Shown here: piece by piece, positions 1 to 64,000 of the stretch
Position numbering within the stretch: the first letter of the stretch is position 1
How the letters are laid out: each line of letters begins with the position of its first letter
DNA from: Salinispira sp.
Lineage (GTDB): Bacteria > Spirochaetota > Spirochaetia > DSM-27196 > Salinispiraceae
DNA: 64,000 nt
Assembly (NCBI GenBank): GCA_965602015.1
Contig: OZ271918.1
Span: forward strand, 1,600,001 to 1,664,000
Reading direction: 5' to 3'
Position numbers and translations under genes: made by a program
Notes under the pieces: generated by a model
Database searches by the model: none
The model's input: the letters and a program-made list of their open reading frames with translations, nothing else
What the model was told of the DNA's origin: nothing

Positions 1-11
1 TCTACACAGTT

Positions 12-782
12 TTATCCATTTCTGTAAACACAGATATCCCAGAAACTTTCCCCCTGGGAAAACCCGTCGTATTGCTCGACGACGTTCAACCCGGACTCGT
101 GCATTTCCCGGGCTACCTGCCCTTTTTCAAAGCGCGCCAAAGCAAAGCGGTTAGAAAAATCCAACTCCGGGTTTTCGCAGACAAAATACCAGTCCACTTC
201 CTGACGATCTGAGTCCAGAATCCGGCTCTGCTCAAACACATCGTAGCGCATACCCGAGCGGTCCACCGCGCAGCCGACTTCAACAGCCGAGGAAGCGCTG
301 TCTGCAAAGCTTTCCTGAATGAGCACCGCGATAATTCCCCACCCGCGGCGAGCTGTTGCATCCGCCATATTCCGGTAAATGGATTTGCGTTCCGCAGGCA
401 ATATAAAATGTCCGAGGCTGTTCGCCATGAGCAGGACCACATCGGCCGGGGGCAGGGTCTCAGACGTGCCAAGATTTCTTTTCAGGATGTCGCCGCTGTG
501 CCATCGGACATCAGCTGCGGATTTCCAGCGTTGTCCGGCAAACTCCAACATGGCCGGTGAAAGATCTACGCCGGAAAACACCCGGGAAGGGTCTTTTAAC
601 TCAGACGATGAAGCGAGGTTTCCGATTACCCGCCCGCCCCCGCAGGCCAATTCGCATATGTGGGCTCCGGGCGAAAAGCCGGTTTTTTGAACATGTGAAA
701 GAACAAAAGTCCAATCATCGGTATAGTCCGCAAAAAGCGAGTCGTAAAGCTCGGGGCGGGCGTACAGCTCATTCACAACCAC
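12..782 (-). CDS. class I SAM-dependent methyltransferase
   Basis: Motif I ELACGGG, acidic GVDLS, GD motif; overlaps the upstream gene by 10 nt. Confidence 0.85.
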   Translation of the reverse strand: MVVNELYARPELYDSLFADYTDDWTFVLSHVQKTGFSPGAHICELACGGGRVIGNLASSSELKDPSRVFSGVDLSPAMLEFAGQRWKSAADVRWHSGDILKRNLGTSETLPPADVVLLMANSLGHFILPAERKSIYRNMADATARRGWGIIAVLIQESFADSASSAVEVGCAVDRSGMRYDVFEQSRILDSDRQEVDWYFVCENPELDFSNRFALARFEKGQVAREMHESGLNVVEQYDGFSQGESFWDICVYRNG

Positions 783-1117
783 TGAGCTCCTGCAGCTTCC
801 ACATCTTCAATAGCGCTCAGCCGAATTGCCCCCCAGGCAGGTTCCTCATACGGGTGAGCATTCTTTAAGGCCGTAACAACCTCGGCTACGCAGTTGTCAT
901 CTGCTATAAACTCGAGCTTAACCTCTTCGACAGTTTCCAATCTGCCCGGACGTCCGATATGGGGTGATGCGCCGTTCAGGGGCATAAACTGCCCGGTTCC
1001 GCTTGTTTCCCAGCAGGCATGGCTATAATCTCCGATTCGCCCGGCACCGGCGGAAAAACAGGCCTGCTTGACCGCTTCGCGGTCAGCCTTTGGCACGTAG
1101 ACAAAAATATGAAACAT
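773..1117 (-). CDS. YqfO/NIF3 (NGG1p-interacting factor) PII-like small protein
   Basis: AGAGRIGDYS, GTGQFMPL and HPYEEPA motifs; GGAGG RBS upstream. Confidence 0.85.
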   Translation of the reverse strand: MFHIFVYVPKADREAVKQACFSAGAGRIGDYSHACWETSGTGQFMPLNGASPHIGRPGRLETVEEVKLEFIADDNCVAEVVTALKNAHPYEEPAWGAIRLSAIEDVEAAGAQWL

Positions 1118-1250
1118 TGTTCCTCCATAGAATTTTTCAAAAAATTTTGAGTGTACAGGCTTTTCTTTCTATCTATTCGCATTAGCGCAATGCAGCCGGA
1201 GGATGAGCACGTCTTGCGTTCATGCCATCCGCAGGGAATAATACCAGCCT

Positions 1251-2345
1251 ATGATACATGCTTTTAGTGACGCAGGAAACGACCGCGGTATACAAAACCT
1301 TCGCTTGAAGTATCTTGCAATTACTGCCTTGTACCTGGGAAGCCTGCTTGCCCTGCCAACCACCGGGTATGCCCGGGGAACCGCAGAGGGCGTTAGGGCC
1401 CCGGAGGAAATGGTCTTTCCCGATTCCATGCTGCGCTATGAATCCTTTGAAGATTATGTGGAACTATATGTGCCTGACGGCGAATGCTTATGCTACGCCT
1501 CCAGCGGTTTTATTCAGGCTGCGGGATATGAGATTTTTACCAGCGTTTTTCGCGGGAACTCCCGGAGCAAACCCGGCAGCGTGTGGATTGCTCACGGCTA
1601 CCTGCACCGTCAGGGGTACTACCTGTCCCTTGCCGCCAGATTACGCGATTTGGGATGGGACGTGGTGCTCTTCGACCTCCCGGGTCACGGGCTGTCCTCA
1701 GGCCCCCGCGCCGAAATTCCCTCTTTTTGGCGCTATGGTGAGCTCATCAACGACCTCATCAATTCACCTCATTTGGAGGGGATTGGCAGCAAAAAAATTG
1801 CCCTTGGCCACAGCACCGGCGCCAGCGCATACATCTCCCAAGCGCTGAGCTACGGAACGGCCTTTGACTCATACATCTTCCTTGCTCCCCTCATCAGATC
1901 GGCGGCATGGAATCTCAGCAGAACCAGCATAGACATACGCCCGGCGCGGATGAGCACCATTCCCCGGCTTATCCGAAAGAGCAGCGGAGACGATGAATTT
2001 ATGCGCTTTATGCGCAGGGAGGATCTGTTTACCCATCGGAGAATTCCCGTCGCGTGGATCGACGCCTTGATCCGCTGGAATAGCGAACTCGAAAACCTGC
2101 CGAGAGAGTCCTGGACTCAGGCGTTCTCGGGCACGGCGGTCACGTTAATCCAGGGAGGCCGGGATACCGTTGTTGATTGGCGTTATAATCTGCCTTTTCT
2201 CAGTCACCGCATACCCAACAATGATGTTTACCTTATTGAACAGGCACGGCACGACCTGCTTTTTGAATCTGAAGGATTGCGCATGCAAGGCTACTCCCGG
2301 CTTTTTGATGCATTGTTCGCACAAAACGATAGCAAGGAATATTGA
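1251..2345 (+). CDS. alpha/beta hydrolase (lysophospholipase-like), probably exported; true start may be a few codons downstream
   Basis: HGY oxyanion motif, DLPGHGLS, nucleophile elbow GHSTG, D (RDTVV) and H (ARHDL); hydrophobic N-terminus. Confidence 0.8.
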   Translation: MIHAFSDAGNDRGIQNLRLKYLAITALYLGSLLALPTTGYARGTAEGVRAPEEMVFPDSMLRYESFEDYVELYVPDGECLCYASSGFIQAAGYEIFTSVFRGNSRSKPGSVWIAHGYLHRQGYYLSLAARLRDLGWDVVLFDLPGHGLSSGPRAEIPSFWRYGELINDLINSPHLEGIGSKKIALGHSTGASAYISQALSYGTAFDSYIFLAPLIRSAAWNLSRTSIDIRPARMSTIPRLIRKSSGDDEFMRFMRREDLFTHRRIPVAWIDALIRWNSELENLPRESWTQAFSGTAVTLIQGGRDTVVDWRYNLPFLSHRIPNNDVYLIEQARHDLLFESEGLRMQGYSRLFDALFAQNDSKEY

Positions 2346-3127
2346 TGAAAAAAGCCGGAACACGACCAGATCCGCGCACGAGAAAATCCTTCACCGGATT
2401 CCTTGCGGCTATTATGCTTGTATGTATGAGTTTACCAGCCGCAGCACAAGACAGTCGGGAAATCGCCGAAGTAAGAAGCAGCTACCGGCAAGCAGAACGG
2501 GTATTTTTCTCCCGGGATGATATCGCCGCAGCCCGGGCAATCCTCGATGCACATCTCGACGCGCGGGAACGCATCCGCGACCCCCAATGGCGCCGCCTGA
2601 TGAATGCCCAGGCATCGGTGCACGCAGGCTACTTTGAAATGAATGGCGGCCGGGACAGCATTGCCCGGGAGCTCCTCGAGCAGGGGATTTCGCACAGCGA
2701 AGCAGTTATTGCCCAGGGAGGATCAGGGGAACTTATTTCCGAGGCATACCGCATCGCGGCCGATGCCTACCTGTTTTTAGCGAATATCAGAGGTCCGCTT
2801 TTTCAGATGAGCAACGGAGCGAAATTCCGCGATTACCCCATCAAGGCCCTGGAATACCACCCTGAAAACCGCCGGGCACGGCTTTCCCGGGCGGTGTTCC
2901 TCGCGTCGGTCCCTCCACTGGTCGGCGGGAATCCGGCTGAGGCGGCTCGGCTTCTTGAGGATTCCCTTGAGGGGAGCGAAGCGGAGCTTCAATTCCAGAT
3001 GCTGGTGTGGCTTGGAATTGCCAATCAGCGCTTGGGAGATGACCGTCAAGCCCTGTCGGCCTGGGAAAGAGCCGAGCGTATTATTCCCGGAAGCAGTTGG
3101 ATTGCCGAGCTTCGGGCGAAGATATAG
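2345..3127 (+). CDS. secreted tetratricopeptide-repeat protein
   Basis: Signal peptide (..LPAAAQD); TPR-like helices (WLGIANQRLGDDRQALSAWERAERIIPGS); TGATG overlap with the hydrolase. Confidence 0.65.
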   Translation: MKKAGTRPDPRTRKSFTGFLAAIMLVCMSLPAAAQDSREIAEVRSSYRQAERVFFSRDDIAAARAILDAHLDARERIRDPQWRRLMNAQASVHAGYFEMNGGRDSIARELLEQGISHSEAVIAQGGSGELISEAYRIAADAYLFLANIRGPLFQMSNGAKFRDYPIKALEYHPENRRARLSRAVFLASVPPLVGGNPAEAARLLEDSLEGSEAELQFQMLVWLGIANQRLGDDRQALSAWERAERIIPGSSWIAELRAKI

Positions 3128-3135
3128 TCCGGCTA

Positions 3136-4470
3136 TCAGCCCCTCGCTACCGGGGGCACCGATTGGCGGTAAAAAGCCTCCATGAGGGCTATCATGTCAC
3201 ATTGATCGCCAAGCCCTGCAGTTTCTCTTACAGAATGCATGGCCAGCATGCCAATGCCCAGGTCGACGGTGGGAATATCAAGCAGGGTCATGGAAATAGT
3301 CCCAATGGTAGAACCTGAGGGTACGTCCGCCCGGTTAACCATTTCCTGGATGGGTATTTCTTTTGCCGTGCTGAGGGAGAACAATCTGCTGGCCACCACC
3401 GCATCGGTGCCGTACTTATACCCGGCGCTGCGCTTCAAAACGATTCCCCTATTTATTTCCGGCCGGTACTGTCCATCGTGCTTGTCGCTGTAGTTGGGAT
3501 GCAGGGCATGGGCTCCGTCAATGGATATCTGAAAGGATTTTTGCCGGGCGATGAGCTGATCTTCCTGATTCATTCCGCAGGCGATAAAAAAGCGCTCAAG
3601 CACCTGATCAAAAAAACGGCTGGCTGCCCCGGATCTGGTGCGGCTGCCGATTTCCTCGCTGTTGTACAGGCAGACAAATCCGGGCTTGCTGTGAGTTTCA
3701 GGCGCGCTGTGCAAGAAGCCGGTGAGGGCCGCATGGCAGCCCGCGAGATTATCAATCCGTCCGGATCGGATAAGCGATGACGACCCTGATCCCGCAAATA
3801 TGCTGGCTTTTTCGACGGGTACGAGAAAGCACTCCACATCGAGAATGTCCTCGCCCTTCACTCCCTCTTCAGCGGCCAAAATGCTGATGAGATTCGTATC
3901 TTTGGCATCGTCACGGTGGAAGAGCAATGCCCTGAACTCTTTCTGGGGATTGTATGTTAATTCCTTGTTGATCTCCCGGTTCATATGAATTGCTACATTG
4001 GGAATAATTGCGGTCAGACTTTCCAATGAGAAAAGACGCTCTTCCAGAACACTATTATTCTTTACCATGTAACGCCCTGCCAGGCGCAGGTCCCGGTCAA
4101 GCCATGTGGCGTAAATCGGACCGCCGTACACTTCAACCCCGGCAGTGAGAACATTTCCCGACACTTCGAGCCGGGTCCCTTTGAGTTTTAACAGGGGACT
4201 ATCCAGATGGGCGCCGGTAATCGATACCCCCTCTCCCCTGGGCTTCATATCGGCGGTGGAAAATGCGATTACCGCCGATCCGTCCCTCATGAGGTAATAT
4301 ATGGAACCGGGTTCGAGTTTCCAGGTTTCATCTTCATAAAGGCGGCGGGCACCGGCGGCTTCCAAACGCCTGGCACTTTCTCTGGCGCCGTGAAATGCTG
4401 TGGGAATGTTGTCAATGTACGCCGCCAAATCCTCACCGACCTTATGTACTGCGTGTGTTTCAGGTTTCAT
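3136..4470 (-). CDS. apeB: M18 family aspartyl aminopeptidase
   Basis: GAHLDSP, EVYGG, RIDNL, EEIGS, DGAHALHPNY and AMHSVRE motifs. Confidence 0.9.
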   Translation of the reverse strand: MKPETHAVHKVGEDLAAYIDNIPTAFHGARESARRLEAAGARRLYEDETWKLEPGSIYYLMRDGSAVIAFSTADMKPRGEGVSITGAHLDSPLLKLKGTRLEVSGNVLTAGVEVYGGPIYATWLDRDLRLAGRYMVKNNSVLEERLFSLESLTAIIPNVAIHMNREINKELTYNPQKEFRALLFHRDDAKDTNLISILAAEEGVKGEDILDVECFLVPVEKASIFAGSGSSSLIRSGRIDNLAGCHAALTGFLHSAPETHSKPGFVCLYNSEEIGSRTRSGAASRFFDQVLERFFIACGMNQEDQLIARQKSFQISIDGAHALHPNYSDKHDGQYRPEINRGIVLKRSAGYKYGTDAVVASRLFSLSTAKEIPIQEMVNRADVPSGSTIGTISMTLLDIPTVDLGIGMLAMHSVRETAGLGDQCDMIALMEAFYRQSVPPVARG

Positions 4471-4516
4471 AATCTGCTCCGTATTGAATTAGTGGGTAAA
4501 AACATAACAATAACGC

Positions 4517-5971
4517 TTAGTAGAGTGAAAAGGAATGTAGGCTGGCTTCCAGCTGCCCGTTTTTCAGCGATCTCCGCTTTTCGCTTCGAAGGCCGATCTG
4601 TTTGAGGGCTTGTTTGTTTGCCGAGAAAACGTGGGCGCTGTATCCCTTCCAATCCTGTTTGAGGCAGTCGCCAATTGCCTCGTACAGCCGGTCATCCTCA
4701 TCGAGGGTCAGTCTTCTATCGTACGGAGGGTTCAGAATGATAAACCCGTTATCCGCCTCGGGGTTCAGCAGGTCAGCAAACCTGCCTTCACTCTTCTCTA
4801 AATTTGACCGAAGGTCAATAAAATTATCAACCGCGAAGAAAATATACTCTTCCACACCCGCCCTGCGGGCATTCTCCCTGGCAATACTCACGGCCCTCTG
4901 GTCGATATCCGAAGCGATAATGAGGCAGCTCGGTCTATCTGACGACCGGGACGGAGTTCCGCCCATGTCGGGTTTTTTCTGTGGGGGTTCGTTTATTTGG
5001 CCTTTGATCATTGCCCGAAGCCTCGAGCCCTTGTCCGGCCAGGCAAAGCACATATAATCCCGTCCGGCGGACTCGTTTGATTTTTTCGCAATGAGCACGG
5101 CCTTTGGTTTTTTCGAGGATGGCGCTATTTTACCCGGGGGGATAGCGGTTGCCGGGCGGGGCTTGGAATCCGCGAGTGCTTTTTTTTCCATGGGGAGTCC
5201 ATCAGAGCCGGATTCCTTATACATAGATTCGTCGGGACTTGACTCATTGGTGCCGTTCAGCAACTCCAGAACGCCTTCCTGCTCCGAGGAGACGGGATGA
5301 GGCGGAATTCCCAGCCGTTTTACGTACAGGGCGGCCTCGATGCTGATGGTTCCGCTGCCGCACATCGGATCGATCAGGCTGCCCCCGGTAAAATTTGCGG
5401 CGGCATCGGCAAAACCGCTGAAATTCAGAAGCCCCCAGGCCAGAACCTCGTTGAGAGGGGCGCCGCTGTGGCGAAGGCGGTACCCCCGCTGGCTCAAGGG
5501 GGCTCCGGAGGCATCTCTGAGAAGCGAGGCGCCGCCACTGCCGAAGACTATGAGAAAGCGAATATCCGGATTATTGCGGTCAACAGACGGACGGTTTCCG
5601 GTCTTGTCTCGGATCCGGTCCACCAGGGCATCCTTTGCCTTGAGGGTGATGTACCGCACAGGGCCCGGCGCCCTTCCCCCGCTCTCTATCACTTCAATGG
5701 AAAAGCTCTGGTCATTGCGAAGGAAACGCTCCCAGGCAACCGTCACCAGCCGTCGGTAGAGGTCCTGTTGGCTGGCTGCCCGAAACTCGGTGATTTCCTG
5801 GTAGACCCTCAGGGCCGAGGGCAGGTCCGTCAGGCATTGGAGCAGCATCCTATCATTCCCGTCAAAGCTGATTGCCTGGCGCTGCTTTATCAGACTCTTG
5901 CCTCCGATGGCGGTCAGTTCTGATTCTAGAATCTCCTCCATACCCGGAAGACAGCTGACGGAAATTCGCAT
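4517..5971 (-). CDS. THUMP-domain RNA methyltransferase (RlmL/YpsC-like) with a long low-complexity insertion
   Basis: N-terminal CLPGMEEIL, THUMP segment, RGYR..APLNE, DPMCGSGT, SDID, NPPY; start placed at the TGATG overlap (5971). Confidence 0.85.
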   Translation of the reverse strand: MRISVSCLPGMEEILESELTAIGGKSLIKQRQAISFDGNDRMLLQCLTDLPSALRVYQEITEFRAASQQDLYRRLVTVAWERFLRNDQSFSIEVIESGGRAPGPVRYITLKAKDALVDRIRDKTGNRPSVDRNNPDIRFLIVFGSGGASLLRDASGAPLSQRGYRLRHSGAPLNEVLAWGLLNFSGFADAAANFTGGSLIDPMCGSGTISIEAALYVKRLGIPPHPVSSEQEGVLELLNGTNESSPDESMYKESGSDGLPMEKKALADSKPRPATAIPPGKIAPSSKKPKAVLIAKKSNESAGRDYMCFAWPDKGSRLRAMIKGQINEPPQKKPDMGGTPSRSSDRPSCLIIASDIDQRAVSIARENARRAGVEEYIFFAVDNFIDLRSNLEKSEGRFADLLNPEADNGFIILNPPYDRRLTLDEDDRLYEAIGDCLKQDWKGYSAHVFSANKQALKQIGLRSEKRRSLKNGQLEASLHSFSLY

Positions 5972-6981
5972 CACATGCCCCGGCTCTGAAAGAGATATGC
6001 AAAATAGCCGGCATAGGAAACCAAAAAGAGTATTCCGCTCCATCGCTCAAGCCGCCGCCGCATCAGTGTAATGAGAAACAAAAGCAGGCTGACGGCTATC
6101 ATTGCCGCCAGATCGACGGTAAAGCCCCTGGCGAAAATATCCAGGGGAGTAACCAGGCTCGTTGCACCGAGGACCATGAGGCTGTTAAAAATATTGCTGC
6201 CGACAATGTTCCCGACGGAGATATCCATCTGCTTTTTTGTCGCAGCGATGACGCTTGTTATCAGCTCTGGAAGGCTGGTGCCGAATGCAACAACCGTAAT
6301 GCCGATGAAGCGCTCTGAAGCTCCAAAGAGCTCCCGTGCCATCCACGAAGCCCCGTCGATGAGAAAATCAGAACCAAAACCGAGGGCTGCGATGCCAATT
6401 CCCACCTGTATTAGCAGCAGGTAGACCGGCTTTTGCGTATCGGATTCCCCGACCTCATCCATTTCGACAAGCTCGCCGACCTCGTCCTGGTGGCCCATCC
6501 CGTAACGGTATAAAAACACGATGTAGGCCAAAAGAGCGGCGATCATGATGATGCCCTCATAGCGGAAAATCCGCCCTGCCCCGCCGTCCAGGCCTTCCCA
6601 GGGCATGGGAAGCACCACGGCAAAAAACAGCAGGTAGCTTGCGAACATCAGCGGAAGGTCTCTACGGATAATTCCCCGGCTTACCGGGATGGGGATTATG
6701 AGGGCTGAAAGCCCGAGAATTAGGGCGATATTTATGATGTTGCTTCCGACCACATTTCCGAGGCTTATTTCTTTAAACCCCTGTACTGCGGAAATGAGGC
6801 TGACGAACAGCTCGGGCGCGCTGGTACCAAAGGCTACGACGGTGAGGCCGACCACCAGGGGGGCAATGCGGAACTTTAGCGCAAGCCCTCCTGCCCCTTT
6901 TACCAGGAAGTTGCCCCCGAAATATAAGAGCACTAGGCCTGCGATGAGCAGGAAGCTGTTAAACACTATTTGCGCGGTCAT
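5971..6981 (-). CDS. calcium/sodium antiporter (CaCA, YrbG-like)
   Basis: Two alpha repeats GTSAPEL/GTSLPEL and GNVVGSN/GNIVGSN; about 10 TM helices. Confidence 0.92.
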   Translation of the reverse strand: MTAQIVFNSFLLIAGLVLLYFGGNFLVKGAGGLALKFRIAPLVVGLTVVAFGTSAPELFVSLISAVQGFKEISLGNVVGSNIINIALILGLSALIIPIPVSRGIIRRDLPLMFASYLLFFAVVLPMPWEGLDGGAGRIFRYEGIIMIAALLAYIVFLYRYGMGHQDEVGELVEMDEVGESDTQKPVYLLLIQVGIGIAALGFGSDFLIDGASWMARELFGASERFIGITVVAFGTSLPELITSVIAATKKQMDISVGNIVGSNIFNSLMVLGATSLVTPLDIFARGFTVDLAAMIAVSLLLFLITLMRRRLERWSGILFLVSYAGYFAYLFQSRGM

Positions 6982-7190
6982 TCGGGCCTCTGAAGCAGCT
7001 CGAGGATTTGCGACCTGCTCAGCATCCGCTCTTCGATAACTTCCACCCGTTTGATATCTACCGGCTCCTCGATGTGTTCTTTCTGACAGTAACTCAGGGC
7101 GTCGAACACCGACTCGAAGCTGTCGGTGGATATTGTCTCTCCCATTTTTTTATACGTCAGCACGTATTTTACCCGGTTGTCAGTTCCCAT
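6978..7190 (-). CDS. small hypothetical protein
   Basis: 70 aa; ATGA overlap with the antiporter; AGGA RBS-like sequence upstream. Confidence 0.6.
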   Translation of the reverse strand: MGTDNRVKYVLTYKKMGETISTDSFESVFDALSYCQKEHIEEPVDIKRVEVIEERMLSRSQILELLQRPE

Positions 7191-7268
7191 TTTTTTGCAC
7201 GCTATCCTTTATTTTTATTCCTGTGACCTGACTAAGAGTACTAGAGGCAGGGCCCGAGTGCAACTGAA

Positions 7269-7973
7269 TCATACGGCGGACAAGACTCCGCCGTAACGCC
7301 GGGAGCGTCCCCGGTACCACGATAGAATATCCCGAAGCTCTTTTTCTGAAAAATCCGGCCAGAGGCTCTCGGAAAAATAGATTTCTGCATAGCTGCTCCG
7401 CCAGAGCATAAAATTGCTCAGCCGCCTCTCTCCGCCGCTTCGTATCACCAAATCCAGGTCGGGAAGCTGGGGCTGGTCCAGGTATGCGTGAATTCGCTCT
7501 TCGCTTAAATCAGTAGGATCCACCCCCGCTGCCCAGGCATTGCGCATGGCCCTGAGGATTTCATCACGGCCACCGTAGTTTATTGCCAGGTTCACCGCCA
7601 TGCCGTCGAATCCTTCGGTTTGCTCTTCCACGTCCTGTATCTCTGCCCGGATATCCGGCGGAAGTATGCTAAGGTCCCCCGAATGAAGCACCCGAATTTT
7701 GTTCTCGCGGTAGAAGCGGTATTCCCGCTTAAGGCTGTTTCGGATAAGGTTCATAAGAAACGACACTTCCTCTTCGCTGCGCTTCCAGTTCTCCGTTGAA
7801 AAAGTGTACAGGGTCAAGAAGGCAACTCCCTCGTCTGCACAGGCCTTGACGATTCGCTTGGCAGTTGCCAGCCCTTCTTTGTGTCCTGCGCTGCGGTTCT
7901 TTCCCCGACGCTGGGCCCAGCGCCCGTTTCCGTCCATAATTATCCCGATGTGATCAATTGTTTTTTCCTGCAT
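7269..7973 (-). CDS. uppS: undecaprenyl/polyprenyl diphosphate synthase
   Basis: HIGIIMDGNGRWA, FSTENWKR, NYGGR, RSGGERRLSNF. Confidence 0.95.
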   Translation of the reverse strand: MQEKTIDHIGIIMDGNGRWAQRRGKNRSAGHKEGLATAKRIVKACADEGVAFLTLYTFSTENWKRSEEEVSFLMNLIRNSLKREYRFYRENKIRVLHSGDLSILPPDIRAEIQDVEEQTEGFDGMAVNLAINYGGRDEILRAMRNAWAAGVDPTDLSEERIHAYLDQPQLPDLDLVIRSGGERRLSNFMLWRSSYAEIYFSESLWPDFSEKELRDILSWYRGRSRRYGGVLSAV

Positions 7974-7991
7974 GACGCCCCTCCTCGCTAC

Positions 7992-9353
7992 TCAGATAAA
8001 TGAAAAAACCACGGGAAAAACCAGCCCCACAGTCATGAACCAGATCAGGTAGACAATGAAGTAATTCCCCTGAACCGTAAGCAGTTTTCCCGCCGGCACG
8101 CCGCTGCGCAGGTGCCTGAAGTTGAACAGCGCTAATAACGACAGGTTCCCCAGCAAAAGAATGTTGGACACCAGGGAAGTTATTTTATTCGGACTGATGC
8201 CGTATTCGCCGAGGCGATATACCATGGCGGCCAATACAAAGGCATCGATTGCCAGTGCGATAACAATGAGCCCGAGGTTAACCGCGTCCTGAAACCGGTA
8301 TTTAACACGATCTCCCCTGGTACTCACAGAAAACACCACGACGGCGATGACCGCCAGAAGCATGGCATCCATGAGAATCAGCACATCACGATCAACACTA
8401 AAGGAAGCCCCTCCGAGAACAAACAGCACCAAAAAAAGCAGCAGAATTAGCAAAAGCGGTACGGCAATGATCCGTGCCAACACCGGTGCAAAGTTTTCAA
8501 CCAGGGATCGTTTTTGCTGAACCAAGAGCATCCCTATATACAACAATGCGGGGGGAACAACCGGAAATATCCATTGGAGAACTGCATTCTCAATGTTGAT
8601 ATCTATGAGGAAAAAGAGACCAACGCTCAATCCCGAAAGGGCAGCGGCAGCGAGACCGATGAGCACCGAGTAGACCGTAACTTCTCCGCTGAATCGGATA
8701 AAATCCATTTTCCCGTCAACGGAAAGGGGAATATCCGGATCCCTGAACACAGAGAAGATGATCCAGGCCCCCAGGGGAATGTGCAGCCCGCTGAGAATCA
8801 GGGTCTGACTCTCTTCTGGAAATGGATAGAAATTTACCAAAAGGGGCGATAGCAGCAGGAGGGCCGGGAGAATAAGCGTTTTTTTCGGACGCTCTCCCCG
8901 AATCCATCGTCTGGCGATGTGATACAGGGCGGCTACCGGCAACACCATCATGGAGAGGTTAAGAAAGTAGCGCCAGAAATTCCCGGTAATCCCGCCGGGG
9001 GAAAAGCTGGGAATCAGAGACAGCAGTATAACCGCTGCCAGGCCGGCGCCGGCAAGAATACGTTCTTTCAAGGATGCCGCATCAGCATCACTGACGGCTC
9101 CGGATTTCCGGCCTGCCAGGCTCTTCCATAGTTTGTCGCTGCGCTTTTGTACCTGCAGACTGATAAGTTCATTCTCGCTGCCAAGGCGCCTGATTGCGAT
9201 GATTGCCGCCTCATCCTCAGTCAACCCCATTGAAACCAAGTCATCAACGGAATCCAAAAGGTGGCTTTCGAGTTCTTCCCGGTCTTCTTCGCCCAGATCG
9301 CTTCGCTCAGAAATCCGACTCAACCATAGCTGCATCTCAGTTCGTATATCCAT
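7992..9353 (-). CDS. multi-TM membrane protein with N-terminal 'permease prefix domain 1' (PadR partner)
   Basis: EELESHL.D...L...GL...EA...A..RLG N-terminal motif, then many TM helices; directly follows padR. Confidence 0.75.
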   Translation of the reverse strand: MDIRTEMQLWLSRISERSDLGEEDREELESHLLDSVDDLVSMGLTEDEAAIIAIRRLGSENELISLQVQKRSDKLWKSLAGRKSGAVSDADAASLKERILAGAGLAAVILLSLIPSFSPGGITGNFWRYFLNLSMMVLPVAALYHIARRWIRGERPKKTLILPALLLLSPLLVNFYPFPEESQTLILSGLHIPLGAWIIFSVFRDPDIPLSVDGKMDFIRFSGEVTVYSVLIGLAAAALSGLSVGLFFLIDINIENAVLQWIFPVVPPALLYIGMLLVQQKRSLVENFAPVLARIIAVPLLLILLLFLVLFVLGGASFSVDRDVLILMDAMLLAVIAVVVFSVSTRGDRVKYRFQDAVNLGLIVIALAIDAFVLAAMVYRLGEYGISPNKITSLVSNILLLGNLSLLALFNFRHLRSGVPAGKLLTVQGNYFIVYLIWFMTVGLVFPVVFSFI

Positions 9354-9358
9354 AGTTT

Positions 9359-9691
9359 CTAACCTTCCTGCGGCCTGATGCGGTCTATCATGGTCGCCAC
9401 AAAATCCCATTGAACGCAGAGTTCATCAAATGACCGGCGTCCCGCATCCAACACCCGATAGTACTTTCGCCGCCGGTTGCCGGCGCCGGACTGCCAATAT
9501 GATTCGATCCATCCGGATTTTTCCAACCGGTGCAGGATGGGGTACAGCATGCCTTCGGACCATTGCCAACGGCTTGATGACAGCTGTTCCACCTGTTTGA
9601 TTATTTCGTAGCCGTAGGAATCGTTATTCATGAGAATCGACAGCACAATTAGCGGCGCCGATGCTGCAACCAGATCCTTCGATACATTCAT
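9359..9691 (-). CDS. PadR family transcriptional regulator
   Basis: SYGYEI, EGMLYPILHRLE, RRRKYY; GAGG RBS before ATG 9691. Confidence 0.92.
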   Translation of the reverse strand: MNVSKDLVAASAPLIVLSILMNNDSYGYEIIKQVEQLSSSRWQWSEGMLYPILHRLEKSGWIESYWQSGAGNRRRKYYRVLDAGRRSFDELCVQWDFVATMIDRIRPQEG

Positions 9692-9705
9692 GTTACCTCG
9701 CAGTT

Positions 9706-9730
9706 CTATGTATAGCACTTCTATACATAG
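9706..9730. promoter_or_regulatory. probable PadR autoregulatory operator
   Basis: Perfect inverted repeat CTATGTATAG-n5-CTATACATAG about 15 nt upstream of padR. Confidence 0.7.
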
Positions 9731-9882
9731 CTATCAAGGTAAAGATAAAGAAAATTACCTGTTAACGATGTTGGGAATCTGGGATGGTACATATTGTAAT
9801 TTAACCTGTGGTCATTATTTATATGTATGATTTTGTATACTTCACGAAACATCACTCGCAATTTCCTGCGATTTTTTAATAA

Positions 9883-11724
9883 TCAGAGGTTGTTTGACGT
9901 ACAATACTGGTTTATGACGTCGAGGAAACTTTCACCGTACACCCGGGCCTTGTGCTCACCCACACCCCTCACACGATGAAAGTCACTGAGGCTGCGGGGC
10001 ACGATTCGCGCCATATCCCTGAGGCTCACATCGGAAAACACCACATAGGGAGGTTTGCCTATTTCCCGGGCAATCGCCGTTCTATGCTCCCGAAGTTTTT
10101 CAAACAGTTCATGGTCATGAGGCCCATCGGCCTCGTGGGTAAATTGGGATCGGGCTTTTTTTAGGTCTTCCTGACGGCGCTTAATAGTATCAAAACTGAT
10201 GAGCTGGACTTCTTCCCGACCATACATGACGGGCTTCGATAATTCGGTGAACTTAAGCGTGAAATGATCCCGGTAATCTATTTCGAGAATGCCCAGCTGA
10301 ATCATCTGCTGAATATATAGCTGCCAGGCAAAGGCCGAAGTTTCCCGTCCCGCCCCATAGGTCTTGATCGCATGAAGGCCCCGCTCTTCAATTTCGCGGG
10401 TAGCGGAACCGCGCAAAACATCGACCAAGGTGGTGACTGAAAGTTTCTCCCGGGCACGGATGACCGCGGAAAGAGCTTTTTGTGCGTGAATGCTGCCGTT
10501 AAAATACTCCGGAGGATTGGAGCAAACATCACAATTTCCACAGGGCTCGCTGACCGCCTCGCTGAAATAAGAGAGCAGTACCCGTCGTCGGCAGACCGAA
10601 CTTTCGGCATATTCCTGCATACGATCGAGTTTAGCCCGTTGAATCCGCCGATAATCGGGGTCGGATATTTCTTCGATATATCCCTGACGTGTCTGAACAT
10701 CCCGATAGCTATAAAAGAGAAAGGCTTCGGCAGGATCGCCGTCCCGCCCTGCCCGGCCGATCTCCTGATAATAACTTTCCAGGTTCCCGGGCATGTTGTA
10801 ATGATTCACAAATCGGATATCCGGTTTGTCTATGCCCATACCGAAGGCGATTGTGGCGCAAATGACCGGTGTGCGACCGTCGATGAACCGATCGTGCACC
10901 GAGTCACGGTCCTCATCGCTCATTCCCGCATGGTAGGCCTCTGCCTTATGACCGGATGAGTTCAGTTTATCTGAGAGCTGCTCGCAGGCCCGACGGCTGC
11001 CGCAGTAAATAATACCGCTCTCCAGCGGGTGGCGGGATAGGATCGAGAGTATCTGCTGATACTTTTTTTGGCCCGGCAACACGCTCAGGGAGATGTTCGG
11101 CCGGTCGAATGAACTGATAAACGATTCGGGTTCTTTCATGCCCAGAAGATCGCCGATTTCACTCCGCACTGCCCGGTCCGCAGTCGCCGTAAGAGCGGCG
11201 ACCGGCACGCCGGGCAATCGCTCGACCAGCCGTCTGAGCTGTCGGTACTCCGGACGAAAACTGTGCCCCCAACTGGAGACGCAGTGGGCTTCATCGATGG
11301 CCAGAAGCCGGATCGGCAGGCCGGGAAGCTCGGAGAGGAATCCAGCGCTTAGAGCCCGCTCTGGACTTACATATAATAGTTTGGTTGCTCCGCTGCGGAC
11401 CCGTTCCAATACAGCTCGGCCTTCGTCGGGTTTTACGGTAGAATTATAAAACGCAGCATCCACCCCGTTGGCCTGAAGAGCGTTGACCTGGTCTTTCATG
11501 AGAGAGATGAGGGGGGAAATCACCAGAGTCACACCCTCGTTGACCAGCGACGGAATCTGATAGCACAGCGACTTGCCCCCGCCGGTGGGCATAAGAATTA
11601 TGCAATCGCCGCCCTCGAGCAAGCGCTCGATGATTTCCCTCTGGGGATGGCGGAAACTCTGGTATCCGAAGGTGGATTTCAAGACTTCAATAAGCTGATC
11701 GCTGCCGGTGCTGGGTTTTTCCAT
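9883..11724 (-). CDS. recQ: ATP-dependent DNA helicase RecQ
   Basis: MPTGGGKS, DEAHC, QEIGRAGRDG, Zn-binding CRR..CGNCDVC, RQC and HRDC (PPYVVFSD) domains. Confidence 0.95.
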   Translation of the reverse strand: MEKPSTGSDQLIEVLKSTFGYQSFRHPQREIIERLLEGGDCIILMPTGGGKSLCYQIPSLVNEGVTLVISPLISLMKDQVNALQANGVDAAFYNSTVKPDEGRAVLERVRSGATKLLYVSPERALSAGFLSELPGLPIRLLAIDEAHCVSSWGHSFRPEYRQLRRLVERLPGVPVAALTATADRAVRSEIGDLLGMKEPESFISSFDRPNISLSVLPGQKKYQQILSILSRHPLESGIIYCGSRRACEQLSDKLNSSGHKAEAYHAGMSDEDRDSVHDRFIDGRTPVICATIAFGMGIDKPDIRFVNHYNMPGNLESYYQEIGRAGRDGDPAEAFLFYSYRDVQTRQGYIEEISDPDYRRIQRAKLDRMQEYAESSVCRRRVLLSYFSEAVSEPCGNCDVCSNPPEYFNGSIHAQKALSAVIRAREKLSVTTLVDVLRGSATREIEERGLHAIKTYGAGRETSAFAWQLYIQQMIQLGILEIDYRDHFTLKFTELSKPVMYGREEVQLISFDTIKRRQEDLKKARSQFTHEADGPHDHELFEKLREHRTAIAREIGKPPYVVFSDVSLRDMARIVPRSLSDFHRVRGVGEHKARVYGESFLDVINQYCTSNNL

Positions 11725-11890
11725 CGCCGACAACTGTATCACAAAGCAGTGAAGCGGCGCATCAGACAGCGGAAAAAAGTGGACTAGCCGGGAATATCGG
11801 TATTTAATATTGAACGCATATTTACACAGGTCCAGCGTTCGCCAGGCGATCATGCCGGAAAGGTTGTACCGCCGCAGAAGGGAGCAGGTT

Positions 11891-12892
11891 ATGGCGTATT
11901 ATATGGGAGTTGATATTGGTGCCAGCACAGTCAAACTCGGATTGTATCACCGGTCAAAAGGCATCATCGGCACACGGATGGACTATCCCGCCAGGGCCAA
12001 CGAGGGACCGGAGGCCACAATGCAGGTAATCAAATCCGCATCCAGCGCCATTTTGGAACAGCATGGGCTCAGCGCCGGAGCGTTGACCGCCGCAGGGGCC
12101 TGCTGCCCCACGCCGATTGACCTGGAGGGGATGTGCGTGTACCCGACAAATATCGACGACTCCTGGCGGGGCGTAAATGTGAAAGAGCTGTTATCCCGTA
12201 CCCTCGGCGTACCTGCCCTGCTTCTCAATGATGGAGACGCCGCAGCCTATCGGGAGTATCAGGTACGAAAAGACCGGAAGATTGAATCGCCCCTGATGGC
12301 CCAACTGATAACCGGCACCGGTCTTGGCGGATCGGTAATCATCGCGGGCGATATTCTTGTCGGCCCCCTGCCGGCCACCGAGCTGGGTCACATACCAACC
12401 GATTCATCTTCTGATGCTGATCACTGCGGCTGCGGAGCCACAGGATGCGCGGAAACCAAATCCTCTCTGATGGGTCTGAGAAATCTCGTGCGCCGGAGGC
12501 AGGCCCTGGGCAATGTACCCCTTGAGCTGCAGGGAGAGCCCATGACGGTGGCAAAAACTCTCAGACGTCTGAGCCAACAAGACCAGCCGCTGAGCGATGT
12601 CACCGACATTTGGAGAATCTATTTCGCTAACCTCGGTGTCCTTTCAAGAATTATCTCCAACGCCTTCGGGTGCAACCTCATCGTTATATCCGGAGGAGCC
12701 CAGGAGCGGGAAGCAGGGGTTTCCGAGGCAGCCTACGAGCGTTTCAAATCCGATGCCATTGGGTGGATTCGCGAGACCCTGGAAGCGGGCTTTCCCCACC
12801 TGCGGAATGTACGGGTTGAGTGGGCAATAGACGAGATCCCCGATAGCGCCTGTTTCGGCGCAGCCCAATATGCCGCGGCCCGAATTGCATAG
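11891..12892 (+). CDS. ROK family sugar kinase
   Basis: GVDIGAS, LLNDGDAA, GTGLGG, ELGH..CGCG..GCAE; no HTH; GGAG RBS. Confidence 0.85.
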   Translation: MAYYMGVDIGASTVKLGLYHRSKGIIGTRMDYPARANEGPEATMQVIKSASSAILEQHGLSAGALTAAGACCPTPIDLEGMCVYPTNIDDSWRGVNVKELLSRTLGVPALLLNDGDAAAYREYQVRKDRKIESPLMAQLITGTGLGGSVIIAGDILVGPLPATELGHIPTDSSSDADHCGCGATGCAETKSSLMGLRNLVRRRQALGNVPLELQGEPMTVAKTLRRLSQQDQPLSDVTDIWRIYFANLGVLSRIISNAFGCNLIVISGGAQEREAGVSEAAYERFKSDAIGWIRETLEAGFPHLRNVRVEWAIDEIPDSACFGAAQYAAARIA

Positions 12893-13018
12893 CGCACCCT
12901 CCAATAGGTAATCCGCCGGCGGCTTTCTGATAATAATTAACCCGGAGTAAAATTGAATGATACTTCAATATGGTATATGTTGTTATAGTCCCACTACATG
13001 TAAAAAGGAGGCTCTATC

Positions 13019-15532
13019 TTGAAAAATAGAACCTTGATACTTGCAATTGCGGTAATTGCCGTCGCGGCCATTACCGGTTGTAACCTGGCAAACCTGACAA
13101 TCCCGGAAACCATTACCATTAAAGGCGCACCTGCCCTGGAAGTGCCCGGCGGAGTACGCGAAGTGGATGTCCTTGGTCTCATCGGCTTTCAAGACATCCT
13201 CAGCGGTATAGAAGATCCGGAGACCGGCATTTCCCTTGCGGACACCGCCCCCGGTGAACCGCTGGCCCTCAATCTCAGGAAGGAATTAATAGACATCTCC
13301 CTTGATGATTTCGCCGGAGAAACCCTTGACCCCACTGCCGTCAGTCAGACAATAAACGTCAGTTTTGATATCCCCAGCATTGACCTGACAACTCCTTCAA
13401 TTACCAGCAACATTGCCCCGATCGCATTGCCCGGGTCCATTTCCATACCCCCCCAGTCTTTTCCCGGAGTTGAGCCACCGGCCCCTCAAGCCCTACCGGC
13501 GATCAGCGCCACGGTTCCCGCAAGCGGATTTACTTCGGTAACCTTTGACGGAGGGACCCTTGAGGCGGTTCTGAGCCTGGCAAATGCTTCGGGAGGCTTA
13601 ACGGTCGACGTGACCAGCGCTGATATACTTCCGGCCGGCGGAGGCACTCCCATCGCCGCTGCTGCTTCAATCACCGGTACTGCTACCAGCATCACCGATA
13701 TTACCATCACCTTTAACCTGGCAGGAATTACCCTCCCAGACAGTTTCGACATTGAACTCATAGCAAATGCCGATGGGGGGGATACCTCTGCATTTGACAT
13801 GAACCTTAACTTTGCCTTCTCTGCGGCTACAATATCCGCCGCCGAAGGAGTCGACTTCACCGAGAGCGTCGGGGGAAGCACCACCATTCCAAGCGCCTCG
13901 GCGGATTTTCAAACTGCCACAATAGGTTCGGGTTCTCTCGATCTGACTACCACCCTCCTGCCGGGGTTTACGGGCATCGGGACCGATGTTTCCATTACCC
14001 TGAATCAGGGAGGTTCTCCCATCGCCGGGGTGACCTGGCCGTACGATATGAGCGGCGGCCCCCTCGATCTTTCGGGGCTGACAATCTCAAATCAGGATAT
14101 CGTCGTGGATTACACCGTTGACATCACCGGCACTAACGCTACCTTCGCCCTCGACGCTGGGGCCGACGAGGTAACCGTCGACGTCACGGCTGACATCATC
14201 GATTTCTCATCTCTCGACGTTCCCGCTTCATTAATCGACACCAGCGGCATTGCCATCGATCCCATCGCAATACCGCAGGAAGTGCAGGATTTCGTCGATA
14301 CCGCAACCTTCGTCAATCCGGTCCTTCAGGTCCGGCTCGACAACCAGCTGCCCGCCGGGGTGGACATCGACCTCAACCTCGCCGTGGTACCCGCGGGATT
14401 CGCCCTGGCACCCCAGGGCTCCAGCTCCTTTCCTCCGGGCGCAGAGACCACAAATTTCTGGGAACTCACAAGCCGGACGGTCACCATGGACTTTGCGCAA
14501 ATTACCGTAACTCCTAGCGTAACCGTGGCAGGAGGTGCTGACCCCGTGACCTTGAGCAATGTTGCACCGGGCCAGACCTACACCTTGAGCGGATCGGTTG
14601 ATGCGACCCTTGAAATCGACGAGCTGGTAATTGCCAACTTCACCCAACCCCTGGATACCCTGCCGGATGTTCCCATCGACCTTTCCGGCATTGGCGGCAT
14701 ACTGCCCCCTGAGATTACCCTGACCGACATTACCGCCAATCTCGAGCTCAGTCCGAATGACTTCGTCGGAACTCTCTCACTGTTTCTTAATGCCCGTTAT
14801 GATCAGGATGGCGATGCCATCATCGATGAAATGGTGCTGATCGGCAGCGGTACCAGCGCTTCGCCGACTATGGCGGACTTTACCGACCTCAGCGTCGATA
14901 TCCCTCTCTCCGAAGCCGACCTGACACCGGGAGTCGGGATGGACGTGGTTATCAACGCCGCACCGGAAAACCTGGTCTTTGATTATCAGGTCGGCGTCAG
15001 CGGTGCCACTATTATAAACGACCCCGCCGAAGAAACCCGCTTCGGGGCAGTGCTGGACGGAAGAATCAATTTCGCGATGAACGCTTCTTCGGATGCGGAA
15101 CTCACGGATCCGGACACCGGCGATCCCATAATCCCTGCGGGGACCGAAGACATTTTCGGCCGAACGGCTGCCGAGCCCGACGGAGGAATCGCGGATTTCC
15201 TCGGTTTCGCAAGCCGGGTGGCACTGAACTATGAGATGGACAACAATCTGGGCATTCAAATCAAGGCGGCAATCGTGGACGATGCCATTGGTACGACTCC
15301 CGGTGAGTTCAGAAAAGAAATCGATTTGATCTCCGGATCAAACGTCATAGAACTCACTGCTGAAGACATCCAGCGAATTGTCGATGACTACGACTTCAGG
15401 CCCGCAGTGCACTTGTTTATTGCGGAGGGCAATCATCAGATTCTGACCGACGGCACGGTGACCATCAGCGCATCTATTCTGGTGGAAAGCGACGTTGAAT
15501 ACGTGTTCGACCTCAGCGGATCGGAAGAATAG
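13019..15532 (+). CDS. large acidic beta-rich lipoprotein of unknown function
   Basis: TTG start with GGAGG RBS; lipobox ITG-C; alternating beta patterns; D/T/I-rich and K/R-poor. Confidence 0.85.
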   Translation: MKNRTLILAIAVIAVAAITGCNLANLTIPETITIKGAPALEVPGGVREVDVLGLIGFQDILSGIEDPETGISLADTAPGEPLALNLRKELIDISLDDFAGETLDPTAVSQTINVSFDIPSIDLTTPSITSNIAPIALPGSISIPPQSFPGVEPPAPQALPAISATVPASGFTSVTFDGGTLEAVLSLANASGGLTVDVTSADILPAGGGTPIAAAASITGTATSITDITITFNLAGITLPDSFDIELIANADGGDTSAFDMNLNFAFSAATISAAEGVDFTESVGGSTTIPSASADFQTATIGSGSLDLTTTLLPGFTGIGTDVSITLNQGGSPIAGVTWPYDMSGGPLDLSGLTISNQDIVVDYTVDITGTNATFALDAGADEVTVDVTADIIDFSSLDVPASLIDTSGIAIDPIAIPQEVQDFVDTATFVNPVLQVRLDNQLPAGVDIDLNLAVVPAGFALAPQGSSSFPPGAETTNFWELTSRTVTMDFAQITVTPSVTVAGGADPVTLSNVAPGQTYTLSGSVDATLEIDELVIANFTQPLDTLPDVPIDLSGIGGILPPEITLTDITANLELSPNDFVGTLSLFLNARYDQDGDAIIDEMVLIGSGTSASPTMADFTDLSVDIPLSEADLTPGVGMDVVINAAPENLVFDYQVGVSGATIINDPAEETRFGAVLDGRINFAMNASSDAELTDPDTGDPIIPAGTEDIFGRTAAEPDGGIADFLGFASRVALNYEMDNNLGIQIKAAIVDDAIGTTPGEFRKEIDLISGSNVIELTAEDIQRIVDDYDFRPAVHLFIAEGNHQILTDGTVTISASILVESDVEYVFDLSGSEE

Positions 15533-15541
15533 GAGGCTGCC

Positions 15542-16819
15542 GTGAAAAATCAGACTATGCAAAAACTTGTAATTCTTGTGACTCTCATGCTTATTATTGT
15601 TCCTTCAAGCCTGATAGCAGACCCTCCCCGATCGTGGAACCACGATTCAAATCCAGCACTCCTGGGTATCAGGAACCGGCGGATTTTCGAAATCGGCATG
15701 AGTCCCGAATTTAATCTGGGAAACAATTACTTTAATCTCGCCGAAACCCTGGTTCAAGATCTGGTCATCGATCTCAATGACATATACAGCAATCTGGGAG
15801 ACAGGGATTTACGTATTGCCAGTACGGTCTCTGCCGAAGCCCATGCGGTGTTTTCGATTCTGGGTATTTCCATAGGCGCGTATTCGAATGTCGAAGGGCT
15901 GGTTTCCGCCGGTATCCCGAATTCCATTTTTGATCTTGTAGCCAACGGCAGCACCTTTGAAGATGAGGATCTCCTTGGTCAATCCCGGGTACGCGGCAGG
16001 GTCTTTGCAGATGCCGGCGTGTATGCGGGGTACCGTTTGCGCCGCGATCACTACTTCGGAGTAAAAGTCGGGGCATTCGCACCGGTGTTCTATACCGACA
16101 ACGCATCGGAACTCAGCTTCGGCTTTTCCACCGATTCCGAAACTTCCAACACCGTCGTTGATCTCGGTGCAAACGTTATTGCCTATTCCGCCCTGGATTT
16201 CGAAAACCTCGACAGCTTCGATCCCAATTCAGCTAGCTCCTTACTCAACGGCGTCAAACTGGATATCGGGTACGTCCGGGGAGACCGCAGGAAGCCGATT
16301 TACGGATTTAACATTAGCGGAATAACCCTTCAACCCGCAACGGTGGGCAATAGCGTAACCATCAATGTAGAAGAGCAGATCGTCCTTCAAAATCCCCTTG
16401 GCAACTTCGGTGAAGAAGGAGAAGGCTCAAATGAGCTTGTGGTTCTTCCCGAGTTCGCGGTGGAACCGGTTTATGAAAGCGGTCTTGATCAGCGAATTTT
16501 TATGCCGATACAGCTTGGAGGTTTCTACCGTCTGAGAGCGATTCCACTGATAGATCTCATAGGCCACGCCCAGCTTTACCTGGAGAAGCCCGTGTACTTC
16601 GGCGCCGGGTTAATTGTCGAAGGCAGCTTCTTCCCGTTCAATATCGTAAGCGCCAGCTTCGGCTATGACCGGAACATGTGGAATACCGGTCTGGGTTTGA
16701 AGTTTAACCTGTGGGTGACCGAGATCGGCCTCGATGTGGGCTTCAATTCGGTCAACCTGGGCAACCTCTTCAACGTCAGTGGCGCAGGCTTAAAAGTATA
16801 TTTTGCCATTGGGATGTAA
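15542..16819 (+). CDS. probable outer-membrane beta-barrel (DUF5723/FadL-like)
   Basis: Signal peptide; N-terminal NPA motif; amphipathic strands; C-terminal LKVYFAIGM; GGAGG RBS. Confidence 0.65.
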   Translation: MKNQTMQKLVILVTLMLIIVPSSLIADPPRSWNHDSNPALLGIRNRRIFEIGMSPEFNLGNNYFNLAETLVQDLVIDLNDIYSNLGDRDLRIASTVSAEAHAVFSILGISIGAYSNVEGLVSAGIPNSIFDLVANGSTFEDEDLLGQSRVRGRVFADAGVYAGYRLRRDHYFGVKVGAFAPVFYTDNASELSFGFSTDSETSNTVVDLGANVIAYSALDFENLDSFDPNSASSLLNGVKLDIGYVRGDRRKPIYGFNISGITLQPATVGNSVTINVEEQIVLQNPLGNFGEEGEGSNELVVLPEFAVEPVYESGLDQRIFMPIQLGGFYRLRAIPLIDLIGHAQLYLEKPVYFGAGLIVEGSFFPFNIVSASFGYDRNMWNTGLGLKFNLWVTEIGLDVGFNSVNLGNLFNVSGAGLKVYFAIGM

Positions 16820-16843
16820 TGTAAGATTGAAATTCGATTTTTT

Positions 16844-16876
16844 GGCTGCCGGATATAGACCCGGCAGCCTTTTTTT
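16844..16876 (+). terminator. intrinsic terminator of the lipoprotein/barrel operon
   Basis: GGCTGCCGG-n8-CCGGCAGCC followed by T7. Confidence 0.85.
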
Positions 16877-16892
16877 GGCGAAGAGGGACTTG
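16877..16892 (-). repeat. direct-repeat copy of the tRNA-Val 3' end
   Basis: GGCGAAGAGGGACTTG is identical to 17111-17126. Confidence 0.85.
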
Positions 16893-17064
16893 CCCTCCTC
16901 TCCCTCGACTTCCTGTCTCGGTCGCTCCGGGCGTCTCGGGGCAATTCGCCCCATCCTTGGGGCTCTTCGCTCCCTTTTCGGTCGCGCCGCCTATTCGTGC
17001 GTTCCTCGCCATGCATGATGGCTGCGGTACGCACGATTTCCGTTTCAAGTCCAATTATCTCATA

Positions 17065-17107
17065 TACGAAAAAAGGACCATCCCTGAGGGATGATCCTTT
17101 TTTCGTA
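17065..17107. terminator. bidirectional terminator-like hairpin 3' of tRNA-Val
   Basis: 20-bp inverted repeat TACGAAAAAAGGA(C/T)CATCCC with 1 mismatch and a 3-nt loop. Confidence 0.8.
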
Positions 17108-17108
17108 A

Positions 17109-17181
17109 TGGGCGAAGAGGGACTTGAACCCCCGACATCCTGCTTGTAAGGCAGGCGCTCTCCCAACTGAGCTATTCGCCC
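17109..17181 (-). tRNA. tRNA-Val(TAC)
   Basis: GGGCGAA acceptor stem, TAGCTCAGTTGGGAGAGC D arm, CCTGC-CTTACAA-GCAGG anticodon arm, GTTCAAGTCC T loop; CCA not encoded. Confidence 0.97.
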
Positions 17182-17206
17182 GTTCCTGCGTTTTGCAACG
17201 AAGGAG

Positions 17207-17236
17207 AATGTATCAAAATGCTGCCTCTTATGTCAA
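17207..17236 (-). promoter_or_regulatory. sigma70 promoter of tRNA-Val
   Basis: TTGACA-18-TACATT with TGn extension. Confidence 0.65.
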
Positions 17237-17385
17237 CGACTATAGTAAAAAAGTTAATCGATAGTTTTGTCTTTTTTTCTGACAGGCGGCTGCGCTGGCC
17301 GAGGTTCAGCGGATTGTAGCTGCAAGGTTATCATGATATTATCTGAGTCCATTCTGACTTGAATCAAAACTGGAGCATTTTATTT

Positions 17386-19410
17386 ATGAATCTTAAGCGA
17401 ACCCGAAATATTGGAATTATGGCCCATATCGATGCGGGTAAAACAACCACCACCGAACGCATACTTTTCTACACCGGGAAAAGCCATCGAATGGGAGGAG
17501 TCGACGAGGGCACGGCCACCATGGACTGGATGGTTCAGGAGCAAAACCGCGGCATAACAATCACCTCCGCGGCAACCACCTGCTACTGGAAAGACACAAA
17601 AATAAATATCATCGATACTCCGGGTCACGTGGACTTCACCGCTGAGGTCGAGCGCTCTTTGCGGGTTCTCGACGGCGCGGTTGCGATTTTCTGTGCGGTG
17701 GGAGGGGTTGAGCCCCAGAGCGAAACTGTGTGGCATCAAGCAGACAGCTATAATGTTCCGCGCATCGCCCATATTAACAAGATGGACAGGATCGGAGCTG
17801 ATTTCTACGCGGTCCTGGAAGAAATGGATGCAAAGTTTCAGTGCAATCCCGTTGCATGGCAAATTCCCATTGGCGCAGAGTCGGACTTTGATGCAGTCAT
17901 AGATCTGATCAAAATGAAGGAACTTCATTTTGAGGGGCCTGAGGGTCGGGAACTTGTTGAGAAAGATATCAGGGAAGAGATGCAAGACAAAGCAGATGAG
18001 ATGCGGGAGAAGATGCTCGATGAACTCAGTCAGCATTCAGATGAGCTGACAGAGCTTTTCCTTGAAGGCAATGAAATTCCCCAAGAGCTCATTCACTCAA
18101 TCTTCAGAAAAGCGACGCTGGAGCAGACCCTTGTACCGGTAAGCTGCGGCGCATCACTGAGAAACATCGGCGTCCAACCGCTACTCGACGCGGTCTCGGC
18201 TTATCTTCCGGCGCCGGAGGAACTTCCGCCGGTGACGGCTCATCACATCAAAAAGGCTGTTGATGTGGAAGTTCCCCGAGATGAAGGCGGCGACCCCCTT
18301 GCGCTGATCTTTAAAATTCAACACGACCCCAGCGCGGGGGCGATGTGCTTTTTTCGGGTGTATTCCGGGGTACTCCAGGCCGGCAAGGCTTGTTTTAACA
18401 TCAGCAAAGGCAAACGAGAGCGGATAAACCGCATGTATCGCATGCACTCCAACAGTGAAGAAGCGGTTGAGGAGATGCGCGCCGGAGATATCGGAGTGAT
18501 CATCGGATTCAAACTGGCTCAGACCGGCGACACCATCGGAAGCGAAGGCGCTCAGCTTCTGCTGGAAAAAATGCATTTTCCCGAACCGGTAATCTCTTCG
18601 GCCATCGAACCCAAAACCTTGAGCGACCGCGACCGGCTCAAGACCACCCTGGATCTGCTCGCAAGGGAAGATCCCACCTTTTTCTGGAAGGAGGATGATG
18701 ACACCGGCGAGCTGATCATCAGCGGTATGGGTGAGCTCCACCTCGACGTCATGACCACCAGGGTTCGGGATGACTTCAAAGTTGATGCCCGAATGGGTAA
18801 GCCTCAGGTAACCTATCGCGAGAGCATTACCCAGACTCAAACTCACCGGGAAACCTTTAGTAAACTTATTGCCGGCAAGGAGCAAAACGCCGAGCTGACC
18901 ATAGAAGTAAAGCCTGCGGGCCGCGGGGCGGGAAACTCGGTGCGGTCCACAGTTTCCCCAGACGGCATTCCTGAGGTAATGCTCAAGGCTGCCATGAGGG
19001 GGCTTGAGTCGAGCCTTGGCGGAGGCATCCAGTTCGGATATCCCTGCATAGATATTGATGTCACCCTGACATCCGTTGTTTTTGATCCCGAGACGTCGAG
19101 CGAGTTCGCCTTCGAGGCGGCGGCCAGCATGGCGTTTGACAAGGCTTGTTCGGCGGCGGCACCGGTTATGCTGGAACCGGTTATGCGCATCGATATCATG
19201 TGTCCCAAAGAGTTCATCGGCGACGTGGTCTCCGGAATGACCATGCGAGGTGGCATTGTTCAGGAAATCGAATCGCGAGTTGCCGTGGAGCACATTCACG
19301 CCCAGGCTCCGCTGGAGAAGATGTTCGGTTACTCCACCGCCTTACGAAGCACAACACAGGGCCGCGGTACCTTCGCAATGGAATTCAGTCACTTCCAGCA
19401 GAAGATATAA
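17386..19410 (+). CDS. fusA: elongation factor G, spirochaete EF-G2 (ribosome-recycling) type
   Basis: [30 protein letters not shown]; domain IV lacks KQSGG and HxVDS. Confidence 0.9.
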
Positions 19411-19420
19411 GAGATTATCA

Positions 19421-20011
19421 ATGAAAGAGGAAGCCCGCCGGGAAACCGGCGGTACCAGGGAACGAATTCTACACCAATCCTGCCGGTTGTTCGCCCTTAA
19501 GGGCTTCGAGGGGACGGCTGTCAGCGAGGTATGCCGGATGTGTGAAATCACCAAACCCAGCCTCTACTATCATTTTGATGGAAAAGACGACCTCTTCCTG
19601 TCCTGCCTGGAACATTCGAGGGAGTCGTTTTTTACTGCCCTTTCCGGGTCAATCGGATATTCCGGCGATCTTATCGGAAATATCCGCGCCCTATTCTCGG
19701 ATATCTTTGGTTTTGCCCATACTAATCCCTGGGAGTACCGCCTGGTGTTGACAACCCTCTTTTCCGGTGAGGAAAGCGCCGAGCGGCGAATCTCCCAGCC
19801 CCTGCTCACCGGGATTATGGAGCAATTCGCGGCGTTTTTTTCGCAAGCGGCACTCGATCACGGGAATCTCAAAGGCAGAGAGGCGGCGCTGGCCGCATCA
19901 TTCCTTGCTCAAAGTATGGGCGTACGGTCCCTGCTGAACGAGGCCGCATCACCGCCAAACGATGACGATCTCACCCGCATAACCCAGAGCTTTATGTACG
20001 GGATTTTCTGA
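19421..20011 (+). CDS. TetR/AcrR family transcriptional regulator
   Basis: TRERIL...LF..KGF..T.V..V......[16 protein letters not shown]. Confidence 0.9.
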
Positions 20012-20271
20012 TGGACTGCAGACCGGGGTGCGGCGCCTGCTGCATAGCCATCTCGATCTCCTCCCCGCTTCCGGGAATGCCCGATGGAAAACCCGCGAGC
20101 ATTCCTTGCGTTAATCTCGATGATACGCTTTGCTGCCGTCTGCACGGCGGACCAGACTATCCTTCGGTATGCAGCGGCCTTAAACCCTCTGCCCAGATGT
20201 GCGGAACAAGCCGTAGCCATGCCATGGATTATCTCACTCTGCTTGAGCGACTCACCCTGCCGGACTCCTAA
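20011..20271 (+). CDS. YkgJ family cysteine-cluster protein
   Basis: [20 protein letters not shown]....C.L....YPSVC; TGATG overlap. Confidence 0.88.
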
Positions 20272-20335
20272 ACACAATTCTTTTCACTCGCTTGCAGCGC
20301 CACCGTAATCAATGAGAAGTATTTCCTTTATCCCC

Positions 20336-20365
20336 TTGACATACCTACCGTTCGGTATATAAACT
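20336..20365 (+). promoter_or_regulatory. sigma70 promoter with a TetR-type operator in the spacer
   Basis: TTGACA(20336)-18-TAAACT; palindrome TACCG-TT-CGGTA at 20346-20357. Confidence 0.65.
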
Positions 20366-20406
20366 CAGTTTATCTATTGCAGCCATTGGCTGCCAAGGAG
20401 CATACT

Positions 20407-21804
20407 GTGAACATGACAGCTACCCAAACCGCTGAAGGATTACTGTATCACGTTTTTCCCCTGGGCCTTCACGGAGCATCCCATGATAGCCGCGAAGCGG
20501 TTCTCCGAGGCCACAATATCCGCGAATTTGCCGACTGGATTCCCCACCTTGTGGAGCTGGGAACCAACGCGGTGCTGTTCGGTCCCGTACTTCACTCCTC
20601 ATCTCACGGCTATGACAGCATTGATTTATACAGCGTGGACCCTCGCCTGGGAACCAACCAAGACTTCGCGGAATTATGTGACCAACTGCACCAAAACGAC
20701 ATAGCCGTGGTTATGGATGCGGTATTTAATCACAGCGGCCGGGATTTTTTTGCATTTCAGGATTTGATCCACAAGGGAGAAAACTCGACCTATCGGCACT
20801 GGTATTCGGGTCTCGATTTTTCCCAGGAAGGTCCCATGGGCGACGGTTTTGCCTACGAGTGCTGGGACGGCCATCCCTCTCTACCAAAGTTCAATCTGAG
20901 AAATCCGGAGCTCCGCAGCTATCTGTTCTCCGCCCTCGAGTTATGGATCAGGGATTTCGGAATAGACGGCCTGAGGATGGATGCCGCAGACGTCATCGAC
21001 CCGTATCTCTGGCCGCTGCTGAGAGCTCATGGCGACCTCAATTACCGCCCCCGCCGCCCCCTCAGTTTTAATAAAGGTCGGTTCTGGCTCATGGGCGAAA
21101 TGGTGTTTGGCGATTATTCGGATATTTGCCGGGAAGGCATGCTTGACAGCGTCACCAACTATGAACTGTATAAGGGGCTGTACAGCTCGCATAACGACGG
21201 GAATTACTACGAACTCGCCTGGACACTCAACCGCCAGTTCGGATCCCAGGGTATTTACCGGGGAAAAAAACTCTACAACTTTGTGGATAATCACGATGTA
21301 GACCGCATAGCCAATAGGCTCGACGACCGGGCTCATATGTATCCCCTGCACATACTCCTGTTCACCGTGCCCGGATTGCCATCCCTGTACTACGGCTCGG
21401 AAACCGGGTATCCAGGAGCAAAAGGCAGCAATGATTGGGAACTGCGGCCCCGGATTCACATAGATACAATGCCTGCTGCGGGGCGTCATGCGGATCTGCC
21501 CAGAACCATAACTGCATTGCGGCAGATTCGCTCCGCGAATCCGGCGCTTCAGGACGGAAGCTATCGCCAGGTTTTTGTCGATCATCGACAGTTCGCTTTT
21601 CTGCGGGAAAGTGGGAACCAGGTCATTCTTATAATCGTCAATTCGGAGGATGCTTCCCGCGAACTTACCATAGAAAATCCAAGCCCGGGCACGCGCAAAT
21701 GGGTGGATCTGCTCAACCGGGGACAGGCCTTCGAGGTCGGCGATGACCGGAGCATACGGATGGATATACCATCAAACTGGGGTCGAATTCTCCTGGCAGA
21801 GTAA
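20407..21804 (+). CDS. GH13 alpha-amylase/cyclomaltodextrinase-like glycosidase (cytoplasmic)
   Basis: HGYD, DAVFNH, GLRMDAA (nucleophile D), MGE (acid/base), FVDNHD; AAGGAG RBS before GTG. Confidence 0.9.
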   Translation: MNMTATQTAEGLLYHVFPLGLHGASHDSREAVLRGHNIREFADWIPHLVELGTNAVLFGPVLHSSSHGYDSIDLYSVDPRLGTNQDFAELCDQLHQNDIAVVMDAVFNHSGRDFFAFQDLIHKGENSTYRHWYSGLDFSQEGPMGDGFAYECWDGHPSLPKFNLRNPELRSYLFSALELWIRDFGIDGLRMDAADVIDPYLWPLLRAHGDLNYRPRRPLSFNKGRFWLMGEMVFGDYSDICREGMLDSVTNYELYKGLYSSHNDGNYYELAWTLNRQFGSQGIYRGKKLYNFVDNHDVDRIANRLDDRAHMYPLHILLFTVPGLPSLYYGSETGYPGAKGSNDWELRPRIHIDTMPAAGRHADLPRTITALRQIRSANPALQDGSYRQVFVDHRQFAFLRESGNQVILIIVNSEDASRELTIENPSPGTRKWVDLLNRGQAFEVGDDRSIRMDIPSNWGRILLAE

Positions 21805-22030
21805 GCCGGAGAAACGCCTAACAAAACCCTCATAATTTACTTTTTTCCGTTTGACATCGAAGGTTTTCCGGGGGAAGATGGTTTAACATCACGTGACTTC
21901 GCACCTGCATGCTGCGGGTCTTTTTCCTGGGAACAAGACCCGCTGGTGGGGTAACGCCGGAGGGTATATGCCTATCTCTTTCGAGCCTGCCTCACCTATG
22001 AGCCTGCTAGCTGCGAAAAAGGAAGGGTAT

Positions 22031-24109
22031 ATGAGTTACAGGACCGAAGACATCAGGAATATCGCGGTCGCTGGCCACGGCGGTACAGGGAAGACCACTT
22101 TCGTGGAGAATCTGCTTTTTGACGGCGGAGGAATCGATCGGCCGGAGCCCGTAGAGTCGGGTAAAAGCGTCAGCGATTTCACCGAGGAAGAAATTTCCCA
22201 CAGCATGTCCATGCACACCTCCCTTTCCCACATATTCTGGAAGGATCACAAAATAAACATCCTGGACACCCCCGGCGCCGCGGACTTCGTCGGTGAGGTT
22301 GTAGCGGGTTTTCGAACCGCAGAGAGCGCGGTTATGATGGTCGATGCCGAGTCCGGCGTTCAAATCGAAACAATTAAGTTGTGGCGCCGTCTGGAAGCAC
22401 GCCAAAAACCGCGCATCGTATTTATTAATAAAATGGATAAGGAACGGGCGGACTTCGCCCGCACCCTTGAAGACCTCGAAAATAAATTCGGCGCTCAATT
22501 CGTCCCCGTCACCATGCCGATCGGCAGCGGCTCGGACTATAAGGGTATCATAGACCTGATTCATATGAAGGCCTACCTCAGCCCGGGCGCAGGCAAAAAA
22601 AGCAGCGCGACGGAAATTCCCGCGGATCTCAAGGAGAGCGCCGGAGAGTACCATGAAAAAATGATCGAAGCCGCAGCCCTTGGCGACGATGACCTGACGG
22701 AAAAATATCTCGAAGAAATGGACCTGACGGTCGACGACGCCATCAAGGGTCTCACAGAAGATCTCGTTGAGGGCAAGGTTGTGCCGGTATTCTGCGGCAG
22801 CGCCCTGCTGAACAGCGGTATTGCGGCAGTACTGGATTTTCTGAACATCGCCGCCCCTGCCCCGACGGGAATCGATGAAGTCCGCTACGACCTGGAAAAG
22901 AAAGAGCATCACACTCCGATTAGTCAGGACGGTAAATTCAGCGGCTTCAGTTTCAAAACGAGTATTGACCAGTACGCCGGTAAACTGAGCTATATCAAGG
23001 CGGTTACCGGATGCCTGACTCCCGACATGGAAGTGTACAACATTCGGGAGCGCAAAAAAGAACGGATTAGCAAGATTTATACCTGCCAAGGCAAGAAACT
23101 CGACGAAGTCGACGGCCTGTGCGCCGGCGATATAGGAATTATCAACAAAATCGAATCGGCTCACACAAACGACACCTTCAGCGAGGAAGATCACGAATTG
23201 GTTTTCAAGCCGCTCCAGCTTCCTCAGCCTGTTCACTCAGTGGCCATATCCGCTGAGAGTAAGAAGGATCAGGACAAACTCGGCGAGCTGTTGCAGCGCT
23301 TCGCCGAAGAGGATAAGACCCTTCGTCTGGAATACAATCAGGAAACAAAAGAGACGGTTTTCAGCGGTATGGGCGAGCTCCACCTCAACCTCATCTTTGA
23401 GCGCATTAAAAAAACCGCAAAGATCGAAGTGGTCACCGACACTCCCCGCATTGCCTACCGGGAAACCATCACCAAACCCATCGAAACTGAATACACCCAT
23501 AAAAAACAGTCCGGCGGTCACGGTCAGTACGGCAGGGTGAATATGCGGTTCCGCCCTCTTGAGCGGGGCGAGGGTTTCCAGTTCAGCAATGAAATCCGGG
23601 GCGGTTCAATTGGAAAAGGCTACATGCCGGGTATCGAAAAAGGCTTGCTGGAAGCCATGGAGGAAGGCCCTCTTGCGGGTTATCCGGTGGTCGACCTTGC
23701 AGCGACGGTTTTCGACGGGAAGGAACATCCTGTCGATTCATCGGAAATGGCCTTTAAGCTGGCCGCCCGGGGAGCGCTCAAGGATGCCTATGCCAAGGCG
23801 TCGCCGAAGCTTCTGGAACCCTTTGTTAAGCTTCACGTTTTTGTTGAGGATACCTACATGGGCGACGTCCTGAGCGACTTAAGCTCCAAAAGGGGCCGAG
23901 TACAGGCTCAGAACGACCTGGGAGGCGGCATTACGGAAATCGTCGCCGAGGTTCCCCACGGCGAGCTGCTCCGCTATTCCATCGACCTGAGGTCGATCAC
24001 CAGCGGTACCGGCGGTTTCGAACTCGAATTCAGTCACTATGAGCCGGTAACGGGAAAAATTGCCGACGCCATTGTTGCGGATGCAAAAGCCCGAAGCGAA
24101 GCTGAATAG
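22031..24109 (+). CDS. elongation factor G-like protein (EF-G II clade)
   Basis: GHGGTGKTT, DTPG, NKMD, GMGELHL, HKKQSGGHGQYG, HPVDSSEMAF; RGITI replaced by HSMSM. Confidence 0.9.
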   Translation: MSYRTEDIRNIAVAGHGGTGKTTFVENLLFDGGGIDRPEPVESGKSVSDFTEEEISHSMSMHTSLSHIFWKDHKINILDTPGAADFVGEVVAGFRTAESAVMMVDAESGVQIETIKLWRRLEARQKPRIVFINKMDKERADFARTLEDLENKFGAQFVPVTMPIGSGSDYKGIIDLIHMKAYLSPGAGKKSSATEIPADLKESAGEYHEKMIEAAALGDDDLTEKYLEEMDLTVDDAIKGLTEDLVEGKVVPVFCGSALLNSGIAAVLDFLNIAAPAPTGIDEVRYDLEKKEHHTPISQDGKFSGFSFKTSIDQYAGKLSYIKAVTGCLTPDMEVYNIRERKKERISKIYTCQGKKLDEVDGLCAGDIGIINKIESAHTNDTFSEEDHELVFKPLQLPQPVHSVAISAESKKDQDKLGELLQRFAEEDKTLRLEYNQETKETVFSGMGELHLNLIFERIKKTAKIEVVTDTPRIAYRETITKPIETEYTHKKQSGGHGQYGRVNMRFRPLERGEGFQFSNEIRGGSIGKGYMPGIEKGLLEAMEEGPLAGYPVVDLAATVFDGKEHPVDSSEMAFKLAARGALKDAYAKASPKLLEPFVKLHVFVEDTYMGDVLSDLSSKRGRVQAQNDLGGGITEIVAEVPHGELLRYSIDLRSITSGTGGFELEFSHYEPVTGKIADAIVADAKARSEAE

Positions 24110-24132
24110 GCCCGAACGCAATCCCGAGCACC

Positions 24133-24170
24133 AAAAAAAAAGCCGTCCGGTACTGCCGGACGGCTTTTTT
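24133..24170. terminator. bidirectional intrinsic terminator
   Basis: A-run, AGCCGTCCGG/CCGGACGGCT stem, T-run between convergent genes. Confidence 0.9.
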
Positions 24171-24229
24171 GCAGCCTCGTGCGCGCCTTCCAGGACTGCC
24201 TGAGCGAATGGTTCGTCTTGTTACCCGAT

Positions 24230-25585
24230 TTACTGCCTGTCGGACATAGGAATAAAGGGACGGCCGCCCAAAACATTTTTATATGCCGGGCGGTATATCC
24301 GGCTGCCAAGGGAGAGTTCTTCCAGGCGGTGGGCGCACCATCCGGCGATTCGGCTTACCGCGAAAATTGGGGTAAAAAGCTGATCGGGAATACCCAGCAG
24401 GCTGTACACAAAGCCCGAGTAAAAGTCCACATTCGGGCTGATGACCTTCTCATTTTGCTTAACTTCGGCGAACGCCCGGGGACTGAGTTCTCGAATCAGT
24501 TCGTATAACTGGAATTCCCTCTCGGCGTCTCCGCCCAGCGACTCGGCAAGGGTCTTCGCCTTGGCCTTGAGCAGTTCAGCCCGGGGATCCGATAGGGTGT
24601 AGATGGCATGGCCCATACCGTAAATAAGCCCGCTCCCGTCATGAGCGTCCCCCTGGAGGATCTTTTTGAGATAAGCCAACACGTCACGGCGGTTATCCCA
24701 GTCCTTGAGATTCTCTTTGATATTATTGACCATTTCCCTGACCCGGTTGCTGGCCCCTCCGTGCCGGGAACCCTTGAGGCTGCCCACCGCCGCCGCGATA
24801 GCCGAGTAGGTGTCGGTGTATGCCGAAGTAACCACATGCACTGTGAAGGCCGAGTTGTTACCCCCGCCGTGCTCCGCATGAAGAACCAGGGCCAAATCCA
24901 GCAGTTCGGCCTCCAGCTCGCTGTACTCGCCGCTGGGCCGGATCATATGGAGAAAGTTTTCTGCAGACGAGAGTTCGGGATTCTGCGCATGAATTATAAG
25001 ACTTTCGGAATTGTAAAAGCGGCGGGTAGCCTGATAACTGTAGGCCACCATTGCGGGAAATCTGGCGATCAGCTCGATAGACTGGCGCAGGACATTCCGC
25101 AAACCGTTGTCCTCAGGATTTTTATCATAACTGTAGGTTCCCAAAACCGCCCTGCCCAGCTTATTCATGATGTCCGGGCTGGGGCTACGGAGAATTATAT
25201 CTTCCCAATAACCCGGCGGCATGGTACGACGGGCGCCGATAAGGGAAGTAAACTCTTCGAGCTCGGCGCCATTGGGCAGGCGCCCGAAGAGAAGTAGGTA
25301 GACTACCTCTTCAAAGCCGTGACGCTGCTCTTTTTGGAAGTTGGCGACAATATCGGAAATATCTATGCCCCGATAGCGCAACCGTCCCTCCACGGGGATT
25401 TTTTCATTTTCGTCGAGTATATAGCCGTGGACGTCGCCGATCTCCGTCAGGCCGACCAGGACGCCGGTGCCGTCTTCATTGCGAAGGCCCCGTTTAACCG
25501 AGTATTTCTGATATTCTGCGGGGGTTATTACCTTCGCGCCGCTGATGAGCTTCGCATGTTCATCGATAAATCGGCCTTCGTTCAT
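24230..25585 (-). CDS. gltA: citrate (methylcitrate) synthase
   Basis: LHAEHGGGNNS, HGGA, GMGHAIY..SDPRA, PNVDFYSG. Confidence 0.9.
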   Translation of the reverse strand: MNEGRFIDEHAKLISGAKVITPAEYQKYSVKRGLRNEDGTGVLVGLTEIGDVHGYILDENEKIPVEGRLRYRGIDISDIVANFQKEQRHGFEEVVYLLLFGRLPNGAELEEFTSLIGARRTMPPGYWEDIILRSPSPDIMNKLGRAVLGTYSYDKNPEDNGLRNVLRQSIELIARFPAMVAYSYQATRRFYNSESLIIHAQNPELSSAENFLHMIRPSGEYSELEAELLDLALVLHAEHGGGNNSAFTVHVVTSAYTDTYSAIAAAVGSLKGSRHGGASNRVREMVNNIKENLKDWDNRRDVLAYLKKILQGDAHDGSGLIYGMGHAIYTLSDPRAELLKAKAKTLAESLGGDAEREFQLYELIRELSPRAFAEVKQNEKVISPNVDFYSGFVYSLLGIPDQLFTPIFAVSRIAGWCAHRLEELSLGSRIYRPAYKNVLGGRPFIPMSDRQ

Positions 25586-25728
25586 TGTATATTCTCCGTT
25601 TTCAAGAGGCGTTCTTGGCAAGGCACTTTCACTAGCGCCGTTCCTGCATAGCTGCTTTATGGGATATTTATAAGTATATCACGGGGCATTTTGCATGTAT
25701 ATACAACCTAATTGGCGATATACGGCGA

Positions 25729-26433
25729 TTAGTCAATCTTCCGATAAAAGAGTTCACGAATCGTATAACGTTTTTCAAGGCCCTTCCGTTCAAACGCGGT
25801 TTCAGGCCGCCAGCTCTGGGGTTCGGCAAAGCCATCATACTGGTTTTTTACTCCGGGAAAGGCATCGAGGACTTCCTGCATCCAGATGGCATAATCTTCC
25901 CAATCAGTGGCGAGGTATATATAGCCGTCGCCGAGAAGTTTTGGCGTCAGAAGCTCAAGAAACTGCCTCTGTATGAGTCTCCGTTTAAAGTGTCGTTTTT
26001 TGGGCCAAGGGTCGGGGAAAAAAATATGCACACCGGAAAGGCTGTCGTCTTGTATCATATACTTTAAAACTTCAACGGCGTCGTGCTGAATGATCTTGAG
26101 ATTATCGACACCGCGATCATCAATCCGTTCCATGAGTGCGGCAACACCCGGAATGTGGACCTCCACCCCCAGATAGTTGATGTGAGGATTGCTCTCTGCT
26201 ATCTCTATGGTTGCGTGTCCCATCCCGAAACCAATTTCAAGAACCAGCGGTTTGACGCTTGCAAAGAAATGCCGGGGATCGGAAAGCGAATTGGCAAAGG
26301 GCAGGATATAGCGCTTTGCCAATTGATCGTAACGCTCCCATTTAGCGACGCTCATCCTGCCCTGACGACGGACGAAGGAGCGAACCAGGCGCCGCCCCTC
26401 TCCGTCATACACCGGCTTTGGAATATCCCTCAT
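25729..26433 (-). CDS. trmB: tRNA (guanine-N7)-methyltransferase
   Basis: LEIGFGMG, GVEVH, FFPDPWPKKRH.KRR, ATDWEDY, TAFE; ATGA overlap with ptsP. Confidence 0.95.
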   Translation of the reverse strand: MRDIPKPVYDGEGRRLVRSFVRRQGRMSVAKWERYDQLAKRYILPFANSLSDPRHFFASVKPLVLEIGFGMGHATIEIAESNPHINYLGVEVHIPGVAALMERIDDRGVDNLKIIQHDAVEVLKYMIQDDSLSGVHIFFPDPWPKKRHFKRRLIQRQFLELLTPKLLGDGYIYLATDWEDYAIWMQEVLDAFPGVKNQYDGFAEPQSWRPETAFERKGLEKRYTIRELFYRKID

Positions 26434-28802
26434 TTTCCGGGCTCCTGAATATAGGAGCTGACCTCTGTTTTGATATACTCCTCTAAATCGCACAATTTGC
26501 GAAGGGAGAGCATGTCTTTGGACACTTTTTCCGCCTGTACCCGGTCATAGCTCCCGATAAAACTTTTGAGGTCCGAGATCTTCTTCGGATCTACGGAGAT
26601 TTTTCGCAAGCCCCGTCCGATTAGGAATGGTAGCAGTGCAGGATCCGCGCCGGCTTCACCGCACACCGAGAGTTCGCCGATTTTATCTCCGACGCTCTCA
26701 GTAATTCGGTCCAGCACCCGCAGGACCGCAGGATGGTAGGGCCGGTACATGTCCTCAACTTTTTCGTTGGTGCGATCCACCGCAAGCAGATACATAATCA
26801 GGTCATTGGTTCCGATTGATAAAAAATCACTGTCGCTGGCCAGGTCGCCGGCGATTTCCGCCGCTGCAGGCAGTTCGATCATTGCTCCTAATCGGGGGGA
26901 GTCGTTGAAGGGAATCTTGTCGCTTTTTAACTCGTCCATGGCCCGATACACCATATCCCGGGCATCGTGGTATTCCTCTATAGAGCTGATCATGGGAAAC
27001 ATAATCCCCACATTATGGCCTTCCCCGGCCCTGAGTATGGCCCTGATCTGCTCCATGAAGATTTCTCTGTTGCCGAGGGAAAAGCGAATGCCCCGAAAGC
27101 CCAGGAAGGGATTGGCTTCCCGATGCTCCGGATTGATGCCGATGAGTTTATCGCCCCCTACATCCAGGGTTCGGAAAATAACTTCCTTTTTTCCCATGGG
27201 CTCGAGTACCCGGCGGTAAATGCTCGTCTGATCTTCTTCGGAGGGAAAGTCATTGCGAACCAGAAAGGGAAACTCGCTGCGGTACAGACCGATACCTTCG
27301 GCTTTTTGCTCGACGGCGAACTTAACATCCTGAACGAGATTGACGTTGGCCAGAATCTTGACCCGCGTCCCGTCCGGGGTCTTGCAGCGTTCGGGAATGT
27401 CTATCGTCCGCTGAGTGACCACCGCATATTCCCGTTGAATCCGCTCGTACTGCTCAATTACCGGTACTGCGGGATTTATAAACAGTTTGCCCGCATCGAC
27501 GTTGAGGATTAGGGGGACATCGTCCTCCATGTCGAGGATTCCCACCTCCCGAACAAAAATGGTCGGCAGATTAAGGCTTCTCGCCAGAAGGGCAACGTGG
27601 GCAGTCTCGCCGCCTCCGAGCATTACCAATCCTTCCGCCTTCTCGGCGGCGAACTTGACAATTTCCGAAGGGAAAATGTCGGCGGCCACAATTATCTGTC
27701 CGGAGAAGTCCCGCCGAATTGCCACGGTATCGGCATCCAGATTTCGAATCAACCGGTGACCCAAATCCAGAACATCCTGGGTTTTTTCCTGTATTCGGGG
27801 GTTTGATTGGGAAGAGAACAGTTCGACATAGCGGTTTACCACATCCTGAATTGCATCTTCGGCCCGGTTGCCCTTTTCGATCTCCGCCTGCATGGCTCCT
27901 GAGAATTTGTCGTCCCTGAGCATCAGCATGTGTGCCGAGAAGATTAAGTCGGCGACCTCCGCAATCGCATCGCCCAGGCTTCGCTGAATATCCTCCAGCT
28001 GCTCCTTTGTGCTGCTCAGGCTTTGGGCAAATCGGGTGAGCTCTTCGGTGACCGGATCTGATTTTCTCGTTGCTGAAGTGTTCCCGGCGCCCAGGGCCTC
28101 GAGATCGGACACATCGATATGAACTTCCGGCGCCTTCATTTTGCGAAAACTCTGGGCTTTCCTTCTCAGGATGACCGAGCGTCCTATGCACACCCCGCGC
28201 CCCACACCGACGCCTGCCATAATCTCCGGAAGCCGGGATGTGGTCTCCCTTCTCTCCTGGTAGAGCTCCATGAGAACTTCCGCATTTTCTAAAACCGCAG
28301 CCAACTGGCTGGCGATTGCCCGAAGGGCCCGGGTGTCCTGTTTGGTGAAATAATTCGGCCGTTTGTGCTGAAGGGTGATCACCCCGATTTTGTTGACTCC
28401 CCGGCGTATCGGCACGGCGATAAACGCCTCGAATCGCTCTTCCGAACTGCCGGGAATTGCTTTGAAAAACGGCGACTGACTGGCCTTTCCCTCCCTGATG
28501 GGGCGGATTTCCTTAAAAGACAGGCCGGTTATTCCTTCCCCGACCTGCAGCTCGAGGGTATCGACCAGCTGATCATTCAAACCCTTGGTGGCCCGGAGAA
28601 TAAGCCGGTCCCGGGCATTTTCATAGAGATAGATGGAACAGACGTCGCTGTGCATGTGCTGGGAAACCATGCCGACCACGTCCGAAAGAAATTCGGGTAT
28701 CGAGCCGGTGCGCTCAAAAATGCTGGTCAGCTCCGCCATATTGCAAAGAAGGTCAAAGCTGCGAGTTTGAATCTTGTCGATCTGCCGGTTCCTGCTTTTC
28801 AT
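26430..28802 (-). CDS. ptsP: GAF-domain PEP-protein phosphotransferase (EI-Ntr)
   Basis: N-terminal GAF domain; phospho-His TAHVALLAR; GIGLYRSE, EANPFLGFRG, SIGTNDL, VCGE. Confidence 0.93.
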   Translation of the reverse strand: MKSRNRQIDKIQTRSFDLLCNMAELTSIFERTGSIPEFLSDVVGMVSQHMHSDVCSIYLYENARDRLILRATKGLNDQLVDTLELQVGEGITGLSFKEIRPIREGKASQSPFFKAIPGSSEERFEAFIAVPIRRGVNKIGVITLQHKRPNYFTKQDTRALRAIASQLAAVLENAEVLMELYQERRETTSRLPEIMAGVGVGRGVCIGRSVILRRKAQSFRKMKAPEVHIDVSDLEALGAGNTSATRKSDPVTEELTRFAQSLSSTKEQLEDIQRSLGDAIAEVADLIFSAHMLMLRDDKFSGAMQAEIEKGNRAEDAIQDVVNRYVELFSSQSNPRIQEKTQDVLDLGHRLIRNLDADTVAIRRDFSGQIIVAADIFPSEIVKFAAEKAEGLVMLGGGETAHVALLARSLNLPTIFVREVGILDMEDDVPLILNVDAGKLFINPAVPVIEQYERIQREYAVVTQRTIDIPERCKTPDGTRVKILANVNLVQDVKFAVEQKAEGIGLYRSEFPFLVRNDFPSEEDQTSIYRRVLEPMGKKEVIFRTLDVGGDKLIGINPEHREANPFLGFRGIRFSLGNREIFMEQIRAILRAGEGHNVGIMFPMISSIEEYHDARDMVYRAMDELKSDKIPFNDSPRLGAMIELPAAAEIAGDLASDSDFLSIGTNDLIMYLLAVDRTNEKVEDMYRPYHPAVLRVLDRITESVGDKIGELSVCGEAGADPALLPFLIGRGLRKISVDPKKISDLKSFIGSYDRVQAEKVSKDMLSLRKLCDLEEYIKTEVSSYIQEPGK

Positions 28803-28859
28803 CGGTCTACCATAATAGAGGATTAATCCGCTTTTGGGTAGCGTGGGATTGGCCGAGCT

Positions 28860-31800
28860 CTACCCGGCAATGCTTGACAGGCGATCGCGCAGATATTCGC
28901 TCTTCTCTTTCAAGCCGACTACTGAGGTGTCGACAATAAGCACTTCAGGGTGCTTGGGATCGACCTTCACGCTGCCTCCGCTTGTGCGGATGAGTTCCAT
29001 GATTTTATTGATATTGAGTTTGGCGACCTTGGCAAAATGGACCCGGGCGGAACCCCTGCGCTCCCTGATCATTGAAATATTGAGGTCCCAGCAGAGAATC
29101 CGGATTTCCGCAAGAGACAGGAGACTGGCCACCTCATCGGGAATCGGACCGTAGCGGTCCAGGATTTCCGCGTGCACCGCATCAAGATTCTCCTGGGAGG
29201 TGACAGCGGCTATTTTTTTATACACTTCCATCTTTTCCATGGTATCCGAAATATACGAATCGGGGATGAATCCGCTGTATTCCATCTCGAGGTAAATTTC
29301 CGAGGGCAGCTCTTCCTGCTCGTCGCTAAGCCGGCGGATCGCCTGATCAAGGAGACGCAGGTACAAGTCAAAGCCAATCGAGTATATATCTCCGCTCTGT
29401 TGGGAACCGAGCAGATTGCCCGCCCCCCGGACCTCCAGGTCCTTCATGGCTATTTTAAAGCCCGAACCCAGTTCGGTATGATCAGAAATAATCTGAAGCC
29501 GCTTCATCGCCAGTTCGCTCAGCGCCCGCTGTTCGGGGTACAGCAAGTAGGCATGGGCGAGCCGCCCGCTGCGCCCTACCCGTCCTCGCAGCTGATAGAG
29601 CTGACTGATTCCGTACATATCAGCCCTGTCGATAATAATCGTGTTCACATTAGGTATATTGATGCCGTTTTCAATGATGGTGGTGGCCACCAGCACCTGG
29701 AAGCCGCCGTGGATAAAGCGGTGCATAATATCCTCGAGCTCGTGGGGATTCATTTGACCGTGAGCCATTTCAACCATGACCTCGGGCACGATCTTCCGTA
29801 GAAAGAGCTGGACATTCTCAAGGGTTTCCACCCGGTTATGCAAATAGAATACCTGTCCTCCCCGTTCAACCTCCCGTCGTATTGCCCGGGCAACCAGCTC
29901 CTCGTCGAAGGCTTCGACATAGGTCTCAATGGGACGTCGGTTGTACGGAGGGGTTTTTAATAAGCTCATATCCCGAATCTTCAGCAGGCTCATATGCAGG
30001 GTTCGGGGTATGGGTGTGGCCGAAAGTGTGAGGCAGTCAATTGAGGCCTTTAATTCCTTGAGCCGTTCTTTATCCTTAACCCCAAAGCGCTGCTCCTCAT
30101 CGATTATCAATAGCCCCAGATTTGCGAACTTCACATCCTTTTGGATAATGCGGTGGGTTCCCACCACCATGTCGGTTTCGCCCTCTTCAAGGGACTTCAG
30201 GGTTTTTCGCTGTTCACCCTTTCCCACAAGCCGGCTCATCATGGCGGTTTTTACGGGAAACTTTTCGAGCCGTTCCTCGAGATTTTCAAAATGCTGTTCG
30301 GCAAGGATGGTTGTGGGGGCGAGAAAGGCGACCTGCTTGCCGGCGCTGATGGCCTTAAATGCGGCCCGCATGGCGATTTCGGTTTTTCCGTATCCCACAT
30401 CTCCGCAGACAAGCCGGTCCATTGGAACGGCCCGTTCCATATCCCGCTTGACCTCATCGATGCAGCGCACTTGGTCCTCGGTTTCTTCGAAGGGAAAGGA
30501 AGCTTCAAACTCAATCTGCCATTCGCTGTCCTCGGGAAAGGCGTAGCCGGTGGCTTTTTTGCGTTTGCTGTAGAGGGTAAGCAGACGCTCAGCCAAATCT
30601 TCCACATGTTTGGAAACCCGGCTCTTTCGCTTTTCCCAGCTCTTTCCCCCAATGGTGTCGAGGCGGGGATCCGAGCCCTGGCTGCCGATATAGCGTTGGA
30701 TAAGATTCACTTGCTCAATGGGGACGAAAATGTATTCTTCTCCGGCATACTCGAGCTTGATATAATCCCGCTCGTTACCCCCGGCGGTTATCCGCTGAAT
30801 ACCCCGGAATTTCCCGATACCGTGGTTCACATGGACAACGTGGTCTCCCTCGTCGAGTTCGACAAAACTGTCTATGGCCTCACTCTTGACCTTTTTGACC
30901 GAGCGCGGTACCCGCTTCTTCCGGCCGAAGATTTCGTTTTCATGGATGACCATGACCGAGCGATCCCGGATACTGAAGCCCTCCGAGATATTCTCCGGAA
31001 GAATTTCCAACTGGTACTCGTTAAGCAGGTGGTCGAGACGCATTTTTTGGACATCTGAATCCGCAAGGATGATTACTCGGTATCCCGCGGAGAGCATATT
31101 CTCGAGCTCTTCCTTAAAAAAGGTGATATTGCCAAAATAGCTGCGTGAGCCGTCAGAGTCGAAGCGGACCTCGGCGGCAGCGGGAAGCAATGCCGGACGG
31201 GCGCTGCGGTCAATGGGACGCTCATCCTCCATAAGAGACTCAACGGGGCTGTCATCCGAGACCCCATGGTCCTCCGGATGGGCAGACTTAAGAAGCGGCA
31301 TTCGAAGCAGCGAAGGTGAATCGTTTTCCAAAACCTCAAGGGGTATGAGAAGCCGCTCAGGCCGGGGAATCGGTTCACTGTGCCGAATCTTACGGTACAT
31401 CGCCCCGTATTCCCGCTGAAGACTTTCCTCGGCGGCGTAGCAGCGCTCATATTCACCGAGAACGGTGAGGCATTTTTCTCCCAGATAGTCCATGATCGAT
31501 GACTGTCGCTGGGTGCGGAATGCCAGGGGAAAAAACCGCTCATGGCCTTCCTGTTCGGTAAGTATCCAAGCTTCGATGATCTCATCGGCCCGTTCGCGGA
31601 TTTCCGGGAGTTTTTCCAGATTGCTGCGGAGTATGGCGATTCGCTCTTCATCCCAGATGAGCTCCCGGCTGGGACGTATGGAAATATTTTCGAGAGTCTC
31701 AAGCGAGGACTGGCTGCCCACATCAAAGCGGCGTATCTGCTCGATTTCATCCCATCCGAACACGATTCTGATGGGATTATCATCGCCGGCCATAAATACA

Positions 31801-32354
31801 TCGCAGACTTCCCCTCGGAGAGCGTACTCCCCCGGCACCGAGACCCTCTGCACCCTGAGGTATCCCCCGGCTTCTAATCGCGAAGCAAAATCCTGAGGAT
31901 CGAAGGTGCTGCCCTTCGAGATGCTGACATAGCGGCTTTGGATGTAATCCGGGGGCGGAAGGGGGGCGAGAAAGGACCGTATTCCGGTGCAGATAACATC
32001 TATCGATCGGTCCAGCATGCCGTCGAGCACCCGCAACCTTTGGCCGAATAGCGGGGAATTCCTTGCCACCGTCCGGTATGGTACCGTGCCCCACCAGGGT
32101 AGAACCGCCGTATTGACCCCGTATTGCTCAAGATCGCCGGCAAGGGTTTCAGCCTCCCTCTCGGTGGGCAATACGATGACCATGGGCCTGCCGCTGCGCT
32201 CCCTCATCTTTGCAAAAAGCAGGCCGTTCAAGCCTCCATGGACACCCTGAAGATGCAGGGGAAACCGCCCATCGCCGAGGGCTTCAAATAGCTCCTTGTA
32301 GGGCCGGTAGGCTTTTAATTCTTTTGATAGTATGGAATACAATAATGATTTCAT
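28860..32354 (-). CDS. mfd: transcription-repair coupling factor
   Basis: UvrB-like N-terminus, RID (VVHVNHGIG), GDVGYGKTE, DEEQRFG, QLRGRVGR, TRCF C-terminus. Confidence 0.97.
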   Translation of the reverse strand: MKSLLYSILSKELKAYRPYKELFEALGDGRFPLHLQGVHGGLNGLLFAKMRERSGRPMVIVLPTEREAETLAGDLEQYGVNTAVLPWWGTVPYRTVARNSPLFGQRLRVLDGMLDRSIDVICTGIRSFLAPLPPPDYIQSRYVSISKGSTFDPQDFASRLEAGGYLRVQRVSVPGEYALRGEVCDVFMAGDDNPIRIVFGWDEIEQIRRFDVGSQSSLETLENISIRPSRELIWDEERIAILRSNLEKLPEIRERADEIIEAWILTEQEGHERFFPLAFRTQRQSSIMDYLGEKCLTVLGEYERCYAAEESLQREYGAMYRKIRHSEPIPRPERLLIPLEVLENDSPSLLRMPLLKSAHPEDHGVSDDSPVESLMEDERPIDRSARPALLPAAAEVRFDSDGSRSYFGNITFFKEELENMLSAGYRVIILADSDVQKMRLDHLLNEYQLEILPENISEGFSIRDRSVMVIHENEIFGRKKRVPRSVKKVKSEAIDSFVELDEGDHVVHVNHGIGKFRGIQRITAGGNERDYIKLEYAGEEYIFVPIEQVNLIQRYIGSQGSDPRLDTIGGKSWEKRKSRVSKHVEDLAERLLTLYSKRKKATGYAFPEDSEWQIEFEASFPFEETEDQVRCIDEVKRDMERAVPMDRLVCGDVGYGKTEIAMRAAFKAISAGKQVAFLAPTTILAEQHFENLEERLEKFPVKTAMMSRLVGKGEQRKTLKSLEEGETDMVVGTHRIIQKDVKFANLGLLIIDEEQRFGVKDKERLKELKASIDCLTLSATPIPRTLHMSLLKIRDMSLLKTPPYNRRPIETYVEAFDEELVARAIRREVERGGQVFYLHNRVETLENVQLFLRKIVPEVMVEMAHGQMNPHELEDIMHRFIHGGFQVLVATTIIENGINIPNVNTIIIDRADMYGISQLYQLRGRVGRSGRLAHAYLLYPEQRALSELAMKRLQIISDHTELGSGFKIAMKDLEVRGAGNLLGSQQSGDIYSIGFDLYLRLLDQAIRRLSDEQEELPSEIYLEMEYSGFIPDSYISDTMEKMEVYKKIAAVTSQENLDAVHAEILDRYGPIPDEVASLLSLAEIRILCWDLNISMIRERRGSARVHFAKVAKLNINKIMELIRTSGGSVKVDPKHPEVLIVDTSVVGLKEKSEYLRDRLSSIAG

Positions 32355-32402
32355 GTTTACATCCGATAATTGTAACAGTATATACGGGAGATCATTGCGC
32401 CA

Positions 32403-33359
32403 ATGAAAAAAACGAAGATAATCGCCATGACATGCCTACTCGCCTGCCTGATATCCGCTGGCCAGTTATTTGCCCAAAGTCATCAGGGTATTGACCTGCG
32501 CGTCCGCCTGTATGATCAAAGAATATACTTCCCGAACGACCCTGTTCTCATCCGCCTTACCATCAGCAACGACAGTCCGGATACCTATCGTTTCAAACTC
32601 GCCGACCGTCGTCTTCACAATGTCGATTTCGATGTTCGGGGAATGGACAATAGCAGCGCCGCGCCAAGTCAGCAGTTTATCACAATGATAAATGACTCGC
32701 AAAGAGTGAGTTACCGGGAAGTCGACCTGCTGCCCGGTGAAGAGCTTTCATTTGTGGAGGACCTGAGCAGCTACCGAAACCTGCAGGATGGCATCTACGT
32801 CATTCACGCGCGATTTTTTCCGGAACTCAAAGATATCGCTGACCAGCATGTTCTGATGTCGAACAGTCTGACCCTCTCGGTACGGCAGGGATTCGATCGG
32901 GAGAATGCAAGCGAAATCCGGGTTCAGGACGCAGTAATGGATCAGATGCAGCAGGCCGCCCTGCCCCCTGATGAAGTGGTGGCATACATGCTGGATGCAC
33001 GCATGCGCTCAGCGCGGGAGCGATTCCTTCAATACCTCGATGTGGAACGCCTGTACACCGACCATCCCCAGCGACAAGCCGAATATGCCAGACTCTCGGC
33101 GGTTCGTCGCAGAGATGTTCTGGAAGCCTACCGGGATGAGTTGTGGAACTCAAGAACTCCCGAAGGCATCAGTCTCATACCGATCAACTATCAAATTCAA
33201 CGAACCAGCTACAGTCCGAATCTTGGAACCGTGACGGTTGAACAGCGATACGATCAGGGAGAGTTTACTGAAATAAAGCGTTTCACATACGAACTCGAAC
33301 GCCGGGACGGAATTTGGTATATTGTACGATATCAGGTTATTAATCTCGGGACGGAATAA
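32403..33359 (+). CDS. secreted conserved hypothetical protein (Ig-like N-terminus, NTF2-like C-terminus)
   Basis: Signal peptide (..QLFAQ); C-terminal YELERRDGIWYIVRY beta pattern. Confidence 0.65.
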   Translation: MKKTKIIAMTCLLACLISAGQLFAQSHQGIDLRVRLYDQRIYFPNDPVLIRLTISNDSPDTYRFKLADRRLHNVDFDVRGMDNSSAAPSQQFITMINDSQRVSYREVDLLPGEELSFVEDLSSYRNLQDGIYVIHARFFPELKDIADQHVLMSNSLTLSVRQGFDRENASEIRVQDAVMDQMQQAALPPDEVVAYMLDARMRSARERFLQYLDVERLYTDHPQRQAEYARLSAVRRRDVLEAYRDELWNSRTPEGISLIPINYQIQRTSYSPNLGTVTVEQRYDQGEFTEIKRFTYELERRDGIWYIVRYQVINLGTE

Positions 33360-34159
33360 TGAAAATCATCCTTGTCAGTCCGGAAAGTTCAGATTCGGAA
33401 AAGCTCAGGTCCTTCCTCAAACTCTCCGGCAGGAACGACGTTCTGCTCTTTCACTACTATCACCCCCTCAAAGCCATCGATAATCTGGAAGAATTGCGGC
33501 CCGATCTGATTGTCTGGAGCATTATCGATTTTCCACGGCATTGGAAGACCCTGATTCCCTTCGCCGATGGTATACCGGGCATGGAAAATCTCCGAATGGT
33601 ACTCTATGCGAACCGGAGCATCGAAGAAAAGGAAATCGACAAGGCCCACACCCTAAAGGTTGCGGGAATCATTCAACAGGGCTTATCCAGTCCTGAGGGA
33701 CAAGATGTCCTCACCGAGGCGTTGGCAAACTTTCCGGCAGAGGACAACGGCCAGAGCGGCAAAGATTCCGCCGGTGCATTCAGGCCGCAGGGGGATGCGG
33801 AGGCAAAGCCAAGCCTCAGCAATATGCGGGAAAGCCTTGAGCTGCTGCGTCTCGAGCCGATGGAGGATCGCCCCATCAGTCTCATCATGTCCCATCCACT
33901 TAATCTCAAAATTATACGGGGGGAAGTGCTGGCCATTGATCCCGACAGTATAGAGTTCTCCCCGGCTAAGGATCGGGACCTCGCTGACCTACCCAGCGGC
34001 ACAATAATAAAGGGCAGCCGCTTGAAGATCGGAGAGCATTCCCTGCGCCTCGATGTTAAGCTGCAGAAAATGACTGACCGCTACGGCCTGGTTATTCAGG
34101 AGCCCGAGAAGGAATACATTCCGGTAATAAGCAACCTCCTTCATGGCAAGATCGGATAA
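33359..34159 (+). CDS. pseudo-receiver plus PilZ-like domain protein
   Basis: MKIILV..., KAIDNLEELRPDLIVWS (no phosphoacceptor Asp); C-terminal beta-barrel pattern; TAATG overlap. Confidence 0.5.
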   Translation: MKIILVSPESSDSEKLRSFLKLSGRNDVLLFHYYHPLKAIDNLEELRPDLIVWSIIDFPRHWKTLIPFADGIPGMENLRMVLYANRSIEEKEIDKAHTLKVAGIIQQGLSSPEGQDVLTEALANFPAEDNGQSGKDSAGAFRPQGDAEAKPSLSNMRESLELLRLEPMEDRPISLIMSHPLNLKIIRGEVLAIDPDSIEFSPAKDRDLADLPSGTIIKGSRLKIGEHSLRLDVKLQKMTDRYGLVIQEPEKEYIPVISNLLHGKIG

Positions 34160-34220
34160 AATTCATTAGTATTGCGGAAGGGCACATTGGCGGAGCAATG
34201 CCGACTCAAGGGGCGTTTCT

Positions 34221-34532
34221 ATGAAATATCTCACATGGTTTCCAGTGGAAAATCAGCTGCCGCAAATCCGCTCGGCGCATAACTACCGCGAAGACGGCAA
34301 AGAGTATCAGGGCTCACCCCGTAAACACCCCTATGATGCCCAGCGTATTCTTCTTCTGTCGGGAATACTGGACGGTGATGACCAGGTCTGTTATGACTTT
34401 AGCCTGAACGATATTATTCATATTGAAGAGCTTGAGAACCTCGTAAGTTTCGAAGGCGAATCCATTAGGGTGATGAAAATTTGGGTGCGAAAAGGGGCAG
34501 AAGCGTTCAGCCTGACACCCTTCAAAGTCTGA
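34221..34532 (+). CDS. small conserved hypothetical protein (GSPRKHPYD family)
   Basis: 103-aa ORF with AGGGG RBS; GSPRKHPYD and IWVRKG motifs. Confidence 0.6.
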   Translation: MKYLTWFPVENQLPQIRSAHNYREDGKEYQGSPRKHPYDAQRILLLSGILDGDDQVCYDFSLNDIIHIEELENLVSFEGESIRVMKIWVRKGAEAFSLTPFKV

Positions 34533-34584
34533 CTCAATTCTCCCGGCCCAGCTCCTGGTTTTTCTAAATCTTTACGCAAGATTA

Positions 34585-34613
34585 TTGACACAAATTTAGC
34601 TATCCGGTACATT
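34585..34613 (+). promoter_or_regulatory. sigma70 promoter of tRNA-Asn
   Basis: TTGACA-17-TACATT. Confidence 0.75.
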
Positions 34614-34633
34614 AGCACTCGTCATTACGACGG

Positions 34634-34706
34634 TCCCCTGTAGCTCAGTTGGTAGAGCAGTAGACTGTTAATCTATTTGTCCCTGGTTCGAGTCCAGGTG
34701 GGGGAG
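34634..34706 (+). tRNA. tRNA-Asn(GTT)
   Basis: TCCCCTG acceptor, TAGCTCAGTTGGTAGAGC D arm, GTAGA-CTGTTAA-TCTAT anticodon arm, CCTGG-TTCGAGT-CCAGG T arm. Confidence 0.97.
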
Positions 34707-34712
34707 CTGCAG

Positions 34713-34747
34713 AAGATCAGATGCCATTAGGCATCTGATCTTTTTTT
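34713..34747 (+). terminator. tRNA-Asn terminator
   Basis: AAGATCAGATGCC/GGCATCTGATCTT stem plus T-run. Confidence 0.9.
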
Positions 34748-34846
34748 ATATACCGACTACCCTGAACATAGTTCCCAGGAGCGGCATGCGTCCTGTATTG
34801 TCACATTGCCGTCCCGGACTTATCTTTCACAGGCGAAAATAATTCA

Positions 34847-35077
34847 TCAGCGCACAAGCGGCGCTGCTATGTCCTCTATAAAAATCTCAACGCCGAACAA
34901 TTCATATTGGCCGAGATAATCAAGCTCGCTGTCTCCGGCTTCGCCGATAAAATTGCGATACCATTCGAGCAGGCGGTAGTCTTTGAGATTCATAAGAACG
35001 GCGTCGGGCTCATTCCCCTGCTCGCGTTTTAGGCTGATCTGACGATACACATCGGCTATAATTTCCTCTGGTCGCAT
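34847..35077 (-). CDS. small hypothetical protein
   Basis: 76-aa acidic ORF with normal codon usage. Confidence 0.55.
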   Translation of the reverse strand: MRPEEIIADVYRQISLKREQGNEPDAVLMNLKDYRLLEWYRNFIGEAGDSELDYLGQYELFGVEIFIEDIAAPLVR

Positions 35078-35136
35078 AGCAAAATTGTATACACATTGCA
35101 CATCTAAATCCACGCCATTGCCTCAGCAAGGCGCAT

Positions 35137-35165
35137 AAAAAAACAGCCCGCCTTTCGACGGGCTG
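35137..35165 (-). terminator. terminator of hppA
   Basis: CAGCCCG..CGGGCTG hairpin plus T7 on the minus strand. Confidence 0.85.
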
Positions 35166-35187
35166 CATACGCACCACGCGGTTTAAA

Positions 35188-37359
35188 TCAAAAAAACAGA
35201 TCAAGTATGTTATAGCGCTGGAAAATCGATACGGTAATAAGGGAAATAACCGCCATAATCTTTATAAGAATATCCAGCGATGGTCCCACGGTGTCTTTCA
35301 GGGGATCGCCAACCGTGTCTCCGATAACTGCCGCCGAATGAGCCTCCGAACCCTTTCCTCCGTGGTGGCCCTGTTCGATGTATTTCTTAGCATTATCCCA
35401 GGCTCCTCCCGAGTTTGCGGTGAAGAGGGCCAGCATAATCGCGCTGAGAGTTGTACCGATAAGCAGGCCTCCGACGAAATTGGGCCCCAGAACAAAGCCG
35501 GATACGATGGGGGTAAGCACGGCAATAAGAGCGGGCACCTTCATTTCAGAAATAGCACCGGCTGAACTGATTTCAATACAGAGGCGATAGTCAGGCTTTT
35601 CTTCACCGGTGAGTATGCCCGGTTTTTCCTTGAACTGACGGCGGACCTCCTGAACCATCTTGCGGGCGGCCTTGGCGACCGCTTCTATGAGAATACCGCT
35701 GAAAAGATACGGAAGGGCGGCTCCCACCAGAGCTCCGGCGAGAATCATGGGATCAATCATATTGAGCAACAGGCCCTGGAAACTGTTGGCGGTTTCCGGA
35801 CCCACCTGGCTGTACAGGAACGAAGCGAAAAGACTCAATGCCGCCAGGGCGGCGGATCCGATAGCAAATCCCTTGCCGATTGCGGCGGTGGTGTTTCCAA
35901 CCGAATCGAGTTCATCGGTGATTTCCCGAACACGGGGGGCGAGCTTGGACATTTCGGAGATGCCGCCCGCGTTATCGGCGATCGGCCCGTAGGTGTCAAC
36001 GCTGACCGTTGAAACGACGAAACTCAGCATGCCGATGGCAGCCATGGCAACGCCGTAAAGACCGGCAAGGGCATGAGCGCCGATGACAGCCAGACTGAGC
36101 ACCAGCAGCGGATAGAAGGTGGATTTCATTCCCGCGGCCAAGCCCTCGGTTATATTGAGGGCCGTCCCTTCCCGGCTTGCGGCCGATATGCCCTTCGTCG
36201 GGCTGAAATTATAGCTGGTGAAGTATTCGGCCAGCTGGCCGATAACGATGCCCGTTGTGATTCCCAGGACCGCGGCCAACCAGGGACTAATCCAACCCAG
36301 GCGAAAGCCCAGGGCCTCAAACTGGCTGGCTTCTACGCTGCGGAACAGCAAAAAGCTCATAACACCCGTACTTACCAGTGTGAGAATGGCCGAACTGAAC
36401 AGTGACGCATTGAGCTCCCGGTGGGGATGCTCCCCCGTCTTCTTGAGGAGGAGAAACGCGATGCCGAGTATGCTGCTCAGTATTCCCAGGGCAGCAAAAA
36501 GCATCGGATAGTTTAAAAGACTGGTCATAAGCCCGTCGCTGAAACCTATGCCCTGGGCATTCATTGTGTAGTACATGTACGCCGTCAGAACAACCGAGGA
36601 AATGATTGCGCCGACGTAGCTTTCCAGCAGGTCGGCACCGAGTCCCGCTACATCGCCGACGTTGTCCCCGACATTATCGGCGATGGTCGCCGGGTTACGG
36701 GGATCGTCTTCAGGGATGTGGGCCTCGGTTTTGCCGACCAGGTCCGCTCCCATGTCAGCAGCTTTGGTATAGATGCCTCCCCCTACCCGGTCGAACATCG
36801 CAATGACTGAACAGCCCAGGGCGTAGCCGGAAACGCTCATGGTAAAGGGAATAAAGTTTATACCAAGGTAGTTACTGACGATTTTCATATTCGCCGGATC
36901 TGTTTGACCGAGGACCCGGCCGAAAACAATATAGATTACAAGTAAACCGAGAAGCGAAAAACCCCCGACGCACAGCCCCATCACAGAGCCGCCCCTGAAG
37001 GCAACCTTCAAGGTGCTACCCAGGGTTTCTGTCTTCCGCGCTTCATTGGATACCCGTACGTTGGCAATGGTTGCAATCTTCATGCCGATCCAGCCGGCGG
37101 AAGCGCTCATCAAGGCGCCCAGAATGAACGACACGCCGGTATACCAGCTCACCAGGGCGCCGATCCCGATGGCGATAAAAATGGCAATGGAAAAAATCAC
37201 CTTGTATTCATGCCTGATAAACGCGTCGGCCCCTTCCTGGATTGCACCGGCGATCTCCCGCATCGTTTCGGTTCCCGGGTCGAGGCGCTTGACGCCGTAA
37301 TAATTGACTGCAGCGAAGCTTAACGCCGCTACAATGCCGATAATCACCAATCCATACAT
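35188..37359 (-). CDS. hppA: membrane-bound K+-dependent, probably Na+-translocating pyrophosphatase
   Basis: TKAADMGADLVGK.E, EDDPRNP..IADNVGDNVGD, GADLLES, GNTTAA, GDTVGDP.KD. Confidence 0.93.
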   Translation of the reverse strand: MYGLVIIGIVAALSFAAVNYYGVKRLDPGTETMREIAGAIQEGADAFIRHEYKVIFSIAIFIAIGIGALVSWYTGVSFILGALMSASAGWIGMKIATIANVRVSNEARKTETLGSTLKVAFRGGSVMGLCVGGFSLLGLLVIYIVFGRVLGQTDPANMKIVSNYLGINFIPFTMSVSGYALGCSVIAMFDRVGGGIYTKAADMGADLVGKTEAHIPEDDPRNPATIADNVGDNVGDVAGLGADLLESYVGAIISSVVLTAYMYYTMNAQGIGFSDGLMTSLLNYPMLFAALGILSSILGIAFLLLKKTGEHPHRELNASLFSSAILTLVSTGVMSFLLFRSVEASQFEALGFRLGWISPWLAAVLGITTGIVIGQLAEYFTSYNFSPTKGISAASREGTALNITEGLAAGMKSTFYPLLVLSLAVIGAHALAGLYGVAMAAIGMLSFVVSTVSVDTYGPIADNAGGISEMSKLAPRVREITDELDSVGNTTAAIGKGFAIGSAALAALSLFASFLYSQVGPETANSFQGLLLNMIDPMILAGALVGAALPYLFSGILIEAVAKAARKMVQEVRRQFKEKPGILTGEEKPDYRLCIEISSAGAISEMKVPALIAVLTPIVSGFVLGPNFVGGLLIGTTLSAIMLALFTANSGGAWDNAKKYIEQGHHGGKGSEAHSAAVIGDTVGDPLKDTVGPSLDILIKIMAVISLITVSIFQRYNILDLFF

Positions 37360-37502
37360 CGTGGTACCCTCGGTGGCTGAATTATCCCGGACTGCAGCAA
37401 TAACAGGTACAGTGAGGCAATTACCGCAAATTGCCCAAGATTAGATAAAATGATAGCATCGCAACAAGACCAACGCAATCATTTTTCCCCGAGGAAATCA
37501 CC

Positions 37503-38111
37503 ATGGCAAAAGGACATATGAGCCATCCCCCTATCAGCGGCATGACGCCGTCCACCGTTCTCGATGATCTGGACAGGGGCATCGGAGAGCTGCAGGACTA
37601 TCGCTCTGATGACAACGCCGTCCTGCTTTTTATTCAGCGCGGGGGACGGGGAATGAGCGGCGAAGTTCTGCTTATTGAAAAAAAGCGCGGCCTGGGAGCG
37701 GGCAAGGTGAACGGGCCGGGGGGAAAGCTTGAGGCGGGCGAGAGCTTTATGGACGCGGCGATTCGAGAATGCCGGGAAGAGGTCGGCCTTGTGGCCCGCA
37801 ACCCCGAACTCATGGGACGGCTTTATTTTACCTTCGCGGACGGATACCGGATGTACGGTGAGGTCTTCTGGTCATATGAGTATGACGGGAAAGAAATAGA
37901 AACCGAAGAAGCAAAACCCTTCTGGTGCGAACCGGCGAACATGCCTTATGGCAGAATGTGGGCCGACGATCGCTTGTGGATGCCCCAGGTACTACTCGGC
38001 CATAAGTTCTCGGCCTTTTTTTACTTCGATGATGATGTTCTCCGGCATGCTCAAATTCAATATGATTTCAGAAGCGGTCTTCCGGCTCATCCCCACAGGG
38101 ATCATGCCTGA
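37503..38111 (+). CDS. Nudix hydrolase, MTH1-like 8-oxo-dGTPase
   Basis: KKRGLGAGK.NGPGGK.E.GE....AA.RE..EEVG Nudix box; MWADD. Confidence 0.85.
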   Translation: MAKGHMSHPPISGMTPSTVLDDLDRGIGELQDYRSDDNAVLLFIQRGGRGMSGEVLLIEKKRGLGAGKVNGPGGKLEAGESFMDAAIRECREEVGLVARNPELMGRLYFTFADGYRMYGEVFWSYEYDGKEIETEEAKPFWCEPANMPYGRMWADDRLWMPQVLLGHKFSAFFYFDDDVLRHAQIQYDFRSGLPAHPHRDHA

Positions 38112-38179
38112 AACAGGAGCATCCCTGAAGCAGGATCATCCCGTCAAAGATAGGCCGTAGTCCGCTGCAATAGTGAGCC

Positions 38180-38758
38180 TTACTGCAGATTTTGCTCAAT
38201 GTACCGGGCGTACACAAATAGACAGTCCGATAGCCGGTTGAGATAGTTATGAGCCAGCCTCAGGTATTCCGTGGCGAGATTTTTTATATATGAAACCATC
38301 TGGCGTTCTGCTCGGCGGCACACGGTCCGGCAAACATCCAGCCGGGCACAGACTTCACTGGATCCGGGAATGATAAACCCGTCGAGGCTGATGTGCTGCA
38401 TATATCTTTTCTCAATCTTCTCCAGAGATTCAAGGGCATGTTGAAGGTGAGTCACCCATGCGGTTTCGTTCTTTCCCAATGGCTTGATAGTATTGATTCC
38501 GCTCACCGGCGTAGCAATCACAGCGGAAATGTTCTGCAGTTCCTTTTGTATATTGTGCAACTCCCGAGCCATGGTCTTTTCTTCTGCAGAATCGGCGGAC
38601 AGGGCGCATCGGGCGAGCCCCATAAACGACACCAGCTCGTCAATATCTCCGAGTACCGAGAACACCGGTTCATACTTGAATCGCCGCTCGCCGCCGAATA
38701 ATCCGGATTTGCCCCCGTCGCCCCCGCGGGTGGTAATCATTTCAAAATCCACTGACAT
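38180..38758 (-). CDS. ATP:cob(I)alamin adenosyltransferase (PduO type)
   Basis: TTRGGDGG.S, GDIDEL, RTVCRRAER, YLNRLSD; GGAGG RBS. Confidence 0.9.
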   Translation of the reverse strand: MSVDFEMITTRGGDGGKSGLFGGERRFKYEPVFSVLGDIDELVSFMGLARCALSADSAEEKTMARELHNIQKELQNISAVIATPVSGINTIKPLGKNETAWVTHLQHALESLEKIEKRYMQHISLDGFIIPGSSEVCARLDVCRTVCRRAERQMVSYIKNLATEYLRLAHNYLNRLSDCLFVYARYIEQNLQ

Positions 38759-38776
38759 CAATACGCCTCCGTAGTC

Positions 38777-38803
38777 AAAGAAAGAGCCCGTTCACCGGGC
38801 TCT
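38777..38803 (-). terminator. terminator after the sigma factor gene
   Basis: AGAGCCCG/CGGGCTCT hairpin plus T-rich tail. Confidence 0.65.
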
Positions 38804-38869
38804 CGTAATCTACTCATTTAATTCTGCCGCCGTCATATAATTCCGGCGTATAGGGATTTTTTTATGAAG

Positions 38870-39856
38870 TTACACAGTATTACCCTGATAGTCCTGGATT
38901 TTGGTCATGTTCCGCAGTTTCTTCATGGCTTTCTCCTGGATTTGCCGTACCCGTTCGCGGGTGATACCCAGATATTTCCCCGTTTCCTCAAGGGTGAAAG
39001 GACCTTCACCGGCAAGGCCAAAACGCAGCTGGATAATTTTCATTTCACGCTCGGAAAGCTGCTTTAGCACCTCGTCGAGGGTGTCCTGAAGAGTGAGATG
39101 GAAAACCCGCTCAAAGGGTTCCTCGGAATTGCTGTCCATAATTAAATCCGCAAGGGTGGTCATGTTATCGTCATCAACCGTGGTGTCCAGGGAGGCAGTC
39201 TCCTGACTGAGTTTCATAATGTCCCTGATTTTTTCCGGGGGGAAATCGAGGTATTCCGAAAGCTCGTGAACATCCGGGTCCCGCCCCAACTCCTGAGTAA
39301 GATGTTTTGCGACGAAATAGCATTTTTTTATGGTATTAAGCATGTGGATGGGTATGCGGATAACCCGGCCCTTGTCCGCCAGGCTTTTGATAATTGCCTG
39401 TCGTATCCACCAGGTGCCGTAGGTGGAGAAGCGGCAGCCCTTGGTATAATCGAAACGCTCAACAGCTTCAATAAGGCCGATGTTGCCCTCATCAATAAGG
39501 TCTAAAAGAGATAGCCCCCTATGCTGAAACTTCTTCGCGATGGAAACGACCAGGCGCAGATTAGCATTGATCATCTTATTTTTATAGAAGCGAAACATCT
39601 CTTCGGCGTCGCTGACCATAGACCGGGTGACGCTTTTTTCGGCATTTTCAATGGCCTCGCGTAGAACCAGCAGCTCTTCACGCTTTCGGGCGATTTTTTC
39701 GCCGAGATCCTTTTCCTCGTGAACCGTCAGCAGAGGATAATGAGCAATCTGTTTGAGGTAGAGGGCGAGAAGATCAGTATCGTATCCGTTCGAACTGATT
39801 TTTTCATCGTTGCGGAGCTTTTTGGACGGAGCGGCATGAGCGGGAGCGTTATTCAT
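38870..39856 (-). CDS. group 2 (RpoS-like) sigma70-family sigma factor
   Basis: Regions 1.2 (YLKQI), 2 ([23 protein letters not shown]), 3 and 4 (TRERVRQI); no region 1.1; downstream of an nlpD-like gene. Confidence 0.88.
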
Positions 39857-40052
39857 GGTGTACCTTCCATTTGTTGTGTGGGCTTGGAACTTCCGTGTTC
39901 CAAGGGGATAGTTACCGTATGGTTTAGTGTAATACAAAAATTATCAATGTCCAGGAATTCATCAAATATTTACTATTTTTCTCAAGGAAACCACCGGATT
40001 ATCACCATTTCGCCTCGGGATGCTCCCAAGTGGTCCACCGCTTATCCACCGT

Positions 40053-40907
40053 TCAGCGGGGTGCGCTGTTCGGGTCGACATATCGCCCTTCCTTCCAGAC
40101 GCTGAAATAGACCTGCACCTCCGACAGGAGCGGGCTTGGGCCAAGGGTGCCGATGCGGTCGCTGCTGTCAATTTCCTGCCCCTGCTCCACGAAGAGCTCG
40201 CGGTTACCACCGTAGATAAAAATATACCCCCGTGGATTCTGGACAAAAACCACATTACCAAGTGTCGAGTGGGGACCGCTGTACACTACCCGTCCCGAAC
40301 TCACCGATCGGATATCGTCGCCGGTTTCACCGCGGATTACCACTCCGGGGAATTTCCCATTGAACTCGAATCGCTGCCCCGGATGGGGCCAGTAAAGCTC
40401 GTCGCCGCCGGTTGACGGAGTGTTTGACAGCAGGGTTCCTTCCCTGGCCCGGTCATCCCGGCCGGAGACAGCCTGGACGCTGGTCTCCTCGGGCGGAGCG
40501 GGATTTTCCAGGGCCTTGACCCTGATTATTTGTCCGGGGAGGATGGTATTGTCCGGCAAATTGTTGATTGAACGTATTTCGGACACCGACATGCCGGTTC
40601 TGCGGGAGATTCCAAACAGCGTATCGCCTAGTTGGATCTCGTAATTCTCGAGATCATAGGTCTCTGCAATGACCTTCTGTTCTTCTCCGGGAATTCTCAG
40701 GATTTGGCCGACACGCAGTTCTCGGGCATCTTCAATACCATTGATTGCCATCAGTTCATCGACATCGACGCCGTTTTGCCGCGCGATGGAGTACAGGGTA
40801 TCGCCGGGAACAACACGATGCTCAAGATTCTCAGCGGCCGCTGTTCCACCGGCAATACAAACGATAACAAAACCGAGGATAAGACCTCTGACTCTTCCCA
40901 GTGGCAT
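40053..40907 (-). CDS. LysM x2 plus degenerate M23 peptidase protein (NlpD-like)
   Basis: Signal peptide; two LysM repeats (GDTLYSIAR, GDTLFGISR); M23 fold lacking the Zn ligands; GGAGG RBS. Confidence 0.85.
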   Translation of the reverse strand: MPLGRVRGLILGFVIVCIAGGTAAAENLEHRVVPGDTLYSIARQNGVDVDELMAINGIEDARELRVGQILRIPGEEQKVIAETYDLENYEIQLGDTLFGISRRTGMSVSEIRSINNLPDNTILPGQIIRVKALENPAPPEETSVQAVSGRDDRAREGTLLSNTPSTGGDELYWPHPGQRFEFNGKFPGVVIRGETGDDIRSVSSGRVVYSGPHSTLGNVVFVQNPRGYIFIYGGNRELFVEQGQEIDSSDRIGTLGPSPLLSEVQVYFSVWKEGRYVDPNSAPR

Positions 40908-41068
40908 AGCTGTTTCCTCCTGATGCTCCCATTTATTCATCGGCAGAATATATCACAGCATAAAGGCCCAAATCCGGCTCCATGGCGGTTGCGGGAAAAA
41001 CCGTCGGGAAATTTTTTGCTTCTTGTACTACACTGATAACAGAGGGACCTGCGGAGAACCTGTAAACT

Positions 41069-43123
41069 ATGGACAAACTCGAACTGGTAATTATTGAAGA
41101 CGACGCGATTATAGGCCTTGATCTTAAGCGCCGCCTCAACCGGATGGGAATCCAGACAGTTCATATTTTCTCAGATGCGCCAAAGGCGCTTCATCATCTA
41201 CGTGAAGAGCGCTGCGACCTGGTGCTCATGGATATCCGCTTACCCGGTGAGATGGATGGTATCGACGCGGCGGCGATCATCAGGAAGCGCTACGGCATCC
41301 CGGTGGTTTTCGTAACGGGCTACGCAGATGAGGCCACCCTGGAGAGGGCCCGCATCGCTGAACCGATGGGCTATATCCTCAAACCCTTCAAAGAACACGA
41401 AATCTACGCAACCATCACCATAGCGGTATACAAGAGTCAAATGGAGTCCGAACTTCGTACCCAGAAAGAAATGCAGAGTTCGATTCTCAATAATATCCAG
41501 GATGCCATCATCACAACGGATGAGGATATTTGCATCCAGTTTATGAACCCAAAAGCAATGAAACTTCTTAATATCGATAACTTCGCCATCCAACGGGAGC
41601 TGGGAGGCTATTCAACAGAACTGGAAGATTTCTGCCGCAAGCTGCTGGGAACCGGCACCGGCCATTCCCAGAGATGGGAAAACCACCTGCTGAGCATAAA
41701 TGAGCAGCTGCTCATCGTCGACCTGAGCATTTCCCGCCTGATGCTCAGCGAAAGCGACGACAAGAGCAAAGGCTACCTCATCGTCATTCATGACAACACC
41801 CAGCTCAAAACGATGGAAGCACAGGTTGCATTTCACGAAACCCACGACCGCCTCACCGGGCTGGTGAACCGAACCGAGTTTCAGGCGGACCTCGACAGGG
41901 AGCTGGGTAAGTCCTGGGAGGATCTGCAGCAGCGCAGCCTTGTTTTCTTCGACGTTAATCAATTCACCATGGTGAATGAACTGCACGGTCATCTCGCCGG
42001 TGATGAACTTCTCAAGGCCGTAGCCCGCCGGCTCCAGACGTCCTTCCCCAATGCCCTGTCGGTGTCCCGGCTGGGTGATGACGAGTTTGCCCTTATTCTG
42101 CAAAACCAGGAGCAAACCAGCAATGAGGGTCAGGTCAGGCAGTTCCTTCAGGAAATCAATTACAGCAAGTTCGACTTTCAGGGCGAACAGTTCCCCTACA
42201 GTCTGACCGCTGGAATGACTCATTTCAGCAAGGAAGTGCTGAATTCCCATGTTCTGTTGAGCATCGCTATCGATGCTACCCTCCTGGCGAAAAAAGATGT
42301 CAGCGGGTATTTTCGTCTGCTCAGCCTCGAGGATGAAGTGTTTCTCAAGCGGCGAGGCGAGCTGAAGTGGATTAGCGTCATCACCGAAGCCCTTGAGTCC
42401 GACCGATTTTCACTCTATTACCAGCCGATCGAACCGATACGAAAGGACTCAGATCTTGGCTATAAGGTCGAACTGCTATTGCGGCTCAGAGGTGAAAATG
42501 ATGAAATCATCCCGCCCGGCGAGTTTATCCCTGCGGCGGAGCGCTACGATCTGATGCATTTGGTAGACCAGTGGGTAATCAAGACCCTATTAAGAAATTT
42601 CCGTCAGGCAGAACTGGCGGTGGGAAGGGAGAACACGGTTTTTTGCATCAATCTGTCCGGATCATCAATGCTCAACAGCAGCCTCAAGGATTTTATTATC
42701 AGGGAAATCAGTGAGAACGAGGTGGACCCCCGTCAGATTTGTCTGGAAGTGACAGAGACCGCCGCAATATCGAACATGACCAATGCCACCGAGCTCATAC
42801 GGGAGCTGCGGGAATTCGGCTGTCTTTTTGCCTTGGATGATTTCGGGAACGGATTCTCTAATTTTAATTACTTGAGATATCTATCCGTCGATTACCTCAA
42901 AATTGACGGCAGCTTCGTCCGGAATATGCATGAGGACAGCATATCCCGGGCCATGGTCGAGGCGATTCACCGGCTCGCCAAGGCGGTCAATATCCGTACC
43001 ATCGCGGAATTCGTCGGGAATATGGAAATTTTACGGATTCTCGATGAAATCGGGGTTGAGTACGCCCAGGGATTCGTTCTCGCCCGGCCGACTCCCCTTC
43101 TTGAGACACGCACAGCGGTTTGA
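41069..43123 (+). CDS. REC-PAS-GGDEF-EAL c-di-GMP signalling protein
   Basis: REC with LMD; PAS; HDRLTGL.NR, RLGDDEF; ELLLR, EVTET, DDFGNG, LKIDGSF, AEFV. Confidence 0.92.
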   Translation: MDKLELVIIEDDAIIGLDLKRRLNRMGIQTVHIFSDAPKALHHLREERCDLVLMDIRLPGEMDGIDAAAIIRKRYGIPVVFVTGYADEATLERARIAEPMGYILKPFKEHEIYATITIAVYKSQMESELRTQKEMQSSILNNIQDAIITTDEDICIQFMNPKAMKLLNIDNFAIQRELGGYSTELEDFCRKLLGTGTGHSQRWENHLLSINEQLLIVDLSISRLMLSESDDKSKGYLIVIHDNTQLKTMEAQVAFHETHDRLTGLVNRTEFQADLDRELGKSWEDLQQRSLVFFDVNQFTMVNELHGHLAGDELLKAVARRLQTSFPNALSVSRLGDDEFALILQNQEQTSNEGQVRQFLQEINYSKFDFQGEQFPYSLTAGMTHFSKEVLNSHVLLSIAIDATLLAKKDVSGYFRLLSLEDEVFLKRRGELKWISVITEALESDRFSLYYQPIEPIRKDSDLGYKVELLLRLRGENDEIIPPGEFIPAAERYDLMHLVDQWVIKTLLRNFRQAELAVGRENTVFCINLSGSSMLNSSLKDFIIREISENEVDPRQICLEVTETAAISNMTNATELIRELREFGCLFALDDFGNGFSNFNYLRYLSVDYLKIDGSFVRNMHEDSISRAMVEAIHRLAKAVNIRTIAEFVGNMEILRILDEIGVEYAQGFVLARPTPLLETRTAV

Positions 43124-43800
43124 CGGGGGCGGTAGTGGACAACGCAGAACATCAAAAGTATATCGCAGAGCAGATGCACAGGGTTAAGAATAATTTCCAG
43201 CTGGTGCTCAGTCTGATAAATCTCCAAAGCGACTTCGCCGCGCTGCTTAGCAAGGAAGAGGCGTCGATGCGGCTGATGACCAGGGTGCACGCCATCGCCC
43301 TCGTACAGGAACTGCTGTATCTCGATTACCGCCGGACCGTGGATGCGGGAGGCGACACCCGGGCTGCGGGATTTGAGTTGAGGGAGTTGATCTTGCGGCT
43401 CATCGATTATGCATCCGGAGTCTATGGGGAAAGCGCGTACCACAGTCGGATGCGAATCGAACTTCCCGAGGGATACGAACTGGGAAGCCATGAAGGGGTA
43501 GCCGCCGCGTTGATTTTTAACGAACTGATAGTAAATAACCTGGTTCACGGCCCTCGGGGCAATGGCATACGATGTGAAATCACCGGAGAATCCCGTGGGG
43601 AAGCGCTGATCATTCAGATCCGGCAGGCAAACAGCTCCTGCCGCTTGGAAAACAACGTTCCCGCCCCCGCCGGATTGGGAAGCATTCTGGTTGAAAACTA
43701 TCTTGCTCAGCTCAATGGTCGGGTCGAATATGCAAACAGCGACGGTGACTTTGTGATTACTCTTTCACTTCCTCGGGGCAGCTTTCACCCTCTCACGTAA
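43120..43800 (+). CDS. HisKA_2-type histidine kinase without a sensor domain
   Basis: HRVKNN H-box, NEL..N N-box, GLG G2-box; 4-nt overlap with the upstream gene. Confidence 0.7.
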   Translation: MTGAVVDNAEHQKYIAEQMHRVKNNFQLVLSLINLQSDFAALLSKEEASMRLMTRVHAIALVQELLYLDYRRTVDAGGDTRAAGFELRELILRLIDYASGVYGESAYHSRMRIELPEGYELGSHEGVAAALIFNELIVNNLVHGPRGNGIRCEITGESRGEALIIQIRQANSSCRLENNVPAPAGLGSILVENYLAQLNGRVEYANSDGDFVITLSLPRGSFHPLT

Positions 43801-44524
43801 GAGCTCTGCGGGCGATAAAAATTGGCTTTTGACTTCGGGAATGCAGCGGGCGAAAGGAAAAATCGTCAAAGCAGGCAAGAAGGTCAAGACCGCCAGATCG
43901 AATCATTGCGGTCATTTCTTTTGGGGAGTATACCCGCTGGACATGTTCTTCGATATACCGCTCGCCGCCGATATCAAAGGTAAAGACGGTAACTCCCTGT
44001 CGCTTCAGGGGCCGATAACGGGTCTTTTGGGTGATACTTCCGTCGGGAACACTAAACTCCTCACGCACCCCGTGGTATCTCCAGTAGATTTCCGGGGTAT
44101 TGCTGTCAAAGATTACCAGGCCCCCGGGCGCCAATTGCGAAGCCAAATGCCGGAGGCAGGCAATGACCTCGCGCTTGTCATGTAAGTAATTGATGGCGTC
44201 ATATGCCAATACAATGCAGTGGGTGCTGTGGGGAAAGGTGAAGGTTCTCATATCTCCCTGATAAAATCTGGGCCCGTCAGCAGGGGATCGCGATACTGCT
44301 TCATCAATCATTTCGCAACTCACATCAACTCCGAAACAGTCAAAACCCCGTTCCTGAAGCAGCCGGGTTACATGTCCGGTGCCGCAGCCCATATCGCAGA
44401 GGCTCCGGGGAGTTTCCCGGGGAAGAAATTCAGTAAAGGCTTCTTCAATGAACTCAGGGTAATCCTGACTGTACTCTTCCCAGTGGTAGTGATAATAGCG
44501 GGAGAACATCTCATAGCGGCGCAT
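43793..44524 (-). CDS. class I SAM-dependent methyltransferase (YqeM-like)
   Basis: DMGCGTG, GVDVS.EM, QGDMR, DAINYL, LAPGGLVIFD. Confidence 0.85.
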   Translation of the reverse strand: MRRYEMFSRYYHYHWEEYSQDYPEFIEEAFTEFLPRETPRSLCDMGCGTGHVTRLLQERGFDCFGVDVSCEMIDEAVSRSPADGPRFYQGDMRTFTFPHSTHCIVLAYDAINYLHDKREVIACLRHLASQLAPGGLVIFDSNTPEIYWRYHGVREEFSVPDGSITQKTRYRPLKRQGVTVFTFDIGGERYIEEHVQRVYSPKEMTAMIRSGGLDLLACFDDFSFRPLHSRSQKPIFIARRALT

Positions 44525-44552
44525 TACACGATGATAGCATAACCGGGCCGGC

Positions 44553-46661
44553 ATGCACGAGCATATGCGACTGCTTGTGTCCCTCAAGCCTTTCCGGGCA
44601 CTATGCCCTATGGCCTTTTCCGCAGAAATCCTTTCTGACCGGCTGACGCGGCTGGAGAATATGCAGGGCTCGGATCCCGGTTTCGCGCTTCTGGCAGTGC
44701 TCTCCTTCGTCGAGTCGTTGCTAAGAGAGTACCTCGATGATTTCTCCCCCCGAACCTCAATGCCCGAGCTCATGCAAAGGTTCGGCGAGTCGTATTTCAA
44801 ACCCGGGACCTACCGGCTTTCGGCCGATAGAAGCGCTGTCGAGCTGCTGCACTACCAAAGGCTTGCCAACAATGTCCGACATCACTTTGCGAAAATCAGC
44901 GCTGAAGAATTGCAAGCGGCGCTGTTTAGGCTTTTCGCCTTTATTCGGCGGCTCAATATTCCCGGAGATGAAATATCCGGGCAACTGAAGCGAATCGAGC
45001 AATCCCTGGATGTATGGAACAGCAGAAAAAGTCACTTCGAAGATTTTCAAAAGCTGCTCGAGACCGGTTTTGAGCTGACCAGAAGCCTGCAGGAAAACAG
45101 TCTGCTTCGGGTCCAGCTCGACGGACGTATCAGCGAAATAAATCGAATGAGGCAATCAGGCCCATCAGAAACGTTCAACGAGCTGCCTGAAGACAACAGC
45201 CGGGAATCCTCGTATATCCGCCACCTCCGGCGCCTCAGTATGTATGCCCGCAGCCGCAGGGACTTCGAGCGGCAGCTGATAGAAGCCAGTGACGAGCAAA
45301 ATGCAGTTTTACGCAGAATACCGTCGGAGGGTGATTTCCTAGTCAGCGGCTCGGCGGGAACCGGTAAAACCCTGCTTCTAATCCTCGCCCTCGCAAACTA
45401 CGTGCGGAACCATGCCGGCGAACTCGACTTCTCGGCAGCCGTCGAACGGGTAAGCCTCCTGACCTATACAACGACCTTAACCAAGTACAACAGATATTTG
45501 GCAGGTCTGATTGGAGACAGCAGCCTTGAAATCCGCTACTCGACGGTGGATGCCCTGCTGAACCGCTTGATGGAGGAGCAGCTCGACGGACGCAGCATAC
45601 TCTATTCGACAGAAGACTTCCTTCCCATGTTTTTACAGGCCTATCATCCGGACTGCGGCCTGGACGCCCCCGACGCCCTGGATGAAATTGAGAACTACCT
45701 TTTTGCCCATAACATTTCCCGGGGAATATATATTGACGAGGCCGTGCTGAGGCGGGGCCGGGAGAAACCCCTTTCGCTCGATCAGAGACGAAGCATTTGG
45801 AATCAGAGAGACCGATTTTCTCAGCTTATGGAGGATACCCATCGGTACACCCGAAATTTCGGGAGGATACGTCTGCTGGAGAATATCGAGCAGCGAAGGT
45901 CGCTGGGAACTTTTACCCCGCCCTATAAAAAACTGTTTATCGATGAAATACAGGATTTAAATCTCGCTGACATCATGCTTCTCAAAAATATTTGCGGCGG
46001 AGGCCTGGTGATGGCCGGAGACCGGGACCAGAGCATTTTTATCGGCGGCTTTTCCTTCGAGTCCGCCGGCGTTATGCTGAGCAGGGGGAACAGCGCGATT
46101 CTCCGGAGAAACTTCCGGAACAGCGAGGGCATACAGCGCTTTGCCGCCGGTCTTCGGGAAACCGAAGATCCTTCGGCATTAAGTCATCGGACCGGTCCGC
46201 CGGTGGAGCTGTTTCCCCATGCGGCCGCGGACGAAGGCCTGCAGCGGGTCGTGGAGCGCTGCGATTTCGCCATTTCCGAGCTGGGTTACAGCCCTGAAAG
46301 CCTGGTTATCCTCAGCCCGAGGGGGAACGAACTCAAAGGTATTCGCCAGCTTCTCGAGCAGCGAGGCATAAACGCATTCCCGGTGAGGGGGAGACAGTTC
46401 GATTTCTCCCAAACCCCGGGGGTTCGGCTGTCCACCCTCCATTCGGTAAAGGGACTGGATTTCGCGGGGGTTTTGACGTATATCCCCAGCGATATTTACA
46501 CCGGCAAACATTACGACCAGCGGCTCGCATCTAACCTGCTCTACGTTGCCTCCACCAGGGCAATGGAGCTGCTCTGGTTTTTTTGCGAGGAAGGCAGTCC
46601 GGTCCACCGACAACTGTCGGCCGCTTTGGAAAATGGCTATTCACCAAGGAGCAAATCGTAA
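44553..46661 (+). CDS. SF1/UvrD-like helicase with N-terminal helical (HEPN/DUF4145-like) domain; start may be 44610
   Basis: GSAGTGKT, IDEIQD, GD.DQSIF, NFRNS, TLHSVKGLDF, LYVASTRA. Confidence 0.8.
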   Translation: MHEHMRLLVSLKPFRALCPMAFSAEILSDRLTRLENMQGSDPGFALLAVLSFVESLLREYLDDFSPRTSMPELMQRFGESYFKPGTYRLSADRSAVELLHYQRLANNVRHHFAKISAEELQAALFRLFAFIRRLNIPGDEISGQLKRIEQSLDVWNSRKSHFEDFQKLLETGFELTRSLQENSLLRVQLDGRISEINRMRQSGPSETFNELPEDNSRESSYIRHLRRLSMYARSRRDFERQLIEASDEQNAVLRRIPSEGDFLVSGSAGTGKTLLLILALANYVRNHAGELDFSAAVERVSLLTYTTTLTKYNRYLAGLIGDSSLEIRYSTVDALLNRLMEEQLDGRSILYSTEDFLPMFLQAYHPDCGLDAPDALDEIENYLFAHNISRGIYIDEAVLRRGREKPLSLDQRRSIWNQRDRFSQLMEDTHRYTRNFGRIRLLENIEQRRSLGTFTPPYKKLFIDEIQDLNLADIMLLKNICGGGLVMAGDRDQSIFIGGFSFESAGVMLSRGNSAILRRNFRNSEGIQRFAAGLRETEDPSALSHRTGPPVELFPHAAADEGLQRVVERCDFAISELGYSPESLVILSPRGNELKGIRQLLEQRGINAFPVRGRQFDFSQTPGVRLSTLHSVKGLDFAGVLTYIPSDIYTGKHYDQRLASNLLYVASTRAMELLWFFCEEGSPVHRQLSAALENGYSPRSKS

Positions 46662-46680
46662 AGCCTCAACCCGCCGAGCC

Positions 46681-47565
46681 TCAGCGATGGGAAATAATGC
46701 GGTATCCCTGACGGAATCCCCGGAGCTTGCGGGCCATTTGGGTAAGAAAACTGATTCGGGATGTGGTGGGAGGATGGGACTTGAACAGTCCGCTTATTCC
46801 CCTGCTCTCGGATATCCGACTTCGGGGCACCGCAACCTGACGTCCGAACCAGTTGACGTAAACCGGCGCGCTCTCCAGTTTGTGAAGGGCGCTGGTAAGG
46901 CTCATGGGATCGGCAATAAGCTGGGCTGCAGAATAATCCGCACCGTACTCCCGCAGGCGCATTATTGTCCGTTCCACCAGGACCGCGAGAACCGCAGTGA
47001 CACCCAAGGCGAGAAGTGACTGGGTAATCGGTATAAAGAACAGCAGCAGGGGGGCGAAAATGAGCAACGCGAGTATCATTCTGGGGACCGCTGTATATAC
47101 TGATCTGAAATGAGCCAGCAGGGTGAGCAGTCGGATGTCCCCGTGCTTGATGTGACTAATCTCGTGAGCCAGCACCGCCTCAAGTTCAGGTCTGGTCAGT
47201 GAAGAAATCAGTTGATTGCTCACGATGATCGCCGGGCCCTCTTCGGTTTCTACCGCGGCGGCGTTTGCCGATGGCTGCTCGCTGATATACACATCAGGTA
47301 CCCGATCGAGTCGGGCCCGGGCCGACAAGTCTGCAACAATGGCGTAAAGCGGTCCGTTGTAGTACGGCGACAGATGGTGCACGCCGGGAATTCTCTCGGG
47401 GTCGACCTTAGAAGCACCGAGGACGCCGCTGCCCAGCAGGACTAAGGCGGCCAAAAACAGCAGAGACGGCAGACCGAGCACCAGCGCCGGAAGAGCAAAA
47501 AAGACCCCGGTTAACAGGATGGTGGCCGCGTTCATGCTGTGACGATTATACACTATTGATCCCAT
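46681..47565 (-). CDS. htpX: M48 zinc metalloprotease, HtpX-like
   Basis: NAAA, ELEAVLAHEISH, REYGAD, SHPP...R; GAGG RBS. Confidence 0.85.
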   Translation of the reverse strand: MGSIVYNRHSMNAATILLTGVFFALPALVLGLPSLLFLAALVLLGSGVLGASKVDPERIPGVHHLSPYYNGPLYAIVADLSARARLDRVPDVYISEQPSANAAAVETEEGPAIIVSNQLISSLTRPELEAVLAHEISHIKHGDIRLLTLLAHFRSVYTAVPRMILALLIFAPLLLFFIPITQSLLALGVTAVLAVLVERTIMRLREYGADYSAAQLIADPMSLTSALHKLESAPVYVNWFGRQVAVPRSRISESRGISGLFKSHPPTTSRISFLTQMARKLRGFRQGYRIISHR

Positions 47566-47585
47566 ATATACCTCTGAGAGTAATA

Positions 47586-47602
47586 AGCAAATTACATGCC
47601 AG
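47586..47602 (-). promoter_or_regulatory. sigma54 (-24/-12) promoter of htpX
   Basis: CTGGCATGTAATTTGCT with exact GG-N10-GC spacing. Confidence 0.7.
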
Positions 47603-47837
47603 GAACCAGTTTTGCTTTTTACAAATCGCGAAAGCAGCTAAATCACTATTATGCAGTGATTTACAACAGTTCCGTAGTAAACCGCCCACATGTTACCTGA
47701 TGCGAGGCATGACAAATGGGTCATATTTCCCCTGTTGCTCCACATCGGGGAAAAAACTGAGTATTTTAATCACACGAGGTTTGACAGAATGCCGGCTTAG
47801 TCGGAATACTTATGACCACGCAACTTTGGGAGGATCG

Positions 47838-50666
47838 ATGATGAAGAAGTATTTTACAGCAATTTTTCTGACGATAATCACAGCCTTAACAATAATTTCC
47901 TGCGCCACCGATGGGGTTTCCCCGGAACCGGTTGGCCAATCCGCCATTCCGCAGGATGAGGCAGTATTGCAGGGCAGGCTTGAAAATGGCCTGACATACT
48001 ATATTAGGGAAAATGCCAGGCCGGCGAACAAGGCGGAACTTCGCCTCGTTGTGAACGCCGGCTCGGTGCTCGAGGACGAAGATCAGCGAGGACTTGCCCA
48101 CTTTCTCGAGCACATGGCATTCAACGGAACAGAGAAGTATCCGGAAAATGAACTGGTTTCGTTTCTCCAGGAAATCGGAATGGAATTCGGCCCGGATATC
48201 AACGCCTACACAAGTTTTGATGAGACGGTGTATATGCTGTCGGTCCCCACCGATCGGGAAGGACTCCTCTCCCAGGGTTTTGAGGTTCTTGAAGAATGGG
48301 CATTTAATATGACCATCGACCGCGAAGAAGTGGTAAAAGAGCGGGGCGTCATTCTTGAAGAGTGGCGCTTGGGACGCGGTGCGAATCAGCGAATTCTGGA
48401 CCGCATTCTTCCGGTGCTTTTTGCGGATTCCCGATACGCCGTCCGACTGCCCATTGGAATCGAAGAAATCATCGTCAGCGCTGACCGGCAGCGGCTGGAG
48501 CGCTTTTACCGCGACTGGTATCGTCCCGAGCTCATGGCCATTGTGGCCGTCGGCGATTTCTCCGCAGAGGATGTGGAGCGGCAGATAATCGAACGTTTCT
48601 CGAGCTATTCCAATCCCGATAGCCCCCGCGAACGGGAACGATTTGACGTGCCCCGCCAGGATGAGCCCTTATTTGCCTTCGAGAGCGACCCCGAATCCAG
48701 CGTGGCATCAGTTGAAATACTCAATCGCTATGACGCCGCGGAATTACGGCAGCCCGAGGATTACAAAGAGCTTTTGGTGGATTCGCTGTTTTACTCCATG
48801 ATCAATTCCCGCTTATCCGAAATTGCACAGAGGGAAGACCCACCCTTCCTCACTGCCAGCGCCTATCAGTCTTCATACACCAGGTGGACCACTCACAGCG
48901 GAATAACGGCTCTTGTAAGCCCCTCGGGCATTAGCCGGGGCCTTGAAGCCATCTCTGCGGAATACGCAAGAATCTCCCAGCACGGATTCCTCGAGTCCGA
49001 GCTGGACCGTAGCCGACGAAATCTTCTCAGCGGCTTCGAATCGTTCTGGAAGGACCGGGATAACAGGGAGAGCGCATCCTTTCTCGGCTCGATTCAGGAA
49101 GCGTATTTAACGGGAACCCCGCTTCCGGACATAGATTGGGAATGGGAGCAGGCTCAACGCTGGCTCCCGGAAATTCAGCTCGGAGATTTTGCCGAACTGA
49201 TCGAAACCCGATTGGCGGATGACGATAGAATCGTGATCGTCAGCGGGCCGGAGGAGATAAACCGCTTCCCCCTGTCGGCCGAAGAAGCCCGCTTGATTTT
49301 TGCTACCGCGCTTGCGTCAAATCAGAACCCCTGGACCGAGGAACTGGCGGACGGTGTGCTCGTGGAGAATCCTCCTGCTGCCGGTCAAATCATTTCAGAA
49401 GATTATGATGAAAATGCCGGCATTTACAGCTGGAGCCTGTCTAACGGCGCCAGGGTCTATGTAAAACCCACGGATTTTAAGGAAGACGAAATACTGTTCA
49501 GCGCATTCAGTCCCGGCGGTCTTAGTCTGGTGTCCGATGATGAGTACGTATCGGGAAGCCTCGCCTCAACAATCGCCCAGATATCCGGCGTTGGTCAGTA
49601 CTCGTTGGTGGATCTCAACAAATTGCTTGCGGGCATAAACGTGAGCATCAGTCCCTACATCAGCGAATATGAAGAAGGGGTCAGCGGCTCGGCTACCCCG
49701 GCTGATCTCCAGACCCTGCTGGAGCTGAACTATCTCTTTTTTACCAGCCCGCGCAGGGATGACAGCGCATGGAACTCGTATTCCGGTCGTCTGGCGGAAT
49801 TCCTGCGCAACCAGGAACTGGACCCCCGCTATCAGTATCAGAACCGAATAAACGAGGTATTGTACGAGGATCACCCCCGCTCGAGGAACCTCCGCCCGGA
49901 GGATGTGGCCGAAGTTGACCTCACGAGCGCCATAGAGATTTATAGGCAGCGCTTCGCTGACGGCGGAGACTTCTCTTTTGTGTTTACCGGCAACGTCGAC
50001 CTGGAGCTTCTTCGTCCGCTTGTAGAGCAATGGATAGGCGGGCTGCCGGCCACGGGAAGCAATGAAAGCCCCGGAGATAACGGAATGGACTACTTCGCTG
50101 AAGATATACGCAGCGAACTGCGCCGGGGCATCGAAACCGCATCCATCGTCACCCAGGTATGGCACGGAGACGTGGAGTGGAGCTACGACAACCTGTATGA
50201 TATGGCAGCCCTGAGCGCAGCGCTGGATATCCTGCTCATCGAAGAAGTTCGGGAGGCCGCAGGGGGTACCTACTCGATTTATTCCACTTTCAGCATAGAC
50301 AATGTGCCCGACGAGGATTACCGATTCATCGTCCAGTTCAGCTCGGAGCCCGCCCGGGTCGATGAGCTCATCGGCCTGGTCAACGGAATTATCGAGCGAA
50401 TAGCCGAGGAAGGAATAGATCCGGACTACGCTGCGAAAGTATCAGAATCCCAGCGCATAAATTTTCGGGAAAACCTGGAACGAAATGGCTGGTGGAGTTC
50501 ACAGATGAAATTCCTGATAACCCAGGATCTCGGCTGGAATTACGCCACCGATAAACTTGAGTGGTACGACAACCTGACCGCTGATGATCTCAGTTCCTCG
50601 CTGCGGCGCTGGCTGACCGATGCGACCTACGGCGAGATTATTCTCTATCCGGAGGATTTTGAATAA
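47838..50666 (+). CDS. M16 zinc protease (PqqL-like) lipoprotein
   Basis: Lipobox IIS-C; LAHFLEHM (HxxEH), NAYTSFDETVY, ERGVILEE; GGAGG RBS. Confidence 0.92.
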   Translation: MMKKYFTAIFLTIITALTIISCATDGVSPEPVGQSAIPQDEAVLQGRLENGLTYYIRENARPANKAELRLVVNAGSVLEDEDQRGLAHFLEHMAFNGTEKYPENELVSFLQEIGMEFGPDINAYTSFDETVYMLSVPTDREGLLSQGFEVLEEWAFNMTIDREEVVKERGVILEEWRLGRGANQRILDRILPVLFADSRYAVRLPIGIEEIIVSADRQRLERFYRDWYRPELMAIVAVGDFSAEDVERQIIERFSSYSNPDSPRERERFDVPRQDEPLFAFESDPESSVASVEILNRYDAAELRQPEDYKELLVDSLFYSMINSRLSEIAQREDPPFLTASAYQSSYTRWTTHSGITALVSPSGISRGLEAISAEYARISQHGFLESELDRSRRNLLSGFESFWKDRDNRESASFLGSIQEAYLTGTPLPDIDWEWEQAQRWLPEIQLGDFAELIETRLADDDRIVIVSGPEEINRFPLSAEEARLIFATALASNQNPWTEELADGVLVENPPAAGQIISEDYDENAGIYSWSLSNGARVYVKPTDFKEDEILFSAFSPGGLSLVSDDEYVSGSLASTIAQISGVGQYSLVDLNKLLAGINVSISPYISEYEEGVSGSATPADLQTLLELNYLFFTSPRRDDSAWNSYSGRLAEFLRNQELDPRYQYQNRINEVLYEDHPRSRNLRPEDVAEVDLTSAIEIYRQRFADGGDFSFVFTGNVDLELLRPLVEQWIGGLPATGSNESPGDNGMDYFAEDIRSELRRGIETASIVTQVWHGDVEWSYDNLYDMAALSAALDILLIEEVREAAGGTYSIYSTFSIDNVPDEDYRFIVQFSSEPARVDELIGLVNGIIERIAEEGIDPDYAAKVSESQRINFRENLERNGWWSSQMKFLITQDLGWNYATDKLEWYDNLTADDLSSSLRRWLTDATYGEIILYPEDFE

Positions 50667-50668
50667 AC

Positions 50669-52033
50669 ATGCCCGTATATGTAAACAGGGTTTTAAACCT
50701 GAAAAAAATTCAGCTCATCGGCTTCGACATGGACTACACCCTGGTTCGCTATCGAACCAGGGAATTTGAGACCCTGGCTCATTCCCAGGCAGCGAGAATC
50801 ATGGTCGAGGACTTCGGATATCCGCCAGAACTGAGAACCTTTGATTTTGACTATAACCGGGCGCTTGTGGGCCTGGTTATCGACACCAGAAACGGCAATC
50901 TGCTCAAACTCAGCCGCTTCGGGAAAGTCAAAAGCGCATACCATGGTCTCCAGGAAATTCACTACCGTGAAGTGAAAAAGCGCTATGCAAATGTGGCGGT
51001 GGAACTGAGGGATCCGGTGTTTATCCCCCTGGACACCAGCTTTGCCATTTCTTACGGTGTTTTATATAGCCAGTTGGTGGAATTCAAACGGAATAATGAC
51101 GCTCTCCCGGACTTCGCGGTAATCGCCCGGGACGTCGGAAGGGCAATTGACCAGGCTCATCGGGACGGATCAATAAAAAACGTCGTCCGCTCTGATTTCG
51201 AACGCTTTGTTATAGAGGATCCCCGGGTGGCCGTGCTTCTCGAGCGCTACAAGAACTACGGCAAAAAACTCATGATCATCACCAACAGCGACTACGAGTA
51301 CACCCGCAGCCTCCTGGATTACGCAATTACCCCCCATCTGAAGCGTCACGAATCATGGAAAGATGTATTTGATATCGTAATTACCTTGGCGGAAAAACCG
51401 AAGTTCTTTCAGGACTCCCGTCGTTTTCTGAGGATCGACCCGGCAACAGGAGCCATGTACAACCACGAAGGGGCGGTGAGCAGCGGGGTGTTTCAAGGCG
51501 GCTGGTTCGGCAAGCTGCAGGACGACCTGGGGCTGCTGGGCAACCAGATTCTCTATTTGGGAGACCATATTTACGGCGATGTTGTGGCAATCAAGAAGCT
51601 CTGCGACTGGAGAACCGGCCTGGTACTGGCCGATCTTGAAAGCGAAATCCACGGCATAGAAAAGGCAAGACCGGTGCAGCAGGAAATCGATCGATTGAGC
51701 CGGGATAAGGCCGCCTTGGAGCGGGAAATTAACGAACTCGATATCGCCGACTACGAGGGACGCGCCACGGACCGCAAGCATTTGGAGACCCTGTTCGAAA
51801 AGATAGAGCGCATAAATGATCAAATCTCCGAGCTGCTCACCCAGTACCGCAGTAATTTTAATCCCTACTGGGGAGAAGTGCTGCGGGCGGGTATGGAGGA
51901 GAGCCGCTACGCCGACCAGCTGGTGAATTATGCCTGCGTGTATATGACAAAGGTTTCCGACCTCTACGAATACAGCCCAAAAACCTATTTCAGGCCCCAA
52001 AGGCGAAGCCTCGCCCATGAACTGGAGTTATAA
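50669..52033 (+). CDS. HAD-IG family 5'-nucleotidase (cN-II-like)
   Basis: GFDMDYTL, ITNS, KP.FF, YLGDHIYGDV. Confidence 0.9.
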   Translation: MPVYVNRVLNLKKIQLIGFDMDYTLVRYRTREFETLAHSQAARIMVEDFGYPPELRTFDFDYNRALVGLVIDTRNGNLLKLSRFGKVKSAYHGLQEIHYREVKKRYANVAVELRDPVFIPLDTSFAISYGVLYSQLVEFKRNNDALPDFAVIARDVGRAIDQAHRDGSIKNVVRSDFERFVIEDPRVAVLLERYKNYGKKLMIITNSDYEYTRSLLDYAITPHLKRHESWKDVFDIVITLAEKPKFFQDSRRFLRIDPATGAMYNHEGAVSSGVFQGGWFGKLQDDLGLLGNQILYLGDHIYGDVVAIKKLCDWRTGLVLADLESEIHGIEKARPVQQEIDRLSRDKAALEREINELDIADYEGRATDRKHLETLFEKIERINDQISELLTQYRSNFNPYWGEVLRAGMEESRYADQLVNYACVYMTKVSDLYEYSPKTYFRPQRRSLAHELEL

Positions 52034-52039
52034 TCTCCC

Positions 52040-53296
52040 GTGACCTGGAACACCCCTTTTGGCTCACTGGACCTGGAGCGCTTTCCCTACCCGGGCGAGA
52101 AGAGCCACCGCGCCTGGGATGCTTCGGATCAGTGGATTTTGGAGCACCTGGCCGGGGGCGAAAACGCCCCGGTATTTTCCCCTGCTGTTAGCCCGGCGGG
52201 AACTGCCGAAGCAAAATATCGGGACAAAATTTCCGGGAATTGGACGGTCATCGGCGAGGACTTCGGAGCCCTGAGCTGCGCCGTGGCCCGCTTTGGCGAA
52301 AACCCGCCGATGTTTATCAGCGATTCCTATTTGGCCCATCGGGCCCTTGAGCACAACCTTCAAAAAAACCATGTCCTGATTCCTGAGCAACAGCGCCGCA
52401 GTGTCGACAGCCTGTGTGCGGCCCAGCGCTCTGGCCCCCTTAGCGATAACGAGGGAACGGCTGGGCCGAATGTCCTGGTCAAGCTTCCCCGTTCGGCGGC
52501 CATGCTGCGCCGTTACCTCCGGGCCGCCCTGCTCGTTGCGCGACCAGGTTCAATGGTGTACGTCGGGGGGATGGATAAGAGGTGGAGCCGGGCCATGAGT
52601 AAAACCGCTGAACAGCTGTTGGGGCCGGGTCTGCCGGGCCGGTTTATTCGGCGGGGGCGTTGGATAGCCTATCGGCCGGCTGATATTCCCCGCATCGATA
52701 CAATCTGCACTGAGCTCAGATCGGACCTGAGTTTCTATTCGGAAAAAAACCGGGAATACCATCAGCTCTCCGGTGTTTTTTCCGCCGGTGGTCTGGACCC
52801 CGGCGCGGCCGCTTTGCTCAAGATGATAGCAGTGTTTACCGGGGATTTTCCGAACAACGCAAAAATTGCCGATCTGGGCTGCGGAAACGGAATTCTCGGA
52901 CTTGAAACAGCCCTTGTGCTGACGGAGGCCGAGTTTACCTTTATCGATGAGTACCAGCCCGCGGTTCTCAGCGCAGAAGCAAACTGGGAACGTCATATGG
53001 GCGGCAGACAGGCCCGCTTTATATGGAGCGACGGCTTAGGCGATTTTTCCGGGGAGAGTCTTGATGCGGTGCTCTGTAATCCCCCCTTTCACCATGCCAA
53101 TATCCAAACCACTGAGACCGCATTCTCCCTGTTTTCCCAGATCCGGCGTGCCTTGAAGCCGGGTGGGCGGGCAGTAGTGGTCAGCAATGCCCATCTGGGC
53201 TACCGTAGACGTTTGGAGTTAGAGTTTGCTGAAGTAAAAGAACTTTATCGGGATCATCGCTTTGTGGTTTTTATGTGCCAAAAGGCCCGGGAGTAG
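52040..53296 (+). CDS. RlmG-like 23S rRNA methyltransferase
   Basis: AWDASD, DFGAL, SDSYL, GVFS...LD.G, DLGCGNG, CNPPFH. Confidence 0.8.
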   Translation: MTWNTPFGSLDLERFPYPGEKSHRAWDASDQWILEHLAGGENAPVFSPAVSPAGTAEAKYRDKISGNWTVIGEDFGALSCAVARFGENPPMFISDSYLAHRALEHNLQKNHVLIPEQQRRSVDSLCAAQRSGPLSDNEGTAGPNVLVKLPRSAAMLRRYLRAALLVARPGSMVYVGGMDKRWSRAMSKTAEQLLGPGLPGRFIRRGRWIAYRPADIPRIDTICTELRSDLSFYSEKNREYHQLSGVFSAGGLDPGAAALLKMIAVFTGDFPNNAKIADLGCGNGILGLETALVLTEAEFTFIDEYQPAVLSAEANWERHMGGRQARFIWSDGLGDFSGESLDAVLCNPPFHHANIQTTETAFSLFSQIRRALKPGGRAVVVSNAHLGYRRRLELEFAEVKELYRDHRFVVFMCQKARE

Positions 53297-53352
53297 ATTT
53301 CCCCGGGTCAAAAAACTTTGTTTTGTCGCCCTCGTTACTATACCTTTATTCT

Positions 53353-54135
53353 ATGGAGCAACGAAAAAAGTATTCTGCAGCCGTCCTTATGGTTCTGCTT
53401 CCTGCCCTGCTGTTCGCCCAGTACCGGGTCGATCAGGTAGAACATGCCAAAAACCCCTCAAGCTGGTCTCCCGACTTCTATGAAATATATGATTACACAA
53501 GCTATCTGGATTTCCCTCCGTTTTCCGAACCCATCGATCTGCAATCAATCGATTATCCCCTGCTCCATGCCGCCATGTTCTTTGAGTCAAACCGGGCCAG
53601 AGTCGAGAATGAACTGCCGCCCCTTGAGTGGAATCTTCATCTGGAAATAACGGCATACAACCATTCGCTGTTTATGGTGGACGAATTTGAATTTGCCCAT
53701 TATTCCGGATCATCACGACGACGCTCGCCACGCGACCGGGCCGAGCTGGCAGGGGTTGCGAATCCGCAAATTCAGGAAAACCTGGGAATAAATTTTGCCC
53801 TCGACTACGTATCAAACACGCCGTTTTACGTCCATGGAGACGGCGTCTTTAGCTACGACAACAACCCTGACAATCCGTTGAGGGTGCTCAGCTACCATGA
53901 ATTCGGCATGAGGGCAGTTCGCCTGTGGATGTCGTCGTTCGGACATCGGAGAAACCTGCTAAACGAACGGGCGGTGCAGCTGGGAACCGGAGCATTTTTC
54001 TTTCGGGATGCAAACGCCGGATACTTCCCCAAGTTTCGCACGACCCAGAATTTTCAGTGGTTCACCGAAGTCATTCCGGGAGAAACCCTCGAACCCTTGC
54101 CCCCCGGATATGCCGTCGACAAAATTGTTGAATAA
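53353..54135 (+). CDS. secreted CAP/SCP-domain protein
   Basis: Signal peptide; N..R...L..L, HS..M....FAH, ENL, WMSS.GHR.NLL. Confidence 0.8.
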   Translation: MEQRKKYSAAVLMVLLPALLFAQYRVDQVEHAKNPSSWSPDFYEIYDYTSYLDFPPFSEPIDLQSIDYPLLHAAMFFESNRARVENELPPLEWNLHLEITAYNHSLFMVDEFEFAHYSGSSRRRSPRDRAELAGVANPQIQENLGINFALDYVSNTPFYVHGDGVFSYDNNPDNPLRVLSYHEFGMRAVRLWMSSFGHRRNLLNERAVQLGTGAFFFRDANAGYFPKFRTTQNFQWFTEVIPGETLEPLPPGYAVDKIVE

Positions 54136-54159
54136 AAAGGGCCCTGCATCGCAGGGTCC
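54134..54159 (-). terminator. terminator of the rhodanese operon
   Basis: GGACCCTGC/GCAGGGCCC hairpin plus T5 on the minus strand. Confidence 0.7.
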
Positions 54160-54210
54160 GGAAAAGATGTTGATTGTGAGAACAGCTGTGCGGGTTCAGC
54201 GTCTAGGCCC

Positions 54211-55095
54211 TTAGATCTCCAGAGTGAACTCCGCGTCGCCGAGTATGCGGCGGTTGCCCTGGTAATCCCGGATTCCGCCGACATTATAGACCTTGGTGTA
54301 GCCCAGTTCGTCGAGGGCCGCCTTGACGTATCCGGCCCGGGTTCCCGATCCGCACATCAGGAAGATTTCCCGATTTTTGTCTCCAAAAATATTCTGGAGG
54401 ATGGCTCGGCTGGTGATGTCCGCGGGGGTAAAATCCCAACCGGTATTCCTGGTCAGCGCGCGGTTATCGAGGTATTCGAAGAATGAGATAAACTCAAAGC
54501 TGTCCACCGAGCCGGCGGTGTACCGGTCTCCCACATTCCGCAGATCGACATACTTCGCACCGTCGCGATACAGGAAATTGTCGATGTTGGCCATGGTCAC
54601 CTCTGCGGGAAGAGCAGACTCGCCGGCGAATTCGCCGTCTCCCAGAATCTTGTTCTCACCGGCGTAATCGCGGATACCGCCGGCGTTGAAAACCTTGGTG
54701 TAGCCGATGGATTCCAGGGCAGCCTTGGTATATCCCGCCCGGGTCCCCGAACCGCACATCAGCACGACTGCTTCGTCCTTGGGTCCGAAAACATTGGTGA
54801 GCATGGCTTCGCTGACTACATCAGAATCAGAAAACTCCCATCCGTTGTTTCTAACCAGCGCCCTGCCCTCCAGGTATTCGAAGAAGGGAACCACTTCAAA
54901 TCCGGCCACATAGCCGCCGCTGAACATATCGGAAAAATTCCGCAAATCGATGAACCGGGCATCGTATGCCAGATAATTGTCGATATTTGCCATGGTGATT
55001 TCTTCATTGCCGCTGAGTTCGGCTGCTGAAGAACCGCAGCTGGCCAGCGTAACGGCCATCACCAGAGTTACAAGAAATACTACTGTTTTTTTCAT
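54211..55095 (-). CDS. tandem-rhodanese-domain lipoprotein
   Basis: Lipobox LAS-C; two repeats, each with DLR, CGSGTRA and GYTKV.N.GG. Confidence 0.85.
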   Translation of the reverse strand: MKKTVVFLVTLVMAVTLASCGSSAAELSGNEEITMANIDNYLAYDARFIDLRNFSDMFSGGYVAGFEVVPFFEYLEGRALVRNNGWEFSDSDVVSEAMLTNVFGPKDEAVVLMCGSGTRAGYTKAALESIGYTKVFNAGGIRDYAGENKILGDGEFAGESALPAEVTMANIDNFLYRDGAKYVDLRNVGDRYTAGSVDSFEFISFFEYLDNRALTRNTGWDFTPADITSRAILQNIFGDKNREIFLMCGSGTRAGYVKAALDELGYTKVYNVGGIRDYQGNRRILGDAEFTLEI

Positions 55096-55169
55096 TGCTC
55101 TCTCCTGTTTACCGGATCATCCGGCGTACTGTTTTGTATGAAATAATCGATTACTTTTCGTGCTGCCGC

Positions 55170-55754
55170 TCACATGTAGCGTTCATTGTGGTACTTGAAC
55201 AGACCCTGAAGCACCCGTACCGCGTTGTTCGGAGTAACCGTCGCGCCGGTGTAGGCATCTGCTTCTCCGTGCATCGGTTCGATGGCATTGATGGATTCCT
55301 GGGAAGCTCCGAACAGATTATCCGCAGTGTACATCGCCATTAGTTCCTTGACCGGAGTTCCGTCCCAGCTGACTTCACTGTCGCCGTAAAGACCGCTCTG
55401 ATAGTGGTCAGTTGAATCCATTTCCCAGGAAATATAATCAACGGCGCCGTCGTTCTTGTTCAGTTCGACGTATGCCACCGACCAGTAATTCACCTGCGGG
55501 GCCCTACAGGTACAGGCGATGTAGGCAACCTGGTATTTTACGGTCTCGAGCTGCTCGTATTCGAACAGCACGAAGGCTACCATTTCGGTTTCTTCCCGGT
55601 GACCGTTCACGTGGGTCCAGTAAAAGGCATTATCGACGGTAATGCCCGTCGTTTCCGCCGGCGCCGCTGCCTCCGGGGGAGGAGCCTGTTGACCGCAGCT
55701 GACGGCCAAGGCCACAATAAAAAGCACTATTGAAAAAAATGCAATTTTCTTCAT
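55170..55754 (-). CDS. lipoprotein with CxC motif and FMN-attachment (flavinylation) motif
   Basis: Lipobox AVS-C; ACTCR; DAYTGATVT; GGAGG RBS. Confidence 0.7.
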   Translation of the reverse strand: MKKIAFFSIVLFIVALAVSCGQQAPPPEAAAPAETTGITVDNAFYWTHVNGHREETEMVAFVLFEYEQLETVKYQVAYIACTCRAPQVNYWSVAYVELNKNDGAVDYISWEMDSTDHYQSGLYGDSEVSWDGTPVKELMAMYTADNLFGASQESINAIEPMHGEADAYTGATVTPNNAVRVLQGLFKYHNERYM

Positions 55755-55784
55755 GTGCCCTCCTAATTGCTGAGTAAAATTGTC

Positions 55785-55808
55785 AAATAGATAATATTTT
55801 ATCTATTT
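55785..55808. promoter_or_regulatory. operator-like palindrome
   Basis: AAATAGATAA-n4-TTATCTATTT, a perfect inverted repeat 30 nt upstream of the operon. Confidence 0.65.
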
Positions 55809-55868
55809 ACCTGCATAATAGGGCACAATAAAAAATTACACAAGTATTTTGTTGTGAAACTAGTAATT

Positions 55869-57665
55869 TTATTTCGACAGTTCGATAAATTCGGAAATCC
55901 GTTTTTCAATAAGGTCTAGGCTGCGATTCCAGAAATCGCCCTCGGCGATATTCAATCCGAGATTATCCTGAATGACATCCTCGGTCCGCTTGCAGCCCGT
56001 ATCGATGAGAACCCGGCGGTACTTATCGGCGAAACCCCGGCCTTCCTCACGGGCCATGGCATACAGCGCGTTGCTGAACAGGTAGCCGAAGGTATAGGGA
56101 AAATTGTAAAACGACAGTCCCGAGATATAGAAATGAAGCTTGCTGGCCCACAGACGCGGATCGTAGCTGTCCAGGAGATCCCGATAGGCAGTTTTCTGAG
56201 CATCGAGCATCAGCTCATCCAATTGAGCGGTCTGCAGTTCCCCACCTGACCGGGCGCTGTATAGCCCGCTTTCGAAAATGAATCGGGCGTGTATGTTCAT
56301 AAGCATGACCATGGACATCCGGATGCTGTTGTCGAGCATCGCCAGTTTAAGCGACCGGTCTTCTGCATGAGTAATGAGATAATCGTTTATGATCTCCTCG
56401 GCGAAGGTACTGGCAGTCTCCGCAGTGCTCATTACGTACAGCTGATGTGCAAAGGGCTGGTCCTGCAGCACATGTCCGTGATAAGCGTGTCCCAGCTCAT
56501 GGGCAAGGGTTCTCATGGAACCATAGCTCTCCTTAAATGTCATGAACACCCTCGGCTCCCGGCGCCGGTGGAATCGGGTACAAAATGCTCCCGGGCGCTT
56601 TCCCGAGCGATCCTCCGACTCTATAAAGCCGCTGGCTGCAGCCTCGGCGGCGAACTCGCCCATCTGGGGGTCGAATAAGCCGAACTGTTCAATAATGCCC
56701 TCCAGGGCCTCATCAAATGATACCGATCCGCCCCCGGGCATTGGAGCGCTCTGGTCGAACCAGCTCAGCTTATCCCTTCCCAGCTGGGCGGCCTTGATAT
56801 CGAACCACGGCTTGAGCATGTCCTTTCGGCGGTCTATGGCATCCCACATGGCCTCCAGGCTGCTTCGCTGAAGCCGGTTGTCTTCAAGGGGCTTGTCGAG
56901 AAAATGACCGTAGCCCTGTTGCTTGTAGAGACTTAAACGGGTTCCCGAAATATGATTTAGTGCATCGGCGCAGTCATCGGCAATGCTTTGCCATGCGGCA
57001 TCGGCGGCAAAAAAGGTATTCTCCCTGTAGCTCCGCTCCGGGTGATCAAAACGCAGCTGGGAAACCGATTTCTTCACAACCCGGCCTTTTTCCATAATCG
57101 CAACCGTTAAATCAGAACTTTTTCGGGTATAAAAACGTCCCCAGGCACTGATTCCGTCGACTGCGAGCCGGGCAGCGAGGGCTTCCCTCGCCTCATCCAT
57201 CATGTGCTCACTGCTTCGATAAAGCTCCCGCAATGCAAAATCTATGGATTGTAATGTGCTGTTATCCTTCAGGGCCTTTTCAAAAGCGGTAAAATCAGAC
57301 TGCTTCAACTGGATTCTCAGACTAATAGTCACCTCGGACAATCCGGCGGACAGGGCGCTGAGCGTACCAAGCAGACCGGCGTAGGCCTTGTTCTGGGCAT
57401 CCGCGCTGGCATGACAGTTTACATACACCTGCAACTGTCTGCCGAGCATTTGCACATCCGAGTATTGCTCCATGAATGATGCCCATCCGTCCGCGTGGGT
57501 TGCCGACCTGGTCTCATCCTCGTGGGTCGTGAACGGCGTAAGTTTTTTCACTTCGAGGTTAAGGCCGTCGATGCGGGATTCATACCTGCTCAAATCTGAG
57601 GTGAAGGCCGAATCTTCAACTGACTGATAGACTACTTCCAGGTTCCATGTACGCGGGTATTTCAT
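55869..57665 (-). CDS. M3B oligoendopeptidase F family protein
   Basis: WNLE, GKRPGAFC, TLAHELGHAYH, AETASTFAE, YNFPYTFG. Confidence 0.92.
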   Translation of the reverse strand: MKYPRTWNLEVVYQSVEDSAFTSDLSRYESRIDGLNLEVKKLTPFTTHEDETRSATHADGWASFMEQYSDVQMLGRQLQVYVNCHASADAQNKAYAGLLGTLSALSAGLSEVTISLRIQLKQSDFTAFEKALKDNSTLQSIDFALRELYRSSEHMMDEAREALAARLAVDGISAWGRFYTRKSSDLTVAIMEKGRVVKKSVSQLRFDHPERSYRENTFFAADAAWQSIADDCADALNHISGTRLSLYKQQGYGHFLDKPLEDNRLQRSSLEAMWDAIDRRKDMLKPWFDIKAAQLGRDKLSWFDQSAPMPGGGSVSFDEALEGIIEQFGLFDPQMGEFAAEAAASGFIESEDRSGKRPGAFCTRFHRRREPRVFMTFKESYGSMRTLAHELGHAYHGHVLQDQPFAHQLYVMSTAETASTFAEEIINDYLITHAEDRSLKLAMLDNSIRMSMVMLMNIHARFIFESGLYSARSGGELQTAQLDELMLDAQKTAYRDLLDSYDPRLWASKLHFYISGLSFYNFPYTFGYLFSNALYAMAREEGRGFADKYRRVLIDTGCKRTEDVIQDNLGLNIAEGDFWNRSLDLIEKRISEFIELSK

Positions 57666-57779
57666 CCGATGCTCCTTTAGCTAAGGCTGAATTGTACCAT
57701 GGTATTGAAGGCTTTGCCTTTTCTCTCAACTCTTCATACCTTACAAATGCACCCTCTCATAACCACAAGGAGAAAACTA

Positions 57780-58391
57780 GTGGAAATACTCGAACGACTC
57801 GATAAACACTATTTCGAACAGGGAATGACCCTCCCCGAATATGCCGGAACGACACGGAACTACCGGGGTTTTATCAAGGAACTTATGCTCAGCGCTGATC
57901 CGTTGGAAAGCAGCGTCGAAAAGCTCAAATCGCTTATTGCACCGTTACCGGCCCCGGTGAGAGCCACCGTCAACACCGAAGACTGGTGCGGGGACTGGGC
58001 GTGTAATGCGCCGTTTTTGGGAGAATTATTCAGCCGCTCGGGCATAGAAATGCGGATATTCCGCGGCTCGGAGTTCCCCGCGTTGAAGAAGCGTTATGAA
58101 CGCGACGGTGACGATCACATCCCCGCTGTGAGCCTGTGGGACGGCGAGGGAAACGAGCTCATACGATGGATCGAAGCCCCGGAAAAAGTGTCCGCCATGA
58201 AGGACGAGTGGAAGGCACAGCACAGTGAGTTTATGGAAACCTATCGAAGTAAAGACAGCGATCCTGAGGCAAAAAAAGCCTGGCCGAAGATGTACCGGGA
58301 TTTTATGGAGCTGATGGCAGGGTGGTACCGCGATGGAATGTGGCATGAAATTTCTGCGGAACTTATCGCAGCCTTGGAAGATCGACGATGA
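57780..58391 (+). CDS. thioredoxin-fold protein (Thioredoxin_9-like)
   Basis: TEDWCGD and cis-Pro HIP; AAGGAG RBS before GTG. Confidence 0.75.
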   Translation: MEILERLDKHYFEQGMTLPEYAGTTRNYRGFIKELMLSADPLESSVEKLKSLIAPLPAPVRATVNTEDWCGDWACNAPFLGELFSRSGIEMRIFRGSEFPALKKRYERDGDDHIPAVSLWDGEGNELIRWIEAPEKVSAMKDEWKAQHSEFMETYRSKDSDPEAKKAWPKMYRDFMELMAGWYRDGMWHEISAELIAALEDRR

Positions 58392-59233
58392 TGCAGGGCA
58401 AACGAGTGCTCATAACCGGAGCGAACAGCGGCATTGGATTTGCTACCGCAAAAATCCTGGCAGGCAAGGGGGCGGAGATTATCGCGGCATGCCGCAACCG
58501 GGAACGCGGACAACGGGCTCTGGAAGACATCGCACGTGAGGCTAGGGGACCCGCCCCAAGGCTTCTCGAACTGGATTTAAATTCCCTGTCCTCGGTCAGG
58601 GAGGCTGCAGGCAAAATGCTCGGGGAAAACAACGCCATTGATGTGCTGATCAACAATGCGGGTATAATCCTGCCTCAGCGGGAGCTCAGTGCGGACGGGT
58701 ATGAGTCACAGTTTGCGACCAATCACCTCGGACACTTTCTCCTGACCAGATTGCTGGTTCCACTTTTGGAGAAGGCGGAGTCTGGAAGAATCATAAATCT
58801 TTCATCCGGCGCACATTGGGCGGGCAAAATACATTTTGACGATATAATGCTCGAGGAAAACTATCGTCCGTTTGTTGCGTACAGCCAAAGCAAACTGGCA
58901 AACATCCTGTTCACCCGTTCCCTTGCGTCTGAGCTAAAAGAACGCGGCATTACGGTCAATGCAGTTCATCCCGGATTCGTCCGCAGCAACTTTTCCGGAG
59001 ATCGTAAAACCGGAAAGCAGCCGCTGCTTTTCCGCCTATTGAGCTTTGCCGCCGTATCCAACGAGAAAGGCGCTGAGACCAGTGTATATCTGGCCGAGAG
59101 CCCCGATGTCGCGGGCATAAGCGGTGAATACTTTGCCAAGTGCAAGGTGGCACCGAGCAGCCCACGCAGCAAAGATGTTAAAACCGTCGCCAGGCTTTGG
59201 AAACTCAGTGAAGAACTCTGTAATCTTTCCTGA
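58388..59233 (+). CDS. SDR oxidoreductase (retinol-DH/WWOX-like)
   Basis: TGANSGIG, INNAG, NHLGHF, YSQSK, HPG. Confidence 0.92.
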   Translation: MMQGKRVLITGANSGIGFATAKILAGKGAEIIAACRNRERGQRALEDIAREARGPAPRLLELDLNSLSSVREAAGKMLGENNAIDVLINNAGIILPQRELSADGYESQFATNHLGHFLLTRLLVPLLEKAESGRIINLSSGAHWAGKIHFDDIMLEENYRPFVAYSQSKLANILFTRSLASELKERGITVNAVHPGFVRSNFSGDRKTGKQPLLFRLLSFAAVSNEKGAETSVYLAESPDVAGISGEYFAKCKVAPSSPRSKDVKTVARLWKLSEELCNLS

Positions 59234-59311
59234 TAATCGTGCAACGTTGTGCATATCGCGGGTGGCAGATAGAAAACCACACAGCGGAAAATCAGGAATC
59301 ATCCAAGAGGT

Positions 59312-59995
59312 ATGGGCAAGGTGGATAGCGAACCCGACAGCGTAATCAGCCCCTATGAACATCATATGTCCGAGCTTGTGGTACAAACCCTCGATACGCT
59401 TTATCCGACCCAGGATATTCCCTTAAATCACCGCGACCCCTATACGCTGTTGATTGCGGTGCTGCTCTCAGCCCAATGCACCGATGCCAGGGTCAATACG
59501 GTAACCCCCGAGCTCTTTGCCCGGGCTTCAACTCCGCAGCAGATGTCCAGGCTTGGGGTAGAAGAAATCCAAAAGATAATCCGGCCCTGCGGGCTTGCGC
59601 CCACAAAGGCAAAGAACATACGTGCCCTTTCAAAAATCCTGGCGGAGGCAGAAATTCCCGAAATCGTGCCCAGGGATTTGACGGAACTCGAGAAGCTGCC
59701 AGGTGTCGGACACAAAACCGCATCGGTGGTGATAAGTCAGGCCTTCGGCATCCCGGCATTCCCGGTGGACACCCATATCCATAGACTGATGGCCCGGTGG
59801 GGTCTAAGCTCGGGAAAAAATGTCGTTCAAACCGAGCGCGATGCAAAACGCCTTTTCCCCCGCAGCCGTTGGAATGCCCTTCATCTGCAGATCATTTACT
59901 TCGGCCGGGAGTATTGCCCTGCCCGGGGACACGATGAAACTGCGTGCCCCATTTGCTGCCGGGTTGACGAGTACAAAGGGCGTTACCTCCGGTAA
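59312..59995 (+). CDS. nth: endonuclease III
   Basis: LLSAQCTD, HhH LPGVGHKTA, PVDTH, C-terminal Cys cluster. Confidence 0.92.
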   Translation: MGKVDSEPDSVISPYEHHMSELVVQTLDTLYPTQDIPLNHRDPYTLLIAVLLSAQCTDARVNTVTPELFARASTPQQMSRLGVEEIQKIIRPCGLAPTKAKNIRALSKILAEAEIPEIVPRDLTELEKLPGVGHKTASVVISQAFGIPAFPVDTHIHRLMARWGLSSGKNVVQTERDAKRLFPRSRWNALHLQIIYFGREYCPARGHDETACPICCRVDEYKGRYLR

Positions 59996-60069
59996 ACCGT
60001 GCGCCGGATAGGATTTTCACCCGCCGTTCTATCGCTGCCGCGGCTGCTTTGACCAGGGCAGCTCTGGAT

Positions 60070-63000
60070 CTATACCAGTTCGAGCACCGCCCCGGCGTAC
60101 GTGAACCCTCCGCCGAACGCCGTGAGTCCAAGGGTCTTTGCTGAAGATGAAGGATCATCGAGTATGCGCTCCAGACAGAGGGGGATGGTCGATGATGACG
60201 TGTTACCGTACACGGCAATCATGGAGTACACTTTTTTCTTGTCGACCTTCATACGCTGACGAACGGCGTTTATTATCCGCTGGTTGGCCTGGTGAGGTAC
60301 AATGAGATCCAGGTCATCGCTTTGGTACCCCGACTGCTCCGCCGCCAGCTCAAGCGACTTTATCATTGCCCGCACCGCCTTTTGGTATACCGCCGGCCCG
60401 TCCATGGTCACCACATCATCGGCATTTCCCTCCACTGCGGGAACGGTCAACGCCCGGTTTCGATCCGCCGCCGCAAGGGTGACCGGCCGGCGGATTATCA
60501 TTTTGGGAACCACATCACCCCCTTCGACGCAAATCAGACTTGCGGTAGCGGCGTCGCCGAATACCGGCGCGGTATCCGGGTCTGAGGTGTCGATTCTGCG
60601 GGAAAGCAATTCAGCGCTGATAATAAGCAGGGGCCGGTTCGCACTATCAGCCTGCATAAAATCATGAGCCTGCTGAAGGGCATAGATGTAGCCCGAGCAG
60701 GCAGCGGAAATATCGACGGCAGGAATTTCAAGCTCTTCATCGCCGGCCAGAGCGTCCAAAACCCGGCAGGCCAACGAGGGGGTTATTTCATCCGGAGTGC
60801 CGGTTGAACAGATTATGCCGCCGAGCTGTGCCGGTGCAATATGCACGTCGCTCAAGAGCTTTTTTGCGGCCTCAACGGCCATCGAGGTAAGGTTCTGGGA
60901 TTCATCGGCCCAAAAGCGGCTGCTGATTCCCGTGCGCTTGACGATGTCCTCGGGGCTCCAGGTGGGACACATTGTGGAGATTTCCTCATTGCTCACCACC
61001 CGCTTGCCGGTGACGCTGCGGACCCCGGCGATTCCCACCCGTTTAGCCGCAGCTGGGCCCGAGGAAGCCGTGCCGGTTTCTGTTGCGCTGTCGGCTTTTC
61101 CGCTGGAGGACAACCGGCGGAAACGGAACTGAATTTTCGGCGTCCCGGGCTCCTCCCGTGTGGGAGGTTTGGGAACCGCCGATGACTCGGTGAGAATCTT
61201 AATTAGCGGTTTACCGACAGCCACCTCATCGCCCTCCTCGGCGATAAAGGAGTCCACGGTGCCGGACATGGGGCTGGCGATTTCTGTAACGGCCTTGTCG
61301 GCTTCCACGCTGGCAACCAGCTGACCTTCTTCGATGACGTCGCCGGGCTTAACCAGATATTCAATTACCGTCACCATCTCATCGGACGGACTCGAGCCGA
61401 TAGCCTCTATGAGGAAACTGCCCTCCTCCGCTGCAATCGCTTTGTCCCACTCAATGCTGCCTCCCAGCAGATCGACTGCGGTTTCGAGTATGCGCTGATA
61501 TGAGGGCAGAACTTCGAGCTGATTGCCGAAGTTACACGGGACATAGGTATCATCGCGGACGACCCGACGGGCTTCGAATCCATCGGAAATAGCTTCAGAT
61601 AATTCTGCCAGCACCTCGGACGCAAAACCCGCAGATTTATTATCCTCATGGGCGATGATGATTTTGCGGGTTTTTTTCACAGACGAGATAACGCAGTCCT
61701 TATCCCAGGGAGAAAGGCTTCTGAGGTCGATGACCTCCGGCTCGACGCCTAATTCTTCAAGGGCGGCGGCGGTTTTGTACATGAGGGCCATGGTGTTCCC
61801 GTAGCCCAGGAGGGTTAAGTCGGAACCGCCTCGAACGATCCGCGCCTTTCCAATGGGTACAAAGTGATCACCGATATCTTCACTGGTTGCCTGAGCCCGA
61901 TCATTGAGACAATTTTTCGGATAATAAAACATGGTCGGTCTCCCCGATGCGAAACTCGCGTTCAACAGACCGGCGGCATCTCCCGCAGTAGAGGGCATCA
62001 CCACATCGACGCCCGGCGTGTGCACTCCCAAGGCCTCAAGACTGGATGCGTGAAAGGGTCCGAGACCGGGCTTGTACCCTCCGGAGGTAATCATGAGAAT
62101 GACCGGCGCCTGCCAGCCTCCATCGCTGCGCCAGTACATGCTGCCCATTTCGGAAAAAATCTGGTTGTACGCTATGGGGAGAAAGTCGGCGAACTGGATA
62201 AATCCTACCGGCCGGCCTCCGGCCAGCGAACGGCCCACGCTTACTCCCGCAATGGTTGATTCGCTCAAGGGGCTGTTCTGAACCCTGCCGGGATAGGCGG
62301 TGCTCAAACCCTTTGTTATGCCGAACACGTCCCCTTTGGGATCTTCAAGATCTTCGCCGAACAGGCTGACCCGTTCATCCTTGCCGAGCTGTAGCCGAAA
62401 AGCTTCCCGTATGGCTTCCAGCATGGTCACCCCGCCGGCGTTCCCGCGGTATTCTACTCTCGCCAGGTATTCCGGATTCAAAGGCGCCTTGGCATCGTGA
62501 ACCGCTGCGGGCTCGGGGCTTCTGCGGCTCGACTCTGCGGCTGCGCGCACCTGTTCGGCAACGTCTTTCTCCAGGGTTTCAAGCTCGGTTTCCGTCCTGC
62601 CCGATTCGATGAGCCGTTTTCTTGTGTGGGCGATGGGATCGCGGGCTTCCCGGACGTTGAGAATATCCTCTGAACTCCGGTAGACGCTCTGATCATCCGC
62701 ATTGGTGTGATTGGTTAGTCTGTCGACCTGGAAAATAACGATGGCGGGCTTGCGGTCATTCCGCATGGCTTCGACAATTTCGAATAGTTGGCTGTGGGCC
62801 GTTGCCAGGTCGCATCCGTCTATTCTATGTATGGGTATGCCGTAAAAGGAGTCCGCCTCTCCCTCAGGTCTTGAAAAAAATGTCTGGCCCCCGGTTTTGG
62901 TGGATATTGCGTAAACATTGTCTTCGATGAAATACAGAACCGGAAGATTCTCCCGTACAGAATGGGCTATGGATTCAAGGACTTCGCCTTCCTGGGTCAT

Positions 63001-63450
63001 ACCGTCGCCCAATGCGCAGAGCACCACCGGCGCACCGTCCCGGTCTTTTACTTCCGCAGCGATTCCCGCCGACGGAAGGGCATTATTCCCTACCGGACCG
63101 ACAAGACTGAGCACGTTGTGTTCCGGTGAGCTGATATGAGCGCTCATCTGTCGTCCCCGGGAATGCGAAGCATCCTTGCAGAACAAGCTGTGAAAAAACA
63201 TCTCGACGCTGACACCGCGGGCGATCATAAGCGCTTTGTCGCGGTAATGGCAGTGCAGCCAGTCCTGAGGTCCAAGAATATCCGCCAGGACGACAGATCC
63301 CTCATGACCCGCACCGGACACATGGAAAAATGCCTCGCCCCGCTTTGTAAAACCGTCCTCTAACCGGTCGAGTTCCCGGGCTTCAAGCATGTGGCGATAT
63401 AACGATATGAGGCGATCCTCAGTCAGATTACCTGATTTTGTTTGACTCAT
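60070..63450 (-). CDS. fusion of 2-oxoacid dehydrogenase E1alpha + E1beta + lipoyl domain + beta-ketoacyl-ACP synthase III
   Basis: HYRD, GDG..N TPP motif; GED..GDVF, SPLSE, QFADF, GPFH; VEADKA lipoyl Lys; KAS III AACSG, GDAA, PHQAN, GNTSS, FGGG. Confidence 0.92.
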   Translation of the reverse strand: MSQTKSGNLTEDRLISLYRHMLEARELDRLEDGFTKRGEAFFHVSGAGHEGSVVLADILGPQDWLHCHYRDKALMIARGVSVEMFFHSLFCKDASHSRGRQMSAHISSPEHNVLSLVGPVGNNALPSAGIAAEVKDRDGAPVVLCALGDGMTQEGEVLESIAHSVRENLPVLYFIEDNVYAISTKTGGQTFFSRPEGEADSFYGIPIHRIDGCDLATAHSQLFEIVEAMRNDRKPAIVIFQVDRLTNHTNADDQSVYRSSEDILNVREARDPIAHTRKRLIESGRTETELETLEKDVAEQVRAAAESSRRSPEPAAVHDAKAPLNPEYLARVEYRGNAGGVTMLEAIREAFRLQLGKDERVSLFGEDLEDPKGDVFGITKGLSTAYPGRVQNSPLSESTIAGVSVGRSLAGGRPVGFIQFADFLPIAYNQIFSEMGSMYWRSDGGWQAPVILMITSGGYKPGLGPFHASSLEALGVHTPGVDVVMPSTAGDAAGLLNASFASGRPTMFYYPKNCLNDRAQATSEDIGDHFVPIGKARIVRGGSDLTLLGYGNTMALMYKTAAALEELGVEPEVIDLRSLSPWDKDCVISSVKKTRKIIIAHEDNKSAGFASEVLAELSEAISDGFEARRVVRDDTYVPCNFGNQLEVLPSYQRILETAVDLLGGSIEWDKAIAAEEGSFLIEAIGSSPSDEMVTVIEYLVKPGDVIEEGQLVASVEADKAVTEIASPMSGTVDSFIAEEGDEVAVGKPLIKILTESSAVPKPPTREEPGTPKIQFRFRRLSSSGKADSATETGTASSGPAAAKRVGIAGVRSVTGKRVVSNEEISTMCPTWSPEDIVKRTGISSRFWADESQNLTSMAVEAAKKLLSDVHIAPAQLGGIICSTGTPDEITPSLACRVLDALAGDEELEIPAVDISAACSGYIYALQQAHDFMQADSANRPLLIISAELLSRRIDTSDPDTAPVFGDAATASLICVEGGDVVPKMIIRRPVTLAAADRNRALTVPAVEGNADDVVTMDGPAVYQKAVRAMIKSLELAAEQSGYQSDDLDLIVPHQANQRIINAVRQRMKVDKKKVYSMIAVYGNTSSSTIPLCLERILDDPSSSAKTLGLTAFGGGFTYAGAVLELV

Positions 63451-63599
63451 CGGTGCTCCTCCAGTGCTATCCGGCTCGGCGCCGGTCCTGGCCAGTATAT
63501 ATGATTGATATAGATAACTTCTACCGATATAACCGAATCTAATTCAGGTAAATAAAAAAATAACTTGATTTGCGACGGAGAATATCGAAGTATTTGGGT

Positions 63600-64000
63600 A
63601 TGACACTAACTTGTCCAAAATGCGGCCGGAGCATAGCCGGCGAAGATATTTCGGTAAAGGACGGTTTCGCCCAATGCGGCACCTGCAGATCGGTATTTAA
63701 TCTTTCCGAACTGGCAGCTCAGCGCGGTAATCGGCAAAGCGAACCAATGCCGTTCGCCCGCAAGTCGGAAGTGGGTATGCCAAAAAACTTCGAGAAGAAA
63801 ACGGATTTTGACGGGCTTACCATTGTGCGGAAATGGCGCGACCTGACGGCATTTATCCTTATTCCATTTTCCATATTTTGGAACGGTTTTTTGGCTGTCT
63901 GGATCAGCATTGCCATCTCCACCGGCGAATATATCATGATTGCCTTCGCATCCATACATATCGCCGCCGGAGTCTTTCTTGTATACAGCGGAATTGCGAA
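63600..64000 (+). CDS. zinc-ribbon membrane protein (partial, runs off the window; absent from the ORF track)
   Basis: My translation: MTLTCPKCG...AQCGTC, then TM segment FSIFWNGFLAVW...IHIAAG; no stop before 64000. Confidence 0.7.
   Translation, partial: MTLTCPKCGRSIAGEDISVKDGFAQCGTCRSVFNLSELAAQRGNRQSEPMPFARKSEVGMPKNFEKKTDFDGLTIVRKWRDLTAFILIPFSIFWNGFLAVWISIAISTGEYIMIAFASIHIAAGVFLVYSGIA

Follow-up and report, generated by a model that had tools for sequence, protein, structure and literature searches.

A single-chain E1α-E1β-lipoyl-KAS III protein from Salinispira as a likely CoA-free synthase of branched fatty-acid primers

Textbook fatty-acid initiation runs via acyl-CoA, with the primer mix set by CoA pools and FabH selectivity, and in organisms such as Bacillus subtilis and Staphylococcus aureus the branched-chain 2-oxoacid dehydrogenase (BCKDH) complex (E1 α2β2, E2 and E3) feeds FabH. 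One gene in a 64,000-nucleotide stretch of a Salinispira genome (the window) raises the question of whether the CoA step can be bypassed. It was predicted to join E1, a lipoyl domain and a KAS III in one chain lacking E2, such that the lipoyl arm might load the condensing enzyme directly. From comparative sequence analyses, we consider that this single-chain protein, whose KAS III lacks the CoA-adenine clamp, is probably a CoA-free branched fatty-acid primer synthase. No description of an E1α-E1β-lipoyl-KAS III protein was found in the literature searched.

A four-part protein and its relatives

The original prediction of a 1126-aa ORF comprising E1α, E1β, a lipoyl domain, a linker and a KAS III with an intact Cys/His/Asn triad was borne out, including the codon positions of K719 and C918. 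The minus-strand ORF (P0001; Table 1) has no internal stop and carries, in order, the Pfam spans E1_dh (residues 19-315), Transket_pyr (341-515), Transketolase_C (534-640), Biotin_lipoyl (693-752), ACP_syn_III (913-973) and ACP_syn_III_C (1038-1124). As also predicted, a Pfam search of the protein returned neither an E2 core (PF00198) nor an E3-binding domain (PF02817) at E ≤ 0.01. The E1α-E1β-lipoyl-KAS III architecture is confirmed.

Table 1. Features of the fusion gene and its product (positions in the window)
Feature	Residues and motifs	Position	Strand	Basis
Whole ORF P0001, E1α-E1β-lipoyl-KAS III		60070..63450	-	ORF and Pfam; AF2 single-chain fold, mean pLDDT 93.9, pTM 0.72
Shine-Dalgarno-like site	GGAGGAG, ATG 5 nt further on	63456..63462	-	Sequence
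E1α	1-325; ThDP motif GDG148-150..DN177-178, GRQMSAH loop, H248	62476..63450	-	Pfam, conservation
E1β	341-660; E397, QFADF 419-423, H467	61471..62430	-	Pfam, conservation
Lipoyl domain	678-753; EADKA motif, K719 codon 61294-61296	61192..61419	-	PF00364 above cut-off; lipoylation predicted
Conserved post-lipoyl segment	757-777; KPxTRExPGxP; predicted ordered, strand 770-775	61120..61182	-	Alignment, AF2
Flexible linker rich in Ser/Thr/Ala	778-799	61054..61119	-	pLDDT <50
KAS III	800-1126; triad C918/H1053/N1083 and R1058 (= E. coli R249) retained	60073..61053	-	Alignment
KAS III triad codons	C918; H1053; N1083	60697-60699; 60292-60294; 60202-60204	-	
CoA-clamp changes	W32->D835; R151->P958; T28->W831	60946-60948; 60577-60579; 	-	Alignment with FabH
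Acyl-pocket change	F87->T890	60781-60783	-	Alignment with FabH

It had been suggested that homologues might always be split, marking an assembly artefact; instead, all of the 119 best homologues listed are fused, with the same Pfam set and 1096-1229 aa, ruling out an artefact or a chance ORF. Nor did a two-gene form turn up at E ≤ 1e-48 among the 301 genomes of the phylum of G310. One Logan contig covers the stretch without differences and may be the source sample itself. The family is multi-phylum; in the host's class, 52 of 201 genomes sampled carry it. Residues of the E1α (G148, G150, N178 and H248), E1β (E397 and H467) and lipoyl (E716-A717-D718-K719) parts are present in 120/120 sequences, and the motif ExxK[AST], a crude pattern, in 212/220; the linker-equivalent stretch has a median length of 23 in aligned fusions (5th-95th percentile 14-39).

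In 12 sister proteins (P0153, P0182, P0187, P0193 and P0201 among them), an E2 core follows the same E1-lipoyl unit. These single-chain E1α-E1β-lipoyl-E2 proteins, known here from sequence alone, share the fusion's N-terminal three-part unit and domain order, but their last domain is a PF00198 core bearing DHR (12/12). In the E1 tree (built with FastTree), the 38 KAS-fused rows sampled all fall within one clade (support 94), whose sister is the E2-fused P0182/P0187; in the KAS III tree, which is in effect unrooted because its outgroup is a long branch, one branch (SH-aLRT 99) parts the fusions, as a single lineage, from 40 stand-alone FabHs.

The KAS III domain and its CoA site

The KAS III of P0001 shares with FabHs such as those of E. 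coli, Aquifex (2ebd) and H. influenzae (3il3) the fold (target TM 0.92-0.93), the triad and R249, and passes NF006829 (263.5 vs 249); unlike FabH, it falls under the TIGR00747 cut-off (228 vs 292), and its clamp and Phe87 are replaced. Catalytic residues persist across the fused KAS IIIs (C112 in 220/220, H244 and N274 each in 219/220). The R249 and K256/K257 region is the basic ACP-docking patch of FabH, and the fusions keep R249 in 214/220 cases and Arg or Lys at 257 in 206/220, with K214 mostly lost, as it is in many controls.

The clamp is formed by W32/R151-type residues, which stack the CoA adenine in FabH (PMC4606726). Not one of the 220 fused KAS IIIs keeps both W32 and R/K151, compared with 37 of the 39 stand-alone FabHs of carrier genomes, controls that lean canonical because they were chosen as top-scoring PF08545 matches (40 control regions; L133, L158 and L160 were left out, having no ORF under the filter). 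At <60% identity, W32 remains in 2/79 fused and 23/24 stand-alone sequences. Position 151 is occupied by 15 different residues and position 32 by 12 across the 220 fusions, a variety that is as expected under relaxed constraint. A KAS III without its CoA-gripping residues suggests that the protein likely primes branched fatty acids from keto acids, CoA-free.

The acyl pocket also differs, Phe87 being replaced by Thr in 193 of the 220 fused domains. According to PMC12625853 and PMC3734052, Phe87 keeps the E. coli enzyme restricted to acetyl, whereas a Thr there leaves the pocket open, and the former describes FabH as taking branched acyl primers; judged from alignment, the exchange likely fits a larger primer in the fusions.

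The two W32-keeping fusions (P0164 and P0165) lie nearest canonical FabH and branch earliest in the E1 clade. On balance, we lean towards a self-contained initiation family whose KAS III draws its acyl group from a lipoyl thioester instead of acyl-CoA, the KAS III having displaced the E2 core of a single-chain ancestral dehydrogenase before stepwise loss of the CoA site. This family would provide the sole KAS III of some genomes, and its E1-lipoyl unit would be a swappable acyl-loading module that can be coupled as well with E2, thioesterase and PKS/NRPS domains.

Substrate, genomic setting and partners in trans

Sequence signals bearing on a branched-chain substrate are mixed. In its favour, the best solved match of both E1 halves is Thermus BCKDH (PDB 1um9), and a GRQ[ML] loop occurs in about 208/220 fusions and QFADF in 212/220, motifs that differ from those of the host's PDH. 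However, the motifs are not clean and the score ranks are mixed, E1α scoring lower against P. putida BCKDH alpha (56 bits) than against PDH alphas (77), and E1β scoring 183-191 against PDH betas versus 202 against Thermus BCKDH; the QFSDF of the host's Aco/PDH-like beta likewise softens the substrate call. A branched-chain 2-oxoacid is thus tentatively assigned on these sequence matches.

In Salinispira, the gene stands alone between a convergent endonuclease III gene (nth) and a divergent Pfam-less ORF; an SDR gene is a further neighbour, no dedicated ACP adjoins, and promoter (5 vs 2.7) and terminator (6 vs 4.1) scans were near chance. The window contains no E2 or E3 gene, as predicted, since every genome-wide match to either falls elsewhere. 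Genome-wide, the host has three E2 cores (accompanying SucA, PdhAB and an Aco/PDH-like pair), two E3s over cut-off, two stand-alone KAS IIIs, LipA and VorB above their cut-offs, and branched-precursor genes (two IlvD/Edd-family and two class IV aminotransferase matches); the genome search found no second BCKDH-type E1. Both stand-alone FabHs keep W32 and R151, and together with VorB and the three E2s they indicate that a CoA route to branched primers exists in this host. VorB and these clamp-intact FabHs run counter to a CoA-free branched reading, as does the new Trp at the T28 position, which could replace W32 as an adenine stack; the canonical lean of the controls and the single lineage of the fused KAS IIIs count on that side too.

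Whether carriers lack a BCKDH E2 or a separate fabH had been put forward as a check, and they generally do not: an E2 lies elsewhere in 57/57 carrier genome entries (G130 and G332 being one genome) and a stand-alone KAS III is present in 54/57, with no KAS III besides the fusion found in G293 (99% complete), G342 and G345. Two proteobacterial carriers (G301 and G314) also hold a canonical BCKDH-motif E1. In 8/8 near-complete Spirochaetota carriers, E2 count equals non-fusion E1 count, and there is no spare E2 for the fusion in those eight. E2s lying 11-17 kb away in G081, G336, G338 and G346 were rejected as dedicated partners, since each belongs to a PDH operon that includes E1 genes. E3 is available in trans in 51/52 carriers versus 96/149 non-carriers (the 52nd carrier's E3 is split over two contigs), so that the question raised earlier of how the lipoamide is reoxidised has a likely answer in host E3. 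No neighbour conserved across phyla and no conserved operon emerged from the 88 loci examined; recurring aconitase-like, NeuB and SerRS-like neighbours reflect spirochaete synteny.

Proposed mechanism and competing readings

From the observed architecture, conservation, clamp loss and distribution, we infer the chemistry, substrate and product of the fusion as follows. The ThDP-dependent E1 would decarboxylate a Val-, Leu- or Ile-derived 2-oxoacid and reductively acylate lipoyl-K719; C918 would then be acylated directly by the acyl-dihydrolipoyl thioester, in place of acyl-CoA; KAS III condensation with malonyl-ACP would yield a branched 3-oxoacyl-ACP for FAS II; and the arm would be reoxidised in trans by host dihydrolipoamide dehydrogenase. 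Lipoylation may be provided by host LipA and an LplA-like ligase. Because α2β2 E1 and KAS III each have two-fold symmetry, the fusion probably acts as a homodimer. Of the original proposal, direct acyl-lipoyl transfer to KAS III gains from clamp loss being confined to fused KAS IIIs and from the KAS III occupying the E2 slot, support that is of sequence kind.

The fusion thus resembles the BCKDH route in having a ThDP E1, a lipoyl domain and a Cys-His-Asn KAS III as downstream partner, but is one chain without E2 core and E3-binding domain, and in Salinispira neither an E2 nor an E3 gene adjoins it. In quinocarcin and scleric acid biosynthesis (QncN/QncL/QncM and SclQ1-4), an E1-like ThDP enzyme and a lipoyl arm likewise feed carrier-protein chemistry; as described in PMC6335953, these systems retain an acyltransferase of the E2 type, start from ketose phosphates and charge an ACP of their own, whereas the fusion has a condensing enzyme in the acyltransferase's place and no adjoining dedicated ACP here. 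The biosynthetic-cluster setting of the Qnc/Nap/Scl modules is likewise absent around the fusion gene in Salinispira. If the proposal is true, handing the acyl group from lipoyl arm to ketosynthase would be a new acyl-transfer step, one that dedicates a given 2-oxoacid to a single primer and insulates priming from acyl-CoA pools and catabolism, and a single gene would give laboratory hosts a way to make branched fatty acids; the fusion could also account for the iso/anteiso lipids of free-living spirochaetes without canonical BCKDH.

A less probable reading, though the strongest competitor, keeps the CoA-free chemistry with another substrate or destination (pyruvate as the source of acetyl priming, an aromatic or longer 2-oxoacid, or a primer destined for a polyketide or specialised lipid rather than membrane fatty acids). 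Genomes with no KAS III found besides the fusion suit a broader or acetyl primer, and some loci fit as well: an ACP gene lies directly downstream in L110, P0134 has KR and ACP in cis, OleD-like, FabF, ACP-like, FabZ and FabI genes follow the fusion in L118, and in L087 it adjoins another KAS III as well as a Glu/Leu/Phe/Val dehydrogenase. In M. tuberculosis FabH, the long-chain state at position 87 is likewise Thr (PMC12625853 and PMC3734052). Although the patchy occurrence outside spirochaetes (5/301 genomes in the phylum of G310) points the same way, whole spirochaete families are filled (6/6, 6/6 and 3/3), as by a housekeeping gene, the gene is alone here and at most of the 88 loci, without carrier or tailoring genes, and its E1 motifs are unlike those of the host's PDH. 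Carriers include one Marinobacter and two cyanobacteria, to our knowledge groups not rich in iso/anteiso lipids, and these were counted against a branched primer.

Still less likely is a CoA-dependent channel, in which acyl-CoA would be made in trans by a host E2 core and then taken up by the tethered KAS III in ordinary FabH fashion, with W831 as the adenine stack. An E2 in every carrier examined, retention of R36 (177/220) and Trp at the T28 position (173/220), and, in several spirochaetes, a PDH operon at a distance of 11-17 kb would fit, but the E2s are each paired with a non-fusion E1 in the 8/8 near-complete carriers, W831 recurs in only 39/79 non-redundant sequences, positions 151 and 32 vary widely, and the PDH operon lies ~600 kb away in Salinispira. 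In a variant, the KAS III would be only a lipoyl-to-ACP or lipoyl-to-CoA transacylase; KAS III His and Asn are needed for malonyl decarboxylation, and their retention in 219/220 argues against this, whereas Qnc/Scl do load ACP from the lipoyl arm without condensation (PMC6335953).

A passive fusion, with independent halves or one vestigial, is very improbable: the closest relative's copy (G280, same genus) is spread over three frames and no clear lipoyl-KAS III signal emerged from MI-APC covariation in a shallow, noise-dominated alignment (Neff 129), but each of the three parts keeps all its catalytic residues in 120/120 sequences, frames of at least 1073 aa are open in 50/52 class carriers, and clamp loss is specific to fusions.

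Architecture and distribution of the fusion

P0001, the 1,126-aa protein of Salinispira sp., is encoded in a single frame and carries, by Pfam and NCBIfam profiles, E1alpha, E1beta, lipoyl and KAS III domains in that order, with neither an E2 catalytic domain nor an E3-binding domain detected at E ≤ 0.01; the original prediction had read the same domains and absences from the sequence, and its codon positions for the lipoyl lysine (K719) and KAS III active-site cysteine (C918) are correct. Every part of an AlphaFold2 model is confidently folded (148-sequence alignment; mean pLDDT 93.9), with pLDDT below 50 limited to residues 1–3 and 778–799. Parts of P0001 matched FabH and Thermus BCKDH beta in Foldseek (target TM 0.92–0.93), and among the matches listed each solved chain spans just part of the protein (top query TM 0.46). 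The gene is solitary, flanked by convergent nth and a divergent ORF without known function. Elsewhere in the window, two lipoprotein-like ORFs lie side by side, one showing a tandem pair of rhodanese-like repeats (by eye) and the other a CxC motif.

Coordinates of the fusion gene and other features
Feature	Location	Strand
P0001 gene	window 63450..60070	-
Rhodanese-repeat ORF	window 54211-55754	-
L177, same-genus orthologue	G280:C1, about 813800-817300	
L057, Marinobacter halodurans copy	L057:2-11047	
L118, Pirellulaceae MAG	L118:101-11237	
L087, Xenococcus MAG	L087:322-6382	

All 119 best homologues listed share this domain set (53–78% identity), and none of the 120 aligned fusions (P0001 counted) lacks K719, C918, H1053, N1083 or any of the E1 residues G148, G150, N178, H248, E397 and H467. 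By record titles, the 80 loci listed come from Spirochaetota, Planctomycetota, Verrucomicrobia, Lentisphaerales, Armatimonadota, Sumerlaeia, a cyanobacterium and Proteobacteria. The fusion was matched in 52 of 201 host-class genomes (queried with P0001 residues 251–783 only; 50 of the 52 matches sit in open frames of at least 1,073 aa), 8 of 301 host-phylum genomes and 5 of 301 genomes from the phylum of genome G310. No neighbouring gene is conserved across phyla among the loci examined. The same-genus orthologue is split over three reading frames (breaks near P0001 residues 188–207 and 703–706), which may reflect sequencing error or pseudogene decay; PF08545 matches seven times in its genome. 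The 14-Mb genome G317 has three KAS III matches (contigs C258, C253 and C351; open frames 1,114–1,302 aa), which may be multiple copies or a mixed bin. The Marinobacter halodurans copy, a possible horizontal transfer, has transposase-like ORFs nearby (by eye) and clusters with spirochaete sequences in both trees.

The CoA site and the proposed reaction

In FabH, Trp32 and Arg151 are reported to stack the CoA adenine between them, with Thr28 bonding to it (PMC4606726). Trp and Arg occupy these clamp positions in five of five solved FabHs shown; P0001 has D835 and P958. To compare these positions more widely, we built an alignment of E. coli FabH, 220 distinct KAS III domains from fusions, and 39 stand-alone KAS IIIs of carrier (fusion-bearing) genomes, namely 37 of 40 fetched regions and the host genome's two. 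None of the 220 fusions, which form one lineage, keeps both clamp residues, versus 37 of the 39 controls, chosen as top-scoring matches; W32 alone is kept in 2 and 38, respectively. The fused domains retain the catalytic triad (C112, H244 and N274 in 220, 219 and 219 of 220) and R249 (214 of 220), and thinning to <60% identity left the pattern unchanged (W32 in 2/79 fusions versus 23/24 controls). Trp at the T28 position (173 of 220) could fill or replace the adenine site.

Judged from sequence, we moderately favour a route in which E1 would decarboxylate a branched 2-oxoacid, lipoyl-K719 would be acylated, the acyl group would be handed directly to C918 for condensation with malonyl-ACP, and host E3 (dihydrolipoamide dehydrogenase) would reoxidise the lipoyl arm. 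The fusion is predicted to work like BCKDH E1 plus FabH but, by membership tests, is a strict member of neither family; among known systems, the Qnc/Scl ThDP-lipoyl-acyltransferase-ACP module (PMC6335953) comes closest to it. No paper describing it was found in the literature covered, which omits most subscription journals, and the main text of the type-strain genome paper (PMC4511686) mentions neither FabH nor oxoisovalerate.

Both E1 halves find their best solved match in Thermus BCKDH and carry the GRQM and QFAD motifs common to BCKDHs; P. putida BCKDH alpha scores lower than PDH alphas against E1alpha, PDH betas score close behind Thermus BCKDH for E1beta, and source labels on homologues (for example, '2-oxoisovalerate dehydrogenase E1') are automatic. 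Of the 220 fusions, 193 have Thr at the position of E. coli F87, where Phe restricts FabH to acetyl and Thr allows larger chains (PMC12625853, PMC3734052). As context from strains not matched to carriers, some free-living spirochaetes make branched acids (iso-C15:0 11.7% and ante-C15:0 4.3% in one type strain, iso-C15:0 3.0% in S. africana, none in two others; PMC4511686), and iso-C13:0 and iso-C15:0 are reported as dominant in Oceanispirochaeta M1/M2 (bioRxiv 10.1101/2023.09.28.559987); protein P0117 is labelled unclassified Oceanispirochaeta.

The same chemistry with another substrate or product is judged unlikely overall. A small number of loci hint at specialised lipids as the product: L110 pairs the fusion with an ACP; P0134 (1,942 aa) continues from a whole fusion into KR and ACP domains and ends in an unassigned C-terminal domain, like a self-priming mini-synthase; and in the Pirellulaceae MAG the fusion lies directly upstream of OleD-like reductase, FabF and ACP-like genes, with two FAD oxidoreductase-like genes, FabZ and FabI also downstream. 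In the Xenococcus MAG, a Glu/Leu/Phe/Val dehydrogenase and a PRK09258-like KAS III are divergent from the fusion.

Partner enzymes in carrier genomes

A CoA- or E2-dependent route, or a transacylase-only role, is distinctly improbable beside direct transfer to C918. The host genome (99.67% complete) has three E2 cores, each adjoining its own E1 (OGDH, PDH and an Aco/PDH-like pair), two E3s and LipA above cut-off, an LplA-like ligase below cut-off and two stand-alone KAS IIIs; no further E1 with BCKDH motifs was found there. VorB is also above cut-off, so branched acyl-CoA can probably form without the fusion, a point against treating it as the sole route. The original prediction had proposed checking whether carriers lack a BCKDH E2 or a separate fabH: an E2 occurs in 57 of 57 carrier handles and stand-alone KAS III in 54 (50 of the 80 loci used; two handles, G130 and G332, are one genome). 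E2 and non-fusion E1 counts are equal in eight of eight near-complete Spirochaetota carriers, leaving no spare E2. In G293, G342 and G345, nothing but the fusion matches either of the two KAS III Pfam domains. That the domains are passively fused is very hard to credit beside the residues conserved throughout the aligned fusions.

All 38 carriers tested for E3 have it, as do 51 of 52 carriers in the host-class sample versus 96 of 149 non-carriers (Fisher P = 1.5 × 10−7, overstated because kin are not independent), the 52nd carrier having an E3 split over two contigs. An E3 gene precedes the fusion by about 2 kb, on the same strand, in G309 and G319. Next to E2 and E3 genes, several spirochaetes (L181, L182, L183) encode an 820–837-aa fused E1 that bears an ELMYxDF motif.

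Origin of the fused KAS III

Relatives with the E1-lipoyl unit but another C-terminus carry an E2 core in 12 of 34 proteins scanned (profile search), with thioesterase, unassigned and PKS/NRPS C-termini also found. In an E1 tree (FastTree; 79 E1 regions, characterised BCKDH absent; midpoint-rooted), a clade of 45 rows (support 94) takes in all 38 KAS-fused rows, and the thioesterase form and a single E2-fused protein also nest within it; E2-fused P0182 and P0187 belong to its sister group. A single branch divides fused from stand-alone KAS IIIs (SH-aLRT 99), and the two W32-keeping fusions sit closest to the stand-alone side. The sister relationship and this placement fit a possible scenario in which KAS III would have taken the place of E2 and the clamp would have been lost later. 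Examples are P0150, P0147, P0183, P0201 and P0153, in which the E1-lipoyl unit is followed variously by a thioesterase, by a C-terminal domain of unassigned type, by a KS/condensation/adenylation megasynthase or by an E2 core, in one case together with an ACP; the E2 cores of E1-lipoyl-E2 relatives show the motif DHRxxxG, with the usual Asp missing.
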